Below are positions 1-64,000 of a stretch of DNA of 64,000 nucleotides, piece after piece. The notes beneath the pieces are model-generated. The model was not told where the DNA came from, searched no databases, and worked only from the letters and a program-made list of their open reading frames with translations. A program made the position numbers and the translations under genes. The DNA lies in the sequence record OP292222.1. One strand, given 5' to 3'. The stretch's first letter is position 1; every line of letters begins with the position of its first letter. The stretch is from Escherichia phage Esco_phi_B-01.

Positions 1-7
1 GTATTCT

Positions 8-631
8 TTGGATAAAGCATTACAAAATGCCCACGAAAATGAAACTATCGAATATAAATCAATCAACGGAAAGATTAGTGGAATCGGTCTTTACGAGCAG
101 CTTTGGAATAACCGCGGCCCTAATAGTGTTCTTCTTATTGATGATGTTGATGTATTCTCTGACATGGATATCCTGAACCTTCTGAAAGCCGCATTGGATA
201 CCGGTGAGAAACGTAAGGTGTGCTGGAGCACTTCAAGTTCTTATCTCGATGATAAAAATATCGATAAAGAATTCGAATACGAAGGCACCATCGTGTTCAT
301 CACCAACGTTGATATTGACCGTGAATTAGAGCGTGGAACTAAACTTGCTCCACACCTCCAAGCTTTAGTATCTCGTTCAGTTTACTTAGACCTCGGAGTT
401 CACTCGAATGAAGAGATTATGGTTCGTGTTGAAGACGTTATCCTGTCCACTGATATGATGCAAAACCGAGGTCTGACTGATGCTGAGACTTATCAAGCTC
501 TAGCATGGATGAAGGCCAATGTATCTCGTCTTCGTAACGTATCATTACGCACGGCTCTTTACCTGGCGGACTTCATTGCCACCGATAAAAATGACTGGAG
601 CGAAATCGCTGAAGTTACACTTCTGAAATAA
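8..631 (+). CDS. hypothetical protein, probably 5'-truncated by window edge (frame open to position 2; hhhhDD Walker-B-like motif LLIDDVDVF)
   Basis: ORF track; no in-frame stop upstream of position 8; motif reading only. Confidence 0.5.
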   Translation: MDKALQNAHENETIEYKSINGKISGIGLYEQLWNNRGPNSVLLIDDVDVFSDMDILNLLKAALDTGEKRKVCWSTSSSYLDDKNIDKEFEYEGTIVFITNVDIDRELERGTKLAPHLQALVSRSVYLDLGVHSNEEIMVRVEDVILSTDMMQNRGLTDAETYQALAWMKANVSRLRNVSLRTALYLADFIATDKNDWSEIAEVTLLK

Positions 632-641
632 AGGTGAAATT

Positions 642-983
642 ATGTTCGAACAATTTAGTTATGACCTTATAAAAGCAGAGTTGAAATACTCTAATGCCAT
701 GAAACAGTCTATTGAAGACTATGATAATGAATTTAAACACCAATTCGCCGAGAAGGTTTACAAAACCGATTGTGAAGAAGGAGACTACAAGAGACTGGCC
801 TTGGCCGCGAAGACCCAAGCCTTAATAAATCTAGACCGTAAGCAGGTTAAGTTGGCAGGCGACTTCAGAGATGAACTCTGCGCCATCAGGAACGAATACC
901 TTATTCGTATTAAACACCAACGTAAAGAGAATACCCAATCCGCTTGGTTTAGTGGGCAAGCCGGTGAAAAAAGTTTTTATTAG
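642..983 (+). CDS. hypothetical protein (113 aa)
   Basis: ORF with SD aaggtga 6 nt upstream of ATG; packed co-directionally. Confidence 0.5.
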   Translation: MFEQFSYDLIKAELKYSNAMKQSIEDYDNEFKHQFAEKVYKTDCEEGDYKRLALAAKTQALINLDRKQVKLAGDFRDELCAIRNEYLIRIKHQRKENTQSAWFSGQAGEKSFY

Positions 984-985
984 TT

Positions 986-1014
986 GTTTACATCTCCAGT
1001 AGAAATGATACTAT
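986..1014 (+). promoter_or_regulatory. early promoter, PeSL-like cassette (-35 GTTTAC, 17-bp spacer, -10 TACTAT) embedded in inverted repeat ctccagtag/ctactggag
   Basis: sequence motif; member of repeated family with core ATGATACTATAGAC(C/A)TATCAACTA. Confidence 0.6.
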
Positions 1015-1040
1015 AGACATATCAACTACTGGAGGTTATC

Positions 1041-1565
1041 ATGAACGCTAAAGATATTTTTTCACTGATTAATTTTAACAATGGTAATTTCAAATCTGAA
1101 AAACAAAGCAAGTTCTTTAACGACGTTGCTTGTGGTAATGAGATTACCGTATCTGGAGGAGAGATTTACAAAAGCCGTTGGAACTGGATTGCTATCATCG
1201 ATTCAGTTGGTATTGTAGAGCTCTATAAAAACACCAACAAAAAACGTACTCTTCACTGGAGTCGTGAAACCAACCAAGCTTATCAAGCTGAGCGTAATAA
1301 ACGTTTAATGCCTACCGAATCTGACCTGGCAAACGTTAAATCAGATATCGCTTATTTTGATAATCTGATTGCCGAACAACAAGCGGTTATTGATAAGTTT
1401 GACGAAATCAAAGCTTGTAAAGAGATTCCTGAATTCATGCGGGAATCAGTAAACGAACAATACGCCCTCACTTCAGGTCGTATCGAGCAGTACAAATCAC
1501 AACGAGCTGAACGCCAAGCTCTGCTTCAGAAATTTGAAGAGCGTTTAAAGACGGTTCTCGCATAA
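1041..1565 (+). CDS. hypothetical protein (174 aa) with C-terminal coiled-coil-like tail
   Basis: ORF directly downstream of PeSL promoter and SD ggagg. Confidence 0.6.
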   Translation: MNAKDIFSLINFNNGNFKSEKQSKFFNDVACGNEITVSGGEIYKSRWNWIAIIDSVGIVELYKNTNKKRTLHWSRETNQAYQAERNKRLMPTESDLANVKSDIAYFDNLIAEQQAVIDKFDEIKACKEIPEFMRESVNEQYALTSGRIEQYKSQRAERQALLQKFEERLKTVLA

Positions 1566-1628
1566 ACGCTTTATACCAAGGATGGTATAATGGTTCTAGG
1601 TTCTTAATTACTTACTGAGGAAATTATT

Positions 1629-2474
1629 ATGTCACAAGCAATTAATCAAATTCGTTCTGAAGTTAAAAAAGTTGTTAAATTTGGTCGTATTCCGAGTTCT
1701 AAAGAAGTGGTTGAAAAGGTCCTATATATGATGTGGGACAAGTTCAATGTTTGTACTGTTAAAGATGACTTCACTAAAATCTTTGACAAGACTAAAGGTT
1801 CGTTTACGTTAGAAGACCGAGTCATGAAAACTCTTCGTAAAACGGGTATGTTGTCTCGTGCTAATGCCAAAATTATTCTTAAAAATTATAACAAAGGCTA
1901 CGACCTTTATGGTCGTTTAATCCCGGCGATGACATTTGATGAAGTTGTTAAAGACCTTAATACTAATCAACGTCGTCTACTGGCCCTTGGTGCTCGCCTT
2001 GCAAAAGGTCAAGATAAACAAATGACCTTTAAGACTAACGGTTCAGGTGATTGGATTATCTTTAATATTGTTAATCATCCAAGAAATGAAAACGAGTATA
2101 CTATTTCCCATTACAGTGGGTGTCAATACGACAACTGGAAGTTCCATCTGCGCTTGGCCCTGTCTGAATTAGAACAACACGGTGTTCTTAGTTTTGGTGA
2201 TGCTGAAACTGGAGTAGGCCAACGTATTAAACTTTATAAAATTAAAGACCTGGCTGAAGAGCATTCAGAACAAGCTCCTAAAATGGAACCTGTACCAGTG
2301 CGCAGCAATGAGAAACATCAAGCCCAAATCGAGTATTTTAGCAATTTGCTTACTTGCTTGAATGTTACAATCCAACAACAAGATGATGAGATTTTCCGAC
2401 TCTCCGGTCTGAATGCCAAAGCTAAGGCTGAACGACAAAAATATATCGATATCTTAAATCTTCTTAAGGATTAA
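1629..2474 (+). CDS. hypothetical protein (281 aa); C-terminal segment resembles that of the 1041..1565 product
   Basis: ORF with canonical T4-type RBS ctGAGGAAAttattATG. Confidence 0.6.
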   Translation: MSQAINQIRSEVKKVVKFGRIPSSKEVVEKVLYMMWDKFNVCTVKDDFTKIFDKTKGSFTLEDRVMKTLRKTGMLSRANAKIILKNYNKGYDLYGRLIPAMTFDEVVKDLNTNQRRLLALGARLAKGQDKQMTFKTNGSGDWIIFNIVNHPRNENEYTISHYSGCQYDNWKFHLRLALSELEQHGVLSFGDAETGVGQRIKLYKIKDLAEEHSEQAPKMEPVPVRSNEKHQAQIEYFSNLLTCLNVTIQQQDDEIFRLSGLNAKAKAERQKYIDILNLLKD

Positions 2475-2476
2475 TT

Positions 2477-2677
2477 ATGGAAATCGCAGGTTTTATTCTT
2501 CTGTACCTTGCATTAGGATTCATTACTGTTCTGATTGGCCGCAAACATATGGAAATTAGCTCAGGTAGCGAAGCAGTATTCGCTACCTTTATTTGGCCGG
2601 TGCTTGCTTTATTTGGAATAGTTTCTATTGTGACTTGGCCTTTCGCTAAATTCTATGAAAAATTATTTGGACTTTAA
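2477..2677 (+). CDS. small hydrophobic membrane protein (66 aa)
   Basis: ORF; two predicted hydrophobic helices. Confidence 0.5.
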   Translation: MEIAGFILLYLALGFITVLIGRKHMEISSGSEAVFATFIWPVLALFGIVSIVTWPFAKFYEKLFGL

Positions 2678-2678
2678 T

Positions 2679-3548
2679 ATGAACATTAAAACACGTAAAG
2701 AATACTCTATATACGACCATGACACGACTCGTCGTATCGCTATCGATCGGCTGGCCGACTTTGGTCATATTTGTAATGGTAATTATACTTATGGTGTAGG
2801 CCGTAAAGGGACTTATATTAGTTCTTTGAATGATTATTGCCGTAGCCCAGCTCATTTATTTGGTGCAACACTACGAGCTAATATTAAAGACCTCTTGGCT
2901 ACTGCAGGACGTATTTCTACGGTTCCTGTTAATATAAAGAATATTAATTTTACGGCTCGTAACCTAGTCATTAATATTCTGCCTGATGGTATTCAAGTTC
3001 GTTTCCGTCCTACTTCAAAAGGTAATAAGGCTCTTCGTGAAGCATTCGAAACCTTATTCAGAGAAGCAATGACTCGTATTAAGGCCGTAGAATCATATAA
3101 AGTTACAACCGATGAATATGCTGATTGTTCTGGACGGGCTGATGCAGTGTATTTTAATGTTAAACTAACTCGTGAATATCTTTTGTCTTATGCCCCTTAT
3201 CAACCCCAACAAAAGGACCCACAAATGGAACGTCGTATCTCTGCAGTATCATGTGACAGCGTAGGCCAGTATGCAGCCTATGACAAATTCAAAACCACAG
3301 CTGTGCCTAGTCCATTCAATTCAGAACCGTATCATTGGAAAATTAGACCTGATAATTCTTTGGTTGTTACTAACCCTACGATGAAACCTATCGAGAAGTA
3401 TCATGAGGACCACCTCCAGGAATCAATCCACCGTTTAAACGGTCAGATCGAAGATGAGAAAAAGAGTATTCAAGACGTATTGATTCGCATCAAGAATATG
3501 GAAATCCAGCGTGACAAGCTTCGCGCGGCAGTATTAGCTCTAAAATAA
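2679..3548 (+). CDS. hypothetical protein (approx 289 aa)
   Basis: ORF; start chosen at first ATG after upstream stop (track start 2655 overlaps previous gene). Confidence 0.5.
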   Translation: MNIKTRKEYSIYDHDTTRRIAIDRLADFGHICNGNYTYGVGRKGTYISSLNDYCRSPAHLFGATLRANIKDLLATAGRISTVPVNIKNINFTARNLVINILPDGIQVRFRPTSKGNKALREAFETLFREAMTRIKAVESYKVTTDEYADCSGRADAVYFNVKLTREYLLSYAPYQPQQKDPQMERRISAVSCDSVGQYAAYDKFKTTAVPSPFNSEPYHWKIRPDNSLVVTNPTMKPIEKYHEDHLQESIHRLNGQIEDEKKSIQDVLIRIKNMEIQRDKLRAAVLALK

Positions 3549-3549
3549 T

Positions 3550-3579
3550 GTTTACATCCAAGGACGGATGGAGTATAAT
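3550..3579 (+). promoter_or_regulatory. early promoter (GTTTAC ... GAGTATAAT)
   Basis: -35/-10 motifs with 18-bp spacer. Confidence 0.55.
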
Positions 3580-3607
3580 CCTTTTATCAACTACTGAGGA
3601 GAATATC

Positions 3608-4618
3608 ATGACTCGTACTGAATACATCAATGCCTTTACTAAGTATATCACTGACAATACCCCTCCATTAACCCCATATATGGTAATAGTTTCTAATATC
3701 AATAAATGGGTAGACCAAATTGATGATGCATTATCGCGCTGTTTCAAAGCTGAAATAGAAAAGATTGCAGGGCGTTTGTTTATTCCTGATATCGTAGATA
3801 CATTTAAAGGTTCTCGACTGCTTTCTCGACTGGTCAATAAGGACATCCTTTCTGAGTTCGGTAAAGAGAAATATCCGGGTTCTAACCATGTTGTTAGCTA
3901 CAAATGGTTTGGTGATACCATAAAAGATTATGTCAAAATTAAAGGTATGGACCCTAGTAGTTTATTTCCGCAACGTTGGGTTAGCGAATTCAAGGCTAAC
4001 TCTGCATTAATTCTCAAAGCGGCCTCTAAAACTATAGTTTCCGGTGATTGTCGTACTATTCACCCGATGGCTAATTGCATGATTAAAACAAATAGTTATA
4101 AAGGAAAAGCTATTATTTCTGTTATTTGGTCGCCTAATAGGAAACCTAAAGATGATGCGGAAGTTGTAAAGTATCAAGATATTGCTTACGATACCTTGAA
4201 TACTATCGAACAAGCCTTAGCTTTGATGGATACAGTAGAGAAATATGAGACCCAAGAAGTTAAACACCACTTAGGCTGGAAAGGATATGAAGTTTTAGTA
4301 ACAGTTCGCGAAATCAAATGGCCTGTTCCAAAAACTGACGCTGAAATTTACCAAGAAAAATGTGAGGAAATTGTGAATACTGATAAAGAGCCTGCTACAT
4401 TAGAAGACTTGATTAACGACTTGAACAGCCCTATCATGGCCCATACACCAATTACTAAATCCAAGTTACCGGAAATCGTTGCCTTAGAAAAAGCGTATAA
4501 AGATGCCCTTGCTATCAACAAAAAACTGACCGGACAATATACCGCTGCCAAGAAACTTTGGGAAGAGTCTACCAATCGTTTAGACCGTCTTGAACAGGCT
4601 CTGGAGCTGTTGAAATGA
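3608..4618 (+). CDS. hypothetical protein (336 aa)
   Basis: ORF; start at ATG preceded by ctGAGGAGaatatc; track start 3548 lies inside promoter. Confidence 0.6.
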   Translation: MTRTEYINAFTKYITDNTPPLTPYMVIVSNINKWVDQIDDALSRCFKAEIEKIAGRLFIPDIVDTFKGSRLLSRLVNKDILSEFGKEKYPGSNHVVSYKWFGDTIKDYVKIKGMDPSSLFPQRWVSEFKANSALILKAASKTIVSGDCRTIHPMANCMIKTNSYKGKAIISVIWSPNRKPKDDAEVVKYQDIAYDTLNTIEQALALMDTVEKYETQEVKHHLGWKGYEVLVTVREIKWPVPKTDAEIYQEKCEEIVNTDKEPATLEDLINDLNSPIMAHTPITKSKLPEIVALEKAYKDALAINKKLTGQYTAAKKLWEESTNRLDRLEQALELLK

Positions 4619-4926
4619 AACAGCGTTTAGCTGAAGATATTGCTTCAGCATCTAATACCGGTTTATTGAAATTTATTAAAGCCGAGGATGTTGAAGTTGA
4701 ATTGGTTGGTAAAATTCATGGTTGTGATGATTATGGTGATGCCGTTAATTGGGATGCAGTAATGGCTATGGTCGCACGACGAGAACAAGCTTCTAAGAAT
4801 GTTCCTAACTGTCCTAAGTGTGGCACAGAACAGGTTCAATTGGTCCATTGGCAAACCAGTAATCTTCGATATAAATGCCGCCATTGCAAACACAAATTTG
4901 AGCGAGACGAAAATGGCAAAGCGTAA
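4615..4926 (+). CDS. zinc-ribbon protein (CPKCG ... CRHCKHKF)
   Basis: ORF; paired CxxC motifs near C-terminus. Confidence 0.55.
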
Positions 4927-5149
4927 AGAATATGTAGAGGCTGCCGATAAGGCAGTCCGCGAACTTACTCTGGCTTATTATAAAGAGCATGGTAAATTTC
5001 CGGACAGTTATTCAGTATTGAAATCTGCTTTAACTCGTTCGTATAATAATATACTATCTGATGTGTATGATTTAAAATACGAACACCTAGAAAAATATGG
5101 AACAGAACTTGACCGTTCTGAAGCATTCAAACAAGTATTAGGAATTTAA
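4913..5149 (+). CDS. hypothetical protein (78 aa)
   Basis: internal ATG of track ORF 4799..5149; overlaps end of upstream gene. Confidence 0.4.
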
Positions 5150-5150
5150 A

Positions 5151-5414
5151 ATGTTTAAAGTTTATGGGTACGATTCAAATATTCACCGTTGTGTTTTCTG
5201 TGATAATGCCAAACGTCTACTTGATGTTAAGAAGCAACCTTACGAATTCATTAACGTGATGCCGGAAAAAGGTGTATTTGATGATGAGAAGATTGCTGAA
5301 CTCTTGGCTGCTCTTGGACGTGAGTCTCAAGTAGGTTTGACCATGCCCCAGGTATTTGCTCCAGACGGAACTTCTATTGGCGGCTTTGACCAACTGCGAG
5401 CATATTTCAAATGA
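5151..5414 (+). CDS. nrdC: NrdC-type thioredoxin/glutaredoxin
   Basis: near-identity recalled to T4 NrdC N-terminus (MFKVYGYDSNIH.C..CDNAKRLL); CxxC active site. Confidence 0.9.
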   Translation: MFKVYGYDSNIHRCVFCDNAKRLLDVKKQPYEFINVMPEKGVFDDEKIAELLAALGRESQVGLTMPQVFAPDGTSIGGFDQLRAYFK

Positions 5415-5567
5415 TTGAATTATCGTTGGGTGTTTTGTATCTTATCATCGGTATTGGTTATGCTAGACCCTAGCTAAATTAGATGATTCCGGTGACTTTT
5501 GTTGGTGGCTGACGTCTATGATTTGTTGGCCTTTATTTCTGGTTGGTGCTTCATTCTGGAACTTTAA

Positions 5568-5876
5568 ATGATTGAATTAAATGAACAGACCATTTTTCTA
5601 GGTGATGGCACTGAAGATGACCTAGAATATAAACTATATGAATATATGGTTTGGCTGGCTAAAGCAGAAGGTATAGACTTTGTTGTAGCTCACCCATATG
5701 GCGAGAACACCGTTGTAATTGGTGGCGTTGCTTATGAAGTCCAATGGCAATACGTCGGGCTCGAATCCGAAGAATTTGAAGAAGATGAGCATGGTGATTG
5801 GCATCCAGTTGGCCCTTGGTATTGGGAAAACGGCGAGCCTGATTTTGAAGTAATTAGTTGGTGGCGTGACCATTAA
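5568..5876 (+). CDS. hypothetical acidic protein (102 aa)
   Basis: ORF. Confidence 0.45.
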   Translation: MIELNEQTIFLGDGTEDDLEYKLYEYMVWLAKAEGIDFVVAHPYGENTVVIGGVAYEVQWQYVGLESEEFEEDEHGDWHPVGPWYWENGEPDFEVISWWRDH

Positions 5877-6165
5877 GCCATGGTATGTCGCTCGGTGGGA
5901 AACTACCGAGCCAGAGGAACCAGTTTACAACGATTCCGAAATAGATTATAATGAACCTTCAAACAATGATTTAATCGATATGGAGTTTGGATATGAGTAC
6001 CAAAATTGAAGTTGGCCGTCATAAAGGCCGTCTGATTGAACATTCTCTTTACGAGTTATCGGATTCGGGTTCTTTACCTGACCTAGAGTCCGATTTGATT
6101 AAAGCTGCAGCCGATTATATTCATTGGCTTGAAGCTCAACTCCGCTTTTCTGATGAGGCCTTCTG

Positions 6166-6468
6166 ATGAATTTATTTGAATTTGAAGGTAAAACTGTTCG
6201 TATTACTAAAGAAGATGTCGACCATTATGTTGACTGGCCTGAATTAAACGGCAATCGCGGTTTTGAGTCAGGCGAGCTCTGTGAAGGTGCTGAAGTTAAA
6301 ATCTTGAAGGTGGAGATTTCTCCGTGGGGCAATCCTGAAATCATTGGCGTAACTGCTATCGAATTCAATGGTAAGGTATACGAATACACTAAAGAAATGT
6401 TTGAAGATACTAAAGCTTCATTCTGGTGTTTTTGGACTAACGATGATAATGAATTTGAGGTCGCATGA
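6166..6468 (+). CDS. hypothetical protein (100 aa)
   Basis: ORF, ATGA overlap with next gene. Confidence 0.5.
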   Translation: MNLFEFEGKTVRITKEDVDHYVDWPELNGNRGFESGELCEGAEVKILKVEISPWGNPEIIGVTAIEFNGKVYEYTKEMFEDTKASFWCFWTNDDNEFEVA

Positions 6469-6650
6469 AAACTGTATTAGTCTATACTGAAAAGTTAAAT
6501 GGTGACAAGGTCTGGAAACTTCTTATCAAAGGAAGTCCTAATGACCAGTTTATGGCTACCTGCGTAGGATTATACACTCGTCCTACCAAAAAGATGATTC
6601 GTCAATTTAAACGGTTACACCGTATGTTTTACGGTACATTTGAAAAATAA
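6465..6650 (+). CDS. hypothetical basic protein (61 aa)
   Basis: ORF. Confidence 0.4.
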   Translation: MKTVLVYTEKLNGDKVWKLLIKGSPNDQFMATCVGLYTRPTKKMIRQFKRLHRMFYGTFEK

Positions 6651-6685
6651 TAAATACCCTTATCTAATAATGGTAAGGGTTTATT

Positions 6686-7159
6686 ATGTTGTTGACCGGC
6701 AAATTATACAAAGAAGAAAAACAAAAACTTTATGATGCACAATGTGGTAAGTGTTTGATTTGTAAACGTGAATTAAACCCTGATGTTCAAAGTAACCACC
6801 TTGACCACGACCATGAATTGAGCGGGCCAAAAGCCGGTAAGGTTCGTGGTTTACTATGTAACCTGTGCAATGCTGCAGAAGGACAAATGAAGCATAAGTT
6901 CAACCGTTCTGGTCTTAAAGGTCAAAACGTTGACTACCTCGAATGGTTAGAGAATTTGCTGGTCTATCTGAAATCTGATTACACTGAAAACAATATCCAT
7001 CCTAATTTCGTTCCTGATAAAACCAAAGAGTTCAGTAGATTAGGTAAGGAAGAAATGATTGCTGAAATGCTTTCACATGGAATGACTTATAATGAATCTG
7101 ACACAAAGAAACAAATGGTCGATTCATTTAAAAAACAACTGAGGAAATCGCTTAAATGA
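6686..7159 (+). CDS. 49: recombination endonuclease VII (Holliday junction resolvase)
   Basis: near-identity recalled to T4 gp49 (MLLTGKLYKEEKQK..., zinc site CxxC/HLDHDH/CNLCN). Confidence 0.92.
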   Translation: MLLTGKLYKEEKQKLYDAQCGKCLICKRELNPDVQSNHLDHDHELSGPKAGKVRGLLCNLCNAAEGQMKHKFNRSGLKGQNVDYLEWLENLLVYLKSDYTENNIHPNFVPDKTKEFSRLGKEEMIAEMLSHGMTYNESDTKKQMVDSFKKQLRKSLK

Positions 7160-7253
7160 TTAATTTTTATGCCTTAACCGAATCTATGAATGATATTATC
7201 CGGCGCATGGGTGTTGAGTATCCTGCCCAATGGTTATTTGTTGTAACTAATAC

Positions 7254-7481
7254 ATGGACTATCGTATGAATAAATTTCGTAATGCTGCTTCTGATATCCT
7301 GGCCAATATTACATTTGTCCTGTTTATTGTGTGCCTTTTAATCCTGGTTATCCCATTTGGATTGCTGTTTGTGATGATTGGTGCGCTGAGTACTGAAAAG
7401 GGTCTTGAAGGGTCTGAGTTCGAAAAACGAATCCAGTCTGTTCATAGTGTTATTTCTAAAATGTTGAAGGTGAAAGAATGA
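7254..7481 (+). CDS. small membrane protein (75 aa)
   Basis: ORF with long hydrophobic segment. Confidence 0.45.
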   Translation: MDYRMNKFRNAASDILANITFVLFIVCLLILVIPFGLLFVMIGALSTEKGLEGSEFEKRIQSVHSVISKMLKVKE

Positions 7482-7774
7482 AACGTTTTGAAGAGTATGT
7501 AGCTACTGATTGGGCTGCTTGGGACAAGTTTGGCCAAGAATGGTACTTCCATGACTGTGACCTGAACCCAGAATTCTTTAAAGATAAGGAAGATGACCTT
7601 AAAGATATCTATGCTCTTTCAGAGATTCACGGTATTAAACCTACCGTCTACTTCTCTTTTGATGATACTGGGTTCCTTATCCAGATTTACATCCCGTATG
7701 GAACTAATGAAGACGAAGTTATCAAAACTTGGGACTACCAAGGAGTTATTTCCTGTGGACCAAAAGTTAACTAA
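7478..7774 (+). CDS. hypothetical protein (98 aa)
   Basis: ORF, ATGA overlap. Confidence 0.5.
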   Translation: MKRFEEYVATDWAAWDKFGQEWYFHDCDLNPEFFKDKEDDLKDIYALSEIHGIKPTVYFSFDDTGFLIQIYIPYGTNEDEVIKTWDYQGVISCGPKVN

Positions 7775-8072
7775 AATTGAGATTTACGGTATCCCTGAGA
7801 CGGTCATGCGCTGTCCAGGGTGCATTGCAGTTCTATCGCTCCTAAATTCCCTTTCTATCCCACATACTTTCTATCCTGTGATTAACCAGACGCCGTCAGG
7901 CGCAGTATATGATAAGCCTCTTATAGTATCATTGGCCAAACGTGCTGGCTTCAAGAGCTTAGCTATACGCTATCCTGTAATCTTTGTTGATAATAAGAAA
8001 ATAGAAAATATTCCTGCCTTCAAATCCCTTTTGATTGAGCTTGGCTATGACCGAGATTTAATTGAAGATTAG
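7755..8072 (+). CDS. thioredoxin-fold redoxin-like protein (beta strand KIEIYG followed by CPGC)
   Basis: CxxC motif after first beta strand; start (GTG 7755) uncertain. Confidence 0.4.
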   Translation: MDQKLTKIEIYGIPETVMRCPGCIAVLSLLNSLSIPHTFYPVINQTPSGAVYDKPLIVSLAKRAGFKSLAIRYPVIFVDNKKIENIPAFKSLLIELGYDRDLIED

Positions 8073-8073
8073 T

Positions 8074-8102
8074 GTTTACTTCCTCTCCTCACGTGTTATA
8101 GT
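8074..8102 (+). promoter_or_regulatory. early promoter, PeSL-like (GTTTAC ... TATAGT) within inverted repeat ctcctcacgtg/cacatgaggag
   Basis: motif. Confidence 0.6.
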
Positions 8103-8131
8103 CTATCCTATCAACACATGAGGAGAACATT

Positions 8132-8308
8132 ATGACTATCCAAGATAAAGAAATTAAAGTCAACCAGTATTATTCAATCAACGGCAAAGCTGTTCTAGTA
8201 ACTGAAATATCTAGCCTGGACGTGTGGTATACCATAATCGACCTTAATATTAAAATGATTTGTGACCGTGGTGTATTTTGTTCGATAGCTAAGGAAATTA
8301 AATTATGA
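8132..8308 (+). CDS. hypothetical protein (58 aa)
   Basis: ORF after PeSL promoter with SD gaggag. Confidence 0.45.
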   Translation: MTIQDKEIKVNQYYSINGKAVLVTEISSLDVWYTIIDLNIKMICDRGVFCSIAKEIKL

Positions 8309-8559
8309 GCCTGAAATTGCATTCAATGAAAAATGTCGTCACCCTTAATCTGGATGATGAGCGCCTAATTTTTCTCACCGTCACTGATAAGAATATTGAA
8401 ATTGCAAATGGTCCTAAGACTTATTGCTGCCCAGTGAAGAATTGGAAGCATGTAACCTTTTTGACCCTGGCCGACCGTCTGAAAGACCTTAAGTTGGATT
8501 TGGATATCAAAGATATCCAGTACATTAAAAACCTTATTGGATACAAACTGTTGAGGTAA
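8305..8559 (+). CDS. hypothetical protein (84 aa)
   Basis: ORF. Confidence 0.5.
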   Translation: MSLKLHSMKNVVTLNLDDERLIFLTVTDKNIEIANGPKTYCCPVKNWKHVTFLTLADRLKDLKLDLDIKDIQYIKNLIGYKLLR

Positions 8560-8561
8560 CT

Positions 8562-8855
8562 ATGGGTAAAACTATCCGTCGTAAAGAATTGCCATCTAGA
8601 GATTTTAATTGCATTGCTAGACGTAAAGCACCTGATGGCGTATCGGAAGAAACTTTGAATGAAAATATCTTCCGGTCAGATAAATGGAAACGCTTTAGCG
8701 GTGTTGATTCTGAAGTTAAGAATGAAATGAATCGCCAACTTCGTAAAGAAGTGAGAAAGCTGAAAAAAGATGTTTACAACGACGATGAACCTGATTACAA
8801 TACTTCTCATCGAGTTGCAAAACGTAAATCAAACGAGTGCTATCGTTACAGCTGA
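8562..8855 (+). CDS. hypothetical basic protein (97 aa)
   Basis: ORF. Confidence 0.5.
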   Translation: MGKTIRRKELPSRDFNCIARRKAPDGVSEETLNENIFRSDKWKRFSGVDSEVKNEMNRQLRKEVRKLKKDVYNDDEPDYNTSHRVAKRKSNECYRYS

Positions 8856-8862
8856 GGAAAAT

Positions 8863-8994
8863 ATGAATATCAAACGTATGCTTTTTAAACAAGGATTATA
8901 CACCTTAAATGTTGCTCCAAAAGGCGATACGACTAAGTGGTCAGTAAATGACTGGATTAAATTTATTGATGAAAACGGCAACTGGAAAATTTAA
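8863..8994 (+). CDS. hypothetical small protein (43 aa)
   Basis: internal ATG with SD ctgaggaaaat. Confidence 0.35.
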   Translation: MNIKRMLFKQGLYTLNVAPKGDTTKWSVNDWIKFIDENGNWKI

Positions 8995-9195
8995 ATGAAT
9001 CCTGAATCTAAATTATCACAACGAATTGCTGAAGCCCGTCGTCAGTTCTTTGAAAATATGGTAGCTCAAGGTATTGATGACGAAGTTTTTCTAAACTGGT
9101 TTTGGAATAACAAATATTCAAAATGCGCAGGAGCAATATTAATATCAGCCGCCGCGATGTATGAAGGTTGGAAAGGTGCATTAGCACAAAAATAG
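8995..9195 (+). CDS. hypothetical protein (66 aa)
   Basis: ORF. Confidence 0.45.
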   Translation: MNPESKLSQRIAEARRQFFENMVAQGIDDEVFLNWFWNNKYSKCAGAILISAAAMYEGWKGALAQK

Positions 9196-9223
9196 TTTAC
9201 AAACTCTTGGGACCAGAGTATAA
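9195..9223 (+). promoter_or_regulatory. early promoter (GTTTAC, 17 bp, TATAAT)
   Basis: motif. Confidence 0.6.
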
Positions 9224-9263
9224 TGGTCCTACGGATTATAAATTTTAAACTGAGGAAATTATT

Positions 9264-9593
9264 ATGTCACAAGCTATTAAAAACGTACTGAACTCTTTCG
9301 CTTTCGATAAAGTTAATGAACTGATGAAAACTGGCTTTGTAACTCCTCAGGTTCTTGACCAATGGGTTGCTGAACTGTTACCAATTATGCATTCTAAAGA
9401 CCAAAAAATCGGTAAGAATGGTATTCGTGAAATCCTGGTTCAATATATTCTTGATGAGTTTGATGTTGCTGCCTTCGGTGTTGAATCTAAAGCTTGGCAC
9501 CCAGGTGAAATCACAGACAAAACCATCCGTCGTATGAAGAACCAACGTAAGAAAAAATTCGTTGACCTGAAAATTGTTAAGGCTGCGAAATGA
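9264..9593 (+). CDS. hypothetical protein (109 aa)
   Basis: ORF with RBS ctGAGGAAAttattATG. Confidence 0.6.
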   Translation: MSQAIKNVLNSFAFDKVNELMKTGFVTPQVLDQWVAELLPIMHSKDQKIGKNGIREILVQYILDEFDVAAFGVESKAWHPGEITDKTIRRMKNQRKKKFVDLKIVKAAK

Positions 9594-9856
9594 TTAAAAT
9601 AAAACTCTCTAATTACGATAAAAACTTGGAAATGATTGCTATGAAAGAAGAACTCCTGAATGATGCCCGCTTTACAGGTTATGCAGTCCAATTTAATGGT
9701 GATGGGGCTCTCCAGATTGAAGGTGACCACTTTATTATCGAATATGAATTTAAACGGTACTGGCTATACGCTAAAGATGAAGTTGGCGGTATTGATTACG
9801 TCGATGAGTTTGATAATCTTGATGATGCATTAGAAGGAGCTCGATTCCTACAATGA
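9590..9856 (+). CDS. hypothetical protein (88 aa)
   Basis: ORF, ATGA overlap. Confidence 0.5.
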   Translation: MIKIKLSNYDKNLEMIAMKEELLNDARFTGYAVQFNGDGALQIEGDHFIIEYEFKRYWLYAKDEVGGIDYVDEFDNLDDALEGARFLQ

Positions 9857-10116
9857 AACCTATATCCACCACCCTCGCTTATGAAGGTCTCGGATTTTTC
9901 TTAATAGATAACTGTATGGATGTTGAGTTTGTTTGTGGTGAGACTTCTTTAGTATGGAAGTCTCATATTTCCAAATACAACCATCGGGATTATCCGGAAC
10001 TTTTTAAAGAATTTTGCGGATATATGTCCGAACATGGATGTACTGATACAATTTCTTATCCCGAGTTCATACAAATCCTTGAAACAGTATTTCAGGCTTA
10101 TTGCTTACTCCGTTGA
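9853..10116 (+). CDS. hypothetical protein (87 aa)
   Basis: ORF, ATGA overlap. Confidence 0.5.
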   Translation: MKPISTTLAYEGLGFFLIDNCMDVEFVCGETSLVWKSHISKYNHRDYPELFKEFCGYMSEHGCTDTISYPEFIQILETVFQAYCLLR

Positions 10117-10182
10117 TGCTTTAAACGGGTCTCCAAATACTATGATATAATAGACCTATGATTTGAGTTATCTGAGGTAACA

Positions 10183-10740
10183 ATGACCGAAATTAAACTG
10201 ACTAAAAATAACTATGTAAATAATAAGGAGCTTCTGAAAGCCATTACCCAGTGGAAAACGGAACTCCGAGAAAATACCGACCCTAATAAAATAGTTCGTC
10301 AGAACGACGTTATCGGCTTGGCTATTATGCTCATTGCTGAAGGCCTTTCTAAGCGTTTCAACTTCTCCGGATATACCCAATCTTGGAAGCAAGAAATGAT
10401 TGCTGATGGAATCGAAGCTTCTATTAAAGGCCTTCACAACTTCGACGAAACAAAATACGACAACCCACATGCATATATCACTATGGCTTGTTTTAATGCC
10501 TTTGTTCAGCGTATCAAGAAAGAACGTAAAGAAATGGCAAAGAAATACAGCTACTTCGTCCATAACGTTTATGACGCTAATGACGACGACATGGTAGGTA
10601 TCGCAGATGAAACTTTTATCCAGGATATTTACGACAAAATGACTCAGTACGAAACCTCTTTAGTTAAAGCGCCAGGGTCTGATAAGAGCGCCGAATCTAA
10701 AGTTGGTGAGCTGGATTTTTTATATGGAACTCAAGATTAA
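10183..10740 (+). CDS. 55: late-transcription sigma factor gp55
   Basis: extensive similarity recalled to T4 gp55 ([10 protein letters not shown]..., [41 protein letters not shown]). Confidence 0.93.
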
Positions 10741-10951
10741 CCTGGTAGGCCTTTTAGAAGAAGTAGATGGAGAGTATTCGGCAATTCCTTATGTTCTTAA
10801 AATGTATCTTAAGGATATTGCCAAGCTTCCTATTGTAATAGACCCAAAACACCCTGATTCGGTAGAAATTAAAGCTGAAAAAGGAACATTAACTTATAAC
10901 TATCACGTTACCGACGAAGATTTTTATATAAAACTGAATTACAAGGATTAA
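10724..10951 (+). CDS. hypothetical protein (75 aa)
   Basis: ORF overlapping 3' end of gene 55. Confidence 0.4.
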
Positions 10952-10952
10952 T

Positions 10953-11264
10953 ATGCAAAGCACCGACATTTCTCAATTGACTGAAGAGCAAATTGAAGAA
11001 GCCCAGAAGCGTTTAGAAGAGAATAATGCTAAAGAAGCCGCTTCTCAAGCTGCCAAAATTCTTAAAAAGAATGCCCGTGAAATTAAGCGTCTTAATACCC
11101 ATGCTCAGGGCGCTGTTCTTGAAAACAATTTCGAAGCTTACAAATATGCTATAATTAAATTACGTGGTATTTACCGTCAACCAACTACTGACGAAATCGT
11201 TAGAGTTATGTGGGAAACTACGCGTAAACAGATTTGGGAAATTATCAATGGCGCTAGTAAATAA
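10953..11264 (+). CDS. hypothetical protein (103 aa)
   Basis: ORF. Confidence 0.5.
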   Translation: MQSTDISQLTEEQIEEAQKRLEENNAKEAASQAAKILKKNAREIKRLNTHAQGAVLENNFEAYKYAIIKLRGIYRQPTTDEIVRVMWETTRKQIWEIINGASK

Positions 11265-11448
11265 ACCCTTTAAACGGCTTCTTATTGGAGCCGCCTTCAG
11301 ACTTCGCTCATACGGTAATATTTGTATTAAGCAGACTGAAACCGAATATAAAATGGTTGGGCAGTATTCCGATGAAATTTTTCGGATTGAGCCTGTAGCC
11401 AAGGTTTGGGTGGATTCACATCAACTTAAGAAGTGGTGGCAACGATGA
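11248..11448 (+). CDS. hypothetical protein (66 aa)
   Basis: ORF; weak SD. Confidence 0.3.
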   Translation: MALVNKPFKRLLIGAAFRLRSYGNICIKQTETEYKMVGQYSDEIFRIEPVAKVWVDSHQLKKWWQR

Positions 11449-11603
11449 TAACATGGACTGCCGGTTAATGAATGACGAATACGAAAAAGTTTAAGAGGTG
11501 TATTATGACTATTGATGATGTAGATATTCTTACTTCCGACGAATTAAAACGATTGGGTAATATATTTCAAGACGAACATCCTGATTTTTAAGAGGTCATA
11601 TGA

Positions 11604-11777
11604 ATGACGAATTCGACGGATTTTGATAAGATTAAATCTGACAAAAATGAGATGATACTTAAATTTGAAGCTGCTCGTATTAAAGCGGAAAATGAAGGTA
11701 CTATTACCTATAAGCCTATCAAGTTCAGGTCTTCTCATGAACCTCTGTACGGGGTATTAATTGGTAAAGGAGCTTAG
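11604..11777 (+). CDS. hypothetical small protein (57 aa)
   Basis: ORF with SD aagagg; stop lies in terminator hairpin. Confidence 0.35.
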   Translation: MTNSTDFDKIKSDKNEMILKFEAARIKAENEGTITYKPIKFRSSHEPLYGVLIGKGA

Positions 11778-11790
11778 GCTCCTTTTTTGC
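11767..11790 (+). terminator. rho-independent terminator (aggagc-ttag-gctcct + T6)
   Basis: GC stem, tetraloop, T-run. Confidence 0.7.
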
Positions 11791-11817
11791 TTTATATTCG
11801 GATGATAAAATGAATTT

Positions 11818-12435
11818 ATGAAATACATCACATACCTGACAATATATTCCGGGACTAAGCTTCCACCGTTTTATATAGGGTCCACCACTTTAGAGAAGCA
11901 TTTGAATGGATACCACGGAAGTGTCCTTTCTAAAGCGTATAAAGAAATCTATAAAAACGAGCTTTTAGAGCATCCTGAACTATTTGACTCATGTATTGTA
12001 AGTGAACATCCCACAAGAGAAGAGGCTTTAGAAGCTGAAAGAATGTACCAGTTAAGAACTGATGCAGCTCAAAATCCTTTATTCTTTAATAGGGCTATTG
12101 CCGCCCCTAAAGGGTTCTTCGGGCTTTCGCTACCTAAAGAGCATCACCCTCTTTACGGCTCTCATAATGCCAAAGGGTATATTCATTCCTATAATCCTGT
12201 TACATTAGAACAGACCTTTGCACCTACGGTCCCTGAAGGATATGTAGAAGGTCGTTCTCCTAATTATAAAGCATCTAGTCACAATAAGGGCAGGAAGTGG
12301 TATAATAACGGAATAGAACATAAACTGATTAATCCGTCTAATATTCCTGATGGATGGGTCAAAGGCAAACTTCCGGGCTCGGCTTCTAAAGCCGCCTCTA
12401 AAATGTGGGAACGAATACGTAATGAAAATTCTTAA
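11818..12435 (+). mobile_element. GIY-YIG (Seg-like) homing endonuclease gene
   Basis: N-terminal TIY ... FYIGST motif pair; C-terminal KGRKWYNNGIEHKLINPSNIPDGWVKG typical of Seg endonucleases; sits in the slot where T4 has alpha-gt. Confidence 0.75.
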
Positions 12436-13444
12436 TACAGGCGACTGGCACCTTGGAGTTAAGAACGACGACCCTTGGGTCCAAAACATTCAATTGACCG
12501 GCATTAAAGATGCTATCAATTATTCTAAAGCAAATGGTATTACTGTATGGATTCAATACGGTGATATTTTTGATGTCCGTAAAGCCATTACTCATAAGTG
12601 TATGGAATTTGCTCGGCATATTTCAGATTTGCTTAAAACCAATGGCATCACCATGTATACCATTGTTGGTAACCATGATGCCCACTACAAAAACACCCTA
12701 ACTCCGAATGCTGCTTCTGAAGTTCTGGGTAAATATGACCATATCAAGGTTATTGAGAAACCTACTACGGTTAACTTTGATGGCACCGAAATTGATTTGA
12801 TTCCATGGATGTGTGAAGAAAACACGACTGATATCATGGACCATATCAAAAATACCACAGCAGATTTCTGTATTGGTCATTGGGAATTAAATGGTTTCTA
12901 TTTCTATAAAGGAATGAAATCTCACGGTTTAGAACCTGATTTCCTTAAAAAGTATAAGCAAGTTTGGTCAGGCCACTTCCATACTATTTCTGATGCAGCA
13001 AACGTCAAGTACATTGGTACTCCATGGACCCTTACTGCAGGCGATGAGAACGACCCTCGTGGTTTCTGGATTTTCGATACCGAAACTCATAAAATGGATT
13101 TCATCATTAACGAAACCTGTTGGCATCGTAAGATTCATTATCCTAATGCGACTATCGATTACAAAGATTTTACAAATATCGCAGTTCGTGTTATAGTCGA
13201 TAAAATCGATGACGGCCTTACTAAGTTTGAATCAGAACTTGAAAAGGTTGTTCACTCTTTACGTATTGTGTCTAAGGTAGATAATAGTGTTGATATCGAT
13301 GATTCTGAAGAGGAAGATGAAGTTAAATCCCTCTTGGATATGATGTATGATTATATCGACGCCCTTCCTGATGGCCACACTGAAGAAGACGTTAAAGCCC
13401 TTAAGACTATGGCCGCACAACTTTATAATGAGGTTACACGATGA
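12422..13444 (+). CDS. 47: recombination nuclease subunit gp47 (Mre11/SbcD-like)
   Basis: MKILNTGDWHLG phosphoesterase motif; synteny upstream of gp46. Confidence 0.9.
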   Translation: MKILNTGDWHLGVKNDDPWVQNIQLTGIKDAINYSKANGITVWIQYGDIFDVRKAITHKCMEFARHISDLLKTNGITMYTIVGNHDAHYKNTLTPNAASEVLGKYDHIKVIEKPTTVNFDGTEIDLIPWMCEENTTDIMDHIKNTTADFCIGHWELNGFYFYKGMKSHGLEPDFLKKYKQVWSGHFHTISDAANVKYIGTPWTLTAGDENDPRGFWIFDTETHKMDFIINETCWHRKIHYPNATIDYKDFTNIAVRVIVDKIDDGLTKFESELEKVVHSLRIVSKVDNSVDIDDSEEEDEVKSLLDMMYDYIDALPDGHTEEDVKALKTMAAQLYNEVTR

Positions 13445-13704
13445 CTTTAGATGAATTCAAAAAATCGGGACTTGAACTGGAACACGACTGTATAGTTATT
13501 GACGATGATGGCCAACCTAGTACAATTAAGTTCTGGTTTGAAGCCGTGAGCACTCGTGATACCGGCGAGCTTATTAAAGTTTATGTTGCTACCGATTGGG
13601 CTGTAGAATTTAGCTTTAATGTAATGGTAGATGATACTCCAGAAACATTAATTCATATGGCTGAATCATGCATCAAGGATGCGTATAACGATGAAGACTT
13701 TTAA
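13441..13704 (+). CDS. hypothetical protein (87 aa)
   Basis: ORF between 47 and 46. Confidence 0.5.
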   Translation: MTLDEFKKSGLELEHDCIVIDDDGQPSTIKFWFEAVSTRDTGELIKVYVATDWAVEFSFNVMVDDTPETLIHMAESCIKDAYNDEDF

Positions 13705-15373
13705 GTTAAAAAAAGTAACGTATAAAAATATTATGTCGGTAGGGCAGCAGCCCATTACAATCCAACTTGACAAGGTCCAAAAGACCTTAGTCACTGGTAA
13801 AAATGGTGCAGGGAAATCAACATTCCTTGAAGCTGTAACATTTGCTCTGTTCGGTAAGCCTTTTCGTGATGTTAAGAAAGGGCAGTTGATTAACTCAAGT
13901 AACAAGAAAGACCTTTTGGTCGAACTGTGGATGGAATATGATGGCAAAGAATACTATATCAAACGCGGGCAAAAACCCAACGTTTTTGAAATCTCTTGTG
14001 ACGGTGAACGTCTTGATGAATCTGCCAGCAGTAAAGACTTCCAAGCGGAATTTGAACAGCTTATCGGAATGTCCTATGCAAGCTTCAAACAAATTGTCGT
14101 ACTCGGCACAGCTGGATATACCCCTTTTATGGGCCTATCCACTCCTGCAAGAAGAAAACTCGTCGAAGACCTCTTAGAGGTTTCTGTATTAGCGGATATG
14201 GATAAGTTAAACAAATCTTTGATTCGTGAGACTAATAGCCAAATCCAAGTAATAGACGTTAAGCAAGATTCTATTACCCAACAAATTAAAATTTATAATG
14301 ACAACGAAGAACGTCAACGTAAATTATCTGGCGAAAACGCTGCCCGTCTACAATTAATGTATGATGAGCTCGTTAAAGAAGCCAGGACTGCGAAGGCGAG
14401 CATAGAATCCCTGACTGATGAATTACTCAATGTTATCGTAGATGATGACCCTAGCGACTCCATGAGTGACCTGAGTAATAAAGGATTTGCAATCAAAAAT
14501 GATATGGCGACCTTTACAAAGGTGGTTAAGTTATACGAAACTGGTGGTCACTGCCCTACGTGTATGCAAGGGTTAGAAGAGCATGGTAATATCCTTACTA
14601 AAATTAAGGATAAAAACTTTGAGCTTCAAAAATCTTTGGATAAGATTAATGAGCAATACCAAGAGCTCAAGCTCATTAAAGACCAAGTAACCGAACAACG
14701 CAATAAAGCGTTGGCTATTAAATCTCAGATAGCTACTCATAAGCAGCAAGCCATTACTGCTGTAGAGAAAGCCAAAAAGGTTAAGGTATTAATTGACCAA
14801 GCAGCAGCTGAGTTCGTAAGTAATGCCGAAGAGATTGCTACGCTTCAAGCAGAGCTTGATAAAATCGTCTCTACCAAATCGTCCTTGGTAATGGAAAAAT
14901 ATCATCGTGGAATTCTGACAGAAATGTTGAAGGATACTGGTATTAAAGGTTCCATTATTAAGAAATACATTCCTATCTTTAATAAGCAGATTAATTCTTA
15001 TTTGAAGATTATGGAAGCGGACTACGTCTTTACCCTAGACGAAGAATTCAATGAGACGATTAAATCACGTGGACGTGAAGACTTTAGTTATGCTTCATTT
15101 TCACAGGGTGAGAAAGCACGTATTGATATAGCACTTCTTTTTACATGGCGCGATATTGCTTCTAAGGTATCAGGTGTTAATATCAGCACGTTAATTCTTG
15201 ATGAAGTTTTTGATAGTGCAACTGACGCTGAAGGCGTTAAGAGCATTGCAACCATCTTGAATAGCCTTGAGGATACGAACGTGTTCATTATCTCTCACCG
15301 AGACCATGACCCACAAGCTTATGGCCAACATCTTCAAATGAAGAAAGTTGGGCGATTCACGGTGTTAGAATGA
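13691..15373 (+). CDS. 46: recombination ATPase subunit gp46 (Rad50/SbcC-like)
   Basis: Walker A GKNGAGKST, long coiled coil, C-terminal signature; similarity recalled to T4 gp46. Confidence 0.92.
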   Translation: MKTFKLKKVTYKNIMSVGQQPITIQLDKVQKTLVTGKNGAGKSTFLEAVTFALFGKPFRDVKKGQLINSSNKKDLLVELWMEYDGKEYYIKRGQKPNVFEISCDGERLDESASSKDFQAEFEQLIGMSYASFKQIVVLGTAGYTPFMGLSTPARRKLVEDLLEVSVLADMDKLNKSLIRETNSQIQVIDVKQDSITQQIKIYNDNEERQRKLSGENAARLQLMYDELVKEARTAKASIESLTDELLNVIVDDDPSDSMSDLSNKGFAIKNDMATFTKVVKLYETGGHCPTCMQGLEEHGNILTKIKDKNFELQKSLDKINEQYQELKLIKDQVTEQRNKALAIKSQIATHKQQAITAVEKAKKVKVLIDQAAAEFVSNAEEIATLQAELDKIVSTKSSLVMEKYHRGILTEMLKDTGIKGSIIKKYIPIFNKQINSYLKIMEADYVFTLDEEFNETIKSRGREDFSYASFSQGEKARIDIALLFTWRDIASKVSGVNISTLILDEVFDSATDAEGVKSIATILNSLEDTNVFIISHRDHDPQAYGQHLQMKKVGRFTVLE

Positions 15374-15561
15374 GTGATTTTATAACAGGCCAGCATTTGT
15401 TGGCCGTTCCAGAAATAAAGAGATATGTTTTAGTTAACAACTTCTCTGGAGACGAACATCTTGTTACTGAAGATTATCTCCAAAATGCTTTTAAGTCAGA
15501 ATATGTTACAATAATGTCAAATAGAAATCCAGCATGGTTTGTCTATGAGTACTTTGATTAA
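15370..15561 (+). CDS. hypothetical protein (63 aa)
   Basis: ORF, ATGA overlap with gene 46. Confidence 0.45.
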   Translation: MSDFITGQHLLAVPEIKRYVLVNNFSGDEHLVTEDYLQNAFKSEYVTIMSNRNPAWFVYEYFD

Positions 15562-15617
15562 ATTGCTTTAAAATATTGATTTATAATACATTTACCAACT
15601 AAATGAGAGAAAATATT

Positions 15618-16037
15618 ATGTTTGCTACTTCTAATGGCGTTACCGTTAAAGATATCCAAGTTAAAACCATCCGTACTGATTCCAACCCACATAATCAGAA
15701 CCGTATCCGTAAATCATGGGTACTGAATATTGATACCAACTCTGCACGCCGATTGCAGTCTCTTCCACAAGAAACCAAGTTTATGCTGTACAGTATCATC
15801 GATAATGATGTATCTGATAAGTGGATTGAAATCATGCGTAAACACTTTAAAGATTCTTTGGCTGCAGGTGCTAAACTTGTTATCGACCGCGACGGTTCTG
15901 AACGTTTAGAAGATGATTATTGCGTCGACCCTGATGAGCAGTTGCTTGAAGCCGGTTCTATTATTGCTTCCAAGATTCCAGAGTATATTGAATCTCTGCC
16001 TGAATCAATCCGTAAACAAATGATCGTAATTGCTTAA
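15618..16037 (+). CDS. rpbA: RpbA-like protein (by position between 46 and 45)
   Basis: synteny only; SD gagagaaaatatt. Confidence 0.5.
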   Translation: MFATSNGVTVKDIQVKTIRTDSNPHNQNRIRKSWVLNIDTNSARRLQSLPQETKFMLYSIIDNDVSDKWIEIMRKHFKDSLAAGAKLVIDRDGSERLEDDYCVDPDEQLLEAGSIIASKIPEYIESLPESIRKQMIVIA

Positions 16038-16062
16038 TAATTTGACTTGATAAGGAAACATT

Positions 16063-16761
16063 ATGAAATTCTCTAAAGAAACCCTGAACATTCTTAAAAA
16101 CTTCTCTGGTATTAACCCAGGCATTATGCTTAAACCAGGTAACACCATTCTGACCCGATCTGTTACCGGTGCAAGTTACGGTGAAGCTACTGTAAGTGAT
16201 ACCTTCGATATCGAAGCGGCAATCTATGATTTGAATGGCTTCTTAAGTATTCTGTCTTTGGTATCGGAAAGTGCTGAAGTTTCGGTAAGTGAAGACCAAA
16301 CCACATTAATTATTAAAGACCAACGTTCAACAATTAAGTGGCCTATTGCTGACCCAAGCACAATCGCATTCCCAAGTAAAGCTATTCCGTTCCCTGTGGC
16401 TGAAGTTATTTTCGACCTGAAAGCCGAAGATTATCAACAGTTGATGCGTGTGTCCTCCGGTCTGAGTATTGATACATTTGCAATCACTGTAGACGATGGT
16501 AAAATTGTTATCAACGGTTATAAACAAGTCGACGATAAAGAATTAACTCGTCCATTGTATTCTCTGGTCGTGGCTGACCATGATGGTCCTGACTTTAAGT
16601 TCATCATTAACAAAACCAATATGAAAATGATGCCTGCCGATTATCATGTGTTGTTATGGGCGCGCGGTGAAGGTCAGGATGCTCGATTTGCAGCTAAGTT
16701 TGAAGGTACACAAGCTTCTTACGTATTAGCTATGGAAGCAGGCTCAAGCCACTCGTTCTAA
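16063..16761 (+). CDS. 45: sliding clamp gp45
   Basis: similarity recalled to T4 gp45 across the length (IYDLNGFL, KAED.QQL.RVS, FKFIIN..NMKM). Confidence 0.92.
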   Translation: MKFSKETLNILKNFSGINPGIMLKPGNTILTRSVTGASYGEATVSDTFDIEAAIYDLNGFLSILSLVSESAEVSVSEDQTTLIIKDQRSTIKWPIADPSTIAFPSKAIPFPVAEVIFDLKAEDYQQLMRVSSGLSIDTFAITVDDGKIVINGYKQVDDKELTRPLYSLVVADHDGPDFKFIINKTNMKMMPADYHVLLWARGEGQDARFAAKFEGTQASYVLAMEAGSSHSF

Positions 16762-16766
16762 AGCAT

Positions 16767-16785
16767 AGGGAGGAATTTCCTCCCT
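16767..16785 (+). promoter_or_regulatory. RNA hairpin (agggagg-aattt-cctccct) followed by GGAGTATAAT -10-like element
   Basis: inverted repeat; no T-run. Confidence 0.4.
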
Positions 16786-16822
16786 TGGAGTATAATGTAA
16801 AAACAAACCTGAGGAAATTAAT

Positions 16823-17782
16823 ATGCTTACAGTAAATAATAATGAATTCATGTTCGAACAGAAATATCGTCCAGGTACTTTATCTGAATGTATTCTGCCT
16901 GCTCATGATAAAGAAACTCTCCAAGCCATTGTTAATAAGGGCCTAATCCCTAACATTATCCTAGTCTCTGCTTCACCAGGCACAGGTAAAACTACCGTGG
17001 CTAAAGCATTGTGTGCTGATACAAATTCAGACATGTTGTTTGTTAACGGTTCCGACTGTCGTATTGATTTCGTTCGTAACGAACTTACTCGTTTTGCATC
17101 TTCTAAATCTATCGAAGGTAAACGTAAGGTAATTGTTATTGACGAATTCGACCGTGCTGGTGTTGCTGAAGCTCAACGCCACCTTCGTTCATTCTTAGAG
17201 GCCTATTCCTCAAACTGTTCTGTAATTATTACAGCAAACAATATTGATGGTATCATCGGTCCACTTCAATCCCGTTGTCGTGTAATTAAATTTGGTGAAG
17301 CCACTCCAGCTGACCAAACAGCCATGATGAAAGAAATGATTCATCGTGCCGTAGCAATTTGTAAAAACGAAAATATCGAAGTCGAAGACCTTAAAGTTAT
17401 TGCTGCTTTAGTTAAACAAAACTTCCCTGACTTCCGTAAAACAGTTAACCAACTGGACCGTTATTCCTCAAGTGGTAAAATCGATGCAGGCATTTTGAGT
17501 ATTGTAATGAATACCAATTCGCCTATTGATGAAGTAGTGGCTGCACTGAAAGATAAAAACTTTAAAGAACTCCGTGCATTAGCTCCACGTCATGTCAATG
17601 ATTATGCCAACTTTATTATGGCATTGGCTAACGAACTCTATGGTAAATTGCCTGGACCAAGCATTGTTAGAATGTATGAAATCGTCGGTGAAAATAACCA
17701 ATACCACGGTATTGCTGCTAACCCAGAAATTCACCTGACTTATCTGTTTATCCAACTTGCTCTGGAGCTCCAATGGCTATAA
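16823..17782 (+). CDS. 44: clamp loader large subunit gp44 (AAA+)
   Basis: Walker A SPGTGKTT, Walker B VIVIDEFD; synteny. Confidence 0.92.
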   Translation: MLTVNNNEFMFEQKYRPGTLSECILPAHDKETLQAIVNKGLIPNIILVSASPGTGKTTVAKALCADTNSDMLFVNGSDCRIDFVRNELTRFASSKSIEGKRKVIVIDEFDRAGVAEAQRHLRSFLEAYSSNCSVIITANNIDGIIGPLQSRCRVIKFGEATPADQTAMMKEMIHRAVAICKNENIEVEDLKVIAALVKQNFPDFRKTVNQLDRYSSSGKIDAGILSIVMNTNSPIDEVVAALKDKNFKELRALAPRHVNDYANFIMALANELYGKLPGPSIVRMYEIVGENNQYHGIAANPEIHLTYLFIQLALELQWL

Positions 17783-18345
17783 GTCTTTTTGATGATGACG
17801 TTGAACTGAATGAACATGAAGTTGCTTGGAAACAACGTAACGACGCTGCTATTCAAGCCTTGGCCGATTCATTTAAAGAAAAGGCTGAAAACGAATTGTT
17901 TGCCATTATGAACGATATCACATACGGTAAAAAACAACGTAACTTGGCTCAATCAGAAAACTATAATCAATTTTGGCTAGATAATAGTTTGAGCCAGCAC
18001 GTAGATTGCATTATGCAAGCCGCGATGGTTAACTGTCTTAAACTTGACGACCAAAGTCACTTCAATTATCTTTTACATGCTGTTCCTAAGGGTAAGAGAT
18101 TTGGTAAATGGGCTAAGGCCCATGATGATGAAGTTAGTGTAGTTTTTATTACTCGTTTATTGATGAAATACCATTCAATTAATAATGATGACGCTTATCG
18201 TTATCTCGAGACTTATAAAATTAAAGGCCATCTTCCGGCAATGCTTAAGAAGATGAAAGGGTTGGTTACGGACGAGTTCCTGAAATCCGTAACTAAAAAT
18301 GTGAAAGAACAAAAAGATTTGAAAAAGAAAGCATTGGAATGGTAA
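17773..18345 (+). CDS. 62: clamp loader small subunit gp62
   Basis: synteny 44-62-regA; overlapping start typical of T4. Confidence 0.85.
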   Translation: MAISLFDDDVELNEHEVAWKQRNDAAIQALADSFKEKAENELFAIMNDITYGKKQRNLAQSENYNQFWLDNSLSQHVDCIMQAAMVNCLKLDDQSHFNYLLHAVPKGKRFGKWAKAHDDEVSVVFITRLLMKYHSINNDDAYRYLETYKIKGHLPAMLKKMKGLVTDEFLKSVTKNVKEQKDLKKKALEW

Positions 18346-18351
18346 ATTAAA

Positions 18352-18714
18352 ATGATTGAAATTACTCTGAAACAACCTGAAGACTTCTTGAAAGTGAAAG
18401 AGACCCTAACTCGTATGGGTATCGCTAATAATAAAGAAAAGAAACTATATCAATCCTGTCACATTTTGCAAAAGCAAGGACGGTATTATATTGTCCACTT
18501 TAAAGAGATGTTGCGTATGGATGGCCGCCAGGTAGATATCGATGGTGAAGACTACCAACGCCGTGATTCCATAGCCCAGCTTCTTAAGGATTGGGGACTT
18601 ATTGATATTGTAGACGATTCTGAATTGTTCGAAATTACTAATAATTTCCGTGTCATTTCATTTAAACAGAAAAATGACTGGGAACTGCTGTCTAAGTATA
18701 CGATTGGTAATTAA
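18352..18714 (+). CDS. regA: translational repressor RegA
   Basis: similarity recalled to T4 RegA; position directly upstream of gene 43. Confidence 0.88.
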   Translation: MIEITLKQPEDFLKVKETLTRMGIANNKEKKLYQSCHILQKQGRYYIVHFKEMLRMDGRQVDIDGEDYQRRDSIAQLLKDWGLIDIVDDSELFEITNNFRVISFKQKNDWELLSKYTIGN

Positions 18715-18722
18715 GTTTAAGC

Positions 18723-18743
18723 AAAGGGACTTTGGTCCCTTTT
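18723..18743 (+). terminator. hairpin + T-run (aagggac-tttg-gtccctt-ttt) after regA; may double as leader structure of gene 43
   Basis: stem-loop with T5. Confidence 0.6.
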
Positions 18744-18802
18744 TGGAGTATAATTATTCATCAACAAACAAAAGACAATCACTCGTCTATAAAGGAAATG
18801 AA

Positions 18803-21514
18803 ATGCAAGAATTCTATTTGACAGTCGAACAAATCGGTGATAATATTCTCGAACGTTACATCGATAAAAATGGTAACGAACGTAGTCGTGAAGTTCCTTA
18901 CAAGCCTACAATGTTTATGCATGCCAACCCAGAGCAAGCCGTAAAATATATTGACATCTACGGTAAGGGCTGTGTTAAGAAAGAATTCGATTCAATGCGC
19001 GATGCTTCTCAGTGGATGAAGCGAATGGACGATATGGGTCTCGAAGCCCTTGGTATGGACGACTACAAATTAGCCTATTTGTCTGATACCTATCGTAAAG
19101 AAATCAAGTATGATTCTTCCAAGATTCGTATTGCTAACTTCGACATCGAGGTAACATCTCCTGATGGATTCCCTGAACCTGCCCAGGCTAAACATCCTAT
19201 CGATGCCATTACTCACTACGACTCGATTGACGATAAATTCTATGTATTCGACCTTTTAGTTTCACCTTATGGTACGGTCGAAGAGTGGTCGATTAAAATC
19301 GCTGAGAAACTCCAAGACGAAGGTGGTGACGAAGTTCCACAAGAAATCATTGACAAAATCGTTTATCTTCCGTTTAATTCTGAAGAAGAAATGATGCTTG
19401 AGTATCTGAATTTCTGGCAACAGAAAACTCCTGTGATTTTGACTGGATGGAACGTTGAATCATTTGACGTGCCATACGTTTATAACCGTCTGAAAAATCT
19501 GTTTGGTGAGAACACTGCTAAGCGATTAAGCCCGCATCGTAAGACTCGTGTTAAAGTTATCGAGAATATGTACGGTGTTCGTGAAATTATTACACTGTTC
19601 GGTATTTCTGTTCTGGATTATATCGACCTTTATAAAAAATTCAGCTTTACTAACCAGCCTTCTTATTCTCTGGATTATGTTTCTGAATATGAATTGAAAG
19701 TAGGTAAGTTGAAATATGATGGTCCTATCTCCAAGTTACGTGAGACAAACCACCAACGATATATTTCCTATAACATTATCGACGTATATCGTGTTGTGCA
19801 GATTGATATGAAACGCCAGTTCATTCTTCTTAGTCTGGACATGGGTTATTATGCTAAGATGCAGATTCAGTCAGTGTTCAGTCCAATTAAGACTTGGGAC
19901 GCTATTATCTTTAATAGCCTTAAAGAACAGGGTAAAGTTATTCCTCAGGCCAAATCGCATGCGGTTCAACCTTATCCAGGTGCTTTCGTTAAGGAACCTA
20001 TTCCTAACGCGTACAAATATGTAATGAGTTTCGACCTTACATCTCTGTACCCAAGTATCATTCGACAAGTGAATATAAGCCCAGAGACCATCGCAGGCAC
20101 ATTCGCCAACGCACCGATACATGAATATATTGCCGGAACTGCTCCGCGTCCTAGCGACACCTACAGTTGCTCTCCTAACGGCATGATGTACTATAAAGAC
20201 CGTGATGGTGTGATTCCTACAGAAATCACGAAGGTGTTCTTACAACGTAAAGAACATAAAGGTTATATGCTCGCAGCTCAACGTAATGGTGAGTTAATTA
20301 AAGAAGCATTAGAAAATCCTAATCCATCTGTTGATAGTCCACTGGATATCGATTATCGTTTCGACTTCTCTGACGAAATCAAAGCCCAGATTAAAAAATT
20401 GTCAGCATCTTCTTTAAAAGAAATGTTGTTCAAAGCCGAACGTACTGAAGTCGCAGGTATGACTGCTCAGATTAACCGTAAGTTGCTTATCAACTCCCTT
20501 TATGGTGCACTTGGTAACGTATGGTTCCGTTACTATGACCTCAGGAACGCAACTGCAATCACATTGTTTGGTCAAATGGCCCTCCAATGGATTGAACGTA
20601 AGGTTAACGAATATCTGAATAGCGTATGTAAGACCGAAAACCAGAAGTTCGTGCTCTATGGTGATACCGACTCCATTTATGTTAAGGCCGATGCAATCAT
20701 CAATAAAGTAGGCGAAGATAAATTCCGTGATACTAACCACTGGGTTGACTTCTTAGATAAATTTGCACGTGAACGTATGGAACCAGCTATTGATGCAGGC
20801 TTCCGTGAGATGTGTGAATACATGAACAATAAACAGCACTTGATGTTCATGGACCGAGAAGCTATCGCAGGTCCTCCACTTGGTTCTAAAGGTCTTGGTG
20901 GATTCTGGACAGGCAAGAAACGTTATGCACTGAACGTTTGGGACATGGAAGGTACTCGTTATGCCGAACCACACTTGAAAATCATGGGTCTCGAAACTCA
21001 GAAATCAAGTACACCTAAAGCGGTTCAGAAAGCACTGAAAGAATGTATCCGTCGTATGCTTCAAGAAGGCGAGGCCTCTTTGCAAGAGTATTTCAAACAG
21101 TTTAATAAGGAATTTAACGAATTAGACTATGTAAGCATTGCTGCAGTATCCAGTGCTAACAACATCGAGAAATATAATGAAGGTGGTTTCCCTGGTTCTA
21201 AATGCCCGTATCACATCAAAGGTTGCTTAGCTTACATGCGTGCTTCTGCTGGTGATTTGACTATGCCTCGTATCGTTGATGGTGAAAAGGTATATGTACT
21301 GCCACTTAAAGAAGGCAACCCGTTCGGTGAAGCTTGTATGGCATGGCCGTCAGGTATTGAACTTCCGATTCAGATTCGTGACCAAGTCCTCCGTTGGATG
21401 GACTACAACGTACTGTTCCAAAAGACCTTTATCAAACCCCTGACCGGTTTTACTGAGTCTGCTAAAATCGACTACGAGAAAAAAGCAACATTATTTGACA
21501 TGTTTGACTTTTAA
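18803..21514 (+). CDS. 43: DNA polymerase gp43 (family B, with 3'-5' exonuclease)
   Basis: Exo I FDIEV, motif A DLTSLYPSII, motif C YGDTDS; N-terminus MQEFYLTVEQIGDNI matches T4/RB69-type gp43; start taken at ATG after SD aagga (track ORF starts upstream). Confidence 0.97.
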   Translation: MQEFYLTVEQIGDNILERYIDKNGNERSREVPYKPTMFMHANPEQAVKYIDIYGKGCVKKEFDSMRDASQWMKRMDDMGLEALGMDDYKLAYLSDTYRKEIKYDSSKIRIANFDIEVTSPDGFPEPAQAKHPIDAITHYDSIDDKFYVFDLLVSPYGTVEEWSIKIAEKLQDEGGDEVPQEIIDKIVYLPFNSEEEMMLEYLNFWQQKTPVILTGWNVESFDVPYVYNRLKNLFGENTAKRLSPHRKTRVKVIENMYGVREIITLFGISVLDYIDLYKKFSFTNQPSYSLDYVSEYELKVGKLKYDGPISKLRETNHQRYISYNIIDVYRVVQIDMKRQFILLSLDMGYYAKMQIQSVFSPIKTWDAIIFNSLKEQGKVIPQAKSHAVQPYPGAFVKEPIPNAYKYVMSFDLTSLYPSIIRQVNISPETIAGTFANAPIHEYIAGTAPRPSDTYSCSPNGMMYYKDRDGVIPTEITKVFLQRKEHKGYMLAAQRNGELIKEALENPNPSVDSPLDIDYRFDFSDEIKAQIKKLSASSLKEMLFKAERTEVAGMTAQINRKLLINSLYGALGNVWFRYYDLRNATAITLFGQMALQWIERKVNEYLNSVCKTENQKFVLYGDTDSIYVKADAIINKVGEDKFRDTNHWVDFLDKFARERMEPAIDAGFREMCEYMNNKQHLMFMDREAIAGPPLGSKGLGGFWTGKKRYALNVWDMEGTRYAEPHLKIMGLETQKSSTPKAVQKALKECIRRMLQEGEASLQEYFKQFNKEFNELDYVSIAAVSSANNIEKYNEGGFPGSKCPYHIKGCLAYMRASAGDLTMPRIVDGEKVYVLPLKEGNPFGEACMAWPSGIELPIQIRDQVLRWMDYNVLFQKTFIKPLTGFTESAKIDYEKKATLFDMFDF

Positions 21515-21516
21515 GT

Positions 21517-21546
21517 GTTTACATACCACATGGAACGTGGTATTAT
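21517..21546 (+). promoter_or_regulatory. early promoter, PeSL-like (GTTTAC ... TATTAT)
   Basis: motif. Confidence 0.55.
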
Positions 21547-21576
21547 CCTTCCTATCAACTACATGAGGAAATTATA

Positions 21577-21813
21577 ATGGAAGCTTTAATCGTTAGTGCT
21601 GGTGTTTTAGGATTCGGTTCTCTGGCTATTATGTTCATTGGTTACTTTTTACCATGGATTCTAGCTCTTTTGCGAGGCACCCGTAGCAATGTCGGAATCT
21701 TCTTCCTTAATCTCTTGTTAGGATGGACGATGATTGGTTGGGTAGTGGCTTTAATCTGGGCCATCGTCGCTGAACGTAAATCAAACGCACAAATCATTAT
21801 CGTTAAACAATGA
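21577..21813 (+). CDS. imm: superinfection immunity membrane protein Imm
   Basis: two hydrophobic helices; position downstream of 43 as in T4. Confidence 0.8.
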   Translation: MEALIVSAGVLGFGSLAIMFIGYFLPWILALLRGTRSNVGIFFLNLLLGWTMIGWVVALIWAIVAERKSNAQIIIVKQ

Positions 21814-21947
21814 AGATAATTATTTTATTTCTTATAATGACTGCCTTTACCGTTTATTGGGCAGTGGCAATTCCTCCAATGATTCCAACATTAATCATAG
21901 GATGGATTATTCTTATAGCACAAATTAAGTATAACTGTTTTAATTGA
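21810..21947 (+). CDS. small hydrophobic peptide (45 aa)
   Basis: ATGA overlap with imm stop; entirely hydrophobic. Confidence 0.35.
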   Translation: MKIIILFLIMTAFTVYWAVAIPPMIPTLIIGWIILIAQIKYNCFN

Positions 21948-21954
21948 GGATATT

Positions 21955-22455
21955 ATGAAAAAGTTAATTATCGCAATGAGTATGCTCCTATCAGGTTGCG
22001 CGGTCCAATACGGTGATGCAGTTTCGGCTGATGAAGTTGGTAAAGCTCGTATTGCAGCTGAACAGAAACAATTCGACGGCGAAATGAAATTCCGTGCCGG
22101 TTCTGGACTTGTGTATACCCGAGCTAATAATCAATGTGGTAATAACTGTGCAAAATATGCTCAAAGGGAAATCGAATTCCAACGTGAACAAGAGTCTAAG
22201 CGTGAAGAGGTACTAGCCAAACACCAGGCAGAAATGAAGCGCCAAGATGATTTGTACAAAAAGCAGAAACTGTATTCTATGTGTGTAAACCATATCAATC
22301 TACAGATTTCTGTCCATGAGGCTCGTTATTACGAAATGCTCGAAACCGAGAGCTTCGATAAAGCTCGTGATTATAAGAAACAAATCAACAAGCTTAAGAC
22401 CAAAGTGCCTGCTGCAGTAGAACAGTGCATGGAATACGGTAAAGATAAGATTTAA
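21955..22455 (+). CDS. predicted lipoprotein (signal peptide with lipobox LLSGC), coiled-coil rich
   Basis: N-terminal MKKLIIAMSMLLSGC. Confidence 0.6.
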   Translation: MKKLIIAMSMLLSGCAVQYGDAVSADEVGKARIAAEQKQFDGEMKFRAGSGLVYTRANNQCGNNCAKYAQREIEFQREQESKREEVLAKHQAEMKRQDDLYKKQKLYSMCVNHINLQISVHEARYYEMLETESFDKARDYKKQINKLKTKVPAAVEQCMEYGKDKI

Positions 22456-22515
22456 GCAATAGAAATTTATTAAAAATAGTGTATAATGTACCTACATTCA
22501 CTTGAGGAACAGATA

Positions 22516-24189
22516 ATGAAAAAGGTTGTTATTTTAGGCGCAGGTCTTGGCTCACGGTTGTATCCAATTACTAACGAAATCCCGAAGGTATTGGTTAACT
22601 ATAAACAACATACGGTATTAAAGCATTTGTATGATTTGTATAGTAACCAATCAGATGAAATTATTCTGGTTATTCACAGCAAATTTAACGACCTCGTTAA
22701 AGGCTATATTAAATCCATTAACATGATTACTGGTGATAAGCCTAAATTCACTATTCGTAACGTTGATGTTGCTAATGGTTCAGCTCATGCAATCGATTGC
22801 ATTGCCGAAGATATCATTGGCCATAATGTCCTGTTTAACTGGTGTGACATCATTCCTATCGGTCATAAAGTTGAATGGGGTAACGACTACTGTTATACCT
22901 ATGGAACTGACTGTCGTTTTACATTTGAAGAACCGTACTTACGTGAAATTGGTACTGGTGGCGGTGTAGTTGGTTTGTATCAGGTAGCCAATTGGACAGG
23001 TTTCGACCGTTCTAATTATGGTGAAGACCTTGCTGATAACCTGGATTCAATGGTCTATTTGACCGAACGTAAACTGGATTTTGTAGTTGATGTCGGTGAC
23101 AAATTGAAACTGGCTAAGGCCCATGAAGAATCTGAAATTAACCGTGAATTTAATAAATTAGAATTCACCGAGAATCTGGCTATTAAAGTACCAACTAACG
23201 AATTAGGTAAAGAAATTCAATCTAAAGAAATCAATTGGTATAATTCTATTGATTCTGAATTCGTTCCTAGCATTGTAGACTTTTCTCCAGGCGAATTCAT
23301 TAAAATGGAACGTATCTTTGGTCGAACCATGGCAGATGCCTACCGGTTTATGTCCAAAGAAACTAAAGTCCTCATGGTTTATAAGGTCATTAGTGCATTA
23401 CGTTCATTTGGTGGAACTATTGATAACCCGTCCGATGAGCAATGGTATTCCGATGTTAAGAAAGAAGTATTGGACAAGGTCCTTATTCGTAATGCTTCTA
23501 TTGCTGGATTGATTGAAGGCTTTGCTCCACAGGGCATTACCCATGTTAACGATTTCAAAGTAGGCGACCCTGAAAAACTTCTTCGCCATGCACTAGAAAT
23601 TCTGTCTGAACATAAAGAACCGTACCAACTTATTCATGGCGACCCGCACTACAGTAATATTATGCTGTCGGACGAAGGTGATATTAAAATCATCGACCCA
23701 CGTGGTTATTTCGGTAATAGTTCTAAAGGCCCTGCGATTTATGATGAAGCTAAGGTGCTTTATTCTATCGATGGCTATGACAAATTTAACTCAGACCCTC
23801 TATGGGGCGGATTAACTCGTAACGGAACTCGTGTATTCGTTGATATCGAAAAGATTATGCCTTTAGACGATATCCCTATGTGCACATTTAAGCACAAGCT
23901 CTGGATTGCTGTTATTTGGATGGCTCTGGCAGGTTACTTTAAGAATAACCCTCTGAAAGCTCTAGGTGCTTATTATAACGGTTTGTACCAACTGAGTGTG
24001 CTGCTGAAGCGGCATCCTCGTAAGCGTAAGCTTATTACGGGTGAATTTGTCGATGAAGTTCGTGACCCTATTACGGCTCAAATTATTACTCGTTGTCCTG
24101 ATAAGTGGGTTTTGCTTGACCAGGAAACTGGTGTAAAATATAAACCTACAGGTTCTACTGAACTCCACAAACAATGGAAGAAAATTTAA
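22516..24189 (+). CDS. bifunctional nucleotidyltransferase / protein-kinase-like phosphotransferase
   Basis: N-terminus ILGAGLGSRLYPIT...PKVLV (sugar-phosphate nucleotidyltransferase G-x-G-x-R signature); C-terminus HGDPHYSNIML ... IKIIDPRGYFG (Brenner HxDxxxxN + downstream D, APH/choline-kinase-like); start at ATG after SD gaggaa. Confidence 0.75.
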   Translation: MKKVVILGAGLGSRLYPITNEIPKVLVNYKQHTVLKHLYDLYSNQSDEIILVIHSKFNDLVKGYIKSINMITGDKPKFTIRNVDVANGSAHAIDCIAEDIIGHNVLFNWCDIIPIGHKVEWGNDYCYTYGTDCRFTFEEPYLREIGTGGGVVGLYQVANWTGFDRSNYGEDLADNLDSMVYLTERKLDFVVDVGDKLKLAKAHEESEINREFNKLEFTENLAIKVPTNELGKEIQSKEINWYNSIDSEFVPSIVDFSPGEFIKMERIFGRTMADAYRFMSKETKVLMVYKVISALRSFGGTIDNPSDEQWYSDVKKEVLDKVLIRNASIAGLIEGFAPQGITHVNDFKVGDPEKLLRHALEILSEHKEPYQLIHGDPHYSNIMLSDEGDIKIIDPRGYFGNSSKGPAIYDEAKVLYSIDGYDKFNSDPLWGGLTRNGTRVFVDIEKIMPLDDIPMCTFKHKLWIAVIWMALAGYFKNNPLKALGAYYNGLYQLSVLLKRHPRKRKLITGEFVDEVRDPITAQIITRCPDKWVLLDQETGVKYKPTGSTELHKQWKKI

Positions 24190-24572
24190 TGTCGTATCGA
24201 GTAGAAAATAAGCCACATTTATGTTTTGATATCGATAACACAATCACGATTTGGAACCATGACCGTGATTATGAGAACTTTAAACCGGACACCGAAATGG
24301 TGTCCATGATTAATAAGCTTTATGATGAAGGGTACGAGATTACATTGTTCACCGCGCGTGGCATGACTTCATGTGGCCCAGGTCGAATCTTGGTTGAAGT
24401 AGTTCCTGCCTTGGTTAAGAACCTTGAAAAAATTGGATTGAAATATCACAATTTGCTTACACATAAGCCGAGTTATACTTTTATCATCGATGACCGAGCA
24501 ATCCGTCCTGACCACTTTAAAGAAATGGTTCGTGAAGGAACTCTTGATGGTTATAAGGCCTATCATCCATGA
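24189..24572 (+). CDS. small HAD-superfamily phosphatase
   Basis: motif I FDIDNTIT (DxDxT), motif II LFTARG, motif IV IIDDR; alternative start 24174. Confidence 0.7.
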   Translation: MSYRVENKPHLCFDIDNTITIWNHDRDYENFKPDTEMVSMINKLYDEGYEITLFTARGMTSCGPGRILVEVVPALVKNLEKIGLKYHNLLTHKPSYTFIIDDRAIRPDHFKEMVREGTLDGYKAYHP

Positions 24573-25105
24573 ATCCAAAAATCATTGTTATAGACGGCCC
24601 GGATAATTCCGGGAAGTCCACTTTAATTAAAAATCTGTTATCCAATAAGAAATACCGCCTTATTGATTTTCCTAAAAAGATTAATGGCAAGTGTATTTCA
24701 TTAGGAACTGATAACGATAAGGCTTTAGTTGAAACTCTGTATAAGTTTTTAGACCCTAATTTCGTTTATATCCTTGACCGTGGTTATCCAAGTAATATTG
24801 TTTACTCAGGATTCCTTCGTGGTGAAATGGACCCTTATGTAGAACTGGAAGATTGGAAAGGGTTTAAATCTGAATTTAACGTTATCGAGGTTATTTTAAC
24901 TCGCAACCCATTAGACGAAGACTTCGAAGACGACCTTATTAAATTAACCGAAGATGAGTTCAACCTAACTATCCGGCAATACGAAACATGTTTTGAAAAC
25001 GTGTTTAAAATCTTAAATCATGACGGCCATAATAATTTGCTTAATGTTGATATGGTAGAATTAAAACGTCTGAACGAATATATTGAAAATAAGGTGAATA
25101 AATGA
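24569..25105 (+). CDS. thymidylate-kinase-like P-loop NMP kinase
   Basis: P-loop IVIDGPDNSGKST and DRGY..S..Y motif resembling Tmk DR(Y/H) region. Confidence 0.65.
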   Translation: MNPKIIVIDGPDNSGKSTLIKNLLSNKKYRLIDFPKKINGKCISLGTDNDKALVETLYKFLDPNFVYILDRGYPSNIVYSGFLRGEMDPYVELEDWKGFKSEFNVIEVILTRNPLDEDFEDDLIKLTEDEFNLTIRQYETCFENVFKILNHDGHNNLLNVDMVELKRLNEYIENKVNK

Positions 25106-25800
25106 AACACATTACCGCTGTTAGTTTTGAAAATGCATTTAAACAAATGAACGAAGAAATCCTGGAAGCTCCACAGTTTGCAGTTGATTCTCGTATCGGA
25201 CGTTGTTATGAAATTGGTTCTGCTTCGGTAGAAGTACTGGATGCAAGCACCTATAAATTCACCGACCCACGTATTAATCGTATTAGTTATGAATATGCCG
25301 AATCCTTTTGGAAATTTATGATTTCTGGTGGTACTGACGCTGCCGAAGCATTTAAGGAATACCCTAATGTTGCTAAGTTCATTGATAAGCCGAAAAGTGA
25401 CGTATTGCCTGCAAACTTCAACACTTTCTATGGACCTCGAATTGTGGCCCAACTCCCAGCCCTACTTAAAGAGCTTAAAGAAAAGGCTAACTCGCGAAGA
25501 GTTGTGTTCCAGATTCTCCAAGAACAAGACCAAGCCCTCCTTGATTCTGACGAATCCTTAGAATATCCGTGTACCGATTCGGTAACGTATTATATTCGTG
25601 ACGGACGTTTGTATGCACACACCCATATGCGTTCACAGAACTGCGCTGTTGTTATGCAGCTGGATTTCTATCTGCAGGGTAAACTGATGGCATTTATTGC
25701 TGAACAGTGTGGTGTCGGTTTAGGTACATATTCCCACACCATGGTAAGTGCACACGTGTTTGAACGCGATTTTGACTACGTCCGAGGTTTCCTGAAATGA
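25102..25800 (+). CDS. 42: deoxycytidylate hydroxymethylase (thymidylate synthase superfamily)
   Basis: SRR, catalytic Cys in PCTDS, YYIRDG, MRSQN, and Asp in QLDFY at the position that confers cytosine specificity in T4 gp42; Glu/Trp in AESFWKF. Confidence 0.82.
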   Translation: MKHITAVSFENAFKQMNEEILEAPQFAVDSRIGRCYEIGSASVEVLDASTYKFTDPRINRISYEYAESFWKFMISGGTDAAEAFKEYPNVAKFIDKPKSDVLPANFNTFYGPRIVAQLPALLKELKEKANSRRVVFQILQEQDQALLDSDESLEYPCTDSVTYYIRDGRLYAHTHMRSQNCAVVMQLDFYLQGKLMAFIAEQCGVGLGTYSHTMVSAHVFERDFDYVRGFLK

Positions 25801-26690
25801 GTTTGTTTATCGTTCCTATTTTCAGTATGCGTAGTTACGAAACAGGTGAATATGCCGTCCTTAAGGACGGCAATTTTCAACTCCATTTAAATCGTGCTCG
25901 TCCAGGTGATTATCTGGCTTATCCTAGAAATTCGAGCGATATCAAAGAATGCATTGAATTATTCCCGGAACTGAATTTCGTACCACTTTGGTATAAAGAA
26001 AATGCTTATGAAACCCGTAAACATTTCTGGTCTGAAAATGAGTTTGTAGTCGATTCACTAATCGAATACTACGATTGCTCAGGACTGGTAACTGATATCA
26101 CCGGTTATGATGGTGCTCACACTGTACAATTCAACTTTAATATCACAATGGACCCTGAAGTTCCTCGTTATTATATCGACGAGTTCATTGATATTGATGT
26201 GGCTTCAGTTGAACGTTCACTTTATACTACAGTCCTGAATCAATGCCAGAAAGACGTCCTGGTGTCACGAGGTGCATCCTCTGATAAGATTTTTGTAGAC
26301 CAAAAGGTAATTAATCCTGCAGTAATTGAGCGTTACTCTGAAGGTCTAGCGCCTATTAAAATTGATGGTATTTTCCATCCATTCCGTATTTCGGATAAGT
26401 GCTATCAATTCGAAAGAGTTGTAGACCAAGCTGCCGCTGAAGGTGCTCGTCTTTATATCACTGACCCGAATGATTCATTTAAGCGTGAAGACTATCGTCC
26501 TGATGTAGAGATTATTAAATTCAAACCGAGTAAGGTTGAATATTATCAAATTCTGAAATCAAGACCACATATCATTTATCATGAGAACCCAGGTTTAGTA
26601 TTCCATCCTGGTCTGGCTGAATTCATTTATTTCGGTGCCAATATTCATTCTGAATACGAAATGCCACGTTATGAGGACGTAGTATGCTAG
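25797..26690 (+). CDS. hypothetical protein (297 aa) occupying the beta-glucosyltransferase slot between 42 and uvsX
   Basis: ORF; no recognisable motif; position only. Confidence 0.55.
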   Translation: MSLFIVPIFSMRSYETGEYAVLKDGNFQLHLNRARPGDYLAYPRNSSDIKECIELFPELNFVPLWYKENAYETRKHFWSENEFVVDSLIEYYDCSGLVTDITGYDGAHTVQFNFNITMDPEVPRYYIDEFIDIDVASVERSLYTTVLNQCQKDVLVSRGASSDKIFVDQKVINPAVIERYSEGLAPIKIDGIFHPFRISDKCYQFERVVDQAAAEGARLYITDPNDSFKREDYRPDVEIIKFKPSKVEYYQILKSRPHIIYHENPGLVFHPGLAEFIYFGANIHSEYEMPRYEDVVC

Positions 26691-26816
26691 GTCCTCTATT
26701 GCTTTTTATAGGTTTGTTATTATTCTCTTTCGGAGCCTTGCTATTACTAGTGTGGCTCGAGAAACGAGAAGTTCGGAAGATAGTCGATAAGGCTATCAAC
26801 CGAGGAATTAAGTAAT
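26685..26816 (+). CDS. small membrane peptide (43 aa)
   Basis: hydrophobic ORF overlapping upstream stop. Confidence 0.35.
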
Positions 26817-26840
26817 GCTGTAGCTGTGAAGTGATATAAT
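26814..26840 (+). promoter_or_regulatory. candidate MotA-dependent middle promoter (aaTGCTgtA box about 12 bp upstream of TATAAT)
   Basis: MotA-box-like motif positioned near -30 relative to -10. Confidence 0.35.
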
Positions 26841-26892
26841 TACCCTATCTTAAAACGTGAGAAAAATATAATGATGCCTATGGAAAAATATA

Positions 26893-28065
26893 ATGTCTGA
26901 TTTAAAATCCCGTTTGATTAAAGCTTCTACTTCTAAAATGACTGCCGACCTGACCAAATCTAAATTGTTTAATGGTCGTGACGAAGTTCCTACTCGTATT
27001 CCTATGCTTAATATTGCATTGGGTGGTGCGTTGAATGCAGGCTTACAATCAGGTTTGACAATCTTTGCTGCACCGTCTAAACACTTTAAAACGTTGTTTG
27101 GATTAACTATGGTTGCGGCATATATGAAGAAATATCCAGACGCAATTTGCTTGTTCTATGACTCTGAATTCGGTGCTTCAGAATCTTATTTCCGTTCAAT
27201 GGGTGTTGACCTGGAACGTGTGGTTCATACGCCAATCCAGTCAGTCGAACAACTGAAGGTTGACATGACCAACCAATTAGAAGAAATTACTCGTGGCGAA
27301 AAGGTTATTATCTTTATCGACTCCATCGGTAACACTGCTTCTAAGAAAGAAACCGAAGATGCTTTGAACGAGAAAGTTGTAGGTGATATGACTCGTGCTA
27401 AGTCTCTGAAATCTCTGTTCCGTATCGTAACACCTTATCTGACTATCAAGGATATTCCTTGCGTAGCAATTAACCATACGGCTATGGAAATTGGTGGAAT
27501 GTATCCTAAAGAGATTATGGGTGGCGGTACTGGTATTCTGTACTCTGCTTCTACCGTATTCTTTATCTCTAAACGTCAGGTTAAAGATGGTACCGAGCTC
27601 ACTGGTTATGACTTCACCCTGAAGGCCGAAAAATCTCGTACTGTTAAAGAGAAATCAACGTTCCCAATTACTGTGAACTTTGAAGGTGGTATCGACCCAT
27701 TTAGTGGTCTGCTCGAAATGGCTACTGATATTGGCTTTGTTGTGAAACCTAAAGCTGGTTGGTATAATCGTGCATTCCTTGACGAAACCACGGGTGAAAT
27801 GGTTCAAGAAGAAAAATCATGGCGTGCTAAAGCTACCGATTGTGTCGAGTTCTGGGGACCGCTGTTTAAACATGCTCCATTCCGTGAAGCAATCGAGAAT
27901 AAGTATAAGCTCGGTGCAATTAATTCTATTAAAGAAGTCGATGATGCGGTGAACGACCTTATTAACTCTCGTGTCTCTAAGAACGTTGCAGTTAAATTGA
28001 GTGGCGACACTCAAAGCGCAGCTGATATCGAAAACGATTTAGAAGAGATGGATTTAGATGACTGA
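26893..28065 (+). CDS. uvsX: recombinase UvsX (RecA-like)
   Basis: near-identity recalled to T4 UvsX N-terminus (MSDLKSRLIKASTSK...) and throughout. Confidence 0.95.
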   Translation: MSDLKSRLIKASTSKMTADLTKSKLFNGRDEVPTRIPMLNIALGGALNAGLQSGLTIFAAPSKHFKTLFGLTMVAAYMKKYPDAICLFYDSEFGASESYFRSMGVDLERVVHTPIQSVEQLKVDMTNQLEEITRGEKVIIFIDSIGNTASKKETEDALNEKVVGDMTRAKSLKSLFRIVTPYLTIKDIPCVAINHTAMEIGGMYPKEIMGGGTGILYSASTVFFISKRQVKDGTELTGYDFTLKAEKSRTVKEKSTFPITVNFEGGIDPFSGLLEMATDIGFVVKPKAGWYNRAFLDETTGEMVQEEKSWRAKATDCVEFWGPLFKHAPFREAIENKYKLGAINSIKEVDDAVNDLINSRVSKNVAVKLSGDTQSAADIENDLEEMDLDD

Positions 28066-28387
28066 TTTATCTGATTTAGATAATTTTGTTAAAGATACTG
28101 AAGAGGGTCCTAGTGACCCTCGTTATTATGAGAAATCGTTAGATATAATCCGTAAGTCAATGGGTTCTGTTAAGCAGGAAATTATGCTTACATTACCTGA
28201 TGGCACTGCTCACATCGTTTATGTGATGAATATTGTTATTGAGAAAGATGGAAAAGTGTCGGTTGATTTCGGAACGCCTTCCGAAGACCGAAAAGAAGAG
28301 CTAGCGCTTCATGTAGAAAAATGTGTTACAATGCAAATACAAGAAGAACTGGATAAAATTAAATCTAAGAGGTGGTGGAAGTGGTAG
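28058..28387 (+). CDS. 40: gp40-like protein
   Basis: synteny uvsX-40-41; size. Confidence 0.7.
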   Translation: MTDLSDLDNFVKDTEEGPSDPRYYEKSLDIIRKSMGSVKQEIMLTLPDGTAHIVYVMNIVIEKDGKVSVDFGTPSEDRKEELALHVEKCVTMQIQEELDKIKSKRWWKW

Positions 28388-29811
28388 AAACTATTTTGGC
28401 TCAACTGCTAGGCAATAGTGATTATTTCACTAAGGTCTGGCCTTATATGAATGATTCTTATTTTGACCAGGGTCCGGCAAAGACCCTTTTCAAAGAAATC
28501 AAAAAACATGTCAATGAATATAATGCGGTGCCTTCTAAAAATGCTTTGAGTATTGCATTAGATAACAGCACCCTTTCAGAAGTTGAACATCAAGGAGCTA
28601 AAGAGCTTTTAAATTCTCTGAATGCAGGCCCTGAAGACCAAGAATGGTTGGTTAAAGAGACAGAGAAATATGTTCAGAAGGCAGCGATGTATAATGCCAC
28701 TTCAAAAATTATTGAAATTCAAACTAATGCCGACCTTCCGGTTGAGCAACAAAATAGAAAACTCCCAGGTATTGGTGCTATTCCAGATATCATGCGTGAT
28801 GCATTATCGATTTGTTTCGATTCTGAATTAGGCCATGACTGGATGGATGACTATGAAGAACGTTTTAAAAGTTATTCTGATAAAGCACGTAAGGTTCCAT
28901 TCCGTCTTAATATTCTGAATAAGATTACTAAGGGTGGCGCTGAGTTTGGTACTGAAAACGTATTGTTAGCAGGAACAAACGTAGGTAAGTCTCTGGGTCT
29001 GTGTTCATTGGCTGCTGATTACCTTCAATCCGGTTACGATGTTCTTTATATCTCCATGGAGATGGCAGAGGAAGTATGTGCTAAGCGTATCGATGCTAAC
29101 CTTCTAGATGTATCACTGGATGATATTGATGATGGTCACGTCTCATGGCCTGAATATAAAGCCAAGATGGATAAGTGGCGTTCAACTGCTACTTTAGGTC
29201 GTTTAAAGATTAAACAGTATCCTACTGGTGGTGCTAATGCCGATACATTCCGTGCATTATTAAACGAATACAAGCTCAAACAAAACTTTGTCCCACAGGT
29301 CGTTATCGTCGACTACTTGGCCATCTGTGCTTCATCCCGTACGAAAGTTTTCTCTGAAAACAGTTATGGATTGATTAAGATGGTTGCCGAAGAACTACGT
29401 GGACTTGCAGTAGAGAAGAAATTATTGTTGTGGACTGCAGCCCAGACTACTCGTGGCGCGAACGTTGCAGCCGAAATCGATATGGCTGATATCGCTGAAT
29501 CCTTTGGTATTGCACATACTGCAGACTTCATGTTAGGTGTGGTCGAGACAGAAGAGTTTGCTCAGATGGGTATGCAGATGGTTAAGCAGCTTAAATCCCG
29601 TTATGGTGATAAGAGCTACTACAACAAATTTAAGATTGGTGTTAAGAAAGGAAACCAGCGTTGGTATGAAGTTGAAGACGATTCTAACCCAGGCCCAGTG
29701 AACACCGTTCGTGAGGCTACAGGTGAAATGAATCGCCAAGCAGAGGTCAATCGTCAGTCGCGTGTTAATAGAAGCGATTTAGACGATTTAGCAGCATCTA
29801 TCAAATTTTAA
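28381..29811 (+). CDS. 41: replicative DNA helicase gp41 (DnaB-like)
   Basis: Walker A GTNVGKSLGL; similarity recalled to T4 gp41; GTG start (28372/28375/28381 all possible). Confidence 0.92.
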   Translation: MVETILAQLLGNSDYFTKVWPYMNDSYFDQGPAKTLFKEIKKHVNEYNAVPSKNALSIALDNSTLSEVEHQGAKELLNSLNAGPEDQEWLVKETEKYVQKAAMYNATSKIIEIQTNADLPVEQQNRKLPGIGAIPDIMRDALSICFDSELGHDWMDDYEERFKSYSDKARKVPFRLNILNKITKGGAEFGTENVLLAGTNVGKSLGLCSLAADYLQSGYDVLYISMEMAEEVCAKRIDANLLDVSLDDIDDGHVSWPEYKAKMDKWRSTATLGRLKIKQYPTGGANADTFRALLNEYKLKQNFVPQVVIVDYLAICASSRTKVFSENSYGLIKMVAEELRGLAVEKKLLLWTAAQTTRGANVAAEIDMADIAESFGIAHTADFMLGVVETEEFAQMGMQMVKQLKSRYGDKSYYNKFKIGVKKGNQRWYEVEDDSNPGPVNTVREATGEMNRQAEVNRQSRVNRSDLDDLAASIKF

Positions 29812-29832
29812 GGAGCTTCGGCTCCTTTTTTG
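29808..29832 (+). terminator. rho-independent terminator (ggagc-ttcg-gctcc + T7)
   Basis: stem-loop + T-run. Confidence 0.75.
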
Positions 29833-29840
29833 TTTTAAGG

Positions 29841-29869
29841 GTTTACTTCTCCTGTAGGCATGATACTAT
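29841..29869 (+). promoter_or_regulatory. early promoter, PeSL-like (GTTTAC, 17 bp, TACTAT)
   Basis: motif; repeat family. Confidence 0.6.
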
Positions 29870-29895
29870 AGACCTGTCAACTAATGGAGAACAAA

Positions 29896-30213
29896 ATGAA
29901 AACCATCGACTGTAAAGCGGAATATAAAGTGTATTACCATGGAAGTTGTAGTGTTGCTAATATTGGTAATATGCTTTGTCCTCCTGAGGAAACAGGAGTT
30001 CTGTCTGAAACTGGTCGTAAGAAAAACCTGAACCGTGTGTTCTTTACTGAAGATATTGGTTTGGCTAAGATTTATGCTGGCCGAGCTGCTCGTTCGGTGG
30101 GAGGAGAACCTCGTCTTTATCGTGTAATTGCTCCGGTAGATGTGGTTTGTTTAAATGATACCAAAGGCGCTACGGTTTATCACGCTGAATGGGCCTTCTG
30201 TGAGGAAATCTAA
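29896..30213 (+). CDS. hypothetical protein (105 aa)
   Basis: ORF after PeSL; start at second ATG with SD atggag. Confidence 0.5.
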   Translation: MKTIDCKAEYKVYYHGSCSVANIGNMLCPPEETGVLSETGRKKNLNRVFFTEDIGLAKIYAGRAARSVGGEPRLYRVIAPVDVVCLNDTKGATVYHAEWAFCEEI

Positions 30214-30417
30214 ATGTTTAAATTAGAAATCGTAGTGTTTATTGGTTGGTTTGAAAATGGTAATATGTTTACCAAAGAAACTGCGCTGGATGTTAGTGAC
30301 CAAAAAATGATTGAATGGGTTACAGTGCAGTATGCAGAAGTGAATAATGCACTGGTGAAAGCCTTTGTTAATGACAATAAAGTTTTTGAATATGATGCCC
30401 GCATTGAGGAAATCTAA
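30214..30417 (+). CDS. hypothetical protein (67 aa)
   Basis: ORF. Confidence 0.45.
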   Translation: MFKLEIVVFIGWFENGNMFTKETALDVSDQKMIEWVTVQYAEVNNALVKAFVNDNKVFEYDARIEEI

Positions 30418-30558
30418 ATGGAAGAGGTTGAATGTGTAGTATGTGGTTGTTCGGTATGTGAAGACCAGGCGGTATTTGATGCTTGGGACAACGCAACTTG
30501 TTTAGACTGCGATAGCGAATACGAAGAAATTGCTCATAAACATGAAGACGAGGAATAA
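30418..30558 (+). CDS. Cys-rich small protein (46 aa; CVVCGCSVC ... CLDC)
   Basis: ORF below track threshold; zinc-ribbon-like cysteines. Confidence 0.35.
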   Translation: MEEVECVVCGCSVCEDQAVFDAWDNATCLDCDSEYEEIAHKHEDEE

Positions 30559-30798
30559 ATGAATATTGTATTAATGAAGCCGACCTCTAGCTCTTTTTGG
30601 AATAAATCTTTTGGTAAGCATAATATGTTTATCCAACGCACCGTAAGCAGCTGGGAACTAGTTCTTTCAGTCGGTCACAACGATTATGAACAAGAATACG
30701 TAGAGTTCTTCGAATTTCCTGTGAAGCCTACTAAGCGTCAGATTCGTCAGACCAAACATAAATTCCGTAAAATTTATTTGGAAGATTCATTAAAATAA
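30559..30798 (+). CDS. hypothetical basic protein (79 aa)
   Basis: ORF. Confidence 0.45.
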   Translation: MNIVLMKPTSSSFWNKSFGKHNMFIQRTVSSWELVLSVGHNDYEQEYVEFFEFPVKPTKRQIRQTKHKFRKIYLEDSLK

Positions 30799-30799
30799 A

Positions 30800-30829
30800 G
30801 TTTACAACGGTCTATGGTAGTGATACTAT
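30800..30829 (+). promoter_or_regulatory. early promoter, PeSL-like
   Basis: motif; repeat family. Confidence 0.6.
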
Positions 30830-30857
30830 AGACCTATCAACTAATGAGGAGTTAAAA

Positions 30858-31151
30858 ATGAAAAAGTTATTAATCGCAGCAATCCTTACAGTAGCATCAT
30901 GTGGTACAGCTCCAGTTACGGCTGGATTGGATAAAGACCTTTGTGAATGGTCTATGACCGCAGACCAAGAATCAGTTGAACATCAGATTTACGCTGATAT
31001 CATGAATATCACTAAACGTGACCGTCCTGATATGGTTAAAGAAGTATCTGACCAATTGGCTTCTAGCGGTGTTATGCAGTATAACTATGTTCTGTACTGT
31101 GATGCTAATTTCGATAACAAAAATATTGTTAAAGAGGTGATAGGTGAATAA
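30858..31151 (+). CDS. predicted lipoprotein (lipobox VASC)
   Basis: N-terminal MKKLLIAAILTVASCG. Confidence 0.55.
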   Translation: MKKLLIAAILTVASCGTAPVTAGLDKDLCEWSMTADQESVEHQIYADIMNITKRDRPDMVKEVSDQLASSGVMQYNYVLYCDANFDNKNIVKEVIGE

Positions 31152-31584
31152 GATTAACAGAAATTTGGTTATCAAAAAGCTCCGTTGCAAAAATCCAAAT
31201 GCACAAGCATACAGGATGTTTTGGAGCGACGACCACCAGTACCTGGGTTATTTTCTTGTTGATAGTGATGATAGAATTACAATGGCCCATAAACTTCTTA
31301 ACAGAGAATTAAACCATTGGCAAGAACTTATTGCGGTAAGGTCTAAATTATTTTCATGTAATGCAATGCATCAATTGGTTTATTTTTTCGCTGAAGGTAT
31401 TCCTGACAAGGTTGAGTTTGATGGATTCGAATTTAAAGATATCCACCCGGACAACGAATTGAACGACCGCGTTAATATGGATATCCCTAGCAAGTATATC
31501 AAAAACAGTCTGTTGAAAATTCTGGAAGCTCCGGTTTATTCAATTGACGACCAGATTTTTAATGCCTTTATGAACCGAGGTTAA
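31144..31584 (+). CDS. hypothetical protein (146 aa)
   Basis: ORF. Confidence 0.5.
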   Translation: MNKINRNLVIKKLRCKNPNAQAYRMFWSDDHQYLGYFLVDSDDRITMAHKLLNRELNHWQELIAVRSKLFSCNAMHQLVYFFAEGIPDKVEFDGFEFKDIHPDNELNDRVNMDIPSKYIKNSLLKILEAPVYSIDDQIFNAFMNRG

Positions 31585-31585
31585 T

Positions 31586-31777
31586 ATGACTGCAATGTGT
31601 ACGGGCTCTAAGATTTCTGTATTCGAACTGTTCGAAGAATATGAAATCGTATCAAAAGACCAAGAAGCTATCCATATTATTGCCGGTGATGGCGTAACTT
31701 GGATTATCCCACTTTACCACGAAGATACATATGAAGTCACTGATGCAAATGGTGATAAAGCTATTTTCGTAATATAA
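31586..31777 (+). CDS. hypothetical protein (63 aa)
   Basis: ORF. Confidence 0.45.
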   Translation: MTAMCTGSKISVFELFEEYEIVSKDQEAIHIIAGDGVTWIIPLYHEDTYEVTDANGDKAIFVI

Positions 31778-31780
31778 ATA
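31773..31780 (+). promoter_or_regulatory. T4-type late promoter TATAAATA
   Basis: exact octamer; unusually close (13 nt) to downstream ATG. Confidence 0.45.
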
Positions 31781-31793
31781 AGGCCAGGAGCCT

Positions 31794-31955
31794 ATGAAAT
31801 CTTTTAAAGAAGTTATGAACGAAGATATGGTCGCAGGCGATGCTGGTGGAAATCCATCTAATATTGCCTCCGGAACTACCTCAGGCGCAGTCGTCAACAA
31901 AGGGCCTGAACAAATCCCATCTAAAAAGCGTAAAGAAAAATCCGAAAACGAATGA
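31794..31955 (+). CDS. small late protein with capsid-targeting-sequence-like N-terminus (MKSFKEVMNE)
   Basis: resembles CTS MKTYQEFIAE of T4 internal proteins; SD aggag; late promoter upstream. Confidence 0.45.
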   Translation: MKSFKEVMNEDMVAGDAGGNPSNIASGTTSGAVVNKGPEQIPSKKRKEKSENE

Positions 31956-31993
31956 TATAATGGCTCTATTAATTTAGAGCCCAAGGAAAAATA

Positions 31994-33022
31994 ATGTCAT
32001 ATGTCGATAGAGAATTTGCTGTACGTGCCTTGAATTACCAACCTAAATTCAGACAAGTAACTGGTAGTGATTTTAAATTAAACTGTCGTTGTCGTGTATG
32101 CGGCGACTCCCAAAAGGATGAGAACAAAGCTCGATTCTGGGCCTATCCAGCCAATGACGGCTCTGTAATGCTACACTGTTTTAACTGTGATTATTCGGCA
32201 GGAATTAAGAAGTACCTATACGAATATGAGCCTGATTTATATCGCGAATATATTCTTGAGAAACATAAAGAGCAATCGTTCGGGAGACAAGCTGCGCCTA
32301 AGGTGGAGATATCTGAAAAAATTAAAGCTAAGATGCCTGTCATTGAAAAGCTTAATTTCTGTGAACGATTAGATAGAATGCCGAAAGACCATCCTATTAT
32401 TAAGTATGTAACTCTGCGGTGCATTCCTGAAAATAAATGGAATCGGTTATGGTTTACTAAAGAATGGCCTGCATTGGTGAATTCTGTTAATCCAGGGACA
32501 TATTCCAAAGAAATGCCTGAACCACGTTTGGTTATTCCAATTTTCAATAAGAATAAACAAATTGAAAGTTTTCAGGGCCGAGCCTTACGTAAAGATGCTC
32601 CACAAAAATATATTACAATAAAAGCTCATGACCAAGCTACAAAAATATATGGAATGGATACAGTTGACGAACGTCAATTGGTGTGGGTAATGGAAGGTCC
32701 TATTGATTCATTATTCGTACCTAATGCAATAGCAATTACTGGTGGGTCGTTGGACTTGGCTATGGTTCCATGTAAAGAAACTCGTGCCTGGGTAATGGAC
32801 AATGAACCCCGTCATCCTGACACAATTAAGCGTATGCAACGATTAGTTGATGCCGGCGAAAGGGTCCTATTCTGGGACAAGGCCCCATGGCCTTCTAAAG
32901 ATATAAATGATATGGTTATGAAAGATAAAGCTGATATAAATGATGTATTGGCATATATGAAAGCTAATATAGCCCAAGGGTTAATGGCAAAAATGAGGCT
33001 TTCAAAATATTCTAAAATTTAG
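31994..33022 (+). CDS. 61: DNA primase gp61
   Basis: N-terminal zinc ribbon (CRCRVCGDS ... CFNCDY), TOPRIM-like core; synteny. Confidence 0.88.
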   Translation: MSYVDREFAVRALNYQPKFRQVTGSDFKLNCRCRVCGDSQKDENKARFWAYPANDGSVMLHCFNCDYSAGIKKYLYEYEPDLYREYILEKHKEQSFGRQAAPKVEISEKIKAKMPVIEKLNFCERLDRMPKDHPIIKYVTLRCIPENKWNRLWFTKEWPALVNSVNPGTYSKEMPEPRLVIPIFNKNKQIESFQGRALRKDAPQKYITIKAHDQATKIYGMDTVDERQLVWVMEGPIDSLFVPNAIAITGGSLDLAMVPCKETRAWVMDNEPRHPDTIKRMQRLVDAGERVLFWDKAPWPSKDINDMVMKDKADINDVLAYMKANIAQGLMAKMRLSKYSKI

Positions 33023-33219
33023 ACAGGAACTCCGCTAAAGAATCCAATTATGCTTAATACGTGTTCCATTGTAACCGCTGGTAAAATTACCCCTTGGCTA
33101 GCGGCTACAGGAACTACTAAAAGATTCCAAAGGAATACGTCTAGCGCAAGAAAACCTAACATCATTTTCTTGTCTTTCTTTTCAGCCAATTTCCAGATTT
33201 GGTAAAAAATACTACCCAT
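33019..33219 (-). CDS. small membrane protein (66 aa) on opposite strand
   Basis: minus-strand ORF with strong SD aggagga 5 nt upstream of ATG; hydrophobic. Confidence 0.5.
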   Translation of the reverse strand: MGSIFYQIWKLAEKKDKKMMLGFLALDVFLWNLLVVPVAASQGVILPAVTMEHVLSIIGFFSGVPV

Positions 33220-33313
33220 GTTATCCTCCTGTTAAATTAATATTTATTCGCTTTAATCTAGCAGTTTATAATTATCTAACTTACTAACAAATGAATTGAT
33301 AAGGAAAAATATA

Positions 33314-33835
33314 ATGGCTCATTTTAATGAATGTTCTCAACTGATTGCCGGTGCCGATAAAGCTGAAGAAGCTTATTTTAATGCTCTGATTCACGAAGAT
33401 AAAGACCCTCTGCAGGTTATGCTTGATATGCAGAAATCTTTGCAGGTTCGTTTAGCTAAAGATAAGCCTGAATATAATCGTCATCCTGATGATTTGGCCA
33501 CTGCGGGTGAAGTTGTCGATTGGCTTCGCAACCAGAAAGATTATATTGATGACGAATTCCGTGAACTTCTGACTTCTCTTGGTGGTATGAGCAATGGTGA
33601 AAAAGATGCATCTGCAGTATGGAAGCCTTGGAAAGCTCAACATGCTGAACGTCGTGAAACCCTGATTAACGATTTGTCTCCTGAAGACCAGCTCGAAATT
33701 AAATTCGAAATGATTGATATTCTGCACTTTGTTCTGAATATGTTCCAGGGTCTTGGACTGACTGCTGAAGAAATCTTTAAACTGTATTATCTTAAAAATG
33801 CCGAGAACTTTGCTCGTCAAGACCGAGGTTATTAA
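33314..33835 (+). CDS. 56: dCTP/dUTP pyrophosphatase gp56 (MazG-like)
   Basis: strong similarity recalled to T4 gp56 (MAHFNEC..., DPLQVMLDMQ, CIDDEFRELLTSLG, EEIFKLYYLKN). Confidence 0.9.
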   Translation: MAHFNECSQLIAGADKAEEAYFNALIHEDKDPLQVMLDMQKSLQVRLAKDKPEYNRHPDDLATAGEVVDWLRNQKDYIDDEFRELLTSLGGMSNGEKDASAVWKPWKAQHAERRETLINDLSPEDQLEIKFEMIDILHFVLNMFQGLGLTAEEIFKLYYLKNAENFARQDRGY

Positions 33836-33837
33836 GT

Positions 33838-33845
33838 TATAAATA
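33838..33845 (+). promoter_or_regulatory. T4-type late promoter TATAAATA upstream of soc
   Basis: exact octamer about 30 nt upstream of soc ATG. Confidence 0.6.
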
Positions 33846-33876
33846 CACCTGTAATTAAACAACAAAGGAGTTAATT

Positions 33877-34110
33877 ATGGGTGGTTTCGTTAATATCAAA
33901 ACCTTTACGCATCCAGCTGGTGAAGGTAAAGAAGTTAAAGGTACTGAGGTTTCAGTTCCGTTTGAAATCTATTCAAATGAGCATCGTATTGCCAATGCTC
34001 ATTATCAGACTTTCCCTTCGGCCGTTGCAGCCTATACTACTGTAGTGACTGATGCAGCCGATTGGCGAACTAAGAACGCGGCGATGTTTACGCCTACCGA
34101 TATTGTTTAA
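33877..34110 (+). CDS. soc: small outer capsid protein Soc
   Basis: similarity recalled to T4 Soc (VNIKTF, AHYQTFPS..AAY). Confidence 0.85.
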   Translation: MGGFVNIKTFTHPAGEGKEVKGTEVSVPFEIYSNEHRIANAHYQTFPSAVAAYTTVVTDAADWRTKNAAMFTPTDIV

Positions 34111-34114
34111 TTAT

Positions 34115-34139
34115 AAGGAACCTTCGGGTTCCTTTTTTC
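34115..34139 (+). terminator. rho-independent terminator (aggaacc-ttcg-ggttcct + T6)
   Basis: stem-loop + T-run. Confidence 0.75.
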
Positions 34140-34204
34140 GTTTTAGTAGTTTACTTTACGAGTAGGCCATGTTAAGATAGATGTATCTTATAGAGGAGAA
34201 CACT

Positions 34205-34414
34205 ATGTTAAATCGTTGGATTAAACCAAATAAAACTTTGGATGAAATTATCGCTAATCACGTATTGAAAAAGTACTTCTATACTCCTTGGTATACCGAA
34301 GTTATTGTCCATTCATTTATGATGCATGAAGACGGTTCTATCGAATTTAACGCCGAAATCCGTCACGAGACTGATGATATTGATAAAGTTGAATTTAAAC
34401 GAGGTTTCCTATGA
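34205..34414 (+). CDS. hypothetical protein (69 aa)
   Basis: ORF; start at ATG after SD gaggag. Confidence 0.5.
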   Translation: MLNRWIKPNKTLDEIIANHVLKKYFYTPWYTEVIVHSFMMHEDGSIEFNAEIRHETDDIDKVEFKRGFL

Positions 34415-34758
34415 TTCAGTGGCTTAAGAATTTTTTCAAAATTAGACCGGGCGAAGGCGCGGTCCCTATTAGGCCTTCAGATGTCAAGCTAAGAGAATAT
34501 GTTTATATGGGCGACGGTATGATGGAAGAAGTTATCCGTCAGCCTGAAAAAGCAGGCAATGTTGGGTCTCACGCTTCGAGCTTAAATGCCGACGAATTAA
34601 AAGCCCGTTTAGAAAAATTAAAAGACGAGCGAGCGCAAAGGCAAAATTATATTGATACCACTCCTATTATGGTTGCGGCTGCCGTTAGTTCTTGGACCGG
34701 CGATTCGTCTTATTCTGACTCAGGAAGCTGTGACTCATCGTCCGGCTCGTGTGATTAA
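34411..34758 (+). CDS. hypothetical protein (115 aa), Ser/Cys/Asp-rich C-terminus
   Basis: ORF. Confidence 0.5.
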   Translation: MIQWLKNFFKIRPGEGAVPIRPSDVKLREYVYMGDGMMEEVIRQPEKAGNVGSHASSLNADELKARLEKLKDERAQRQNYIDTTPIMVAAAVSSWTGDSSYSDSGSCDSSSGSCD

Positions 34759-34958
34759 TGAAACCTTTATCATGGCTTAAAGATTGGCTAGACCGTCCTG
34801 GTGATTATCTTGATGACGGTTGGTTAGACCAAGCTAATGCAGAAATGAAACGTGAATCCGAGGAATGGATTCTTAAAGGCATCCGTGACGAACGCGAAAA
34901 GAAATTAGAACGCGAGGCCCTTAGGATTATGCGTGATATCTATGGGGACAAATCATGA
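34758..34958 (+). CDS. hypothetical protein (66 aa)
   Basis: ORF. Confidence 0.45.
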
Positions 34959-35108
34959 CTATTGGAGAAGCTGAAGCACGTACTAAAGAGGCAATGGATT
35001 TGCTTCTTAAAATTGGTAGTAAAATGATGGAAGAAAACGAGAAATACATCCAGGAAAATAAAATTCCGGATGGTCCTTTAGTAGGTAAACTAAAAAGAGG
35101 AAAACATA

Positions 35109-35600
35109 ATGAAAGTCTATGAACTCGAATTCCATGTACGTGATTCATCAGGCCAAACGCGTCCTTATGATGCTACGGCGTGTCTTATCTTTGTCGACAA
35201 TGGTATGAATTCTATAACCCAGTTAGAAACACGATTAAAAGATATTAAGCTGCCAGAAAATATTCTGATGAAGGCTTACCATAACAAAAATGTTGATGTC
35301 GCTGAGGGATGCCCTTTTAGTGTGGCTCAAGCCTTGCATATCAAAGGCTATCGTTACCCGGCAGACCCTTATGCCGAAGGAACAATGGATATTTTCTATA
35401 AAGATAGAGATAGAATGGCTACTGAACGTCTTAAAGGTCGTACTTATCTGATTTCTACCGTCGAAGACCTGACGGAGGTAGAATGTCAGATTTGGAAACA
35501 CTTTGATATTGGTTTGCGTTTTACCCCGACCGAAGAAGCTATTCGTGATGCTAAGTTACGAGCTCGTATGTATGGTTATGGTCCTATCGGTGGTTACTAA
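35109..35600 (+). CDS. hypothetical protein (163 aa)
   Basis: ORF with SD aagagga. Confidence 0.55.
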
Positions 35601-35788
35601 TGGACTTATTTGATATGTTTGTCATTCCGGACCCTGAGCCTGAAACAACTCAGGAGCCGCCTATTGACCTTGTCAATGAACTTGATATGATTATACAGAA
35701 GCACGGCTTTAAGTTGCCTAAAGATGCCCTGGCTGACCTAGCTTCTTACTATCAAGACCCTCCACCCTGGGCTCCTTGGGTAAAATAA
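35600..35788 (+). CDS. hypothetical acidic protein (62 aa)
   Basis: ORF. Confidence 0.45.
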   Translation: MDLFDMFVIPDPEPETTQEPPIDLVNELDMIIQKHGFKLPKDALADLASYYQDPPPWAPWVK

Positions 35789-36021
35789 TGAATTGGCTAA
35801 CTAATATACCTACATCGGCGTTGGATATCGACCGTAAACAAGCTCGTAAGGAAACCGAGCAAAAAAATATTCAGGCAAAAGCTCCTAAGATTGAAGTTGA
35901 GAAGCCAGAAACAAAAAGCTCTTATGAATCAAAAAGCTCCTATACTTCATATACCCAATCCTCATTAGGCATGGCTGCCGACATTGCGGTGTTTGGCGTC
36001 CCACTTGGTGTGTTTAAGTAG
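35788..36021 (+). CDS. hypothetical protein (77 aa), C-terminal hydrophobic
   Basis: ORF. Confidence 0.45.
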   Translation: MNWLTNIPTSALDIDRKQARKETEQKNIQAKAPKIEVEKPETKSSYESKSSYTSYTQSSLGMAADIAVFGVPLGVFK

Positions 36022-36049
36022 TTTACATCTCCTCCCTTCATGTTATAAT
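36021..36049 (+). promoter_or_regulatory. early promoter (GTTTAC, 17 bp, TATAAT)
   Basis: motif. Confidence 0.6.
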
Positions 36050-36073
36050 GACCTCTAAATCACTGGAGGTCAT

Positions 36074-36643
36074 ATGAACATCGAACAAAAATGTCTTTAT
36101 CAAGACCGAATCAATTCCAAATTTTCAAAATCTGAACAAGCGTTGTTAGAGAAATGTCTGGATGCCAAAAAAGACCCTAACTTACATTATGACCTAGACA
36201 AACTAGTTCGTAAACATGTTACTTCGGCCGTTCCGGTAGAGCTTTATCGTGGGATTACCACCAGAGAACTTGAGCAATTAGAGCTCCTTTCAGTAGGGTG
36301 CCACTGGTCTCCTGGTCGGGTTACTTCTTTTAGTACACAATACTCTCAGGCTTGCCAGTTCGCAGGGTCATGGGAATATGGAACCAAAACCATTTTAAGT
36401 CTCAGGAATGCACCCTTCATTTTTGACTACTACAATCATGCTATCGACCTTGTTCTTGCAGGGAATGCGGACGAACTTGAAATAGATGAAACCCGTATTG
36501 ACCTCTATGATATGGTCGAAACCGAATGTGAGTTCATGGTCTCTAGTCTATCACGGTTCGAGATTGTGGAAATCGAAACTATCAAAAGGGACCCATACGA
36601 CATCGAGTACAAAATAATTCATTTAAAAATGTTGGATTTTTAG
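36074..36643 (+). CDS. modB: ADP-ribosyltransferase, ModB-like
   Basis: R-S-ExE triad: LYRG, SFS, ECE; position upstream of dda as in T4 (which paralog is modA vs modB is assigned by order only). Confidence 0.7.
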   Translation: MNIEQKCLYQDRINSKFSKSEQALLEKCLDAKKDPNLHYDLDKLVRKHVTSAVPVELYRGITTRELEQLELLSVGCHWSPGRVTSFSTQYSQACQFAGSWEYGTKTILSLRNAPFIFDYYNHAIDLVLAGNADELEIDETRIDLYDMVETECEFMVSSLSRFEIVEIETIKRDPYDIEYKIIHLKMLDF

Positions 36644-36672
36644 TTTACAGGCAAGGATGCTTATGTTACTAT
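36643..36672 (+). promoter_or_regulatory. early promoter (GTTTAC ... TACTAT)
   Basis: motif. Confidence 0.55.
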
Positions 36673-36697
36673 CTTTCTATCAACTGAGGAGAATAAT

Positions 36698-37312
36698 ATG
36701 TTATATCCAAGCCATAAATTAGCAGAATTTATCAACAATGCCAAATGCGATGATTTCCGTGAGAATACTCAGATAGAAATTGATGAGGTGTATTCTGATT
36801 TAGAACAGAGCACGCTCTGGCAGTGTATGGAAAATAAACCTGATTCTATCCAGGAAACTCTGAACAAAATTATTCGTAAGAACCTGACTTCTGTAGTGCC
36901 TGATAAGCTCTATCGCGGTATATCTAAAAAGACCCTGAAGTATCTAGAGTCCACAATGTGTGTGGGTGCGGTAATTGAATTCGACCGCGTGATGAGCTTC
37001 TCTAAAGACTTCAACGTAGCAAGGAATTTCGCATCTTATAACTTCTACGGCACATTTAATATCTTTTGTATTAATGATGCGCCATTTGTGTACAATTATC
37101 AGGAAGAAATCTTTAAAATGTTATGTGCTGCGCCCCCTGAAGAGTTCCCAGGCGCATTTCCTGAATCTACCCGTGTAGCAAACTTACAATTAATTAATGA
37201 TGAAGATGAGATGATGTTCCCTGCGGGAACTACGCTGCGCGTAGACTCTATTGAGAGAAATCCTAAATGGAATAATTACACCATTTGGAATCTTTCCGTT
37301 CTTTCTTACTGA
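36698..37312 (+). CDS. modA: ADP-ribosyltransferase, ModA-like
   Basis: R-S-ExE triad: LYRG, SFS, EDE; paralog of upstream gene. Confidence 0.7.
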   Translation: MLYPSHKLAEFINNAKCDDFRENTQIEIDEVYSDLEQSTLWQCMENKPDSIQETLNKIIRKNLTSVVPDKLYRGISKKTLKYLESTMCVGAVIEFDRVMSFSKDFNVARNFASYNFYGTFNIFCINDAPFVYNYQEEIFKMLCAAPPEEFPGAFPESTRVANLQLINDEDEMMFPAGTTLRVDSIERNPKWNNYTIWNLSVLSY

Positions 37313-37381
37313 ACCACCCGGTTTAATTGAAAGGCAAAGTCCTTGATTCATTATACCGTTGAAAATTTAAAGCAAAAAAGT

Positions 37382-37410
37382 GTTTACTTTATTAAGCAAC
37401 ATGATACTAT
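37382..37410 (+). promoter_or_regulatory. early promoter, PeSL-like
   Basis: motif; repeat family. Confidence 0.6.
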
Positions 37411-37450
37411 AGACCTATCAACTAATCGTCCGTAAGATGAGAAAAATATC

Positions 37451-38200
37451 ATGCCTACTATTAAAACTAGCGATGAATTTGAGTTAAAGGTTTACAACCG
37501 CCGCAAACACACCAAAGCTTCTGCTTATAAACGTGGTAAGGACTTCAATCTGTCTAGTAAGTATGTTCGTAGACTTCTCGAACAAAAAGTGTGCGCTTAT
37601 TCAGGCGAGTACTTTGATGAAAATTCAGTTAATGATAAGATTTCATTTGAACGTTTTAACAACGATATCGGCTATATTGAGGGTAATGTAATCCCAGTTA
37701 AAGTTAAGTATAACAGCTTACGTGCCGATTTGTCCCTTGATGAACTGAAACGTGCCCAGACTCGTTTAGCAGTTCGTATTTCAGGTAGTTCTAAAATGCC
37801 TAATAGTTTTAAAGTTACCCCTGATAATTATTATAAAATCCGTAAAATCGTTAAAAATATAAAAGATACCCAAAGAGGTCTTAAAAAACGTGAAAAACGT
37901 CTTAAAGACCTTATTAAATCGGGAGCTACTGATAAGACTCCTTCTGTTATCGCGGTTAAGGCCCGTATCCACGGTTCTAACGCTTCAATCGGTACTATGG
38001 AAAAAGGTCTTAAATCTTTAATTGGTGGGCCTGACTGGCGCGTCAAGTTTAAATTGTCTGAAGCAGAAACGCGTTACGATATGTATGATAAAATTATTCA
38101 AGGTCTGGAGCGTTTAGAACACCTTTCTTTTATTGACAAATTGAAGTTGAAAAAAGGTCTTCCGCTGAATGCTTCAATTTTTTCACTGATTAGAGGTTAA
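37451..38200 (+). CDS. hypothetical basic protein (249 aa); Srd-like by position upstream of dda
   Basis: synteny only. Confidence 0.5.
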   Translation: MPTIKTSDEFELKVYNRRKHTKASAYKRGKDFNLSSKYVRRLLEQKVCAYSGEYFDENSVNDKISFERFNNDIGYIEGNVIPVKVKYNSLRADLSLDELKRAQTRLAVRISGSSKMPNSFKVTPDNYYKIRKIVKNIKDTQRGLKKREKRLKDLIKSGATDKTPSVIAVKARIHGSNASIGTMEKGLKSLIGGPDWRVKFKLSEAETRYDMYDKIIQGLERLEHLSFIDKLKLKKGLPLNASIFSLIRG

Positions 38201-38204
38201 CGTG

Positions 38205-38501
38205 ATGTACTATGCATACGTATTAGTTCACAAGGACAAAGACGGGTATGAAATTCCATTAGAAGATGCCGGTGAAGTGACTTTGTATTCGACAAAGATT
38301 GGAGCCGACACTGCTTTAGAGGCTTATGAAATCTCAACAAAAAGATATCTTCGGCTTGGACGCCTTGAAACAGTGTGCACGCCAAGAAAATGGTGGTTTG
38401 ATAAGTGGGAAACTAAAACAGTTTTTCCTACCAAAGAACGGGCCCGAGAATTAAAATTGATTTTAGACACTTTATATGTTAAGCGAGTAAAATTGGCATG
38501 A
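38205..38501 (+). CDS. hypothetical protein (98 aa)
   Basis: ORF immediately upstream of dda. Confidence 0.5.
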   Translation: MYYAYVLVHKDKDGYEIPLEDAGEVTLYSTKIGADTALEAYEISTKRYLRLGRLETVCTPRKWWFDKWETKTVFPTKERARELKLILDTLYVKRVKLA

Positions 38502-39829
38502 TTACATTTGAAGACTTGAATATTGGGCAACGGACGGCCTTTAAAGAAATCATTGAAGCTGTTAAACGACGTAAGGGCGAATGGATTACATTGAATGGTC
38601 CTGCGGGTACAGGTAAAACGACCCTTACTAAATTTATCCTTGACCACTTAGTCAAGAATGGCGAACTCGGAGTTATTTTGACCGCACCTACGCACGCGGC
38701 CAAGAAGGTATTGTCGAAACTCGCAGGCCAAGAAGCATCGACAATCCACCGAATCTTAAAGATTAACCCGACTACATACGAAGACCAGGATATTTTTGAA
38801 CAACGTGAAGCTCCTGATTTGAGCAAATGTAATGTTCTTGTGGTCGACGAAGGCTCAATGATTGACGGTAAGTTGTTTAAGATTATCGAAGCATCGGTTC
38901 CACCATGGTGCACTGTACTGGGGATTGGCGACCGAGCTCAGTTACAGCCAGTAGAACCTGGAAGTGATGGAAGTCCTCAGTTGTCTCCATTCTTTACCCA
39001 TCCTAAAATTAAACAGCTACACCTTACTGAAGTAATGCGTAGTAATGCTCCTATCATTGAGGTTGCTACTGAAATCCGTAATGGTGGATGGTTCCGAGAT
39101 TGTATATTCGAAGGTCACGGTGTCCATGGTTTTAAATCTCAAACGGCTTTAAAAGATTTTATGATGAATTATTTTTCCATCGTAAAAGATGCTGATGCCT
39201 TGTTTGAGAATAGGATGTTTGCTTATACAAATAAATCAGTTGAAAAACTGAATAGTATTATTCGTAAAAAGCTTTATGAAACCGATGCACCTTATATCAA
39301 GGGCGAAATCCTCGTGATGCAAGAGCCTTTTATTAAGGAACTTGAATATGACGGTAAGAAATTCTCTGAAACCATTTTTAATAACGGCCAGATGGTTCGT
39401 ATTTTAGATGTGAACCACACCTCATTGTTCTTGTCTGCCAAGGATGTAGGCACTCGCCAGATGATTAATTACTGGGACCTCCAGGTTGAATCTGTTGATG
39501 AGGATGACGAGTACTACGTAGAACACTTGAAAGTTATTGATGAGGCTTCAGTTGAGAAGTTCCATTATTTCTTGGCTAAGGTGGCTACTGAGTACAAGGC
39601 CATGCGTGGGACTGGTAATAAACCTAAGTGGGCTGATTTCTGGAAAGCCAAGCGAATGTTCACTAAGGTCCGAGCTCTTCCGGTGAGCACTGTTCATAAA
39701 TCACAGGGCCTTACTGTCCAAAACAGTTTCATCTATACTCCGTGCATGCACATGGCTGATGCGAATTTAGCTTCACAGCTGGCTTATGTTAGTATTACCC
39801 GTGCTCGTACTGATGCCTATTATGTTTGA
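38498..39829 (+). CDS. dda: Dda DNA helicase (SF1B)
   Basis: Walker A GPAGTGKTT, Walker B LVVDEGSM, C-terminal SF1 motifs; similarity recalled to T4 Dda. Confidence 0.92.
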   Translation: MITFEDLNIGQRTAFKEIIEAVKRRKGEWITLNGPAGTGKTTLTKFILDHLVKNGELGVILTAPTHAAKKVLSKLAGQEASTIHRILKINPTTYEDQDIFEQREAPDLSKCNVLVVDEGSMIDGKLFKIIEASVPPWCTVLGIGDRAQLQPVEPGSDGSPQLSPFFTHPKIKQLHLTEVMRSNAPIIEVATEIRNGGWFRDCIFEGHGVHGFKSQTALKDFMMNYFSIVKDADALFENRMFAYTNKSVEKLNSIIRKKLYETDAPYIKGEILVMQEPFIKELEYDGKKFSETIFNNGQMVRILDVNHTSLFLSAKDVGTRQMINYWDLQVESVDEDDEYYVEHLKVIDEASVEKFHYFLAKVATEYKAMRGTGNKPKWADFWKAKRMFTKVRALPVSTVHKSQGLTVQNSFIYTPCMHMADANLASQLAYVSITRARTDAYYV

Positions 39830-39836
39830 GGAAAAT

Positions 39837-40076
39837 ATGATTAAAGTAACTAAAGACCAATTTTATAAGTTGAAATTCGAAACCGAATATATTATTAAGG
39901 TCAACCCAGACGATACAAATATCCGTGGCAAGGCTCATAAGGTCTTGCATTCACTTAAAGAGATTGAAAGTGATTTTATTGCAGTGCAAAAACTGATGGA
40001 CGACAACATCTCTTCGGTTTATATTGAAGACTATACTGTTGGCCAAATCCGAGACCTTATGAGGTACGTTAAATGA
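39837..40076 (+). CDS. hypothetical protein (79 aa)
   Basis: ORF with SD gaggaaaat. Confidence 0.5.
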   Translation: MIKVTKDQFYKLKFETEYIIKVNPDDTNIRGKAHKVLHSLKEIESDFIAVQKLMDDNISSVYIEDYTVGQIRDLMRYVK

Positions 40077-40747
40077 AAGATATAATTATTGACTTCGAAA
40101 CCTTTGCCACTACCCAAAATGCAGCAGTTATCGACCTCGCCGTAATTGCTTATGACCCTAATCCAGAGGTAGTAGAATCTTTTGAAGAGCTTACTCAACG
40201 TGGCCTTCGTATTAAATTCGATTTGGCTTCTCAACGCGATAAACGTCTGTTCTCTAAAAGCACATTGCAGTGGTGGAAAGAACAAGGACCTGAAGCACGT
40301 AAAAACCTGGCTCCGTCCGAAATTGATGTGAGTACTTCTATCGGCATTGGTAATTTCTTGGAATACTGCCGTAAAAACGAAGTGGACCAATGGAAATCCC
40401 AGATGTGGTGCCGCGGAATGTCCTTTGACTTTCCAATCTTAGTGGACCTTATTCGTGATGCTTATCGTTCTGAAGGTGTTCCTGAGAACGAAATCGATAC
40501 CACTAAGTTGGAACCGGTTAAATTCTGGAACCAACGCGATATCCGTACGGCCATTGAAGCCTATTCACTGACGCGTGGATTAAGCATGTGCCCTCTGCCT
40601 AACGGGACATTGAATGGCTTTGTGGCTCACGACTCTATCCATGACTGCGCCAAGGATATCTTGATGCTGAAATATGCCCAACGATATGCTTTAAACCTGG
40701 AAGATGTTCCTGAGAATCCAGACCCATTAAGTGTAAAAAATCGATAA
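40073..40747 (+). CDS. dexA: exonuclease A (DEDD 3'-5' exonuclease)
   Basis: N-terminal IIIDFETF DEDD motif; synteny next to dda. Confidence 0.85.
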   Translation: MKDIIIDFETFATTQNAAVIDLAVIAYDPNPEVVESFEELTQRGLRIKFDLASQRDKRLFSKSTLQWWKEQGPEARKNLAPSEIDVSTSIGIGNFLEYCRKNEVDQWKSQMWCRGMSFDFPILVDLIRDAYRSEGVPENEIDTTKLEPVKFWNQRDIRTAIEAYSLTRGLSMCPLPNGTLNGFVAHDSIHDCAKDILMLKYAQRYALNLEDVPENPDPLSVKNR

Positions 40748-40751
40748 AAGT

Positions 40752-40780
40752 GTTTACTTCTCCTCATGACATGATATTAT
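40752..40780 (+). promoter_or_regulatory. early promoter, PeSL-like, in inverted repeat ctcctcatg/catgaggag
   Basis: motif. Confidence 0.6.
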
Positions 40781-40807
40781 CTACCCTATCAACATGAGGA
40801 GAACAAA

Positions 40808-41317
40808 ATGAAACTTTATCGAGTTGAGTCATCGTTCAGTATCTTAGATGATGGAAACGCTATCACAATACGACGAGACCTCTGTACTCAAATGACCCCG
40901 TATAGAAGTACAACAGACTCATGGAGTGAAGGCTGGTTATTAGAAGTAGGTTTAGACAGGCCTATTTTTAGACACCATCATAGCATTAATAAAAATATCC
41001 CACTACCAAGTCAAGATAAGCTGTTGGTAGAAAATTCTAATAAAGCCATTAGAACTAAGTGGAAAAGGCCTGATTATGAAGGCTCTGATGATTATATTCC
41101 AGGTTGGTTTGTTAACCTCTACCATTTTGCTTTTGCCAGTGAGTATGATATGATGCGCTGGTTCACTCGTGAAGAGCGTGAAGAATTATCTTCTAAAGGA
41201 TTCTATCTTGCTGTTTACGAAATACCAGAAGATGAGGTTGTCATCGGTGGCCGCCAAGTAATGTTCCGCAAATCCCATGCCGAACTTGTAGATTTTATTG
41301 AATTGAGAACAATATGA
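40808..41317 (+). CDS. hypothetical protein (169 aa)
   Basis: ORF. Confidence 0.55.
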   Translation: MKLYRVESSFSILDDGNAITIRRDLCTQMTPYRSTTDSWSEGWLLEVGLDRPIFRHHHSINKNIPLPSQDKLLVENSNKAIRTKWKRPDYEGSDDYIPGWFVNLYHFAFASEYDMMRWFTREEREELSSKGFYLAVYEIPEDEVVIGGRQVMFRKSHAELVDFIELRTI

Positions 41318-41862
41318 AATTTAATTACAACCCTAAATACACCCCGAATCCGGCAGCTAAACTGATTGATTTTGATGTTTTAAGCACTTATGTATGCCCT
41401 GTTAAACCACTGGAAATTAAGGAAACCACTATGACTACTCAGACTATCGAAATCGGCAAAACCTACAAACTGGTTGAACCTGAAATTAAAACTAAGGCCT
41501 TGATTTCTGGTTATAAAACTCTGACTTATGTTTTTGGCGAAGGCGAATTTATTGTTGAAGAATTCGCCAAAAGTGAGTGGTTTGACAAATCTTACGTCCT
41601 CCACGGCCGCCGGTTAGATAATAACAAAATAGAGAAAAACCTGGTTTATGAAGATGAGTTCATCCTGTTCCAAGAAGTTGAAGAACAAGGCCCTACCGAC
41701 CTGTTGTGTGCTGCTGTGGCTATCCGTCGTCCTTTTGATAATCCTATCTGTGGTTGGGTAACAGACCAGTGGATTGAAGATGGTGTTGAACTCCTGAACG
41801 TTGTACATGCTGGTGATTTTAGCGTAGTACCTCGTAGTGCAGTGGTTAATGTATTGAATTAA
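41314..41862 (+). CDS. hypothetical protein (182 aa), paralog of 41936..42502
   Basis: shared C-terminal block (...TDQW(I/V)E(D/E)GV.L.N(V/I)...F.VVP.S..V). Confidence 0.6.
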   Translation: MKFNYNPKYTPNPAAKLIDFDVLSTYVCPVKPLEIKETTMTTQTIEIGKTYKLVEPEIKTKALISGYKTLTYVFGEGEFIVEEFAKSEWFDKSYVLHGRRLDNNKIEKNLVYEDEFILFQEVEEQGPTDLLCAAVAIRRPFDNPICGWVTDQWIEDGVELLNVVHAGDFSVVPRSAVVNVLN

Positions 41863-41864
41863 TA

Positions 41865-41893
41865 GTTTACTTTATCGAGGGCCATGTTATAAT
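41865..41893 (+). promoter_or_regulatory. early promoter (GTTTAC, 17 bp, TATAAT)
   Basis: motif. Confidence 0.6.
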
Positions 41894-41935
41894 GGCTCTC
41901 ATGGATTATAAACCTTTAACCAAGAGAGAAAAATT

Positions 41936-42502
41936 ATGATTACTATTTCCGATATCGGCAGTATCGTTCGTGTATCCAAAAAGTCTCGTTCAAAAGCTGC
42001 GGGCAGTTTAGTTGAAGTTGTTAGCATCCAACTTAAAGAAGGTGTCAGTGAAGAAAATTATGAAGTAAAAGTTCGTATCATTCCTAAAAATCGCCAGACT
42101 GAAACCCAATTCGGTTATGTGCGCGCTAAATTCTTGGAATCGACTGAATTTACCGGATACATCGCTCCCGTAGTTGAAGAAGTTGAATCCCATGATGGGT
42201 ATGTATGTGAAAGCAATGATATCCGTGGCGTAGTAGCTCAAGACGTTGAAACTATTGACCAATCTCATGTCGGCGTTGATTTCAAATGGAAATTAGGTCG
42301 AGGAGTGTGTTTTAATACTCCTAAACCGTTCAAATATGTTGACGAACCTTTTGGTACTTATGAAACTACTAGCATGTCCGGTTACATCACAGACCAGTGG
42401 GTTGAAGAAGGCGTTAAGCTTTATAACATCGTGTTCCTTGGAACCTTTAAAGTGGTTCCTGAAAGCTTTATTGTCGAGTATGCTAATATTCATCGTGCAT
42501 AA
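41936..42502 (+). CDS. hypothetical protein (188 aa), paralog of 41314..41862
   Basis: shared C-terminal block. Confidence 0.6.
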   Translation: MITISDIGSIVRVSKKSRSKAAGSLVEVVSIQLKEGVSEENYEVKVRIIPKNRQTETQFGYVRAKFLESTEFTGYIAPVVEEVESHDGYVCESNDIRGVVAQDVETIDQSHVGVDFKWKLGRGVCFNTPKPFKYVDEPFGTYETTSMSGYITDQWVEEGVKLYNIVFLGTFKVVPESFIVEYANIHRA

Positions 42503-42662
42503 AGTTTAAAAAAGTAGTGTACAACAAGATAGGGTAGTGATAAGATTACCCTATCAAAACAAATGAGTGATGGAGAATAAAAATGTTTGCACCTTATATT
42601 ATGATTGCAGTTATCGTTATCTGTCTGTATCTTTTAATTAAAGCTTGTTAAGGAGATTCAAA

Positions 42663-42881
42663 ATGGCTAAAGTTGCTGTGAACTCAACTCGCGAAGAATT
42701 TGAAGATGTTCTGTTCAACCCTGATTTAATCGTAGTTCAAAAGGAACATTCTGATACGTTTTCTCATTTATCGTCGGTTTATGTATACGAAAATCAAGGT
42801 GATAAAAACCCTATCTATGCAGTGTTCCGTGAAATTACTGCTGAAGGTACTGACTTCTGGAAGGAAACTTATAATGCGTAA
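42663..42881 (+). CDS. hypothetical protein (72 aa)
   Basis: ORF with SD aaggag. Confidence 0.5.
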   Translation: MAKVAVNSTREEFEDVLFNPDLIVVQKEHSDTFSHLSSVYVYENQGDKNPIYAVFREITAEGTDFWKETYNA

Positions 42882-43290
42882 TCAATCTAAATTTGAAGTT
42901 GGTAAGTGGTATTATTTTAAAGACGAAGCATCTGAAGCTGAATTCCGTCGTAGAGTTATCAATAACACCGGTATAGCGGATGCTATTGTTGAAGCCGAAG
43001 GTTTTTGTCCAAGGACTATCAAAGCGGGTAATGTAATTAATGTAGACCTAGCTTATGGTGATAATAAAGATATGATTTTATATCCTACTGAGCGGAAATT
43101 CTTTACTGAAATGTGTGTAGTTGAAAATGAAGATGAATGGGCAGAAGACGGTGTCTCCGAAGACGAAGACCAGTCTGAAGATGCTGCGCCGTTCGAACCG
43201 AGTGATTTCCCTTTGACTAAAATCACTATTTCTAATAATTCTGAAGCCTGGACAGTTTACCAGATGCTGAAAGCCCACTTTAAGGAATAA
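42874..43290 (+). CDS. hypothetical protein (138 aa), acidic C-terminus
   Basis: ORF. Confidence 0.5.
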   Translation: MRNQSKFEVGKWYYFKDEASEAEFRRRVINNTGIADAIVEAEGFCPRTIKAGNVINVDLAYGDNKDMILYPTERKFFTEMCVVENEDEWAEDGVSEDEDQSEDAAPFEPSDFPLTKITISNNSEAWTVYQMLKAHFKE

Positions 43291-43293
43291 TAG

Positions 43294-43470
43294 ATGCCAC
43301 TTTATGATTACAAATGCCAATCTGAAGACTGTGCAAAAGAATACGAAAAAATCAAGAAAATCTCTGAAAGAGATAACGATGTTTGTCCTGATTGCCATCG
43401 GCTGGCTGTTCGGTTAGTTTCAGCTCCTAAACATGTTAACGGCGGGTTCTATGACCTGCTAACTAAGTGA
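43294..43470 (+). CDS. FmdB-family-like zinc ribbon protein (58 aa; MPLYDYKC ... CPDC)
   Basis: N-terminal YxYxC and second CxxC pair. Confidence 0.5.
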   Translation: MPLYDYKCQSEDCAKEYEKIKKISERDNDVCPDCHRLAVRLVSAPKHVNGGFYDLLTK

Positions 43471-43476
43471 GAAATT

Positions 43477-43737
43477 ATGAAATATGTTAATCGTTCTATC
43501 GCGGCTCTTGTACTAGCAGTTTCGTTGGTTGGTTGTACTGATGCCGATAATGCTACCCGTGTATTAGATGCAAATGGCTACGAACAAATCCAAATCACGG
43601 GATACAACCTATTTGGCTGTTCTGAAGATGATTTCCAACGTACAGGCTTTATTGCTGTAGGGCCGACAGGTAAAAGGGTTGAAGGAACAGTTTGTTCCGG
43701 GTTATTCTTTAAAAAGTCGACCATTCGATTTGATTAA
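43477..43737 (+). CDS. predicted lipoprotein (lipobox LVGC)
   Basis: N-terminal MKYVNRSIAALVLAVSLVGC. Confidence 0.55.
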   Translation: MKYVNRSIAALVLAVSLVGCTDADNATRVLDANGYEQIQITGYNLFGCSEDDFQRTGFIAVGPTGKRVEGTVCSGLFFKKSTIRFD

Positions 43738-43754
43738 GGGCTTCGGCCCTTTTA
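43736..43754 (+). terminator. rho-independent terminator (gggc-ttcg-gccc + T4)
   Basis: stem-loop + T-run. Confidence 0.6.
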
Positions 43755-43803
43755 TGCTTTAAGTGAAATGGGATAATATTCTCCTACTACATGAGGAAAT
43801 AAC

Positions 43804-45621
43804 ATGATTAAGAATGAAATTAAAGTACTGTCCGACATTGAACATATCAAAAAACGTAGTGGGATGTATATTGGCTCAAGTGCTAATGAAGCTCACGGTC
43901 GATTCCTGTTTGGTAATTTTACCCAGGTGAACTATGTTCCTGGACTGGTTAAATTAATTGACGAAATCATTGATAACTCTGTCGATGAAGCTATTCGTAC
44001 CAATTTTAAATTCGCAAATAAAATCGATGTTCAAATTAAGAATAATCAGGTTTCAGTTTCTGATAATGGCCGTGGTATTCCTCAAGCAATGGTTACTGAC
44101 CAAAACGGTGAACAAATTCCGGGCCCTGTAGCTGCATGGACTATTCCAAAGGCAGGTGGTAACTTTGGAGATGACGCCGAGCGTAAGACAGGCGGCATGA
44201 ACGGTGTTGGTAGTAGTTTAACTAATATCTTCTCTGTTTTGTTCACAGGCATCACCTCTGATGGTGAGAATGAGATTACTGTTAACTGTTCCAACGGAAT
44301 GGAAAACAAAGGTTGGTCTACTAAGAAATCTAAAGGTAAGGGTACTTCGGTTATATTCACCCCAGACTTTAACCATTTCGAAGAAAATAGCCTGTCCCAA
44401 ATTTATCTGGATATTACATTAGACCGTCTTCAAACACTGGCCGTAATTTATCCAGATATCCAATTTACTTTTAATGGTAAAAAAGTGGATGGCAACTTTA
44501 AAAAGTATGCTAAGCAATTTGGTGAAGACTTTGTAATCCAAGAAACCGATAATGTTTCGATGGCATTTACTCCTTCTCCGGACGGGTTCCGTCAACTGAC
44601 GTATGTAAACAATATCCATACTAAGAACGGTGGTCACCATGTTGAATGTGTGTTCGATGATATCTGTGAGCACCTTCTGCCAGGTATTAAAAAGAAATAT
44701 AAAGGAATCGAAGTAACTAAGGCCCGTGTTAAAGAATGTCTGACCATGGTCATGTTCATTCGTGATATGAGCAATATGCGTTTTGATTCACAGACTAAAG
44801 AGCGATTAACCTCTCCATTTGGTGAGATTCGTAACCATATCCAAATTGATGCTAAGAAAATTGCAACGGCTATTCTTAAGGTCGATGGGTTGATTATGCC
44901 TATTGTCGAAGCCGCTTTAGCACGTAAACTTGCTGCTGAAAAAGCCGCCGAAACAAAAGCTGCTAAGAAAGCTTTGAAAGCCAAGGTCCATAAGCATATT
45001 AAAGCCAATATGTATGGCAAAGATGCTGATACGACTTTATTCCTTACGGAAGGTGATTCTGCAATGGGTCCTTTCATTGAAGTTCGTAATAAAGACCTCC
45101 AAGGTGGTTATCCGTTACGCGGAAAGGTTATGAATACCTGGGGTATGACTGCTGCCGATATCATGAAGAACAAAGAATTGTTTGATATCTGTGCAATCAC
45201 TGGACTGGTTATTGGTGAACCTGCAGATAAAACCAACTATCGTAATATCGCTATCATGACTGACGCCGATGTGGATGGTACTGGTTCGATTTATCCTTCG
45301 TTATTAGCTTTCTTTAGTCAGTGGCCGGAATTGTTTGAACAGGGACGAATTCGTTTCTGTAAGACTCCTGTAATCATTGCTCAGGTTGGTAAAGAACAGG
45401 AATGGTTCTATGATGTACCTAGTTATACCAAAGCTAAGGACTCACTACCAAAACATTCTATTCGTTATATTAAAGGTCTCGGTTCTCTTGAGAAGGCTGA
45501 ATACCGTCGAATGATTCAAGACCCTAAATTCGATGTAGTTCAATTACCTGAAGATTGGAAAGACCAGTTCGAAATGCTCCTTGGAAACGACCCACAGCTG
45601 CGTAAGGCTTGGATGTCATAA
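43804..45621 (+). CDS. 39: DNA topoisomerase II large subunit, gp39 with gp60 region fused (GyrB-like ATPase + TOPRIM)
   Basis: GHKL N-box EIIDNSVDEA, TOPRIM LFLTEGDSA / DADVDG; single uninterrupted 605-aa ORF. Confidence 0.92.
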   Translation: MIKNEIKVLSDIEHIKKRSGMYIGSSANEAHGRFLFGNFTQVNYVPGLVKLIDEIIDNSVDEAIRTNFKFANKIDVQIKNNQVSVSDNGRGIPQAMVTDQNGEQIPGPVAAWTIPKAGGNFGDDAERKTGGMNGVGSSLTNIFSVLFTGITSDGENEITVNCSNGMENKGWSTKKSKGKGTSVIFTPDFNHFEENSLSQIYLDITLDRLQTLAVIYPDIQFTFNGKKVDGNFKKYAKQFGEDFVIQETDNVSMAFTPSPDGFRQLTYVNNIHTKNGGHHVECVFDDICEHLLPGIKKKYKGIEVTKARVKECLTMVMFIRDMSNMRFDSQTKERLTSPFGEIRNHIQIDAKKIATAILKVDGLIMPIVEAALARKLAAEKAAETKAAKKALKAKVHKHIKANMYGKDADTTLFLTEGDSAMGPFIEVRNKDLQGGYPLRGKVMNTWGMTAADIMKNKELFDICAITGLVIGEPADKTNYRNIAIMTDADVDGTGSIYPSLLAFFSQWPELFEQGRIRFCKTPVIIAQVGKEQEWFYDVPSYTKAKDSLPKHSIRYIKGLGSLEKAEYRRMIQDPKFDVVQLPEDWKDQFEMLLGNDPQLRKAWMS

Positions 45622-45663
45622 TAAATACGTACGGTACATGAGTACCGTATAAAAGGAGACTTT

Positions 45664-45825
45664 ATGAGAAAGTACTGGGTTACGCTCGTCACAGGTGAAT
45701 ATGGTTATCTCTGGACAGATACACGTCCTCTTTTTGCAGAGTACGTTACTATCACAGTTGAAACATGGGACGGCGAAGTTTACCAAACCCGTGGTCAAGT
45801 TTATAGAGTCGATTCAAGCAACTAA
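45664..45825 (+). CDS. hypothetical small protein (53 aa)
   Basis: ORF with SD aaaaggag. Confidence 0.4.
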   Translation: MRKYWVTLVTGEYGYLWTDTRPLFAEYVTITVETWDGEVYQTRGQVYRVDSSN

Positions 45826-45827
45826 TT

Positions 45828-45848
45828 AAGGGCCGCAAGGCCCTTTTC
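45828..45848 (+). terminator. rho-independent terminator (gggcc-gcaa-ggccc + T4)
   Basis: stem-loop + T-run. Confidence 0.65.
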
Positions 45849-45899
45849 GGGGTTTACAACAGATTAAAAGTGTGATACGATTCTCTAAGAGGTGAGAAT

Positions 45900-46223
45900 A
45901 TGATTATGCAAGATAATAGTATAGTGAACACTGATAACTTGGCTTTGTCTTTTATGGAGACCGCAATTCGCAATTGTAAAGACGAAGGAGTCGTGATTAC
46001 AAGTGGCAAGGGACTAGAATATCTTAAGGCTGTAAAATCTATTGCCTTAAAGATTAAAGATAACCAGGCGCTCTCTCCTGTTGTCCAGGAAAAGGTTCTG
46101 GAGATATTGTATCGCCACAGAGAGCACAAAAGTACAATGGGTTCTATGAGAAGAATTCTGGCTGAACTGGGTTCTACCAGAGAATATGTTCAACATGAGG
46201 TAGTTAAAAATGACAAACTTTAA
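45900..46223 (+). CDS. hypothetical protein (107 aa)
   Basis: ORF upstream of rIIA. Confidence 0.5.
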   Translation: MIMQDNSIVNTDNLALSFMETAIRNCKDEGVVITSGKGLEYLKAVKSIALKIKDNQALSPVVQEKVLEILYRHREHKSTMGSMRRILAELGSTREYVQHEVVKNDKL

Positions 46224-46413
46224 AGTCAACATTGATTTGTTTGATAAAGCTGTCCACAAAGAATTCCGGCTAATCCAGAGATTTTTTGATATCAATGCAG
46301 CTGAAGATTTTAAAGAACGCTTTAAAGAAATCAGATATAAAATACTCAACGACATCGCTACTAAGGAAGAGCTCCTTGAAGTAGCAGATATTTTTAAACG
46401 TAACCTGAATTGA
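46210..46413 (+). CDS. hypothetical protein (67 aa)
   Basis: ORF. Confidence 0.45.
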   Translation: MTNFKVNIDLFDKAVHKEFRLIQRFFDINAAEDFKERFKEIRYKILNDIATKEELLEVADIFKRNLN

Positions 46414-46420
46414 GAAAAAT

Positions 46421-48631
46421 ATGATTATTGAAACCGAAAAAGAACAAATCATTGGCAACGGCTCTAAGTCCACAGGATTTACTATCCAGGCCTCGCCTAA
46501 GGTCTTTAAAATTCTTTCATCAGACCTTTATAGTAATAAGGTACGTGCTGTAGTTCGTGAACTAATTACCAACATGATTGATGCTCATATTCTGAATGGT
46601 AATAAAGAACGTTGGAAAGTACAGGTTCCTGGTAAGCTCGACCCTCGCTTTGTGTGCCGTGATTTCGGACCAGGCATGAGTGATTTCCAGATTCGTGGTG
46701 ATGAAAACGAAACCGGTTTGTATAACTCTTATTTCGCATCATCCAAAACCGCTTCTAACGATTTCATTGGTGGCTTTGGCCTTGGTTCTAAATCTCCGTT
46801 CAGTTATACAGAAACGTTTAATATTACCTCATGGCACAATGGTGAAGTTCGCGGATATGTAGCTTATATGGATGGCGATGGTCCACAGATTAAACCTACT
46901 TTCGTAGAACCTATGCAGCCAGGTGATAAAACAGGTATCGAAATCACGGTTCCTGTCGATGAAGAAGATTTCCGTAAGTTTGAAACTGAAGTTCGATATA
47001 TCATGCGTCCGTTCATTGGACTCGGCGATGTTGACGGTGTTGAAGTTGATTATTTCCCTGAATTTGATGACTACTATGCTGTAACAGATACAGGTTACAG
47101 AGATTTCGAACGTTCAGGACTTTATGCTGTTTATGGCGGTATTGTTTATCCATTGGATTCTGCTTATAATAAAGGCACATGGATGCGTACTCGCCATGAT
47201 GTAGTTTATATTAAGTTCCCTATGGGCTCGCTGGATATTGCTCCGTCTCGTGAAGTGTTGTCTCTTGATAAACGTACGATGGAAAATATTGCAACCCGTA
47301 TCGAAGCACTGGATGCAGTGGTCTTTAAAAACGATACACAAGAATGGGTTGAATCTGATAATCCACGCCATGTTTATCGCGACCTTTCTAACCTTGGTTA
47401 CAGTGCTCGTGACTATCTTACCAAAAAAGGTGGGACTAGCCTGTTTACTACAGAAAAATTGACATACGAGAAATTGTACCAACGTTATACACTTCAAAAC
47501 GACCTTATTAATTTGGGTGTTGTTTACGAAATCGTTTCAGACCCACGTTTGAAACGAATTAAGCCGAGTGGTAATACTTCTTCGGTGGCAGGACTTAGTA
47601 GCCTATTAGGCATTAATAATAAAGAAATCCATATTGTTTATGATGATGAAAAGGGTCGTGTGCCACTAGTTCGAGGACTTTGGGCTCTAGCAATGGACAA
47701 CAGTGCTTCGGCTAAGAAAATTGTTAAAGAGAACAATATTCCTAAATACGGAACTGACCTTATTTTCGTCGACCCAAATTCAATGCTGCAAATGCAACAA
47801 CTTGAAAAGGTTAAAGAACTTTTTAAAGGTGATACTATTCATTTTTATAAAGTCTCTGAACTGAATAAAATTGTTAAGCCATGGATTCCGGTTACTGTTC
47901 GTTCATCCGAACCTCGTCCTAAAACACCAAGTGCTTATCGTTGGTTCATTAAAGACGGGCGTTGGCAACAAGAGACCTTATACTTAACTGCTGCAGAAGC
48001 AGAAGAAATTACAGGGTACGTATTGTTTGGTAGTCGTTCTGATATCATGGGAATGGATGAAGCTTATGGTATCTTTGACATCAACACCACTACCATGTGT
48101 CGTATGGCTAATTTGATTGGTGCTACCGAATTCCATATCATTCGCCCTCAGATTGCCAAAAAGATTAAAAAGTTAGGCCAATGTGAATGCTTGATGGAAA
48201 CCACGTTGGAAGCTTATGCCGAAGCACTAGATGCTGTAGATATTGATGAATATATTGGTAGTAATACCCGTGCAAGGTATTATCTTGAAATCATTGCTAA
48301 GTTCCCTGAGCTTGGTTTTATGACCAAATATTTCAGTGATAAGCCGGTGTCTGAAGCATATACTCGTCTGAGTAATTTCTATGATATATTCCGTTATATG
48401 AATTTCCATGGGTATATCACTGATGACAAACTTTCTGTTATCAAGAAAATCTGTAACACGACGTTCAATACGTTAACCAATAATGCTTCAAGTAACAATG
48501 ATAAAATGACTGTACAGTTTGAATCCGATTACCATTTAGTTTCGGACTACATGTATCGTCGTGGAACATCCATTACCGAGGCTTCTGTAGCTCAAATCGT
48601 TAAATTCATGAAAGCCGTGGAAGCGGCTTAA
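46421..48631 (+). CDS. rIIA: rIIA protein (GHKL-type ATPase domain)
   Basis: size, N-box-like ELITNMIDAH, adjacency to rIIB and gene 39 as in T4. Confidence 0.85.
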   Translation: MIIETEKEQIIGNGSKSTGFTIQASPKVFKILSSDLYSNKVRAVVRELITNMIDAHILNGNKERWKVQVPGKLDPRFVCRDFGPGMSDFQIRGDENETGLYNSYFASSKTASNDFIGGFGLGSKSPFSYTETFNITSWHNGEVRGYVAYMDGDGPQIKPTFVEPMQPGDKTGIEITVPVDEEDFRKFETEVRYIMRPFIGLGDVDGVEVDYFPEFDDYYAVTDTGYRDFERSGLYAVYGGIVYPLDSAYNKGTWMRTRHDVVYIKFPMGSLDIAPSREVLSLDKRTMENIATRIEALDAVVFKNDTQEWVESDNPRHVYRDLSNLGYSARDYLTKKGGTSLFTTEKLTYEKLYQRYTLQNDLINLGVVYEIVSDPRLKRIKPSGNTSSVAGLSSLLGINNKEIHIVYDDEKGRVPLVRGLWALAMDNSASAKKIVKENNIPKYGTDLIFVDPNSMLQMQQLEKVKELFKGDTIHFYKVSELNKIVKPWIPVTVRSSEPRPKTPSAYRWFIKDGRWQQETLYLTAAEAEEITGYVLFGSRSDIMGMDEAYGIFDINTTTMCRMANLIGATEFHIIRPQIAKKIKKLGQCECLMETTLEAYAEALDAVDIDEYIGSNTRARYYLEIIAKFPELGFMTKYFSDKPVSEAYTRLSNFYDIFRYMNFHGYITDDKLSVIKKICNTTFNTLTNNASSNNDKMTVQFESDYHLVSDYMYRRGTSITEASVAQIVKFMKAVEAA

Positions 48632-48645
48632 TCTAAGGAAATATT

Positions 48646-49611
48646 ATGTACAATATTAAATGTGTCTCTGAATACGAACAAACCTTAATTACTTCTATGT
48701 ATGCTTCAGGTAATTATACCCAATCTGAACTGGCCGAAGATTTTGGTATCTCGGTTGATACGGTCCGTAAAGTTCTAAAAAATGCTGAAGAAGCTAAACG
48801 TTCACAAGTGGTTATTACTGGAAATATCAAAGTAACGGTTCCTAACGAGCCTCGTGTAGTTCCGGTTGAAGTTACTATTGGTGGCTCTCGTCCAGAAATT
48901 ATCTGGAACGCGAGTTCTAAATTCGTATCCATCACTGAAGGTCGTACAGTATGGAATACTACTAATAAGAACAAACACTTTGATGCCATCGTACAGGCCC
49001 TTAAAGAATCCCGTTTTGATGATGCGATTAAACTGATTTCCATTAAAGAAGCTGTTAAGGCTTTCGTTAAAGGTAACGTTCGTATTGAAGGTGGACGTCT
49101 GGTTTATCAAGGTATCGAATTGCGTTCAGGCTTGATTGACCGTATTATCACCTCAATGGAAAATGGCGAAGATTTTGAATTCTACCTGCCGTTCCTTGAG
49201 AATCTGTTAGAAAACCCAAGCGAAAAAGCTGTACAGCGTCTGTTCGACTTCCTGGTCGCGAACGATATCAAAATCACTGAAGACGGCCACTTTATCGCAT
49301 GGAAAGTTGTTAACTCAGATTACACCGACTGCCGTACCGGTACGTTTGATAACTCGCCAGGTAAGCCAGTTAAAATGCCTCGTTCGCGTGTAAATGACGA
49401 TGATGAAGTAACTTGTTCAAGTGGTCTGCACGTTTGCTCTCGTAGCTATATCGGTCATTTTGGTAACTCAAGCTGTAAAGTAGTTTCATGTAAAGTTAAC
49501 CCACGTGATGTTGTTAGTATCCCAGTTGATTATGGTGATGCTAAAATGCGTGTGTGTTATTATGAAGTTCTGGAAGACGTCACTGAACAGTTCGCAAACG
49601 AATACAAATAA
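48646..49611 (+). CDS. rIIB: rIIB protein
   Basis: size and position immediately after rIIA. Confidence 0.8.
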   Translation: MYNIKCVSEYEQTLITSMYASGNYTQSELAEDFGISVDTVRKVLKNAEEAKRSQVVITGNIKVTVPNEPRVVPVEVTIGGSRPEIIWNASSKFVSITEGRTVWNTTNKNKHFDAIVQALKESRFDDAIKLISIKEAVKAFVKGNVRIEGGRLVYQGIELRSGLIDRIITSMENGEDFEFYLPFLENLLENPSEKAVQRLFDFLVANDIKITEDGHFIAWKVVNSDYTDCRTGTFDNSPGKPVKMPRSRVNDDDEVTCSSGLHVCSRSYIGHFGNSSCKVVSCKVNPRDVVSIPVDYGDAKMRVCYYEVLEDVTEQFANEYK

Positions 49612-49618
49612 ACTAAAT

Positions 49619-49634
49619 GGAGGCTTCGGCCTCC
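49619..49634 (+). promoter_or_regulatory. RNA hairpin with UUCG loop (ggaggc-ttcg-gcctcc) after rIIB, no T-run
   Basis: inverted repeat. Confidence 0.4.
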
Positions 49635-49646
49635 TAAGAGGAAATT

Positions 49647-49844
49647 ATGTTAGATTACCAAGCACGTGTAATTGATGAATATGCCCAACTGGTCCTGAAA
49701 ATTAATGCACTAGAAACCTTTATTAAAGGCGGTGTTTTTGAAACTCTTGATATCCGTCAACAAGGGTTACTTATTGCACAACTGGACGCGATGGGTGCAT
49801 ACGCTCATTGTTTAGAGGTTCGTATTTCTTATTTCGGTGAGTAA
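49647..49844 (+). CDS. hypothetical protein (65 aa)
   Basis: ORF with SD aagagga. Confidence 0.5.
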   Translation: MLDYQARVIDEYAQLVLKINALETFIKGGVFETLDIRQQGLLIAQLDAMGAYAHCLEVRISYFGE

Positions 49845-49845
49845 A

Positions 49846-50163
49846 ATGATTAATTTCATGAACGTCGGCGACGAAGATATCAAAGATAGTTATCTCCAAG
49901 GTAATCATGTGGCCGATAAGGTTTATTGTGTAGATGTAATCAAATCTGATAAAGCTACAGGCCATCTTTTTGCAACAGATGTGATTTTCGATTCAGTTGA
50001 AAACCTTAAAAAATTAGACCACAGTAAATTGAGTGAAAACTCTCGTATCTATTTTGGTAATGTTCACGTCGAAGAATTGTATATTGGTGGCGATTATGAA
50101 TCCGTCAAATCCGGGACTAGTTCGACTGTCGAAGATGCCGACATTTACCCTGAAGACATCTGA
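49846..50163 (+). CDS. hypothetical acidic protein (105 aa)
   Basis: ORF. Confidence 0.5.
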   Translation: MINFMNVGDEDIKDSYLQGNHVADKVYCVDVIKSDKATGHLFATDVIFDSVENLKKLDHSKLSENSRIYFGNVHVEELYIGGDYESVKSGTSSTVEDADIYPEDI

Positions 50164-50176
50164 TTTAACGGGTGAA

Positions 50177-50653
50177 ATGAAGGTCAAGATTAAGGATACC
50201 GTATTGTATTCCTTAAGCCAAGACCCGTCCCAAGATAAGAAAGAAGTATTGACTCGGTGTGTTATTGCAACGTATGCAGAGTACATGGTTGCTGATTGGT
50301 TGAAAGGATACGTCAACAGTGGTCTGGAAGACCATGACGACCCTTATACCTACGCCTGGGATGTTTTAGCCCATCCTATGTACTGTGGACTACGTGTAGA
50401 GGTCAAGACCCACCAATCTGATTCTAAGTGGATTTCCTGCACTACAGGATACTCGGGTGACTTCCCTTATGGAACAGGGATAAACCTAGGACCGCTCTTG
50501 AATCATAAAGTTGCAGACTGTATAATTATATTCGACACTTCAGTAAATGAGGCAGGCGACGTCCTGTTCACTCCTAAGTTCTCTGGTGACAGAGAATCCA
50601 TCAAAAAGCTAGTCCGTAAGAGTAATTACAACGGCTGGTATCTCGCCTTATAA
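50177..50653 (+). CDS. hypothetical protein (158 aa); occupies region where T4 has denB but no motif support
   Basis: internal ATG of track ORF 50033..50653. Confidence 0.45.
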   Translation: MKVKIKDTVLYSLSQDPSQDKKEVLTRCVIATYAEYMVADWLKGYVNSGLEDHDDPYTYAWDVLAHPMYCGLRVEVKTHQSDSKWISCTTGYSGDFPYGTGINLGPLLNHKVADCIIIFDTSVNEAGDVLFTPKFSGDRESIKKLVRKSNYNGWYLAL

Positions 50654-50666
50654 TTTTAAAATAAGT

Positions 50667-50696
50667 GTTTACATACGCCATGGATGGTGTTACTAT
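50667..50696 (+). promoter_or_regulatory. early promoter, PeSL-like
   Basis: motif. Confidence 0.55.
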
Positions 50697-50727
50697 CTTC
50701 CTATCAACTACATGAGAGGAAAACAAA

Positions 50728-50988
50728 ATGGATATCAAATTATATTACGCTAAACACAAAGTTACGGGTAAAGTTGTTGCCGCAATGTATGATGCATCAG
50801 GTGAAGATGTTATTACGGAATTATCCCTTTCTAATTGTAGATTTCTTCGTCCTTTGATAGCGTCAAAAAAAGATTTACAAAAACTTATCGACGGTAAATT
50901 AGATAATGTCGATGGTATAGATATCCATTATGAACTCCGCCATGCACTGAATGATGGGTTTATGGAAATAAAAGAGATAGTATTATGA
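50728..50988 (+). CDS. hypothetical protein (86 aa)
   Basis: ORF with SD gagagga. Confidence 0.5.
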   Translation: MDIKLYYAKHKVTGKVVAAMYDASGEDVITELSLSNCRFLRPLIASKKDLQKLIDGKLDNVDGIDIHYELRHALNDGFMEIKEIVL

Positions 50989-51203
50989 GTAGCAAAACCT
51001 GGTGCTTTATTTGGATGACTTGTATTCCAATTATTTGTATATGTTTTAGTTTAATTATAATTTTATAATGAGGATTTATGTATATACATAAATTTGGTAA
51101 AGATAAGTTCGGCAACTGGTTAGTTATGCGCGATTACATTTTTGAGTGCCAGGCCTTAAACGCCCAAAGAATTTACGGTGGTATAATAGAATATTACGAA
51201 AAA

Positions 51204-51233
51204 CGATAAATCAGTATACATCTCCATTAGACA
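51204..51233 (+). promoter_or_regulatory. PeSL-like cassette with degenerate -35 (GTATAC) in perfect 12-bp inverted repeat catctccattag/ctaatggagatg
   Basis: motif; repeat family. Confidence 0.5.
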
Positions 51234-51268
51234 TGATACTATAGACCTATCAACTAATGGAGATGATT

Positions 51269-51379
51269 ATGAAAAACTTACTTAAAGCAATTTGGAACAT
51301 GTTTGTGTTATTGGTTGTATTGAGCATTTTCCCAATAGTTTTTATGATTGACCACGTACGTGTATTCTTTAACTTCTGA
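51269..51379 (+). CDS. small membrane peptide (36 aa)
   Basis: hydrophobic ORF after PeSL. Confidence 0.35.
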   Translation: MKNLLKAIWNMFVLLVVLSIFPIVFMIDHVRVFFNF

Positions 51380-51389
51380 GGAAAATATT

Positions 51390-51536
51390 ATGGGTAATCG
51401 AATTTATAAAGTAAAGCTGCACGGTAAAGTGATTACTACCGTTAGCTTTAATTTTTATATCAGCGCTGACTGCGCCCGCGATATCCTCATCGAGGAAGGA
51501 TATAGCGAATACATCCAAATTGAAGAAGTTCTTTAA
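51390..51536 (+). CDS. hypothetical small protein (48 aa)
   Basis: RBS ctGAGGAAAatattATG. Confidence 0.45.
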   Translation: MGNRIYKVKLHGKVITTVSFNFYISADCARDILIEEGYSEYIQIEEVL

Positions 51537-51552
51537 TTCTGAGGAAAATATT

Positions 51553-51777
51553 ATGAAACTTTTTAAAGATATCGCAGTTGGTGAAAAATTTGTCTTAGGT
51601 AATGGTCAACAATTGATTCGTATTTCTCCTTTAATGGATAATAGCGAGCGGCCTATTCGTACTGAAAACTGTTTGGATTATCCTTTTTATCAAAAGCGTT
51701 TTGCTATTGAAAATAATACCGAGTGTTTCACGGTTGATGAACTGATGGAATTATCAGAAGAAGTCGACTCTGAATAA
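51553..51777 (+). CDS. hypothetical protein (74 aa)
   Basis: RBS ctGAGGAAAatattATG. Confidence 0.5.
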   Translation: MKLFKDIAVGEKFVLGNGQQLIRISPLMDNSERPIRTENCLDYPFYQKRFAIENNTECFTVDELMELSEEVDSE

Positions 51778-51791
51778 TTGAGGAAATTATC

Positions 51792-52136
51792 ATGTCTAAA
51801 GTATTTTTTGGTAATGCTAAGATTATGTTCTTTGAGCAACTCAGTCTTAAAGAGGCATTGGCAGCCTTCAATCAAGAACTGGTTACTGGGTTAGATTCAA
51901 AAACTATGGCAAGCGCGGATTTCGTTTTCGTTCAAGACCCGGATACAGGGTTTTATCGATTCATCAAATTCCGTATGAGCATGGACCCTGACTATCGTAG
52001 TGCTTACTATGTGAGTTACGAAAATGTTATCAAAGAATTACGTGATACCTATGGACGTGCTTTGAACCCACTGAATAAGGTATATAATGCGTCCTTTTAT
52101 ACGAGCGGATTTATTTTAGAACAGCTACAAAAATAG
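51792..52136 (+). CDS. hypothetical protein (114 aa)
   Basis: RBS tGAGGAAAttatcATG. Confidence 0.55.
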   Translation: MSKVFFGNAKIMFFEQLSLKEALAAFNQELVTGLDSKTMASADFVFVQDPDTGFYRFIKFRMSMDPDYRSAYYVSYENVIKELRDTYGRALNPLNKVYNASFYTSGFILEQLQK

Positions 52137-52164
52137 TTTACAACCTCGAGAATCATGTTATAAT
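52136..52164 (+). promoter_or_regulatory. early promoter (GTTTAC, 17 bp, TATAAT)
   Basis: motif. Confidence 0.6.
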
Positions 52165-52213
52165 GGTTCTCGTTGACTGGATAACAAAACATTAATCTAC
52201 TGAGGAAATTGAT

Positions 52214-52663
52214 ATGAATACTTATATGACTCGCGGTAACGTTCTGTCTGCTGGTGCTACTACTGTTGCTTATGTTAAGAATGGCGAATACCAAAATGGT
52301 AAGCCTTCTAAAGAAATCTCAGCTCAGCCAGGCTTCTACTTCTTTGTTAAAGGTGAAGCAGATTCTCGTGTCGTAGCCGCTCGCTTTTATGTCGGTAACC
52401 AACGTTCAGCTCAAGGTCTTGATGGTATTGTGGCTAACATCCGTAAGAAACGTTCTCAATCAGCTCGCACTATGGCAGTGAATGGTGTGGTGTATGAAGT
52501 TCTTTATGTGCCAGCTTCTAAAATGAAACCTCTGACTACAGGCTTTGGTAAAGGTCAAATTGCAATGGTTTTCACTCGCAATCATAGTTCAGACCTTCAG
52601 ACACTGGAAGAAATGAACCGTATGTTGGCCGATAACTTCAAATTCGTTCTGCAGGCTTACTAA
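52214..52663 (+). CDS. ndd: nucleoid disruption protein Ndd
   Basis: strong similarity recalled to T4 Ndd ([43 protein letters not shown]). Confidence 0.9.
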
Positions 52664-52750
52664 TGAGTAATTTCCATAACGAACATGTGATGCAATGGCA
52701 CCGTCATAATCTGAAATTAACCGGTGTCTTCGGACGCCCTTGAGGAAAAT

Positions 52751-52900
52751 ATGAATATTTTACAAGGTTTTGCTGCGGGTATTTGGACTTATCTAGGTAT
52801 TTGGACTATTACGACGGGTGAAACTTCGGTCATTTCTCAGGCCATTCCACAATTCATATTGGCATTTGTTCTGATTCTACAGGCCTTTACCAAAAAATGA
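52751..52900 (+). CDS. small membrane protein (49 aa), copy 1 of duplicated module
   Basis: hydrophobic ORF; RBS tGAGGAAAatATG preceded by UUCG hairpin. Confidence 0.45.
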   Translation: MNILQGFAAGIWTYLGIWTITTGETSVISQAIPQFILAFVLILQAFTKK

Positions 52901-53045
52901 TTAAGAAATCTTGGGTTACTCGGTAGCCCTTTCTTCTTTATTGGTAACACTGTATTACGGAGTAATTCCCATAACGAACATGTGATGCAGTTCTATCGTA
53001 ACAATCTTAAAACTAAAGGCGTCTTCGGACGCTAATGAGGAAAAT

Positions 53046-53207
53046 ATGATTATCATAGTTTTTATTGAACTTATTACGGCTATAGTCTGTTCGGTTTGCT
53101 TCTTTTTAGGTGTGTGGACCCCTGGTCCGGTATTCTTAAGTTTTCTGTTTATTGGCTGGGTTCTTTCTACTTTTGTCGGTTTACTTAAGATGATTAAAAA
53201 TGATTAA
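53046..53207 (+). CDS. small membrane protein (53 aa), copy 2 of duplicated module
   Basis: hydrophobic ORF; same leader architecture as copy 1. Confidence 0.45.
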   Translation: MIIIVFIELITAIVCSVCFFLGVWTPGPVFLSFLFIGWVLSTFVGLLKMIKND

Positions 53208-53340
53208 GAAAATCTTGGGCTACTCGGTAGCCCTTGCTGCTTTATTGGTAGCACTGTATTATGGAGTAATATTCGGTCTTATCCAAGTTGTGCTTTTTAT
53301 TTCCGATGTTATTATGGTTATTCATTCACTAGTATGGTAA
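53200..53340 (+). CDS. small membrane peptide (46 aa); counterpart in copy 1 is frameshifted
   Basis: [19 protein letters not shown]...; homologous DNA at 52897..52960 truncated after 9 codons. Confidence 0.35.
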   Translation: MIKKILGYSVALAALLVALYYGVIFGLIQVVLFISDVIMVIHSLVW

Positions 53341-53344
53341 AATT

Positions 53345-54724
53345 ATGGCTGATGTAATTGATACCCTTTTTAAACAATCCTTAGATGTTTACGATGATGC
53401 TTTTACTCGTCGTGACTTAAAAAGCATTATCGACAATGAAGCGCTGGCTTACGCAATGTATACTGTCGAAAACCGCGCCATTCCAAATATGATTGATGGC
53501 TTTAAACCCGTACAACGTTTTGTAGTTGCTCGTTGTCTTGATATGGCTCGTGGTAATAAAGAAAAATTCCACAAATTAGCTTCTATTGCAGGTGGTGTAG
53601 CCGACCTTGGATATCACCATGGTGAAGGCTCTGCTCAAGAAGCAGGTGCTCTGATGGCTAACACTTGGAACAACAACTTCCCACTGTTGGATGGCCAGGG
53701 TAACTTTGGTTCTCGATTGGTTCAAAAAGCAGCGGCATCTCGTTATATTTTTGCACGTATTGGAACTAATTTCGCAAAGGTTTATAAGGATACAGAATAT
53801 GCTCCGGTTCATGCGGATGTCGAACATAAGCCACCAGCTTTTTATCTGCCTATTATTCCTACTGTTCTTCTTAATGGTATTTCCGGTATTGCAACTGGTT
53901 ATGCAACTAATATTCTTCCTCATAGTTTTGATTCTGTTAAGAAAGCTGTATTGCAGGTTCTTCAAGAAAAACGCGTAACCAAGCCTAAGGTGGCTTATCC
54001 GGAATTCCGTGGTGATGTGGTTGAGATTGAACCAGGTAGTTATGAACTACGAGGCACGTATAAGTTCACATCTCGAACCCAAATGCATATCACAGAAATC
54101 CCGTACAAATACGACCGTGAAACGTATGTGGCCAAGGTATTAGACCCTCTAGAAGACAAAGGGTATATCACATATGATGACGATTGTGACGAGAATGGTT
54201 TCGGCTTCAAGGTTAAGATTCGTAAAGAATATGAATTGCCTACTGAAGAAAATAAGAAGCACGAAAAAATCATGAAGGACTTTGGGTTAATCGAACGCCG
54301 TTCACAAAACCTGACTGTCATTAATGAGAAAGGTAAACTTAAGGTTTACGAAGATGCAGTTGAACTGATTCGTGATTTCGTTGAGGTCCGTAAGACCTTT
54401 GTACAAAAACGTATTGATGGTAAAATCATCGAAACCGAAGAAGCTTTCAAACTGGCATTGGCTAAAGCCACCTTTATCAAAGATGTTATTGATGGAATTG
54501 TGGTTATCCAAGGTAAGACTCGTAAGGTTTTAACCGAAGAATTGGCTGGTAATAAAGTCTACGGCGAATATGCCGATAAACTCGTAGCAATGAATATTTT
54601 CCATATCACTTCCGATGAAGCTAAGAAACTGGCTTTGGAAGCCAAGGCTAAGAAAGAAGAGCACCAATACTGGAAAACCACTGATGTTGTAACTGAGTAT
54701 GTTAAAGATTTGGAGGCTCTATGA
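53345..54724 (+). CDS. 52: DNA topoisomerase II medium subunit gp52 (GyrA-like)
   Basis: similarity recalled to T4 gp52 N-terminus; IDGFKPVQRF GyrA-like motif. Confidence 0.9.
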   Translation: MADVIDTLFKQSLDVYDDAFTRRDLKSIIDNEALAYAMYTVENRAIPNMIDGFKPVQRFVVARCLDMARGNKEKFHKLASIAGGVADLGYHHGEGSAQEAGALMANTWNNNFPLLDGQGNFGSRLVQKAAASRYIFARIGTNFAKVYKDTEYAPVHADVEHKPPAFYLPIIPTVLLNGISGIATGYATNILPHSFDSVKKAVLQVLQEKRVTKPKVAYPEFRGDVVEIEPGSYELRGTYKFTSRTQMHITEIPYKYDRETYVAKVLDPLEDKGYITYDDDCDENGFGFKVKIRKEYELPTEENKKHEKIMKDFGLIERRSQNLTVINEKGKLKVYEDAVELIRDFVEVRKTFVQKRIDGKIIETEEAFKLALAKATFIKDVIDGIVVIQGKTRKVLTEELAGNKVYGEYADKLVAMNIFHITSDEAKKLALEAKAKKEEHQYWKTTDVVTEYVKDLEAL

Positions 54725-54825
54725 GCCTTGGAGTCGAGTTCTTGTTACTCTGTATCTTTGCTGTTATCCTAGGCCTGGCAACAGGCTTAGCTATAGGTTT
54801 AATAGCGGCTCACTTTAAAAAGTAA
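54721..54825 (+). CDS. small membrane peptide (34 aa)
   Basis: ATGA overlap with gene 52 stop; hydrophobic. Confidence 0.35.
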   Translation: MSLGVEFLLLCIFAVILGLATGLAIGLIAAHFKK

Positions 54826-54848
54826 GGAACCTTCGGGTTCCTTTTTTG
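54824..54848 (+). terminator. rho-independent terminator (aggaacc-ttcg-ggttcct + T6)
   Basis: stem-loop + T-run. Confidence 0.75.
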
Positions 54849-54866
54849 GGTTTAGTGCAAAAAAGT

Positions 54867-54895
54867 GTTTACATCTGCTTTAAACATGATACTAT
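54867..54895 (+). promoter_or_regulatory. early promoter, PeSL-like
   Basis: motif; repeat family. Confidence 0.6.
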
Positions 54896-54943
54896 AGACC
54901 TATCAAATAAATGAACTGAAACAAACAACCCGGAGATACAAAA

Positions 54944-55171
54944 ATGAAATTTAAAATCGAAAACGAAATCGTTAAAGCTAAAAATGCTCTGACTGCTAAC
55001 AAACTGGTTGTAGATGGTATTGAATATGATATCTGTGGAGTTCGTGAAGAAAAACCCGGTGTTCTGACTTTCTTCACAATGATTTTTAAATTTAAAGGTG
55101 TCACAGAATTCAAACAGTTTGATTTTGCCCCTGAAGACGAAATCGAAGTTCGTAATCTGAACATTAAGTAA
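54944..55171 (+). CDS. hypothetical protein (75 aa)
   Basis: ORF after PeSL. Confidence 0.5.
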   Translation: MKFKIENEIVKAKNALTANKLVVDGIEYDICGVREEKPGVLTFFTMIFKFKGVTEFKQFDFAPEDEIEVRNLNIK

Positions 55172-55210
55172 GTACTTTATTAGAGCTCTTGAAAAAGAGC
55201 TCAAAATAAA

Positions 55211-55239
55211 GTTTACTTCTGCTTTAAACATGATACTAT
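55211..55239 (+). promoter_or_regulatory. early promoter, PeSL-like
   Basis: motif; near-identical to 54867 copy. Confidence 0.6.
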
Positions 55240-55273
55240 AGACCTATCAAATAAATGGTTATCGGAGATTAAA

Positions 55274-55906
55274 ATGTCTAAAATTACTTACATCATCAAA
55301 GCTTCTGAAGACGTCCTGAATGAAAAAACGGCTTCTATCTTAGTACATATCATCAAGAACAACTTCATCACTTCAGGCGAAGTCCGTGAAGCCCTGAGTG
55401 AACAATTTAGTGCAGCGGTAGTTAACTCTAACATCGGTGTATTGATTAAGAAAGGATTCATCGAAAAATCTGGTGATGGACTGGTGGCTACAGGTGAAGC
55501 AATGGACCTAGTTCAAAAAGCTGCCGACCTGTTCGCTTCTGAAAATGCTCCAGAGATGTTGGAAAAACGTAAAACTCGCAGTTCACGTGGTGTTACTCCT
55601 GAAATGGTAGTATTGGCTGATGAAGTTAAATCTTTGTTAGAAGACCGTATCGAGATTCGTGAAATCGCTGAAAACCGTAGCAATCTTGAAGTTCGATTCG
55701 CTAAACGTACCAATGGTATTCGTCAAATCGAAGTCCGTCGTGACGGAATGATGCGTATCTTCGGTTATAATATGACCGATAAAGAAAAACAAGTGTTTAC
55801 TTCTTTGAATCTTGATGTTAAGATTAAGACCGGTGGTAAGAATACTTATATCGACTTCCAAAACGTATCATCTGAAGTTATCAAAACCGTAACCAACGCA
55901 ATTTAA
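55274..55906 (+). CDS. motA: middle-transcription activator MotA
   Basis: similarity recalled to T4 MotA (MSKITYIIKAS.DVLNEKTA, NSNIGVLIKKG..EKSGDGL). Confidence 0.9.
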   Translation: MSKITYIIKASEDVLNEKTASILVHIIKNNFITSGEVREALSEQFSAAVVNSNIGVLIKKGFIEKSGDGLVATGEAMDLVQKAADLFASENAPEMLEKRKTRSSRGVTPEMVVLADEVKSLLEDRIEIREIAENRSNLEVRFAKRTNGIRQIEVRRDGMMRIFGYNMTDKEKQVFTSLNLDVKIKTGGKNTYIDFQNVSSEVIKTVTNAI

Positions 55907-55924
55907 CTGACTGAGGAAATTATT

Positions 55925-56254
55925 ATGAACAAGCTGAATATTGTTAATGAACTTCGTCGTTGTGCAGAACCTACTCAAGAAGGTTGGGATATTTGGTACC
56001 ATGGCGCTTATCTTGGAACTATTGTTAAGATTAAAGCGGGTAAATACTTAATCATCCGTGGTGGTTCTGAAGCTTCTATGGGAATTCGTAAGAACTTTAT
56101 GGCAGCCATCAGCACCTTTGTTCCAGCTGCTTATGAAGTCTATAAAGCCGACTACAAAGAATACCAGGAATCACAACCAGTTATTCGTTCAATTGGTGTT
56201 AATAAAGCTCAACAGAAAACTTTATGGCAACGTATTAAAGGATGGTTCAAATGA
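55925..56254 (+). CDS. hypothetical protein (109 aa)
   Basis: RBS ctGAGGAAAttattATG. Confidence 0.55.
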   Translation: MNKLNIVNELRRCAEPTQEGWDIWYHGAYLGTIVKIKAGKYLIIRGGSEASMGIRKNFMAAISTFVPAAYEVYKADYKEYQESQPVIRSIGVNKAQQKTLWQRIKGWFK

Positions 56255-56406
56255 AAACATTTAAAATTGTCGTAGAATTTTATAACGGCGAAGGTGTGGT
56301 CCATCTTAAAGCAGCCAACCAATTTGATGCTGTAAGAGTATATTGTCAATGCTTTGAAAGTTCCAAAAAGGCCATAAAAATCAAAAGCGTTGAGGAAACC
56401 AAATGA
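56251..56406 (+). CDS. hypothetical small protein (51 aa)
   Basis: ATGA overlaps on both sides. Confidence 0.4.
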
Positions 56407-56867
56407 AACCCTTCAAAGAGCGTCTTGAATTATTAGACCTGGCTTTATCACGTGAGACCCCTGAAAGTCTTGCTGCTAAATTCCAGTCATATGGATACGC
56501 CAACTATACAGAAGAAGATGTTCTAAAAGAAGTTCCTGAAATCTGTTGGCAGATTGCTCATTGGAACAACAATGAAAAATATCAGCGACGAATTGTGTGT
56601 GCAGCCAACCGCTTTAAGTTAAAAGACGGCGGGACTTTGGTTATTCCTGGCGCTCGTCATTATTCAAAAGATATGGCGGAAGTGCTTGACCAAGTAAGTG
56701 ATAAACTTGTGTCAGAGCATGTTTGTGGTGATGACCAAGGATTTATCGACCAATATTCAAACTATTGGACTCGCGAAGAAGCAATGATTATTGCAACATA
56801 TGCTAATCAAGTTCGTATTGAACGTGGTGGTAGTGAAAAAGAACTTTACTCTGAGGACCTTTACTAA
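56403..56867 (+). CDS. hypothetical protein (154 aa)
   Basis: ORF. Confidence 0.55.
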
Positions 56868-57148
56868 TGAATCTTAAACAACTCCAGATTGATGCAATCG
56901 AAGCCCATATCAACCATATTAAACGTCTGAATGTTATGGTGGAAGACAACTGGGGAACTTATGTCAACCAACCGGCTTGGGATGCATTAGACCATGAATA
57001 TATAAAGAATATTAGCTCCAAGACAATCCATGGGAATATGGAAGGGTTGAAGCCGTTCCTACGTGATATGTATATTGCAACTAATAAAGAAATTATCAGT
57101 TCTCTTGAATATCAATTAAGGAAATTACGTGAACAATCTGGTAGCTAA
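56867..57148 (+). CDS. hypothetical protein (93 aa); Arn-like by position/size only
   Basis: location between motA and asiA, where T4 encodes arn. Confidence 0.45.
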   Translation: MNLKQLQIDAIEAHINHIKRLNVMVEDNWGTYVNQPAWDALDHEYIKNISSKTIHGNMEGLKPFLRDMYIATNKEIISSLEYQLRKLREQSGS

Positions 57149-57237
57149 GCACGATTTCAATAAGGCTTCGGTCCATAAGGACAAGAAGAAAAATTTTAAA
57201 GAGTCCAAGCGTAAGCAGAAACATAAGGGTAAAGGGT

Positions 57238-57402
57238 ATGAGTCATAACTTAGAGAATACCGTAACAGGTATGCGTACGCGTGAGCAGGAGTGCTTTGAG
57301 GAATTCCTAGGAGCTGATTTTAAGTTCCAGGAACCTATTGAAGAAATGTATCAGGAATATGTTGTACGGATGAAAAATCATGTGTACAACCTAGAAGAAT
57401 AG
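57238..57402 (+). CDS. hypothetical acidic small protein (54 aa)
   Basis: ORF. Confidence 0.35.
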   Translation: MSHNLENTVTGMRTREQECFEEFLGADFKFQEPIEEMYQEYVVRMKNHVYNLEE

Positions 57403-57460
57403 TGTTACAATATTCTTACTGAATAAATGAATGTCCTATTGAATACTTGAGTAAATTAAA

Positions 57461-57736
57461 ATGACTAAAATTGAAATCGTTTCCGAAATTGCTACTATTG
57501 TTTCCATTTTGATTAAAACGGATTGTGAAGACATCATGCAACGCCGTGATGAGTTTATTGCCTTTTTGAATGAGTTAGGTATTCGTAATGAACATGGAAA
57601 GGAACTTAACGGTCTATCTTTTAATAAACTCTTTAAGTCTTTAACTGAAGATGAACGTGATACTCTTATTGAGCAATTTAACGAAGGGTATGAAGATATA
57701 CACCGTTATCTAATGATGTATACCTCCAATTTTTAA
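57461..57736 (+). CDS. asiA: anti-sigma-70 protein AsiA
   Basis: similarity recalled to T4 AsiA (IVSEIATIVSILIK, FIAFLNE.G, LIEQFNEGYE..HRYL.MYT). Confidence 0.9.
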   Translation: MTKIEIVSEIATIVSILIKTDCEDIMQRRDEFIAFLNELGIRNEHGKELNGLSFNKLFKSLTEDERDTLIEQFNEGYEDIHRYLMMYTSNF

Positions 57737-58386
57737 CGAGTTCGACCTAATGTCCTCCCGGCCTGACCACACATAGACGAAAGTCTAGGAAATCCTAAAT
57801 CCGGTTTGGTATCGTACCAATATAATGATATCGAGCCGGCATAGATGTTATCCAAATTAAAAAACGGGCATGAAAACATATACGTGAATTGGGTTTTCTT
57901 CTTTGTAGGAAGGAACACAGTTTCTGTACTTGATTCAAAATAGTTTCCGTTAACTCCCGCCATATATTCTACTGACGTTTTGTCAATTGGAAACCCTCCC
58001 GTATTTTTTGCGTCTACCGTTTCCGGTAATTTACCCTCATAAGCAACCATATCCACAAAATAATTCATGTTGGTTGGTCTAAAAGAATATATTGCTGTGA
58101 AGTCTGCGCCTGAAGAAGAATGCACTATTCGGAGCTGCTCGATAGCCGCAATTTTAAATCTATTGTCCTGGTCTTGTCTAATCATTTCAGTATAAGAGGC
58201 ATAAGTTGTCTCTTTATAAAAGTTTAGAATATACTCGCCTTTATACCAAACTAATGCCATAAAGAACAATAATATTACGACTAGGACCCGGGAAAAAACT
58301 ACTTTCCCGGAAGAAGTATCTTTAAAAATTCTATCAAGAAGTCCAAAAAGTAGGTCTGATAATGAAAATCCTACTTTTGGTTCCAT
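57733..58386 (-). CDS. t: holin (T-type)
   Basis: similarity recalled to T4 holin t (LLFGLLDRIFKD, VVILLFFMA.VWY, YSFRP.N.NYFVD..AYEGKLP); converges on asiA. Confidence 0.9.
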   Translation of the reverse strand: MEPKVGFSLSDLLFGLLDRIFKDTSSGKVVFSRVLVVILLFFMALVWYKGEYILNFYKETTYASYTEMIRQDQDNRFKIAAIEQLRIVHSSSGADFTAIYSFRPTNMNYFVDMVAYEGKLPETVDAKNTGGFPIDKTSVEYMAGVNGNYFESSTETVFLPTKKKTQFTYMFSCPFFNLDNIYAGSISLYWYDTKPDLGFPRLSSMCGQAGRTLGRTR

Positions 58387-58404
58387 ACTTTTCTCCTTTA
58401 AAGA

Positions 58405-58412
58405 TATTTATA
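58405..58412 (-). promoter_or_regulatory. T4-type late promoter TATAAATA (minus strand) upstream of holin gene
   Basis: octamer on minus strand about 20 nt upstream of start, followed by SD aaggag. Confidence 0.5.
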
Positions 58413-58428
58413 ATTTAATACTTTCGTA

Positions 58429-59205
58429 TTATACCCAAGACCCGTAAATAGTACCTGTGGCACCCCATGAAGGACTATTACCACTTACAGCAGGCCCTGC
58501 AGCTCCAGGTGGAGACATGGATACACTGCGTCCATAACCCCAGCCGCCTGCAGCGCCTGCGTCACCGCCCCAACCGCCACCAAACTGTCCGCCGGCATCC
58601 CCGGGACCACCGGCCCCAGCATAACTAGCGTTACCGCCAGGTCTATAACTAGTTGCACCACCTAACCCGAATGGTCTGCCACCGCCACCGCCGCAGGTTG
58701 AGCCAGAAGGATAGCTATTTTGCAATGATGTAGCACCGCCACCACCGCCACCACCACAGATAACACCATAGTTCCATATGCGTAAACGCCCACCAATTTC
58801 ATTATAAATTGCTGTACCGCCTTGTTGGCCTCCACCGCCATTGGTTGCGCCATTACCACCGCGTCCCCACATATGAACCCCACCATGAATATTCAAAGTA
58901 ACGTATTCGTTAGGGATGTCACTATTCATAAAGAACAATGGAAGGTCTCTAGTATAAGATACTAAATCGCCGGTGATATTAAACACAATAGGTGCAGCGC
59001 CGGCTTCAAAACAACGGTCTCTAAACCAATACCCGTTGAAGTTGTGGTCCGCCCCAAGTGTGTGAATTATTTCAACAGACCGACCTATCATATTACTCAT
59101 CCAAAATGGAACACCCATTCTCAATCGTTGGGCTGCTCCTGCCATCCAAGGGTCCCCAGTTTGTACCCTTGCAGACCATCCTACCCACGGTCCTTCAACT
59201 GCCAT
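58429..59205 (-). CDS. 38: gp38 receptor-binding adhesin with glycine-rich motifs
   Basis: N-terminal region recalled as gp38-like ([37 protein letters not shown]); multiple poly-Gly runs; start at ATG with SD ggagg (track start 59217 is TTG). Confidence 0.85.
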
Positions 59206-59236
59206 ATAAACCTCCAAGGGGCCTAGGCCCCTCTTA

Positions 59237-62200
59237 TTATTTTAACAATGATTTAACTAAAGCTTTAAGTTCTTCAATCTCTGATTTCAATTCTGCTATT
59301 TCGGCAGTGTGCTCATTGATTGCAGCTGTATTTAAACCAATTACACCGTTATAGTTCAAACGAAGTAAAGCTTCACCATCAGGGTCACCTTCAACCAATT
59401 CAGGTAAAATAGCTTGAACTTCTTGGGCAATTAAACCAGCATTAGGTTCCCATTTCTGATTACCTTCCTCATCTAGGCCTCGCTTCTGCATATAAGTGTA
59501 ACCGTTAATTTTAGAAAGCTTCTGAGAAGCATTTTCAAATTTAACAAGGTCCTTTTTAACACGAATATCAGAGCGGACATAAACATCGCGGACAAACGTA
59601 GAATAGGCATCACTTTGTTGGACTAAATGCCCATAAGAAATAATAGCTCTTCCTGTTTCGGTCCACAAAGCACCGGTGGTATCCCAAAGACCTTGATGAA
59701 TCTGATAACCGGCTGACCATGAAGCAATATGAACACCATTGGCAACCATATTGATTCGGCCATCGCCACCATGAACTAATCCGGTATCATTATCACCAAT
59801 AACAAGACATGGTCCGGCCCACACAGGGTCACCGCCGCCAGCTGATAATCTTGCTCCAGTTTTAACCATGTTAGGAACAAACAGAGTTCCATTGTGGTGG
59901 AATTCATATATAGCTTGTGGGTCAGAACCGTTTTCTTGGTTACCTACACGAATAATACCTTGCGCCCATGTATTAGTGATGCGTCGCATGCCAAAATCAA
60001 CACCTGATATGTATCCTTCGTTAGTAATACCAGATTTTCCTTTGATAATTGGATAATAACTATCATTACCAACATTACCAAAATCAACAAATACCGGTGC
60101 TTCTTGCTTCCATTGGTTTCCCCAATCGCCAGCCTGGTGGGATGCCCAGACAGAGCCATTAATAAAAAGACGGTCCCTATTAAAATTAAAAGTGGCTGAA
60201 CCTTGTGGGTTTAAAGCAATATCGCCGTCTGCATTAATATTTACGCCTGAATTAGTTTGAAAACTATAAATTGATACAGCATTATCGGCACCGCCGTTAC
60301 CTACATACCAGTTATCAATACCAGCTTTTTGTCCTTTCATATAACCAGATTCGGTTGCAGCACTGTTAATAACAATAGCATCCGAGTTTGCATTCAGCGT
60401 TAAACGCCCGGTCATTGTGTCGCCGCCTTTACCTACACGAGTATTCACCGCTGCGTCAAGGTTAGTAGCACCGCTATACTTGTTCCAAATAGAACCTGCA
60501 ATATTACCATCAGTATTCATGAAAGCTGTACCGGCATATAAGCGGTTCTGAGCCATGAAGTTACCTTCTTTGGTAAAGCGCCAGTATTTTAATCCGGTTG
60601 TAACGCCATCGCCCTGCAAATCACCTTGAGCAACAATTCGGTATTCGCTCGTGGTGCGGTCCATACCTTGAGTAATAGTTACATTAGAAACTGTATTTTT
60701 CTGCTTGGTAATTGGATAGAATGCTTGGGTTGCTGCACCAAGTGTTTGATACAACGGAGCTTTAGTCGTATTCTGGTTGGCATAAGATGCACCATTACCA
60801 GCAGGGAATTCTAATACGCTGTTAGCAATAAAAGAAACTTGGTCAGCCGCTAAATTAGGGATTTTAACTTGACCGGTGTCTAACGTAATACTTAATGGGC
60901 GTAATGGGCCTAATCCGCCACTTTCGCCGGCATTAACATTGGTTGGGATAATATGCAGCTGGTCTTCTGAATTTCGGAAAATAACACCATATTTATCATT
61001 CCAAATACGAAGACCACTAGCAGCGCGGACTTTAATTTCATTGGAAACATACAGATTGCGTTTTAAGGATGTATCTTGACTGACAGACAATCCTTCGACG
61101 ATGTTCATCGTACCGTTTAAATAAGATTCGACTTTACCTGCTGTAGTTCGTTGAATATAGTGCATCCAGCCGGTAGCATCAGATGTTTCCAATACGTTTT
61201 TACGAGAACCACCTACCGTATTAAAAGTGTCACCCCAACCTTTGAGCTCTATATTATCAACTGAACTATATCCTGTGGTACTTCCTTTAAAAATCACAGT
61301 GGAAGCGTTACCACGACCGTCAATATTAACCGAACCACCACGGACTTCAACGTTACCAGGAGTAACCAACAACCCACCATCAGTGTTAACGTTTGTTACA
61401 CCTTTACCACGGAAATAATGGTGGTATTTACCACTCTGATGATAACCTAAAAGAGTCTGTCCATCACCAAAGCCGTTTTTATCATTAGTAGTATTAACAA
61501 TAACTAATGGATAGTTTTGAGCTGTAGGAAGAATTAAATCAGAACCGTTGGTTGAATAACCAGCAACTAACTGTTTAAGGCTTGTAACTTCAGTCGGAGT
61601 TGTAAGTAAAGTATAAGCTCCATTATTAACTGTATGGAACTGGCCGTCTTGTTTCCATTTCAAACCTGTGTTATTGTCACCAAGAGCAATTGAAGCCGTC
61701 CCTAATTCAGAATATCCTTTAGGGCCACCTGGAAGACCTACAGAAATAGAATGACCGGCTTTCAATCCACCGGACCAGGTAAACGACCAAAGATAAGTGT
61801 CTAAGCCATCTCCGGAATACCAGGCTATTCCGTCATTAACATTAACTTCGTGGAAAATACCTGCTCCTACAGCATTTCGCATAACACGGAGGTGGTTAAT
61901 AGCCGTTTCGCTTTCTGCCAATGGAGTGTTATTTGATAATGAAGATATATCGTAATCGCCGGCGGCTTTACCGTCGGTAATAACTTTATTAGTATAAATT
62001 ATTGGAGATTTTACCGATGTTCCACCAGAAATAGATGGAGCATAAAATAAACCGTCACCGTTGAATGCAAAAATATTAGATGTTGAATTAGTGTAATCCT
62101 GAACACGAACATTTAAGATTTGCTTGGTATCCCCAGCACGGTTTTGAGAATAAATTATGCCTCTTTCACGCGCATCAGCCAAATCCTGGAATCGAACGTG

Positions 62201-62557
62201 GGTAGTTCCTGCACCCCGTACAAGAACTTCACCGTTATCTGTCATTAGGCGAGATTTTGCTGTGATATCACCATTTGCTGTTATACTTCCGGATGTCGTA
62301 TAACTACCTGTTTGGGTAAAAGCACCCTTCAGGGCATAATCGCCGGTCTGGTTGTAGTTACCGTTATGAATAACGTTTCCGTCGATATTACCACCTTTAG
62401 CAAAGCCAAGGTCGATAATCGCTCCAGTGTCATCTTTGGTAAATAACAAACGGTCTTTTAAGTTAATAGCCAGCTCGCCTTCAGCCAACTGCGCTGGCGT
62501 AGGACGTACACCAGCTACTTTACTTCTTTTAAATTGTATCTGTTTTAAAGTAGCCAT
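59237..62557 (-). CDS. 37: long tail fiber distal subunit gp37
   Basis: N-terminus [17 protein letters not shown]...[13 protein letters not shown] matches T4 gp37. Confidence 0.93.
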
Positions 62558-62565
62558 AATGCCTC

Positions 62566-63213
62566 TTAATAATAACCAAAATCTTGAATAGAATCTTTTT
62601 GAACAATCTGGTCAAAGCGAGGAACGTGTCCTGCACCAGAGGCCGGATTCCGTGAAATAAAGTTAGGAGCCGCTAGCACTCCATCCATTATTTGCATGTC
62701 AGTATTATTTATTTGGACCTGTTTTGCGTTATCTACTAATGACAATCCAACTTGGGCTTTAGTAGGGGTGTTGCCTGGGCTGAATACGCGGCCTGATTCA
62801 TCATAAACTTGACGGAATAACGAATCACCCATTACAGTAAGACGTTTAGCACCAACTGTTGTATTTGGGTCAAATATCATAAACGGAGTACCATCTTCCG
62901 TTTCATATCCAAAAGCACCTTTAATACGGAAAGAAGCTGTGAACGGGGCTCCGCCGGTTCTTGCTCCTAATTTAATACCATATCCATTAGTATCATTAAA
63001 GGTCAAACCTTTTTCAAAATACACGTTGTTCTGATAATTACCACCGTTAGCTTTTGAAACGAAATCGTTATCAACTGCTTGAGGTTTATTATACTCGGTG
63101 TAAACTTTATATGTTTTGTAAAGAAGGTCGTTTGATACAGGCGTTAAAGGAAAATTACCTTGGTGCCATAATACCGAACCTCCTGCTGTAGAACCTAATT
63201 TTAAATCTGCCAT
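62566..63213 (-). CDS. 36: long tail fiber hinge subunit gp36
   Basis: N-terminus MADLK.GST.GGSV.WHQGNFPL and C-terminus PRFDQIV.KDS.QDFGYY match T4 gp36. Confidence 0.92.
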   Translation of the reverse strand: MADLKLGSTAGGSVLWHQGNFPLTPVSNDLLYKTYKVYTEYNKPQAVDNDFVSKANGGNYQNNVYFEKGLTFNDTNGYGIKLGARTGGAPFTASFRIKGAFGYETEDGTPFMIFDPNTTVGAKRLTVMGDSLFRQVYDESGRVFSPGNTPTKAQVGLSLVDNAKQVQINNTDMQIMDGVLAAPNFISRNPASGAGHVPRFDQIVQKDSIQDFGYY

Positions 63214-63261
63214 TTGAGTTTCCTTTGGGAGTTATAGCCTTTTATATATTTATGGCTGTAG

Positions 63262-63291
63262 AAAATGAAAAAGGAACCCGAAGGTTCCTTA
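63262..63291 (-). terminator. hairpin + T-run on minus strand after gp35 (aaggaacc-ttcg-ggttcctt-tttcatttt)
   Basis: stem-loop with UUCG loop and U-rich tail on minus strand. Confidence 0.55.
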
Positions 63292-64000
63292 ATATTTTTC
63301 TCTAAATTCAGCGACCCAAACCTGACCAGGCTTAGTACCTGTTTTATCGTATAACTGAGCTATGGTAGTACCCATATTCTTAGTTTCGGTACCGAAATTC
63401 ATACGAATACCATTTACACCAAATTCGGCTGATTTAGGTTGAGATTCTGGCTCTGATACTTCACCAAACATCACATTACGTACACCGCCAACTCCATCGG
63501 CCACTGTTTTTCTTGCATACAATGTAAATGTTTCAGTATTAGCAGGAACTTCAATTACCCGCTCAAAAGTCATCCAAGACCCAGCAGGGACATTAGGTGG
63601 AACTTCCATATTAACCGACCCTGTTAAAGCACCTGAGGCATTAAAAAATCTAACAGACATCTGAGAGGTCCCTAAATCTTTTAATTCCTGGTCACACATC
63701 ATTTGGAATTTAAGATAAAAGAATTCTCCAGGCTTCATATTATAATCGGCGCAAGGAGTAGTAGGAGATTCAGTAGGGAAACGTTTTATTTCCTCTCCAT
63801 CATTACTTAGATAAGTGTTTTCATCTTCCACTATTCTTATAGGATACCCGGTGCCGCCAACATCACTGATATCGTCAAAAACGACTTCTAATGGTGTAGA
63901 AACATCTTCAACAAACACCCCATCATTATAAAGGACGTGTTCCATCACTATAGTATTTCTACCGGACACGTAAAAGGCCGAATAAGACGGCTCGAAGCGG
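63289..64000 (-). CDS. 35: long tail fiber proximal connector gp35, 5'-truncated by window edge
   Basis: synteny 35-36-37-38; frame open to position 64000. Confidence 0.75.
   Translation of the reverse strand, partial: RFEPSYSAFYVSGRNTIVMEHVLYNDGVFVEDVSTPLEVVFDDISDVGGTGYPIRIVEDENTYLSNDGEEIKRFPTESPTTPCADYNMKPGEFFYLKFQMMCDQELKDLGTSQMSVRFFNASGALTGSVNMEVPPNVPAGSWMTFERVIEVPANTETFTLYARKTVADGVGGVRNVMFGEVSEPESQPKSAEFGVNGIRMNFGTETKNMGTTIAQLYDKTGTKPGQVWVAEFREKY

What the first reader, a model, noticed from the sequence alone, without database searches (positions are those of the whole stretch)
41314..42502. Tandem paralog pair separated by a promoter
The 182-aa and 188-aa products share a distinctive C-terminal block (GWVTDQWIEDGVELLNVVHAGDFSVVPRSAVV versus SGYITDQWVEEGVKLYNIVFLGTFKVVPESFIV) with different N-terminal halves. 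This indicates a local duplication followed by divergence, with an early promoter between the copies.
Basis: seen in the sequence. Interest (0 to 1): 0.4.

Follow-up and report, generated by a model that had tools for sequence, protein, structure and literature searches.

The report
Phage motB.1–motB gene pair
These two neighbouring genes are motB.1 and motB of a T4-type coliphage, which share one small C-terminal protein domain attached to unrelated front halves; this relationship has already been published, so the finding is real but ordinary.

Summary
ORFs 41314-41862 (182 aa) and 41936-42502 (188 aa) share a C-terminal block: BLASTP 19/38 identical, E 2e-11; Smith-Waterman z = 14.8, 0 of 5000 shuffles; profile-profile E 1.9e-15 over 50 columns. 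The N-terminal halves show no similarity.

The window is a JS98-like Dhakavirus (T4-type phage). The genes are motB.1 and motB, in T4 synteny (dexA, motB.2, motB.1, motB, cef, goF, 39.2, 39.1, 39). Patterson-West et al. 2021 already reported the shared C-terminal domain, the different N-terminal domains and a probable duplication. Kim et al. 2025 assigned the MotB.1 N-domain to an LSm-like family.

"Duplication then divergence" is only partly right:
- The duplication is old (third-codon identity 13/38; the pair is present in three genera).
- The N-domains were swapped rather than diverged: a basic KOW-like barrel versus an LSm-like barrel.

The promoter is real as sequence (GTTTAC-17-TATAAT). 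It is part of a known PeSL-type promoter/stem-loop cassette, and the stem is supported by covariation.

Additions from this work:
- The shared domain models as an acidic SH3/Tudor-like barrel, not an OB-fold.
- Single-copy phages carry KOW plus a MotB.1-type C-domain.
- The T4 reference motB.1 carries a one-base frameshift that is absent from 13 other T4-group records.

The parts
40748..40807 (+). PeSL-like promoter/stem-loop upstream of motB.2 (TTTACT-16-TATTAT with TG). A long stem spans the -10 box and the Shine-Dalgarno sequence.
   Evidence: Promoter scan; RNA fold -19.5 kcal/mol, z = -4.7; alignment with the other two intergenic elements.
40808..41317 (+). motB.2 (169 aa). It is the upstream gene of the same cassette, and its TGA stop overlaps the motB.1 ATG (ATGA).
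   Evidence: ORF list; phrog_1106 E 4.9e-51; annotated motB.2 at the syntenic position in JS98 and T4.
41314..41862 (+). motB.1 (182 aa, JS98-type). Layout: disordered tail, residues 1-42; LSm/SH3-like domain, about residues 44-121; C-terminal five-strand barrel, about residues 127-182.
   Evidence: phrog_2333 E 5.6e-86 over the full length; PF17613 34.9 bits on residues 141-177 only. 239 homologs, best 93% identical. AF2 model, pLDDT 64. JS98 annotation.
41359..41424 (+). Short conserved linear motif in the disordered N-tail of MotB.1 (residues 16-37, KLIDFDVLSTYVCPVKPLEIKE). In other family members it recurs between the N-domain and the C-domain.
   Evidence: Family sequences. A motif HMM built only from KOW-type proteins ranks the real MotB.1 2nd of 5001 against shuffles, at 7.3 bits: suggestive only. 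pLDDT is about 30.
41704..41859 (+). Shared C-terminal module in MotB.1. Residues 131-182 are the profile-level match; residues 145-182 (41746-41859) are the BLASTP block.
   Evidence: Strands 134-137, 145-155, 158-165, 168-173, 177-181, with a short helix before the last strand. Acidic: window pI 4.2, family median 4.2.
41863..41935 (+). Intergenic PeSL-type cassette: -35 GTTTAC 41865-41870; extended -10 TGtTATAAT 41885-41893; stem-loop 41877-41900 overlapping the -10 box; purine-rich Shine-Dalgarno region about 41921-41929.
   Evidence: Promoter scan 10/12. Conserved in 8 phages. The 7-bp stem is 100% paired, with 4 of 7 pairs changed on both sides; slid controls are 29-49% paired. Fold z = -3.5. 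Definition of PeSLs in PMC2839356 and PMC4122927.
41936..42502 (+). motB (188 aa). Layout: basic KOW-like N-domain, residues 1-68; acidic disordered insertion, residues 71-109; C-terminal barrel, residues 112-188.
   Evidence: PF17613 5.2e-61, 205.6 bits; phrog_1671 2.7e-70. 93 homologs. AF2 pLDDT 72, C-domain 80-92. Domain pI values 9.7 / 4.05 / 6.0.
42293..42487 (+). Shared C-terminal module in MotB. Residues 120-182 are the profile match; residues 147-184 (42374-42487) are the BLASTP block. It has a longer beta1-beta2 hairpin than MotB.1.
42503..42583 (+). PeSL-like element downstream of motB (GTGTAC ... TAAGAT, with stem-loop 42528-42555).
   Evidence: Fold -16.8 kcal/mol, z = -4.2. Alignment with JS98 and T4, where a different stem occupies the same place.

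Best explanation
The two ORFs are motB.1 and motB of a JS98-like Dhakavirus (T4-type myovirus). They lie in the non-essential early region between dexA and cef.

Domain layout:
- Each protein consists of small beta-barrel domains joined by flexible linkers.
- The last ~50-60 residues are one homologous module, core G-[WYF]-[VI]-[TS]-D-Q-W-[VI]-E-[DE]-G-x-x-L-x-N-[VI]-V-x-x-G-x-[FY]-x-V-[VI]-P. It models as a five-stranded SH3/Tudor-like barrel.
- In front of it, MotB carries a basic KOW-like barrel.
- MotB.1 instead carries a disordered tail with a short conserved motif, followed by an LSm-like barrel of the GoF/Frd.2/MotB.1 family.

History (inferred):
1. An ancestral single gene had the layout KOW - linker motif - C-domain. 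Marfavirus and Kanagawavirus phages still have this at the same locus.
2. It was duplicated in tandem before the Tequatro/Dhaka/Gaprivervirus split.
3. One copy (motB.1) kept a conservative C-domain but had its N-domain replaced.
4. The other copy (motB) kept the KOW domain and lengthened the first hairpin of the C-domain.

Each gene cassette is bounded by a PeSL-type early-promoter/stem-loop element. These elements give motB its own early transcription start. They are also the kind of repeat proposed to drive cassette duplication, loss and exchange in T4-type hyperplastic regions.

Function:
- Shown for T4 MotB in the literature: it binds DNA tightly and non-specifically, alters H-NS footprints, is toxic to E. 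coli and raises burst size about two-fold.
- My inference: the consistently basic KOW domain, perhaps with the mildly basic MotB hairpin, supplies the nucleic-acid contact. The shared, consistently acidic C-terminal core is a common protein-interaction or assembly module. It would bring different nucleic-acid-binding heads (KOW for DNA, LSm-like possibly for RNA) to the same partner.
For: Identity and synteny:
- megablast gives 95% identity to phage Ec2-ASingh and 92% to JS98 over 2.7 kb.
- The JS98 and T4 annotations show the same gene order.
- Pfam and PHROG assignments agree.

Homology of the module.

Domain models:
- AF2 models.
- Foldseek links the MotB.1 model to T4 MotB.1 (P39415, E 3.4e-7, 118 columns).
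- There is a weak GoF-family PHROG hit on MotB.1 residues 44-126 (E 0.001), and PMC12152347 describes the LSm-like family.

Mosaic family:
- An exhaustive profile search of 1.84 billion representatives finds 33 clusters at E<=0.001. 27 of these are short proteins of 43-251 aa; 25 of them carry the module at the C-terminus, behind KOW, T4-type LSm, JS98-type or doubled N-domains, and the other two are N-terminal fragments of the module. The other six hits are long repeat proteins judged spurious.
- Single-copy phages have KOW + motif + MotB.1-type C-domain at the syntenic site.

Age of the duplication:
- Third-position identity is 13/38.
- The pair is present in three genera.

PeSL:
-.
- Definitions and experimental promoter and terminator activity of PeSLs in RB49/phi1 are in PMC2839356; T4/PST-type consensus TTTACW-N17-TAYWAT is in PMC4122927.

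Charge pattern across 90 MotB and 113 MotB.1 homologs: KOW median pI 10.0; shared core median pI 4.25 (MotB) and 4.2 (MotB.1).

Prior publication: the shared C-domain and the duplication idea are in PMC7827196. MotB biochemistry is in PMC6070864 and PMC7827196.
Against: - The functional division of labour (KOW binds DNA, C-domain binds a protein partner) is inference from charge and fold only. Patterson-West et al. 2021 considered that either domain could bind DNA and called the C-domain OB-like.
- Model confidence is moderate (pLDDT 64 and 72). The alignments are shallow (hhalign Neff about 1.3 for MotB.1).
- The direction of the evolutionary steps (which architecture is ancestral) rests on outgroup architecture, not on a rooted tree.
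- No MotB.1 phenotype is known: T4 delta-motB.1 has a normal burst (PMC12152347).
- Promoter and terminator activity of this particular element is untested.
Confidence: 0.85

Rival explanations
1. Whole-gene tandem duplication followed by ordinary sequence divergence, with the N-terminal halves diverging beyond recognition while the C-terminal block stayed constrained.
For: - The genes are adjacent, in the same orientation and of similar size.
- Both N-domains model as small SH3-like beta-barrels, so a very remote common origin cannot be excluded.
- Patterson-West et al. 2021 also suggested that one gene arose by duplication of the other.
Against: - There is no N-terminal signal at pairwise or profile level.
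- The MotB.1 N-domain groups with GoF and Frd.2, which are encoded elsewhere in the genome (PMC12152347; phrog_622 hit), rather than with KOW.
- Proteins exist that combine a clear KOW N-domain with a MotB.1-type C-domain, and a T4-type LSm domain with the linker motif and C-domain. Module exchange explains these more simply.
Confidence: 0.1
2. The shared block is a mobile C-terminal module that was added independently to two unrelated resident genes by recombination. On this view there was never a duplication of a whole ancestral motB gene.
For: - The module is found behind at least four kinds of N-terminal region.
- A 43-aa product fuses the MotB.2 N-terminus to the last 29 residues of the module (P0235).
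- PeSL-mediated shuffling is documented in T4-type hyperplastic regions (PMC2839356).
Against: - Among the 27 short family members, the module is C-terminal in 25 (the other two are N-terminal fragments of it), and every copy whose genomic context was inspected lies in the same dexA-cef interval.
- Single-copy genomes have one KOW + C-domain gene there. This fits in-place duplication followed by N-terminal replacement better than repeated capture of the module.
Confidence: 0.1
3. Chance or compositional similarity, or similarity kept up by recent gene conversion between neighbours.
For: The block is short: 38 residues by BLASTP.
Against: - E 2e-11; 0 of 5000 shuffles; profile E 1.9e-15.
- Nucleotide identity in the block is only 56%, with 13/38 third positions identical. 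This rules out recent gene conversion.
Confidence: 0.01

Closest known systems
T4 MotB (Pfam PF17613, PHROG 1671), an early DNA-binding, H-NS-modulating protein
   Same: - The 188-aa product matches PF17613 at 205.6 bits.
- It aligns with T4 MotB over both the N-domain and the C-domain.
- It has the same position between motB.1 and cef, and the same upstream promoter/stem-loop.
   Different: - It carries a 25-26-residue acidic, predicted-disordered insertion (about residues 71-109) between the domains, which T4 MotB lacks.
- As a result the whole-protein pI is 5.2, whereas T4 MotB is described as highly basic, with a value of 9.23 given in PMC6070864.
- No biochemistry exists for the Dhakavirus form.
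T4 MotB.1 and the 'Category 2/4' MotB.1-like proteins of Patterson-West et al. 2021; the LSm-like family of Kim et al. 2025
   Same: - Same locus, same C-terminal module and same linker sequence, with 58% identity over residues 104-154.
- The N-domain is structurally similar to T4 MotB.1.
   Different: - The JS98-type N-region is not alignable with the T4 type by BLASTP.
- It is preceded by a 42-residue disordered tail carrying the DxDVxxxY-type motif.
- The window protein has the complete C-terminal barrel. The annotated T4 reference protein (119 aa) stops inside it because of a one-base insertion in the reference sequence.
PeSL (promoter-early stem-loop) cassettes of T4-type phages (Arbiol et al. 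2010; Comeau et al. 2014)
   Same: - It is intergenic, and runs in the order stop codon, AT-rich stretch, TTTACW-N17-TAYWAT promoter, a stem-loop overlapping the -10 box, Shine-Dalgarno sequence, ATG.
- It lies in a hyperplastic early region, next to genes whose presence varies between phages.
   Different: - Promoter and terminator activity were shown for RB49/phi1 elements, not for this one.
- This stem has no following U-run (one search found no terminator match here).
Tudor/KOW/chromo 'SH3-like small beta-barrel' domains (e.g. 53BP1 tandem Tudor 3lgf, Spt5 KOW 5ohq)
   Same: Best structural neighbours of both models, with about 50-60 aligned residues at rmsd about 1.6-2.8. The topology is five strands with a short helix before the last strand.
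   Different: - Whether an aromatic-cage-like pocket exists was not examined.

Membership tests
MotB (Pfam PF17613 / PHROG 1671) | Whole-protein match to the family profile above the curated cut-off | tested here: met
   - 188-aa ORF: 205.6 bits against a cut-off of 25, E 5.2e-61; phrog_1671 E 2.7e-70 over residues 5-188.
- The 182-aa ORF also passes the cut-off (34.9 bits), but only on profile positions 117-153. It contains the C-terminal module, not the whole family architecture.
MotB (Pfam PF17613 / PHROG 1671) | Basic KOW-like N-terminal domain (VS..SRSKAAG motif) | tested here: met
   - The 182-aa ORF lacks this domain.
MotB (Pfam PF17613 / PHROG 1671) | Position between motB.1 and cef in the dda-gene 39 early region | tested here: met
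MotB (Pfam PF17613 / PHROG 1671) | Non-specific DNA binding, co-purification with H-NS, toxicity, about two-fold burst effect | not testable with these tools
   Shown only for T4 MotB (PMC6070864, PMC7827196).
MotB.1 (PHROG 2333; 'Category 2/4' of PMC7827196) | Full-length profile match, and location immediately upstream of motB | tested here: met
   phrog_2333 E 5.6e-86 over residues 1-182; JS98 annotates the ortholog as motB.1.
LSm-like fold family GoF/MotB.1/Frd.2 (PMC12152347) | N-terminal bent five-stranded antiparallel beta-sheet related to GoF and Frd.2 | tested here: inconclusive
   - Against: BLASTP against the window's GoF-like protein finds nothing in the N-domain.
PeSL promoter-early stem-loop cassette | Sigma-70-like early promoter consensus (T4/PST type, TTTACW-N17-TAYWAT) in an intergenic spacer | tested here: met
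   TTTACT / TATAAT with TG upstream, 10/12; conserved in 8 phages.
PeSL promoter-early stem-loop cassette | Stable stem-loop within or overlapping the promoter | tested here: met
   Stem 41877-41900 overlaps the -10 box. It is 100% paired, with 4 of 7 pairs changed on both sides. Fold z values are -3.5 to -5.0.
PeSL promoter-early stem-loop cassette | Promoter and terminator/attenuator activity; recombination between elements | not testable with these tools
   - There is only indirect support. The neighbouring gene content varies between phages: motB.2 versus VR7 ORF013c, an extra ORF010c in RB51, and a 22-aa ORF inserted after the downstream element relative to JS98.
- No U-tract terminator match was found.
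OB-fold, cold-shock-like DNA-binding domain (proposed for the MotB C-domain in PMC7827196) | Structural similarity to OB-fold proteins | tested here: not met
   - The short helix lies between strands 4 and 5, as in SH3-like barrels.
- Caveat: the models have moderate confidence and were searched whole.

The most novel reading that the evidence does not exclude
The acidic SH3/Tudor-like C-terminal barrel is a portable targeting module, possibly working together with the DxDVxxxY linear motif that accompanies MotB.1-type copies. It would dock different nucleic-acid-binding heads (KOW in MotB, LSm-like in MotB.1) onto one host partner, such as H-NS/StpA nucleoprotein complexes. MotB.1 would then be a second, so far unrecognised, nucleoid- or RNA-directed takeover factor. 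Its activity may have been missed because published plasmid-expression work apparently used the 119-aa product of the frameshifted T4 reference ORF, which lacks most of this domain.
Probability: 0.15. Interest if true: 0.5.

Novelty: already known. Interest (0 to 1): 0.22.

Why it matters
The pair itself is a published example of domain reuse among T4 early "host-takeover" genes, so confirming it adds little.

Three by-products could help specialists:

1. The T4 reference motB.1 ORF appears truncated by a single extra G. Experiments or models based on the 119-aa product therefore omit about 28 residues of the most conserved part of the protein.
2. The shared domain looks like an acidic SH3/Tudor-type barrel rather than a DNA-binding OB-fold. 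That shifts the likely DNA-binding role of MotB to its basic KOW domain.
3. The locus shows clearly how PeSL-bounded cassettes and domain swaps generate small paralog families in phage hyperplastic regions.

Tried and rejected
- **Sequence search of the PDB** with both proteins and with the profiles A3 and A5. No relative was found. The only hits were weak matches of the 'YITDQW' strand to designed 'Pizza' propeller repeats, plus one kinase hit at E 0.027. An earlier recollection that a MotB C-domain crystal structure exists could not be substantiated and was dropped.
- **NCBIfam and PADLOC**: no hits.
- **Rfam** on 40600-43900: only a sub-threshold DapZ match, 22.9 bits against a gathering score of 56.
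- **Long proteins (532-862 aa)** in the exhaustive search match only profile positions 22-47, repeatedly. I judged them spurious beta-propeller/NHL-type repeat matches.
- **Does the acidic linker of the window's MotB contain the DxDVxxxY motif?** The motif HMM did not hit it. MAFFT places 'DGYVCESNDIRGVV' opposite 'GGYVVDEDVAHMYL' of phage CIP9, but that is not statistical evidence.
- **Non-circular test of the motif** in MotB.1 gave only 7.3 bits, rank 2 of 5001. It is kept as suggestive.
- **'DEWAEDGV' in the GoF-like protein** against 'DQWIEDGV' in MotB.1: E 0.023 over 8 residues, not pursued.
- **Internal ATG at codon 40 as an alternative start for MotB.1**: not favoured. Codons 1-39 are conserved (6 synonymous against 3 non-synonymous codon differences versus UFV13). 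The ATG overlaps the motB.2 stop. In 245-250-aa variants a longer N-terminus reads straight through the same motif.
- **Programmed frameshifting as an explanation for the T4 reference**: not favoured. There is no slippery site, and 13 other T4-group records simply lack the base.
Full report
**1. What is in the sequence**

The window holds two same-strand ORFs exactly as described: 41314-41862 (182 aa) and 41936-42502 (188 aa). Both quoted peptides appear near their C-termini.

The similarity was tested three ways:
- BLASTP aligns residues 145-182 with 147-184: 19/38 identical, 27/38 positive, E 2e-11.
- In a permutation test the Smith-Waterman score is 112, against 32.1 +/- 5.4 (maximum 64) for 5000 shuffles. 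That gives z = 14.8, and no shuffle reached the real score. The N-terminal portions score 28 against a shuffle mean of 27.9, which is no similarity at all.
- Comparing profiles built from 113 and 90 homologs extends the match to MotB.1 131-180 versus MotB 120-182. This covers 50 columns at E 1.9e-15, with a 13-residue insertion in the 188-aa protein, and there is no second hit.

The similarity is confined to a C-terminal module of about 50-60 residues and is far beyond chance.

**2. Identity of the genes**

The region is 92-95% identical to JS98-like coliphages of the genus Dhakavirus. The gene order matches the annotations of JS98 and T4:
- dda (38498-39829)
- a dexA.1-like ORF
- dexA (40073-40747)
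- motB.2 (40808-41317)
- motB.1 (41314-41862)
- motB (41936-42502)
- cef
- a goF-like gene
- 39.2, 39.1 and gene 39

Family assignments:
- The 188-aa protein matches Pfam PF17613 'motB' at 205.6 bits and phrog_1671 at 2.7e-70.
- The 182-aa protein matches phrog_2333 over its whole length (5.6e-86). It matches PF17613 only over profile positions 117-153.

**3. This is already in the literature**

Patterson-West et al. 2021 (PMC7827196) aligned 102 MotB homologs. They reported:
[quoted passage not shown] - that 40 other genomes carry both genes.

Kim et al. 2025 (PMC12152347) placed the MotB.1 N-domain with GoF and Frd.2 in an LSm-like fold family. They also found no phenotype for T4 delta-motB.1.

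T4 MotB binds DNA non-specifically, co-purifies with H-NS, changes H-NS footprints, is toxic, and doubles burst size (PMC6070864, PMC7827196).

**4. Anatomy from models**

AlphaFold2 on family alignments gave the following.

| Protein | Mean pLDDT | Region | Prediction |
|---|---|---|---|
| MotB.1 | 64 | 1-42 | disordered |
| | | 44-121 | strand-helix-three strands-helix-strand |
| | | 127-182 | five strands, short helix before the last |
| MotB | 72 | 1-68 | small barrel |
| | | 71-109 | disordered |
| | | 112-188 | five strands in the same order, longer first hairpin, pLDDT 80-92 |

- The OB-fold assignment proposed for the MotB C-domain in 2021 is therefore not supported here. The caveats are moderate model confidence and whole-model searches.
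- Foldseek against viral models links the MotB.1 model to T4 MotB.1 (P39415, E 3.4e-7).
- No relative has a solved structure.

**5. Charge pattern**

Across the homologs:
- The KOW-like domain is always basic: median pI 10.0, net charge +5.
- The MotB-specific hairpin is mildly basic: median pI 8.9.
- The shared core is always acidic: median pI 4.25 in MotB and 4.2 in MotB.1.

In the window protein, the inter-domain insertion (residues 71-109) is strongly acidic (pI 4.05). It brings the whole-protein pI to 5.2, whereas T4 MotB is described as highly basic, with a value of 9.23 given.

I infer that DNA contact resides in the KOW domain and that the shared core is a protein-interaction or assembly surface. 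This is inference, not a result.

**6. Family-wide architecture**

A profile of the module was run against 1.84 billion representative proteins. It found only 33 clusters at E<=0.001, of which 21 had E<=1e-10. Six long repeat proteins were judged spurious. The other 27 are short proteins of 43-251 aa: 25 carry the module at the C-terminus, and two are N-terminal fragments of it. The architectures are:
- KOW + MotB-type C-domain.
- KOW + MotB.1-type C-domain (P0218, P0220, P0224, P0225, P0229, P0230, P0233, P0234).
- T4-type LSm domain + C-domain (P0226, P0227).
- JS98-type (P0217).
- Long forms of 246-251 aa with an added N-terminal region: a second LSm-like domain in the Gaprivervirus type (P0221) and an extra N-terminal domain in P0223.
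- A 43-aa fusion of the MotB.2 start to the last 29 residues of the module (P0235).

Copy number by tblastn over 898 phage records:
- usually two copies per genome in Escherichia and Shigella T4-likes;
- three in RB51-like phages, where the extra ORF010c lies directly after motB;
- one in T2 and in Klebsiella and Enterobacter phages.

The single genes of Marfavirus Potts1 and Kanagawavirus CIP9 lie at the same locus. They are KOW + linker motif + MotB.1-type C-domain.

Two further points bear on the history:
- Third-codon positions in the window's two blocks are saturated, at 13/38 identical.
- The pair is present in three genera.

Taken together, this points to an old in-place duplication of a KOW + C-domain gene, followed by replacement of the N-domain in the motB.1 lineage. 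It does not point to a recent local duplication followed by gradual divergence.

**7. The promoter between the copies**

- The spacer 41863-41935 contains GTTTAC (41865-41870), a 17-nt gap, and TATAAT (41888-41893) preceded by TG. This is the best match in the scanned 4.2 kb.
- The element is conserved in JS98, T4, RB51, VR7, P479, T6 and UFV13.
- The -10 box sits in a hairpin (41877-41900). Its 7-bp core is paired in 100% of cells across the eight phages.
- Four of the seven pairs show changes on both sides. Slid controls are only 29-49% paired. Fold z-scores are -2.6 to -5.0.
- This is the architecture of the PeSL (promoter-early stem-loop) cassettes of T4-type phages. For those, 'overlapping the -10 box' is one of the two commonest arrangements. 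Promoter and terminator activities, and recombination into mini-circles, were demonstrated in RB49/phi1 (PMC2839356; T4/PST consensus TTTACW-N17-TAYWAT in PMC4122927).
- Similar elements precede motB.2 (40748-40807) and follow motB (42503-42583).
- So motB.2 + motB.1 form one PeSL-bounded cassette, with an ATGA stop/start overlap at 41314-41317, and motB forms another.
- Activity of these particular elements is untested, and no U-tract terminator was detected.

**8. By-product: the T4 reference motB.1**

- The annotated T4 MotB.1 (119 aa) ends GWVTDQWIGRWR*.
- The next frame encodes EDGVELLNVVHAGEYSVVPRSAVVAILN*, which is the rest of the conserved block.
- Over 532 nt, the only difference between NC_000866.4 and the T4 assembly OZ209023 is one extra G in the reference. 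The OZ209023 sequence translates to a 143-aa protein with the full block.
- In a megablast of the 91-nt region, only AF158101.6 and NC_000866.4 are 100% identical to the reference. Thirteen other T4, T4T, RB55 and RB59 records each match at 98.9% over a 90-nt span, consistent with the same single-base gap. The gap itself was verified base by base only in OZ209023.
- The reference therefore most likely carries a sequencing error or a private mutation.
- The two papers in the library that mention motB.1 do not discuss this.
- Kim et al. describe a 13.8-kDa MotB.1, gene synthesis, and NC_000866.4 coordinates. Their plasmid-borne protein was therefore probably the truncated form. This last step is my inference.

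**9. Verdict**

The finding is real and statistically solid, but it re-discovers a published relationship in a well-studied phage family. The interpretation needs correcting in three ways:
- The duplication is ancient, not local or recent.
- The N-domains were swapped, not diverged.
- The promoter is a PeSL-type cassette.

Interest is low. The modest new points are the fold reassignment, the outgroup architecture, and the T4 reference frameshift.

Noticed in passing
L002 (T4 NC_000866.4) 3792-3800 region, equal to record position about 7300; compare window 41773-41780: The T4 reference motB.1 has one extra G (TGGATTGGAAGATGG against TGGATTGAAGATGG). It truncates the protein to 119 aa inside the conserved C-terminal block. 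Thirteen other T4, T4T, RB55 and RB59 records match the region at 98.9% over a 90-nt span, consistent with lacking the G. This was verified base by base in OZ209023, which encodes 143 aa. Published MotB.1 work appears to have used the 119-aa form.
   Followed up: yes
window 42584-42652 (+): A 22-codon ORF encodes a very hydrophobic peptide (MFAPYIMIAVIVICLYLLIKAC), with its own Shine-Dalgarno-like GGAGAA. It sits between the PeSL-like element after motB and cef. The stretch is absent from JS98, where cef follows the element directly. T4 has a different short insert there.
   Followed up: partly
window 41359-41424 (MotB.1 residues 16-37); also L009:2234-2668, L010:2228-2722 and L004:1162-1671: A short motif ([IV]D.D[VI]..[MT]Y....[KLP]P[LI]) lies in predicted-disordered sequence. 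It accompanies MotB.1-type C-domains at different positions: N-terminal in the JS98 type, and between the N-domain and C-domain in KOW-type and RB51-type proteins. A non-circular HMM test gave rank 2 of 5001, so it is only suggestive.
   Followed up: partly
window 42146-42262 (MotB residues 71-109): Dhakavirus MotB carries an acidic (pI 4.05), predicted-disordered insertion that T4 MotB lacks. It makes the whole protein acidic (pI 5.2). MAFFT places part of it opposite the linker motif of single-copy phages, but without statistical support.
   Followed up: partly
window 40748-40807 (+): In the promoter/stem-loop element before motB.2, a 12-bp stem (CUUCUCCUCAUG / CAUGAGGAGAAC) pairs the motB.2 Shine-Dalgarno sequence (fold -19.5 kcal/mol, z = -4.7). 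Read-through transcripts from upstream might therefore be translationally masked.
   Followed up: no
window about 43130-43160 (GoF-like protein, within ORF 42781-43290): The GoF-like protein contains 'DEWAEDGV', resembling the module core 'DQWIEDGV' of MotB.1 (6/8, E 0.023 for the single comparison). It could be a relic of the module or chance.
   Followed up: no
L004 (RB51) 2227-2646; L007 (T6) 1129-1668; L005 (VR7) 611-1671: The locus varies between phages. RB51 has a third paralog (ORF010c, KOW + MotB-type C-domain) directly after motB. T6 has a 55-aa ORF and a 101-aa ORF in place of motB.1. In Gaprivervirus, motB.2 is replaced by a 101-aa ORF, and MotB.1 has a doubled N-domain (251 aa).
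   Followed up: partly
window 43736-43751 (+): A GC-rich hairpin with a UUCG loop (AAGGGCTTCGGCCCTT) followed by Ts lies after gene 39.1. It looks like an intrinsic terminator or stabiliser before gene 39.
   Followed up: no

Follow-up and report, generated by a model that had tools for sequence, protein, structure and literature searches.

Results

Organization of the ndd–52 interval

The window analysed here is a stretch of 64,000 nucleotides of Escherichia phage Esco_phi_B-01 (OP292222.1), a T4-type phage of the genus Dhakavirus and a JS98-like coliphage. Positions 52214-53400 were 99.6-99.8% identical to the Escherichia phages UP19 (99.8%), IME281 and EcWhh-1, and the alignments to UP19 and EcWhh-1 (99.6-99.8%) were unbroken from end to end; for JS98 and NC-G the identity over the same stretch amounted to 96-97%. 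On the left, the region is bordered by the nucleoid disruption gene ndd, annotated as Ndd in IME281, JS98 and JS10, and on the right by gene 52, for which the records of IME281, JS98, JS10 and T4 give gp52 or DNA topoisomerase II. The stop codon of ndd and the start codon of stp overlap in the sequence TAATG, an arrangement found likewise in T4 and JS10. The coordinates of all features are compiled in Table 1.

Table 1. Features of the ndd–52 region in the window. Primes denote incomplete gene copies.
Feature	Position	Strand	Characteristics
Sigma-70-type promoter-like site (TTTACA, 16 nt, TG-TATAAT)	52137-52164	+	11/12 consensus matches, extended -10 TG; consensus match only
ndd, nucleoid disruption gene, 149 aa	52214-52663	+	PF06591 228 bits; phrog_1102; left border of cassette region
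stp of unit 1, intact, 26 aa, variant allele	52663-52743	+	PF08133 55.3 bits (cut-off 25); phrog_6763 E 2e-19
Hairpin 1, GGTGTCTTCGGACGCC	52723-52738	+	6-bp stem, UUCG loop, -9.2 kcal/mol; in stp codons G-V-F-G-R
ac of unit 1 (ac1), A-type membrane peptide, 49 aa	52751-52900	+	phrog_2501 E 3.9e-20; RBS GAGG at 52743-52746
52.1' scar, first 24 codons	52897-52966	+	86-92% identical to 5' end of intact 52.1
Junction microhomology GAGTAAT, 7 nt	52960-52966	+	common to 52.1 codons 22-24 and stp codons 1-3
stp' scar of unit 2, canonical-type codons 2-25 + stop	52961-53035	+	PF08133 64.8 bits; phrog_6763 E 1e-17
Hairpin 2, GGCGTCTTCGGACGCT	53018-53033	+	6-bp stem, UUCG loop, -9.3 kcal/mol, z -3.1; in stp' scar, upstream of second RBS
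B-type membrane peptide of unit 2, 53 aa	53046-53207	+	phrog_9347 E 1.1e-25
Gene 52.1, intact, 46-aa membrane peptide	53200-53340	+	PF24129 (DUF7396) 78 bits, cut-off 27
Gene 52, DNA topoisomerase II medium subunit, 459-aa ORF	53345-54724	+	right border

Between the two border genes, positions 52663-53344 consist of two head-to-tail units of 295 and 304 bp. Self-comparison yielded two repeat pairs, 52658-52758 with 52953-53053 (101 nt, 78% identical, spacing 295) and 52906-52966 with 53210-53270 (61 nt, 92% identical, spacing 304). When unit 1 was aligned locally with unit 2, a score of 81 was reached, whereas 500 shuffles averaged 10.6 and never exceeded 15. Thus, the tandem repeat which had been described in an earlier note on this DNA is real, although its period had been given as about 280 bp, shorter than either measured unit. 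The motifs quoted there were all recovered as well: the 21-mer CCATAACGAACATGTGATGCA at 52674-52694 and 52969-52989, which has only these two occurrences in the 64-kb window, the two UUCG hairpins, the RBS GAGGAAAATATG at 52742-52753 and 53037-53048, the ORFs of 49 and 53 aa, and a conserved stretch, ATGATTAAGAAA(A)TCTTGGG, beginning at 52897 and 53200. Each unit indeed contains a hairpin, an RBS and a small membrane ORF. An assembly artefact is unlikely, because the repeat was seen in five independently sequenced phages.

In T4, the interval between ndd and gene 52 (NC_000866, 165209-165585) contains stp (26 aa), ac (51 aa) and 52.1 (46 aa), in this order. Judged by homology and gene order, the repeat in the window is this T4-type early cluster stp–ac–52.1, present twice. 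The earlier note had placed the repeat at the site where T4 carries ac and stp; this position is correct, but the locus is itself the stp–ac–52.1 cluster, and both the 21-mer, which encodes FHNEHVMQ, and the UUCG hairpin lie inside stp. The flanks of the two main ORFs, said to be nearly identical, are conserved (78-92%) and turned out to be coding sequence of stp and 52.1. Their conservation is explained by their products, Stp and gp52.1, both strongly conserved from genus to genus; the flanks also take in the RBS and the C(UUCG)G hairpin within the last stp codons.

Upstream of ndd, the promoter-like site listed in Table 1 is likely the early promoter of an ndd-stp-ac-52.1-52 transcription unit, judging from its match to the consensus. 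On the + strand, no promoter-like site was detected within the repeat units (52660-53340), and for this reason the array is probably read as a single early transcript. Transcription would then proceed from the site upstream of ndd through the whole array, and the likely products would be Ndd, the variant Stp, the A-type Ac, the B-type peptide, gp52.1 and gp52. Positions 52000-53600 gave no match to Rfam at a permissive threshold, and the four small proteins had no hits in NCBIfam.

The annotation of the small genes differs between the records. The 26-aa stp is left without annotation in the IME281 (RefSeq), NC-G and Yersinia phage P8 records, as is the 53-aa ORF in the RefSeq record of JS98. 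The two incomplete gene copies are marked in none of the double-module records that were read. A naive reader or an annotation pipeline could mistake the repeat for a duplicated element of a novel kind.

An intact variant stp and a copy lacking its start codon

Of the two stp sequences, the one at 52663-52743 forms an ORF of some 26 aa that follows ndd directly and has a start codon, and the one at 52961-53035 does not; the JS98 record names the intact ORF stp. The encoded peptide is identical to T4 Stp at 20 of 26 residues, the exchanges being F12W, Y13H, N15H, T19L, K20T and Q26P. The first three of these fall into the N-terminal 18 residues, 15 of which are the same as in T4. Exactly the same variant peptide occurs in 39 phage records, including those of the Gaprivervirus phages VR7, VR25 and SP18, so that, by its sequence, Stp with W12/H13/H15 is a conserved allele class.

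Variation has been reported to be nearly absent from the N-terminal 18 residues of Stp, and the mutations that abolish its function cluster at residues 4-14 (PMC3014915, citing Penner et al. 1995). By inhibiting type Ic restriction enzymes (EcoprrI, EcoR124I), Stp unmasks the PrrC anticodon nuclease, an activity known only for T4 Stp (PMC3014915). The residues W12, H13 and H15 are situated within the residue 4-14/18 region to which the mutations defective in PrrC activation map.

The stp sequence of unit 2 is of the canonical type: it is identical to T4 Stp at 23 of 24 residues and, in nucleotides, 95% identical to the stp of JS10, which is intact. The position of the ATG is taken by CGG, and no ATG, GTG or TTG was present before codon 9. 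This copy is probably not translated. The exchange found in this copy is F4S for the window, IME281 and JS98, while NC-G has V9A together with N15I; with such non-synonymous changes at residues that are invariant elsewhere, the copy is, by all appearances, drifting. Taken by its reading frame, stp' is a pseudogene and a recombination scar.

Two different peptide families occupy the slot between stp and 52.1

The 49-aa ORF of unit 1 matched phrog_2501, the family that also contains T4 Ac (E 2.2e-25). It has the motif TGETSV(I/F)SQA in common with Ac of KP179, EAWsc9 and others, and the annotation in NC-G reads 'acridine resistance'. As indicated by the phrog_2501 match and by its position between stp and 52.1, the ORF is a member of the T4 Ac family (A-type). 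T4 ac confers acriflavine/acridine sensitivity on infection, perhaps by blocking AcrAB-TolC (bioRxiv 10.1101/2025.06.30.662393; PMC13250531). Only the five phages with a double module had ac1 at an identity of at least 99%. Next in similarity were a 931-bp metagenome contig, itself double (73%), and Klebsiella phages (49%). A homologue search of the protein collection, which added one 73% relative, revealed no single-module phage with exactly this ac1 allele.

The 53-aa ORF of unit 2 (B-type) encodes a peptide with a GVWTPGP turn between two hydrophobic segments. JS10 has this ORF in single copy, with an identity of 94% (98% at the nucleotide level), and at an identity of at least 85% it is present in about 56 Dhakavirus and Gaprivervirus records. 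When its membership in the Ac family was tested, the ORF matched phrog_9347 only, and not phrog_2501. In a profile comparison of A with B (hhalign, alignments of 6 and 7 members), the probability of a relationship was 5.5%. As far as these comparisons reach, the B-type peptide shares the ac slot and has no detectable relation to Ac. The two main ORFs had previously been taken for strongly diverged copies of each other, a view against which their assignment to phrog_2501 and phrog_9347 speaks. Like gp52.1, both peptides are strongly hydrophobic (GRAVY 0.91 for the 49-aa and 1.75 for the 53-aa ORF), whereas Stp is not.

In each ndd–52 interval compared (30 related loci), an A-type or a B-type ORF filled the slot that follows stp. 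Going by these loci, the stp–52.1 slot is polymorphic in T-even phages, with either an A-type gene or an unrelated B-type gene as occupant.

An intact 52.1 gene and its truncated copy

The intact 52.1 gene, whose ORF of 46 aa opens with the conserved stretch at 53200, encodes a peptide identical to T4 gp52.1 at 42 of 46 positions. The copy of this stretch at 52897 is one A short (AAGAAATC versus AAGAAAATC), and the frame starting at its ATG stops after 9 codons, at 52924-52926. This truncation had been noticed before and holds, but the copy is, in addition, cut at codon 24 by the junction between the units. Since only codons 1-24 are left and these are frameshifted, 52897-52966 is not a gene. 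Over about 70 positions, 52.1' deviates from the resident 52.1 by 5 differences and one indel; three of the changes are non-synonymous, and the indel is the one-base loss. These deviations would fit a foreign origin of the fragment and its decay alike, and do not decide between the models of origin considered below. In NC-G, the scar has suffered a further deletion of 31 bp.

A variation of the A-run length between isolates had been envisaged. All five phages with this junction have the same A3 state, which argues for an old fixed mutation and not for a variable tract. Programmed or variable frameshifting at the A-run was rejected as a candidate, the run being only 3-4 A long, A3 in all five phages, and the ORF being cut by the junction anyway. 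A terminator-like hairpin with a T-rich tail at 52913-52929 was also considered, as an intrinsic terminator that might have evolved in 52.1'; this candidate was dismissed as well, because the element is deleted in NC-G and its fold was no better than that of shuffled sequences (z -1.5).

C(UUCG)G hairpins at the end of stp

The hairpins of both units follow the consensus GG(C/U)GUC-UUCG-GACGC(C/U), and hairpin 1 ends 3 nt upstream of the RBS of the cassette gene ac. No T-run follows the repeated stem-loop. The C(UUCG)G tetraloop hairpin is of the kind that was first found in T4 mRNA (PMC4371310). The hairpin in T4 stp has a folding energy of -11.5 kcal/mol (z -2.9). Since the hairpin is found equally in single-module phages, T4 included, it belongs to stp rather than to the repeat. 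Among 28 instances five sequence variants occurred, and all of them keep 6/6 pairs, which hints at selection, within the limits of a small set of related sequences. A role in mRNA stability or in the accessibility of the RBS seems conceivable.

The junction between the units

The junction was defined by an alignment of the window with IME281, JS98 and NC-G and with the single-module phage JS10. On its left side, the sequence is that of 52.1 up to TATTA(C/T)GGAGTAAT, and on its right side that of stp from (AT)GAGTAAT TTCCATAAC onwards. The 7-nt microhomology GAGTAAT at the border is present in intact 52.1 at 53264-53270 and in intact stp at 52665-52671; in the wider sequence context, GGAGTAAT occurs in 52.1 also at 53263-53270, and its stp counterpart TGAGTAAT at 52664-52671. 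The position of the junction is identical in the window, IME281, JS98 and NC-G. A crossover at this site necessarily took out the start codon of stp and the last 22 codons of 52.1, which makes stp' and 52.1' recombination scars.

Discussion

Origin of the double module

The arrangement is, in our view, quite probably explained by two alternative stp–X–52.1 modules that were joined head to tail by one illegitimate exchange, so that the supposedly diverged ORFs would be alternative cassettes and not paralogues. The crossover, with GAGTAAT as the shared sequence, would have linked 52.1 of an A-type module, at its codons 22-24, to stp of a B-type module similar to that of JS10, at its codons 1-3. 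The resulting order would be variant stp, A-type ac and 24 codons of 52.1, followed by stp without ATG, the B-type gene and intact 52.1. By this exchange, the phage would gain a second membrane-peptide gene, and the variant Stp would be expressed in place of the canonical one; 52.1' would additionally have been silenced by the loss of one A, while stp' would be drifting.

The relationships of the individual parts speak for such a joining. Unit 2 resembles the single module of JS10 throughout, with nucleotide identities of 95% for stp, 98% for the B gene and 96% for the 5' end of 52.1. The stp of unit 1 is 93-95% identical to stp of Gaprivervirus phages (VR7, VR25, UPEC07, EAWsc9) and 74-79% identical to stp of unit 2 and JS10. 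The adjacent ndd, on the other hand, is 97% identical to that of JS10 and 73-75% identical to those of Gaprivervirus. A JS10-like unit 2 next to a Gaprivervirus stp allele in unit 1 points to two cassettes that were brought together, and not to diverged paralogues. Single modules of both kinds exist: variant stp with A and 52.1 in Yersinia phage P8, and stp with B and 52.1 in JS10, VR7 and UPEC07. A paralogous duplication was tested for by asking whether the units are each other's closest relatives; JS10 and Gaprivervirus sequences are closer, and the cassettes are unrelated.

Alternatively, the resident JS10-type module might have been duplicated in situ first, whereupon unit 1 would have had its cassette and the 3' half of its stp replaced by homologous recombination with a co-infecting phage that possessed variant stp and an A-type ac. 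Short recombination arms exist, as all alleles of stp agree almost completely in their first 32 nt and the 5' end of 52.1 is 82-96% identical across genera. The window and IME281 moreover have a JS10-like end of ndd and are without the 57-aa ORF that JS98 and NC-G carry upstream of stp, a difference which indicates further exchanges at the ndd/stp border. However, this scenario requires two events where one suffices, and we regard it as unlikely.

An in-situ tandem duplication of one stp–ac–52.1 module, with rapid divergence of the two ac copies afterwards, corresponds to the reading given in the earlier note; a head-to-tail arrangement with a microhomology junction is what slipped or unequal duplication is expected to produce, and the flanks are 78-92% identical. 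The cassettes nevertheless belong to different PHROG families and show no relation in hhalign, unit 2 is 95-98% identical to JS10 and the stp of unit 1 is nearer to another genus than to unit 2, and the A-type and B-type genes are each found alone in the same slot in sister phages. Divergence beyond recognition within 150 nt, next to flanks of 92% identity, would demand an implausible difference in rates. We consider a simple duplication very unlikely for these reasons.

That the internal fragments are functional, stp' being translated by read-through of the ac1 UGA or by re-initiation at Met10, or the hairpin and RBS forming a regulatory cassette or a terminator in the manner of a promoter early stem-loop (PeSL), appears extremely improbable: the window, IME281 and JS98 do have an ac1 frame that stays open through the UGA into stp', the hairpin at 52913-52929 resembles a terminator and has a T-rich tail, and the variation in the UUCG hairpins is all compatible with pairing, but the 31 bp deleted in NC-G include the terminator-like hairpin and their loss disrupts the ac1–stp' frame, stp' has accumulated non-synonymous changes at otherwise invariant residues, the units contain no promoter-like site as the make-up of a PeSL would require and match nothing in Rfam, and the UUCG hairpin is present in single-module phages including T4 as well. 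An Ac–Stp' read-through fusion was also discarded as a conserved feature, with the frame open in three genomes and broken in NC-G.

Recurrence and possible significance

Joined A and B modules also occur elsewhere. In the Gaprivervirus phages EAWsc9, TH40 and DCP80, the order is stp, B, 14 codons of 52.1', an 18-nt filler, the 3' half of stp', A and 52.1, and in a metagenome contig (ENA, ERZ27235398:k119_14484) it is stp, B, 14 nt of 52.1, A and 52.1. As their different junctions and scars indicate, A and B cassettes have been joined independently in three lineages. Two stp-like stretches were found in at most 12 records of the phage collection (969 records, 981 places); double modules are accordingly rare.

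The repeated joining of A and B raises the possibility that carrying both is selected, in which case the peptides may act on different host targets (envelope, efflux, defence). Selection for stacking A and B, together with a role of the variant Stp as a working escape allele, is a conceivable idea, which we hold to be rather doubtful. If it were true, the variant Stp could block type Ic restriction without triggering PrrC, or could have another family of restriction enzymes as its target. Within this clade, the joining event probably also silenced the canonical Stp, with the variant as the only one left.

The genes of the locus were already known and the genomes of the clade are public; what is new is a structural variant of a known cluster, which does not challenge current understanding. 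To a specialist, it is an unsurprising case of ordinary cassette shuffling, albeit an instructive one that is useful for annotation. The locus illustrates the gain of accessory genes in T4-type phages at single-nucleotide resolution: a polymorphic slot is enclosed by stp and 52.1, both very short and strongly conserved, and stacking by illegitimate or unequal exchange leaves pseudogene scars behind. Its recurrence in three lineages amounts to a small natural experiment on accessory-gene gain, and the comparison draws attention to two allele classes of Stp and to two unrelated occupants of the ac slot.

Comparison with known systems

With the T4 cluster, the locus shares the gene order, the overlaps, the RBS GAGGAAAATATG of ac, the overlap of the cassette stop codon with the start of 52.1, and the C(UUCG)G hairpin. 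Unlike T4, which has one module, it contains two in tandem, with an additional B-type gene, a start-less stp, a truncated 52.1 and a variant Stp. The single module of JS10 corresponds to unit 2 at 95-98% nucleotide identity; JS10 retains the ATG of stp and is without the 295-bp unit 1. In EAWsc9, TH40, DCP80 and the ENA contig, the same two peptide families are placed between stp and 52.1 and remnants of 52.1 have been left (in EAWsc9 also one of stp), whereas the order is B before A and the junctions are other ones.

In the hyperplastic regions of T4-type genomes, small early genes are swapped by PeSL shuffling via short conserved flanks (Arbiol et al. 2010, PMC2839356; Comeau et al. 2014, PMC4122927). 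A PeSL combines a strong sigma-70-like promoter with a terminator stem-loop and recurs at the cassette borders, whereas no promoter-like site was detected on the + strand within 52660-53340. In contrast to PeSL shuffling, the conserved parts here are the coding sequences of stp and 52.1, and the modules appear to have been joined on a 7-nt microhomology and not by homologous exchange. What the locus has in common with PeSL shuffling is that non-essential small early genes are gained, lost or swapped, and that alternative cassettes occupy one and the same slot.

Cassettes and scars in the ndd–gene 52 interval

In some relatives, a 57-aa membrane ORF (phrog_5941, MRTFFVMGY...) is inserted in the ndd–stp interval (see table). 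The window (at 52663), IME281 and JS10 lack this ORF. The ORF is a further optional cassette at the same border. Upstream of ndd, the window carries a strong sigma-70-type promoter-like site.

Double modules with the B-type gene (a membrane peptide of a family unrelated to Ac) followed by the A-type gene (T4 Ac family) were found in three further loci as independent arrangements, and their junction scars differ. The loss of one A (AAGAAATC) is common to two of the three independent scars of 52.1 (52.1'), those of the window clade and of the ENA contig. The 52.1' scar of the window also contains a terminator-like hairpin, which is deleted in NC-G; its T-rich tail arose by two G-to-T changes specific to this 52.1' copy.

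The A-type gene of the first module, ac1, contains a 12-nt exact direct repeat, GGTATTTGGACT (52778-52789 and 52796-52807), by which GIWT is coded twice (GIWTYLGIWT). Its product ends in ...TKK*, with the TGA of ATGA as stop (52890-52900). Of five further A-type Ac proteins, four terminate in ND* with the TAA of ATGATTAA as stop, and the B-type ac2 does likewise. The gain of one A in the A6 run may have shifted the final codons of ac1. Beyond the UGA, the ac1 frame has no further stop and runs into stp', the start-less stp scar, giving 94 codons in total (52751-53035); this open frame is present in the window, IME281 and JS98, not in NC-G.

Among close relatives, the gp52 N-terminus occurs in two forms (gene 52 starts: window, 53345; loci L008, L009 and L012), namely MADVIDTLFKQ...RRDLKSIIDNEA in the window, IME281 and JS10, and the shorter MELTSRGLKSIIDNEA in JS98, QL01-like phages and IME341.

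Features of the window and of related or unrelated phages
Feature	Sequence	Position	Remark
57-aa membrane ORF, phrog_5941	JS98 (L002)	752-925	
57-aa membrane ORF, phrog_5941	NC-G (L004)	752-925	
57-aa membrane ORF, phrog_5941	UPEC07 (L028)	1135-1308	
57-aa membrane ORF, phrog_5941	KP179 (L006)	755-910	
Promoter-like site, sigma-70-type	window	52137-52164	TTTACA, 16 nt, TG-TATAAT; 11/12 matches
Terminator-like hairpin	window	52913-52929	GGGTTACTCGGTAGCCC, then TTTCTTCTTT; within 52.1'
Double module, B-type then A-type	EAWsc9 (L029)	1290-1960	
Double module, B-type then A-type	DCP80 (L033)	200-880	
Double module, B-type then A-type	ENA contig (L031)	480-931	
Stp-like peptide	NC_009540 (Tls)	1865-1918	annotated stp
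Stp-like peptide	MH051334 (Ro145c2YLVW)	3452-3526	
Stp-like peptide	MT682706 (vB_EcoS_FP)		

Stp-like peptides outside T4-type phages

Unrelated siphoviruses of about 42-50 kb also carry Stp-like peptides, which are 61-80% identical; in the weaker matches only the N-terminal 18 residues are covered. The Stp peptide therefore moves between phage families.

Follow-up and report, generated by a model that had tools for sequence, protein, structure and literature searches.

The motA-asiA interval of a Dhakavirus is very probably a T-even arn operon without arn

The window analysed here, 64,000 nucleotides of Escherichia phage Esco_phi_B-01 (OP292222.1), comes from a Dhakavirus and shows 92-97% DNA identity to Ec2-ASingh, dhaeg, QL01 and JS10. 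Between its motA and asiA genes lie six tightly coupled ORFs, encoding in order Arn.4, a 51-aa protein (orf51), Arn.3, Arn.2, a 39-aa protein (orf39) and an AsiA.1-like protein. All six are on the + strand, as are the genes that bound them: motA on the left, for the middle-transcription activator (55274-55906; Pfam MotA_activ 4.8e-39, MotCF 1.9e-13), and asiA on the right, for the anti-sigma-70 factor (57461-57736; Pfam AsiA 2.4e-22), each with a product 52% identical to its T4 namesake by blastp. The original prediction described four ORFs of 51, 154, 93 and 54 aa at 56251-56406, 56403-56867, 56867-57148 and 57238-57402. These coordinates stand, but the four do not fill the interval as was claimed: arn.4 (55925-56254) lies outside the range considered, and the GTG-started orf39 was overlooked. 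Because each of the four has a strong PHROG family match (E 1e-22 to 3e-72) and low pN/pS values against QL01 and JS10 (0.0-0.4 overall), as expected under purifying selection, they are real genes and not chance reading frames.

In T4 the corresponding order is motA, arn.4, arn.3, arn.2, arn.1, arn, asiA.1, asiA, and the choice of the T4 arn neighbourhood as a frame for this locus proved sound, with three of the ORFs being orthologues of Arn.4, Arn.3 and Arn.2. Orthology was assigned from blastp of each window ORF against each T4 interval protein, tblastn in the reverse direction, shared PHROG membership and the annotation of JS10, in which the block reads arn.4/arn.3/arn.2. The block is ordinary, previously annotated Dhakavirus gene content. 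A search of NCBIfam returned no match, nor did Rfam over 54700-57800 at E up to 1, and phmmer and profile searches of PDB sequences with Arn.3, Arn.2, Arn.4, orf51 and the AsiA.1-like ORF gave nothing significant.

The first gene, arn.4, starts 18 nt past the motA stop and encodes a basic protein of 109 aa (pI 9.7; phrog_1594, 1.4e-53; annotated arn.4 in JS10). Both its place right behind motA and its similarity to T4 Arn.4 mark it as a member of this family: its last 68 aa and the 68 residues of the T4 protein share 79% identity (E 2e-39, blastp), beyond which the window protein has 41 more N-terminal residues than the T4 annotation. Its pN/pS is 0.10. The slot that follows, between arn.4 and arn.3, is variable. 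Here it holds orf51, which encodes 51 aa from an ATG at 56251 (54 aa in the longest ORF, from 56242), falls in phrog_15636 (7e-40) and is 92% identical to QL01 gp258 (pN/pS 0.09); it is without a T4 counterpart, and in JS10 and dhaeg the same slot carries an unrelated 116-aa ORF (phrog_14178).

At the other end of the block, orf39 (57129-57248) overlaps its neighbours on both sides, arn.2 at its end and the AsiA.1-like ORF at its start, and so fills what had looked like unoccupied sequence between the ORFs of 93 and 54 aa. Its 39-aa product (pI 10.2; phrog_1359, 1e-22) passes the Pfam threshold for DUF7230 (PF23876; E 6e-13, 49.1 bits against a gathering cut-off of 27), the gene is annotated in both JS10 and QL01, and its differences from them comprise 7 synonymous changes against 0-3 non-synonymous ones (pN/pS 0-0.09). 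The AsiA.1-like ORF at 57238-57402 encodes an acidic protein of 54 aa (pI 4.6; phrog_5245, 8.8e-34) that shares 46% identity with T4 AsiA.1 over its 24 N-terminal residues (E 7.5e-5, blastp); T4 AsiA.1 itself cross-matches phrog_5245 at 2.6e-4, and pN/pS against QL01 and JS10 is 0.26-0.40.

The best conserved protein of the interval is Arn.3 (56403-56867; 154 aa), with 77% identity to T4 Arn.3 (E 1e-89, blastp), membership of phrog_839 (2.6e-72), homologues that carry the precomputed Pfam label PF26092, and a pN/pS of 0.12 against QL01 and JS10. It is built of two parts: two helices form a module at the N-terminus (residues about 2-31), and a widespread core domain of ~95 aa follows. Alongside the T4 similarity, the window protein has the motifs of this core, (G/N)Q among them, with 12 columns invariant over 50 diverse homologues, and ends in LYSEDLY. 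The family comprises 3010 clusters at 50% identity, and Pfam recognised no N-terminal partner domain in ten of its long and short members. An AF2 model (mean pLDDT 89.7) shows helices at 4-16 and 20-29 and a compact alpha/beta domain for which Foldseek found no fold match in the PDB (best E 0.05, TM about 0.2). The core fold also has weak matches among the conflict-related 'large polyvalent proteins' of phages.

The N-terminal module suggests one specific, if improbable, function. The PADLOC profile PD-T4-9_B, 77 positions long, aligns its positions 2-31 with residues 2-31 of the window protein (E 6.3e-6, hmmscan); it is also matched by Arn.3 of JS10 (1.8e-8) and, most weakly, by Arn.3 of T4 (2.6e-3), and an unrelated Klebsiella Jedunavirus protein with the same module and no Pfam domain scores E 3e-9. 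We infer from gene order and length only that PD-T4-9_B is CmdA, the antitoxin of CmdTAC, which has been described as an N-terminal helix pair plus a disordered tail (PMC11618068); the two modelled helices of Arn.3 fit this helix pair. PD-T4-9 (CmdTAC) protects against T-even phages (PMC11618068). It is conceivable that Arn.3 is a two-part counter-defence protein, in which the helices imitate the toxin-binding part of CmdA and serve as a stable decoy for CmdT-like mRNA ADP-ribosyltransferases, and the core, with its weak matches among conflict-related proteins, adds a second, possibly enzymatic, anti-defence activity. Arn.3 has no CmdA-type disordered chaperone-addiction C-terminus and no ClpXP degron of the LAA kind, its remainder being a confidently modelled globular domain, so that without a protease-sensitive tail it would keep CmdT neutralised and would act once the host antitoxin is degraded. 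We nevertheless think this proposal unlikely. The match covers 30 residues of amphipathic helix that many Arn.3 homologues lack altogether, PD-T4-9_B is equated with CmdA by gene order and length only, and possession of the module (E 3e-3) does not save T4 from strong restriction by CmdTAC, the T4 escape mutants lying in alt.-3 and not in arn.3 (PMC11618068). Furthermore, the phage encoding Arn.3 is lytic, and no ART toxin or SecB-like chaperone lies beside its gene, whose neighbours are orf51 and arn.2. Searches with the 5' end of arn.3 against E. coli genomes (blastn) and for CmdA against plasmids (tblastn) found no match; a pattern scan of GTDB genomes for CmdA returned one spurious, out-of-frame match in a Planctomycetota HflX gene. 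The combination of a CmdA-like module with a phage domain whose very large family is structurally unplaced makes Arn.3 a reasonable candidate for anti-defence screening.

Downstream of arn.2, the slot that holds arn.1 and arn in T4, and an acidic Arn-like ORF in JS10, is precisely empty in the window. Alignment of the DNA with JS10, QL01 and dhaeg reveals a clean 292-bp indel whose junction, with CTATGA microhomology, lies at 57233-57244 (+ strand). In JS10, CUA3 and IME341 the 292-bp cassette sits exactly between orf39 and the AsiA.1-like ORF and encodes an Arn-like protein of 93 aa that is very acidic; it is missing from the window as from most Dhakaviruses, the junction being contiguous in the same way in 55 of the 60 records listed. 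Nor did tblastn with T4 Arn and the JS10 Arn-like ORF find an Arn homologue elsewhere in the 64-kb window (best E 0.36). The JS10 protein and T4 Arn show reciprocal PHROG cross-matches at E 0.003 and 0.005, and hhalign aligns them end to end with P 0.0013, against 0.27-0.74 for controls, at a probability of only 18%; these values are suggestive of true homology, and we call the protein Arn-like.

An empty Arn slot raises the matter of a substitute. DNA mimics are typically small acidic early proteins, and two block proteins are acidic, the AsiA.1-like protein and Arn.3 (pI 4.95), either of which might have taken over the job of Arn as a non-homologous mimic. We consider this very unlikely. T4 carries orthologues of both alongside Arn, and they therefore do not replace it; what the Arn.3 model shows is no array of acidic surface residues but a compact alpha/beta domain in which Arg, His, Gln and Asp residues are invariant; and at least 11 other small acidic ORFs occur in the window, so acidity does not discriminate.

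The emptiness of the slot can be set beside the DNA modification genes of the phage. The product of 25102-25800, a dCMP-modifying enzyme, has 80% identity with RB69 gp48 and 24.5% with T4 gp42, and the window has homologues of RB69 gp45, gp46:47, gp51 and gp52:53 (RB69-type sugar-activation genes and glycosyltransferase); a beta-glucosyltransferase (b-gt) homologue was not found in it. Nor does it have a homologue of RB69 gp3 to go with the gp46:47-type glycosyltransferase, and a mono-arabinosyl form of the modification is predicted accordingly. RB69 gp48 is a 5-hydroxy-dCMP synthase, and its pathway has been proposed to reach the Dhakaviruses (PMC13326640). By its gene content the window thus encodes the arabinosyl-5-hydroxycytosine pathway of the RB69 type and not the hmC glucosylation of T4. 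Bona fide Arn occurs in 485 phage records, each at least 88% identical and all of them T4-type, and the RB69-type phages have at the same slot a different acidic family or, as here, nothing. The suggestion that the anti-restriction set may have diverged together with the modification is accordingly borne out at the level of clades, true Arn tracking the T4-type glucosyl-hmC phages. A need to shield hmC DNA that is not yet glucosylated from McrBC would explain the retention of arn in those phages, and this pressure is probably absent, or different, with arabinosylated 5-hydroxycytosine. The relationship between modification type and absence of arn is nonetheless no more than a correlation: with the same modification genes, the RB69-type Mosigviruses and a few Dhakaviruses have retained an acidic Arn-like ORF at this position, which is therefore not simply without use in such phages. 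The distribution of true Arn, of the different acidic proteins and of empty slots offers a natural comparison set for finding out which restriction systems see 5-hydroxycytosine DNA.

These observations frame the identity of the 93-aa ORF (56867-57148), which the original prediction took for a possible counterpart of Arn on account of its size and position. The size is indeed close (93 against 92 aa), but the position is that of arn.2, with the start codon overlapping the arn.3 stop. Blastp aligns the protein with T4 Arn.2 over its full length (98 columns) at 38% identity (E 2e-21), both proteins fall in phrog_1844 (8.6e-41 for the window ORF, 1.2e-51 for T4 Arn.2), and the product is 99% identical to that of the JS10 gene annotated arn.2. 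Homologues carry the precomputed Pfam label PF26819, and pN/pS against QL01 and JS10 is 0.02-0.04. T4 Arn, in contrast, is an acidic DNA-mimic inhibitor of McrBC (DM_Arn, PF22134; PDB 3WX4), which the 93-aa protein resembles only in length and general neighbourhood. Alignment with T4 Arn had been proposed as a check, with a lack of similarity counting against the idea, and lack of similarity is what the sequences gave: blastp found no match to T4 Arn at E up to 10, and the DM_Arn profile, which T4 Arn matches at 8.3e-56, found none at E up to 0.1. Predictions of charge and structure, likewise proposed as signs of DNA mimicry, point the same way. The protein is near-neutral (pI 6.40, net charge -1, against pI 4.55 and -9 for T4 Arn), and its predicted secondary structure differs, the AF2 model (pLDDT 82.5) being an all-helical hairpin with helices at 3-32 and 52-92. 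Foldseek found nothing in the PDB for this model at E <=0.001, returning only generic coiled-coil or helical hairpins at E above 1, and the Arn structure 3wx4, which was contained in the PDB sequence set searched, was absent from its best 50 matches.

It is scarcely credible that the 93-aa ORF is still an Arn that diverged as the DNA modification changed and that acts as a DNA mimic against a modification-dependent restriction enzyme. The similar length, the location between motA and asiA and a modification truly unlike that of T4 are outweighed by its clear homology to Arn.2 (which T4 encodes separately from Arn), its failure to match DM_Arn, its near-neutral charge, its helical model with 3wx4 missing from the 50 matches listed, and the presence in close relatives of the 93-aa gene plus a separate acidic Arn-like ORF. 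Sequence comparison therefore identifies the 93-aa ORF as Arn.2 and not the acidic DNA mimic Arn, and we regard it as very probable that the interval as a whole represents the T-even 'arn operon' as it occurs in Dhakaviruses, here without arn. This removes a false lead. It also bears on annotation, as 'anti-restriction nuclease' labels on homologues of Arn.2, Arn.3 and Arn.4 reflect name propagation from arn.2-arn.4 and not functional evidence.

The arrangement of the genes suggests a single message. Successive junctions in the block are ATGA (arn.4 stop and orf51 ATG), ATGA, TAATG, a 20-nt overlap and an 11-nt overlap, and there is no terminator-like site on the + strand from motA to asiA. 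Upstream of motA, at 55210-55257 (+ strand), lies an early promoter-like element of the sigma-70, T4-early type (GTTTACT, 16-nt spacer, TGATACTAT), where the motA-arn transcript probably begins; a near-identical 47-nt copy at 54866-54913 scored as promoter-like with an extended -10. A consensus scan only gave a further promoter-like site ahead of asiA (57383-57411, + strand; TGTACA, 17 nt, TACAAT, with TG). No good MotA box plus -10 was found ahead of arn.4, and a weak MotA-box-like site lies at 56683, inside arn.3. In T2, the genes from arn.4 to arn are covered in RNA-seq data by a single, abundant middle transcript (bioRxiv 10.64898/2026.06.19.733364). The six genes would most likely share one early/middle polycistronic message that begins at the promoter ahead of motA, with coupled translation. 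We infer this transcript structure from the sequence together with the T2 data, and internal middle promoters are possible.

The middle transcript of the T4/T2 arn operon is stabilised against RNase E by the host sRNA ArcZ (bioRxiv 10.64898/2026.06.19.733364), which in T4 pairs at +285..+294 of arn.2 (CCAGGGAAAT). This pairing sequence was not found in the window interval, and the 3' end of the window arn.2 gives -13.3 kcal/mol with ArcZ, equal to the background mean. The intergenic region with the RNase E site after arn.2 is absent, orf39 overlapping arn.2 instead. Control by ArcZ and RNase E of the kind known from the T2 transcript therefore cannot work in the same manner here, where neither the pairing site nor the intergenic region is present and both arn.1 and arn are missing. 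A further ArcZ duplex, predicted within arn.2 at 57006-57037 (-23.5 kcal/mol), was set aside: it lacks conservation among relatives (-19.1 in JS10, -19.1 in dhaeg and -14.1 kcal/mol in QL01) and is matched by 1.2% of background windows.

What the retained proteins do can be framed in general terms. We found no demonstrated function of Arn.2, Arn.3 or Arn.4 in any phage in the literature; they are most plausibly accessory proteins of host takeover or counter-defence, and Arn.3 would be the best candidate in the block for a specific activity.

Compared with the arn operon of T4 and T2, the interval shares its location between motA and asiA, the order arn.4-arn.3-arn.2 and proteins 79%, 77% and 38% identical to those of T4. 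It differs in missing arn.1, arn, the RNase E site together with the 70-nt intergenic region that contains it, and CCAGGGAAAT, and in having orf51 and the DUF7230 gene orf39 as extras. Among the Dhakaviruses in GenBank, JS10, QL01, dhaeg, Bp7, IME281 and MN04 show 92-97% DNA identity over the interval; Arn.3 of JS10 and dhaeg has an N-terminus 8 residues longer than that of the window, and QL01 has a gene content equal to that of the window.

The 93-aa ORF at 56867-57148, which the original prediction had put forward as an Arn counterpart on size and position, is not Arn. Pfam DM_Arn is matched by T4 Arn (8e-56) and not by this protein, which is close to neutral (pI 6.4, net charge -1) whereas T4 Arn is an acidic DNA mimic (pI 4.55, net -9). 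An AlphaFold2 model from 21 homologues (pLDDT 82.5) folds as a hairpin of two long helices, and the 50 PDB matches listed for it contain generic coiled coils only, without the Arn crystal structure 3WX4. The missing DM_Arn match, the near-neutral charge and the helical-hairpin model rule out Arn; the protein is the orthologue of Arn.2 (38% identity to T4 over its full length, E 2e-21). No counterpart of T4 Arn or arn.1 was found anywhere in the 64-kb window.

The T4 interval (motA, arn.4, arn.3, arn.2, arn.1, arn, asiA.1, asiA) was retrieved and all its proteins were compared pair by pair with the window ORFs. The 154-aa ORF (56403-56867) is Arn.3 (77% identity to T4, E 1e-89), a 109-aa ORF directly 3' of motA (55925-56254) is Arn.4 (79% identity over the full 68 residues annotated in T4), and the 54-aa ORF (57238-57402) has its first 24 residues in common with T4 AsiA.1 (46%, E 7.5e-5). 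The relationships to Arn.2 and AsiA.1 are confirmed by shared PHROG membership, and the JS10 authors gave the names arn.4, arn.3 and arn.2 to the corresponding genes. The 51-aa ORF (56251-56406) and a 39-aa, GTG-start ORF (orf39, 57129-57248) have no counterpart in the T4 motA-asiA interval by pairwise comparison. Arn.4 is also 109 aa long in other Dhaka- and Mosigviruses, the extra N-terminal part lying at 55925-56047 in the window; in T4, the place of the first 41 codons is taken by a 133-nt gap 3' of motA.

All four ORFs originally predicted (51, 154, 93 and 54 aa) were recovered, each with a PHROG match at an E value no higher than 1e-22. In comparisons with QL01 and JS10, all four show a large excess of synonymous over non-synonymous changes (pN/pS 0.09 for the 51-aa ORF, 0.12 for the 154-aa, 0.02-0.04 for the 93-aa and 0.26-0.40 for the 54-aa), and on this sequence evidence the four are real genes. 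They do not, as had been proposed, fill the interval by themselves: with the 109-aa ORF and orf39, both left out, it holds six. The latter closes what looked like a gap between the 93-aa and 54-aa ORFs. Its DUF7230 score exceeds the Pfam threshold, both JS10 and QL01 have it annotated, and it differs from them by 7 synonymous and 0-3 non-synonymous changes. In VR7 the DUF7230 ORF is named "arn.1" despite having no similarity to T4 Arn.1.

Dhakaviruses are T-even-type phages of E. coli, and the sequenced members (Ec2-ASingh, dhaeg, NC-G, QL01, JS10, Bp7) are 92-97% identical to the window at 55200-57800. The block, flanked by Pfam-confirmed motA (55274-55906) and asiA (57461-57736), is an ordinary and conserved one that the annotations of many Dhakavirus genomes already include. 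Downstream, the opposite strand carries holin t, a glycine-rich gp38 adhesin and gp37; the 262-aa glycine-rich ORF (58429-59217, minus strand) looks like a T2/T6-type gp38 adhesin, and G+C peaks locally there at 0.54, the surrounding sequence being at about 0.38. The arn.4-arn.3 slot is variable, holding a 51/52-aa ORF (phrog_15636) in the window (56251-56406) and QL01, and an unrelated 116-aa ORF (phrog_14178; 1555-1905 of relative locus L001) in JS10 and dhaeg. In the Mosigvirus Shigella phage phi25-307, annotation gives the ORF at the place of arn.3 a length of only 90 aa (372-644 of its locus, L012), and a 72-aa ORF stands in for orf39; from genus to genus, therefore, the arn block is a mosaic.

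The slot that Arn would be expected to occupy is empty in the window, and in JS10 an extremely acidic 93-aa ORF (pI 4.05, net -15) sits exactly there, between orf39 and the AsiA.1-like ORF. Its C-terminal residues are EDYID, those of T4 Arn EDYFE. The JS10 protein matches the Arn PHROG and T4 Arn matches that of the JS10 protein, both matches being full-length (E 0.003 and 0.005), and hhalign aligns its family with T4 Arn end to end (P 0.0013; 0.27-0.74 for three control proteins). This Arn-like ORF is probably, though unproven, a homologue of Arn. In a DNA alignment a clean 292-bp indel, with the hexamer CTATGA at its borders, sets JS10 apart from the window, QL01 and dhaeg; the start codon lies inside this hexamer, and the window's AsiA.1-like ORF therefore begins at the start point of the JS10 Arn-like ORF. 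Among the 60 relatives listed, 55 have the contiguous, window-type junction and only JS10, CUA3 and IME341 carry the insert. The same acidic family occupies the slot in 166 Mosigvirus-type records (32-37% identity), and bona fide Arn occurs in 485 records, every one of them T4-type and none below 88% identity.

Arn shields unglucosylated hmC DNA against McrBC, and it had been suggested that the anti-restriction set might have co-diverged if DNA modification here differed from that of T4. The genes do point to such a difference. An RB69-type cytosine hypermodification cluster (22486-26690) includes a thymidylate-synthase-fold ORF (25102-25800) that is 80% identical to RB69 gp48 and only 24.5% to T4 gp42; its neighbours are a 567-aa fused nucleotidyltransferase-kinase homologous to RB69 gp52:53, a gp51-like phosphatase, a gp45-like kinase and a single 297-aa ORF that is the counterpart of RB69 gp46:47 (arabinosyltransferase 1). 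No homologues of RB69 gp3, gp50 or gp55 were found in the window, T4 beta-glucosyltransferase has no match there, and the alpha-gt place of T4, between genes 55 and 47, holds no ORF of comparable size. Lee et al. showed that RB69 gp48 is a 5-hydroxy-dCMP synthase and that RB69 DNA contains arabinosylated 5-hydroxycytosine, and proposed from synteny that the pathway extends to Dhakaviruses (PMC13326640). Taken together, the gene set, the missing b-gt match and that work make it almost certain that this phage produces no glucosyl-hmC DNA. The absence of Arn is consistent with this, and co-variation with DNA modification is reasonable, true Arn being confined to T4-type phages; it is nevertheless a correlation, as relatives with the same pathway keep the Arn-like ORF.

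A 47-nt T4-early promoter-like element (GTTTAC, 16 nt, TGATACTAT) lies just 5' of motA at 55210-55257. A near-identical 47-nt copy (54866-54913; shared form GTTTAC(A/T)TCTGCTTTAAACATGATACTATAGACCTATCAAATAAATG) follows a terminator-like hairpin (54824-54843) and precedes a 75-aa ORF (54944-55171, phrog_10955). Over the stretch running from motA through the AsiA.1-like ORF, no terminator-like site was found on the plus strand, and the junctions are an 18-nt gap followed by overlaps of ATGA, ATGA, TAATG, 20 nt and 11 nt; asiA has a separate promoter-like site. The block would thus form one polycistronic early/middle message, with translation of its ORFs probably coupled. In T2, arn.4 to arn form a single abundant middle transcript, on which the host sRNA ArcZ pairs at arn.2 nucleotides +285 to +294 and protects an RNase E site in a 70-nt spacer 5' of arn.1 (bioRxiv 10.64898/2026.06.19.733364). 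T4 has the exact ArcZ complement CCAGGGAAAT at the same place in arn.2. Unlike the T2/T4 transcript, the window block lacks the CCAGGGAAAT site, the spacer, arn.1 and arn, none of which is present in the window. A second candidate ArcZ duplex within arn.2 was rejected as background-level and not conserved.

We found no published function for Arn.2, Arn.3 or Arn.4, and the "anti-restriction nuclease" labels widespread among their homologues in GenBank records of relatives seem to reflect nothing more than propagation of the names that the genes bear, arn.2, arn.3 and arn.4. Arn.3 is the most informative of the retained proteins. Among 50 diverse homologues its core, which takes up approximately the C-terminal 95 residues, shows 12 invariant positions, most of them polar, and ends in a conserved LFSEDLY; the core belongs to a family of 3010 clusters at 50% identity (exhaustive profile search). 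Many members are stand-alone proteins of 87-110 aa; some are extended at the N-terminus by long stretches in which Pfam recognises no domain. The Arn.3 model is of high confidence (pLDDT 89.7); no counterpart was found among solved structures, and predicted viral structures returned only uncharacterised phage proteins and weak "large polyvalent proteins" matches.

Most members lack the N-terminal 30 residues of Arn.3 (residues 2-31, 56403-56500; F.ERL.LLD.AL(S/T)(R/K)ETPESLA), which match the N-terminal part of PADLOC PD-T4-9_B (E 6e-6; 2e-8 for JS10 and 3e-3 for T4 Arn.3). This module, common to the N-termini of T4-like Arn.3 proteins, also lies inside an unrelated 320-aa protein of Klebsiella Jedunavirus Geezett (1501-1590 of its locus, L008; E 3e-9). 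PD-T4-9, also named CmdTAC, is a toxin-antitoxin-chaperone system that uses an mRNA ADP-ribosyltransferase to abort infection by T-even phages, and its antitoxin CmdA is described as having two N-terminal helices followed by a disordered, ClpXP-sensitive tail (PMC9519451, PMC11618068). Together with the profile match, the helices modelled in Arn.3 at residues 4-16 and 20-29 suggest that it could mimic the antitoxin. Such a role is nonetheless improbable: T4 is restricted by CmdTAC although its Arn.3 has the module, T4 mutations escaping CmdTAC map elsewhere, and the "B" profile is only presumed to represent CmdA. The possible resemblance of Arn.3 to CmdA is the one thread in the block worth follow-up.

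Follow-up and report, generated by a model that had tools for sequence, protein, structure and literature searches.

The minus-strand ORF of 258 amino acids (aa) at 58429–59205 of Escherichia phage Esco_phi_B-01 (OP292222.1) is very probably gene 38 of a Dhakavirus-like T-even phage, encoding a receptor-recognising adhesin of the T2/T6/S16 type. Positions are those of the window, the whole stretch of 64,000 nucleotides (nt) that was analysed. Comparison with related phages shows the gene to be a recombinant, in which an attachment domain of the type found in MN04 and JS10 is joined to a receptor-binding domain (RBD) of the type found in UP19, with the junction at the domain boundary. The gp38 adhesin family has been known since the 1980s. 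Host range in most T-even phages is determined mainly by the gp38 adhesin, and efforts to engineer host range or to predict receptors from genomes routinely target it. With two crystal structures available for the family, a 95% identical protein annotated in UP19 and the exact sequence already public, the protein is an ordinary and known one. This copy of gp38 brings no new biology, and its practical value is modest but real.

Gene 38 and its neighbours

An earlier note on this DNA had placed a gene for a gp38-type adhesin at 58429–59205. We found an ORF with exactly those coordinates, running from an ATG at 59205–59203 to a TAA at 58431–58429; the position thus stands, and the strand, which had been left unstated, is the minus strand. 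The program-made ORF list begins this ORF at a TTG at 59217, four codons upstream of the ATG. As M1 and A2 are invariant across 55 homologues, and the two relatives with solved structures, gp38 of PP01 and gp38 of S16, begin with the same MAV, we conclude that the ATG at 59205 is the true start. Plus-strand ORFs within gene 38 (e.g. 58467–58628 and 59058–59354) were set aside as by-products of the GGN-rich antisense strand.

The order of genes on the minus strand is gp36-gp37-gp38-holin t, and is identical in UP19, MN04, NC-G and LHE83. To judge from sequence comparisons, the window is part of a Dhakavirus-like T-even genome, with NC-G, Ec2-ASingh, MN04, UP19 and LHE83 as its closest relatives. 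The features of the locus are:

59237..62557, minus strand: gene 37, distal long-tail-fibre subunit, 1106 aa (Pfam gp37_trimer, Gp34_trimer and Peptidase_S74; UP19 annotation)
59211..59215, minus strand: Shine-Dalgarno GGAGG, 5 nt upstream of the ATG (read from the sequence)
58429..59205, minus strand: gene 38, very probable receptor-recognising adhesin, 258 aa (ORF; Pfam; PDB 9V85 and 6F45_D; PHROG 2056)
57733..58386, minus strand: holin t (Pfam Phage_holin_T, 6.7e-67), the conserved downstream neighbour, bounding the variable cassette on its 3' side

Gp38 belongs to the adhesin family

When gp38 was used to query Pfam, it matched the GP38 profile (PF05268) from 1 to 218 of 218 (1.4e-73, 247.7 bits against a cut-off of 25) and the Gp38_N profile (PF21721) from 1 to 40 of 40 (8.6e-20, 70.9 bits against a cut-off of 25), and no Pfam match outside the adhesin families was returned. 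It also matched PHROG 2056, 'tail fiber protein; host specificity' (2e-98). A phmmer search of the PDB returned matches to only two entries, 9V85, the RBD of PP01 gp38 (1.5e-68), and 6F45, in which chain D is full-length S16 gp38 in complex with gp37 (5.2e-47). An AlphaFold2 (AF2) model of gp38, made with 55 homologues, had a mean pLDDT of 90.4 and a pTM of 0.82. Comparison of this model with the PDB using Foldseek recovered the same two structures (9V85, E = 7.5e-26, TM 0.88; 6F45_D, E = 1.4e-23, TM 0.80) and nothing beyond them, the next match having E = 2.9. The earlier note had proposed alignment with gp38 adhesins of T2/T6/S16-type phages as a check, and this alignment was obtained with both Pfam profiles over their full length and with both solved structures. 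Its reading of the gene as a gp38-type adhesin is supported by four independent lines of evidence: sequence families, similarity to solved adhesins, predicted fold and gene context.

The most closely related named protein is gp38 of the Dhakavirus UP19 (CAI9865742.1, annotated as 'tail fiber protein; host specificity'), which is 95% identical in amino acid sequence and 94.9% identical in nucleotide sequence, and lies in the same gene order. PP01 gp38 (9V85), which binds OmpC of E. coli O157, has the same fold (rmsd 2.3 Å; 58% identity over 220 columns) and the same five-loop layout on a polyglycine-II sandwich. However, the RBDs of the two proteins are 48% identical and their loops only 21–40% identical, and with loops and RBD this divergent a receptor shared with PP01 is not expected. 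Gp38 of Salmonella phage S16 (6F45, solved with the gp37 tip), another OmpC binder, aligned over its full length with 45% identity, and the two share three N-domain tryptophans, the GGGGGGG(G) central helix and the C-terminal motif. They differ in loop B, which is shorter in S16, and their RBDs are 44% identical.

Gp37, the partner fibre subunit

Gp37 in the window likewise resembles its S16 counterpart. Its last 190 residues (aa 917–1106) matched the S16 gp37 tip plus chaperone (6F45_A) with an E-value of 9.5e-43, which allowed two features to be placed:

59573..59809, minus strand: gp37 tip, aa 917–995, predicted docking site for the gp38 N-domain (aligns with the S16 gp37 tip)
59240..59572, minus strand: gp37 C-terminal intramolecular chaperone, aa 996–1106 (Peptidase_S74 at aa 996–1055; alignment with the S16 gp37 C-terminus)

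The chaperone is predicted to cleave itself off at a conserved S-D(I/R)R motif. Self-cleavage of gp37 has been described for phages with a gp38 adhesin, and a gp37 with Peptidase_S74 and an S16-like end is the arrangement of such phages (PMC9569957).

Comparison with gp37 of MN04 revealed 97–99% identity over aa 1–560 and 996–1106, and lower identity between these segments. The gp37 tip (aa 917–995) is 86% identical to that of MN04 and 77% identical to that of UP19, the same ranking as is seen for the gp38 N-domain. The distal fibre as a whole is a mosaic, with segments that differ in their nearest relative. The N-terminal third of gp37 (aa 1–300; 61657–62557, also 62501–62700) is 99% identical to MN04, 78% to UP19 and 73% to NC-G. 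Within the shaft, aa 721–916 (approximately 59810–60395) share 33–53% protein identity with UP19, MN04 and NC-G, while the flanks are 86–99% identical to MN04; the best nucleotide match to this segment, 68–92% identical, is Ec2-ASingh. By these identities, aa 721–916 constitute a second hypervariable module, located in the fibre shaft.

Domains and distal loops of gp38

The AF2 model, together with alignment to S16 and PP01, divides gp38 as follows:

59086..59205, minus strand: N-terminal attachment domain, aa 1–40, MN04/JS10-type (Pfam Gp38_N at aa 1–40; AF2)
58867..59085, minus strand: first part of the beta-helix, aa 41–113 (AF2; aligns with the PP01 and S16 beta-helix domains)
58489..58866, minus strand: Gly-rich receptor-binding region, aa 114–239 (AF2; superposition on the PP01 RBD, TM 0.88)
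58432..58488, minus strand: C-terminal strands closing the beta-helix, aa 240–258 (AF2 strands 240–242, 246–249 and 252–254)

In the attachment domain the model has helices at aa 8–16, 21–27 and 36–39, each preceded by a tryptophan (W7, W20 and W35). All three tryptophans align with those of S16 and are invariant in the six-member cluster described below. The N-domain of S16 gp38 consists of three helices with tryptophans at the helix apices (PMC6851490). The first part of the beta-helix includes strands at aa 46–50, 53–56, 73–77, 81–83, 91–93, 102–106 and 111–113, and a helix at aa 58–68. The receptor-binding region is made up of two extensions, aa 114–132 and aa 151–239, with beta-helix strands (aa 133–150) between them, and the extensions contain 46 glycines in 108 residues. 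In the model these extensions would build a polyglycine-II sandwich, an architecture described for S16 (PMC6851490) and PP01 (PMC12892980). DSSP assigned neither helix nor strand to the Gly-rich region, yet its pLDDT is mostly 88–97. DSSP has no class for polyglycine-II helices, which makes the missing assignment expected (PMC6851490), and unassigned structure at high pLDDT, as the model has here, is what a predicted polyglycine-II lattice looks like (PMC6851490). In the closing strands, P245, W247, G251, Y254 and G255 are invariant among 55 homologues.

Five distal loops were placed by alignment to PP01, using the loop definitions of PMC12892980:

58834..58848, minus strand: predicted distal loop A, aa 120–124, ATNGG (corresponds to PP01 loop-A, W119–I124)
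58696..58725, minus strand: predicted distal loop B, aa 161–170 (corresponds to PP01 loop-B, by alignment)
58639..58656, minus strand: predicted distal loop C, aa 184–189, ATSYRP (corresponds to PP01 loop-C, by alignment)
58582..58599, minus strand: predicted distal loop D, aa 203–208, DAGGQF (corresponds to PP01 loop-D, by alignment)
58516..58536, minus strand: predicted distal loop E, aa 224–230, YGRSVSM (corresponds to PP01 loop-E, by alignment)

Loop B is the block of lowest pLDDT in the model (66), and among six alleles its position 168 is G, N, D or E. Position 189 in loop C is P or S among the same six. In loop D, Q207 aligns with Q206 of RB51, and the P0124 sequence has -W in place of QF. 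Loop E carries S227R in UP19 and M230K in P0125. In PP01, loop E sets specificity, and loops D and E cross-link to OmpC. The suggestion that variable segments set host range, made earlier from the letters of this stretch, agrees with published genetics and structures (PMC3157838, PMC12892980, PMC12032242, bioRxiv 10.64898/2026.04.02.716166).

By analogy with S16 and PP01, gp37 would trimerise with the aid of its own C-terminal chaperone domain, which would then cleave itself off, and one gp38 monomer would dock on the exposed gp37 tip via its N-domain (aa 1–40, with W7, W20 and W35). The rest of gp38 would form a small beta-helix, from which the extensions at aa 114–132 and 151–239 would pack as a three-layer sandwich of polyglycine-II helices. 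The sandwich would carry the five variable loops at its far end, where they would touch an outer-membrane receptor of the Escherichia host, and this contact would be the reversible first step of adsorption.

Chimeric origin of gene 38

Gene 38 was compared with its relatives at the sites that separate UP19 from MN04. From 59224 to 59134, a stretch that includes the gp37-gp38 intergenic site and codons 1–24, the sequence is MN04-type at 23 consecutive sites. Sites of both types are mixed from 59130 to 59088, and from 59080 to the stop codon nearly all of approximately 170 sites are UP19-type. A 100 nt identity scan agrees with this pattern. The exchange can thus be assigned to a short interval:

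59080..59134, minus strand: recombination transition zone, codons ~24–42 (informative sites; boundary between attachment domain and beta-helix)

Protein identities follow the same division:

Attachment domain, aa 1–40: MN04 98%, UP19 72%
Beta-helix, aa 41–113: MN04 88%, UP19 100%
Receptor-binding region, aa 114–258: MN04 68%, UP19 99%

The N-domain of JS10, like that of MN04, is 98% identical to that of Esco_phi_B-01. In the receptor-binding region, only two residues differ in UP19: S227, which is replaced by R in loop E, and the last residue, a V here but an L in UP19. On its downstream side the cassette ends with the gp38 stop codon, and the holin gene beyond it is approximately 100% identical in all four relatives. 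Since the gp37 tip ranks the relatives in the same way as the gp38 N-domain does, the two sides of the docking interface appear to move together, with exchange affecting the receptor-binding part. Gene 38 represents a clean natural cassette exchange at the boundary between attachment and receptor binding, with its junction where an engineer would choose to put one.

A rare receptor-binding allele

The cluster that includes this protein at 90% identity has six members, among them the exact sequence, in an NCBI contig, and UP19. In these six public sequences the same receptor-binding allele is found on three attachment-domain types, which is consistent with modular shuffling as reported by Trojet et al. 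(PMC3157838). Outside the cluster, the best RBD matches in phage records, a collection of 5.8 billion proteins and IMG/VR were 66–69% identical, and a scan of IMG/VR for further copies of the allele returned none closer than 70%. The UP19-type receptor-binding allele is therefore rare. It lies outside the receptor-prediction panels, which include Tequatrovirus, Mosigvirus and Krischvirus and leave out Dhakavirus, and the supplement of the receptor-prediction preprint contained no Dhakavirus, UP19, JS10 or MN04 entries. Once determined, the receptor of this allele would fill a gap in the training sets for receptor prediction.

The six sequences of the allele differ from one another at 19 of 145 positions. 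Eight of the 19 variable sites (121, 164, 168, 189, 207, 208, 227 and 230) are in the loops defined from PP01, which account for 34 of the 145 positions (Fisher p = 0.043, from six related sequences). The loop tips may thus be where selection acts, though the signal is marginal. Across alleles, the GRMs are invariant and the HVS loops drop to 12–57% identity. In the deposited gp38 sequences of Bp7 (P0026) and vB_EcoM_RZ (P0013), similarity to the family is lost part-way through the Gly-rich region. Both have the look of frameshifts, which could stem from sequencing errors in the GC-rich repeats or be genuine truncations.

Candidate receptors

Our best guess at the receptor, held with low confidence, is OmpF or a related porin. 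A neighbour-joining tree of RBDs, drawn without support values, puts the clade of this allele in a superclade with RB51, RB69, FL31, fPS-2, T2 and the Krischvirus-like P0066, separate from the OmpA, Tsx and OmpC groups. RB51, RB69, FL31 and fPS-2 bind OmpF. T2 uses OmpF and FadL. It is because the allele groups with binders of OmpF (and of FadL or OmpW), and because Q207 matches the corresponding glutamine of RB51, that we favour a porin of this kind. Counting against the guess, one residue is enough to change the receptor in this family, as RB51 goes from OmpF to OmpW with Q206L in its equivalent of loop D (bioRxiv 10.64898/2026.04.02.716166).

The alleles nearest to that of Esco_phi_B-01 outside its own group are those of the OmpF binders RB51, RB69, FL31 and fPS-2 and those of JS10, MN04 and UGJNEcP4, with RBD identities of 66–69%; reports of a receptor were not found for the last three. 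All of these share with it SLQNS...ST in loop B and QFGGG, which includes the RB51 switch glutamine, in loop D. They differ in the beta-helix, where GYWFRD and MNSDIP here correspond to GQWFRD and MYGDTP, and identity in loops A, C, D and E reaches no more than 44–57%. Against the nearest alleles with a known receptor, all OmpF binders, RBD identity is 66–67% and loop identity 44–57%, and all five loops differ. Loops A, C and D are closer in P0066 (67–89%), the source of which proved RB49-like in a nucleotide search. Also against OmpF, the related Dhakavirus LHE83 uses OmpA and Bp7 uses LamB or OmpC. Serum raised against gp38 has been shown to block adsorption of LHE83. Most characterised gp38 adhesins bind porins. 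No paper on receptor or host range was found for UP19.

In a contig of an RB49-like Krischvirus (L016; GCA_023098545.1, JALMHA010000052.1, 5352–6777), an ORF of 157 aa lies between gp37 and gp38, and gp38 is not followed by the holin gene. Loops A, C and D of its gp38 are nearer to the allele of Esco_phi_B-01 (67–89%) than those of RB49's own allele are.

It is less likely, though conceivable, that the UP19-type cassette recognises a receptor outside the set of Tsx, OmpA, OmpC, OmpF, FadL, OmpW and LamB, or combines a porin with a polysaccharide. If so, its spread over three attachment-domain types would point to a host-range cassette that has had recent success among Dhakaviruses. We consider it improbable that this gp38 adhesin has a surface polysaccharide, LPS core or O antigen, as its primary receptor, whether instead of or besides an outer-membrane protein. 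RB49-like gp38 adhesins do use certain O antigens as primary receptors besides OmpA (PMC9569957), several gp38 phages need both a porin and LPS (PMC3157838), the adhesin of Pet-CM3-4 is reported to use LPS, and loops A, C and D here resemble those of a Krischvirus allele. However, that Krischvirus allele, P0066, is not the one in RB49, whose RBD is only 46% identical to that of Esco_phi_B-01; the OmpA and O-antigen data for RB49 were therefore rejected as not transferable to P0066-like loops. The bias of characterised gp38 adhesins towards porins also stands against a polysaccharide, and OmpF or a related porin remains our tentative choice.

Gp38 of T4 is a different protein

T4 gp38 shares its name with the protein described here, and its gene has the same position, between gene 37 and t. 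T4 gp38 is not a virion component, as is also stated in the T4 and RB69 records. If gp38 of Esco_phi_B-01 were of this type, it would be a non-structural assembly chaperone of gp37, absent from the virion, and the gp37 tip would bind the receptor. Older GenBank records do label homologues in JS10, RB69 and IME281 as 'distal long tail fiber assembly catalyst'. However, T4 gp38 is unrelated in sequence, is 183 aa long and does not include glycine-rich motifs. Alignment with it, named in the earlier note as the finding that would overturn the adhesin reading, was looked for with BLASTP and gave E = 1.2, the longest aligned piece being 31 residues with 19% identity. The RB69 and T4 records themselves state that gp38 of the T2 subfamily is unrelated to that of T4 and is the adhesin, and the Pfam, PDB and fold matches obtained here are all to adhesins and none to a chaperone. 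In addition, gp37 in the window has a Peptidase_S74 chaperone of its own and an end that differs from that of T4 gp37, and it can be aligned with the S16 tip. With no meaningful alignment to T4 gp38, we rejected a T4-type chaperone as having a negligible chance of being correct, and retain the adhesin.

Glycine content and runs

The motifs that had been picked out in the glycine-rich half of gp38 are present, GGGGGGG at aa 151–157 and CGGGGG at aa 171–176, and there is a further run, GGGG, at aa 123–126. The sequence contains approximately ten Gly-rich segments. The glycine content is 36% in aa 111–258 and 11% in aa 1–110, which raises the G+C content of the glycine-rich part of the gene to 57%, against a window mean of 39%. 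When the C-terminal part was shuffled with its composition kept, at least three runs of at least four glycines were reached in 15% of shuffles, so the runs themselves are not beyond chance. What is non-random is the glycine composition and the fixed positions of the glycines: among 55 homologues, 26 of the 50 invariant alignment columns are glycine, and 22 of these glycines are in aa 114–258. That the Gly-rich half might be low-complexity linker sequence without order, or an artefact of composition lacking any specific fold, as its 36% glycine, its chance-level run count and the lack of DSSP helix or strand might suggest, was rejected computationally and has next to no probability, given those 22 invariant glycines, a pLDDT of 88–97 through most of the region in the AF2 model and the superposition of the region on the PP01 gp38 crystal structure by Foldseek (TM 0.88, rmsd 2.3 Å).

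The poly-glycine runs had also been called extended, which did not hold: the longest here is 7 residues, whereas in 127 homologues the median is 8 and the maximum 9, and the overall glycine fraction of gp38, 0.252, is that of the family median, 0.251. Nor are the glycine motifs spacers; in the predicted fold they instead form the core of the polyglycine-II sandwich, from which the variable loops protrude.

Other sequence features near the fibre genes

A perfect GC-rich palindrome, AGGGGCCTAGGCCCCT, lies between the gp37 stop codon and the gp38 Shine-Dalgarno sequence (59217–59232) and can form a 7 bp hairpin. The 55 nt gp37-gp38 intergenic stretch folds as RNA with −17.6 kcal/mol (z = −1.95). 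A T-run follows the AGGGGCCTAGGCCCCT hairpin only when the plus strand is read, and the hairpin could therefore stop antisense early transcription, or could stabilise late mRNA. In the 42 nt gap between the gp38 stop codon and the start of holin t, the T4 late-promoter consensus TATAAATA is found on the minus strand at 58405–58412, and holin t may thus have a late promoter of its own.

On the other side of holin t, the motA-asiA early block (56242–56867) includes ORFs of 54 and 154 aa in the window, where UP19, MN04 and NC-G annotate ORFs of approximately 112 and 162 aa. A long match to MN04 from the upstream side ends within this block, at approximately 56254. The difference may be due to a small indel or to a replacement among the early genes.
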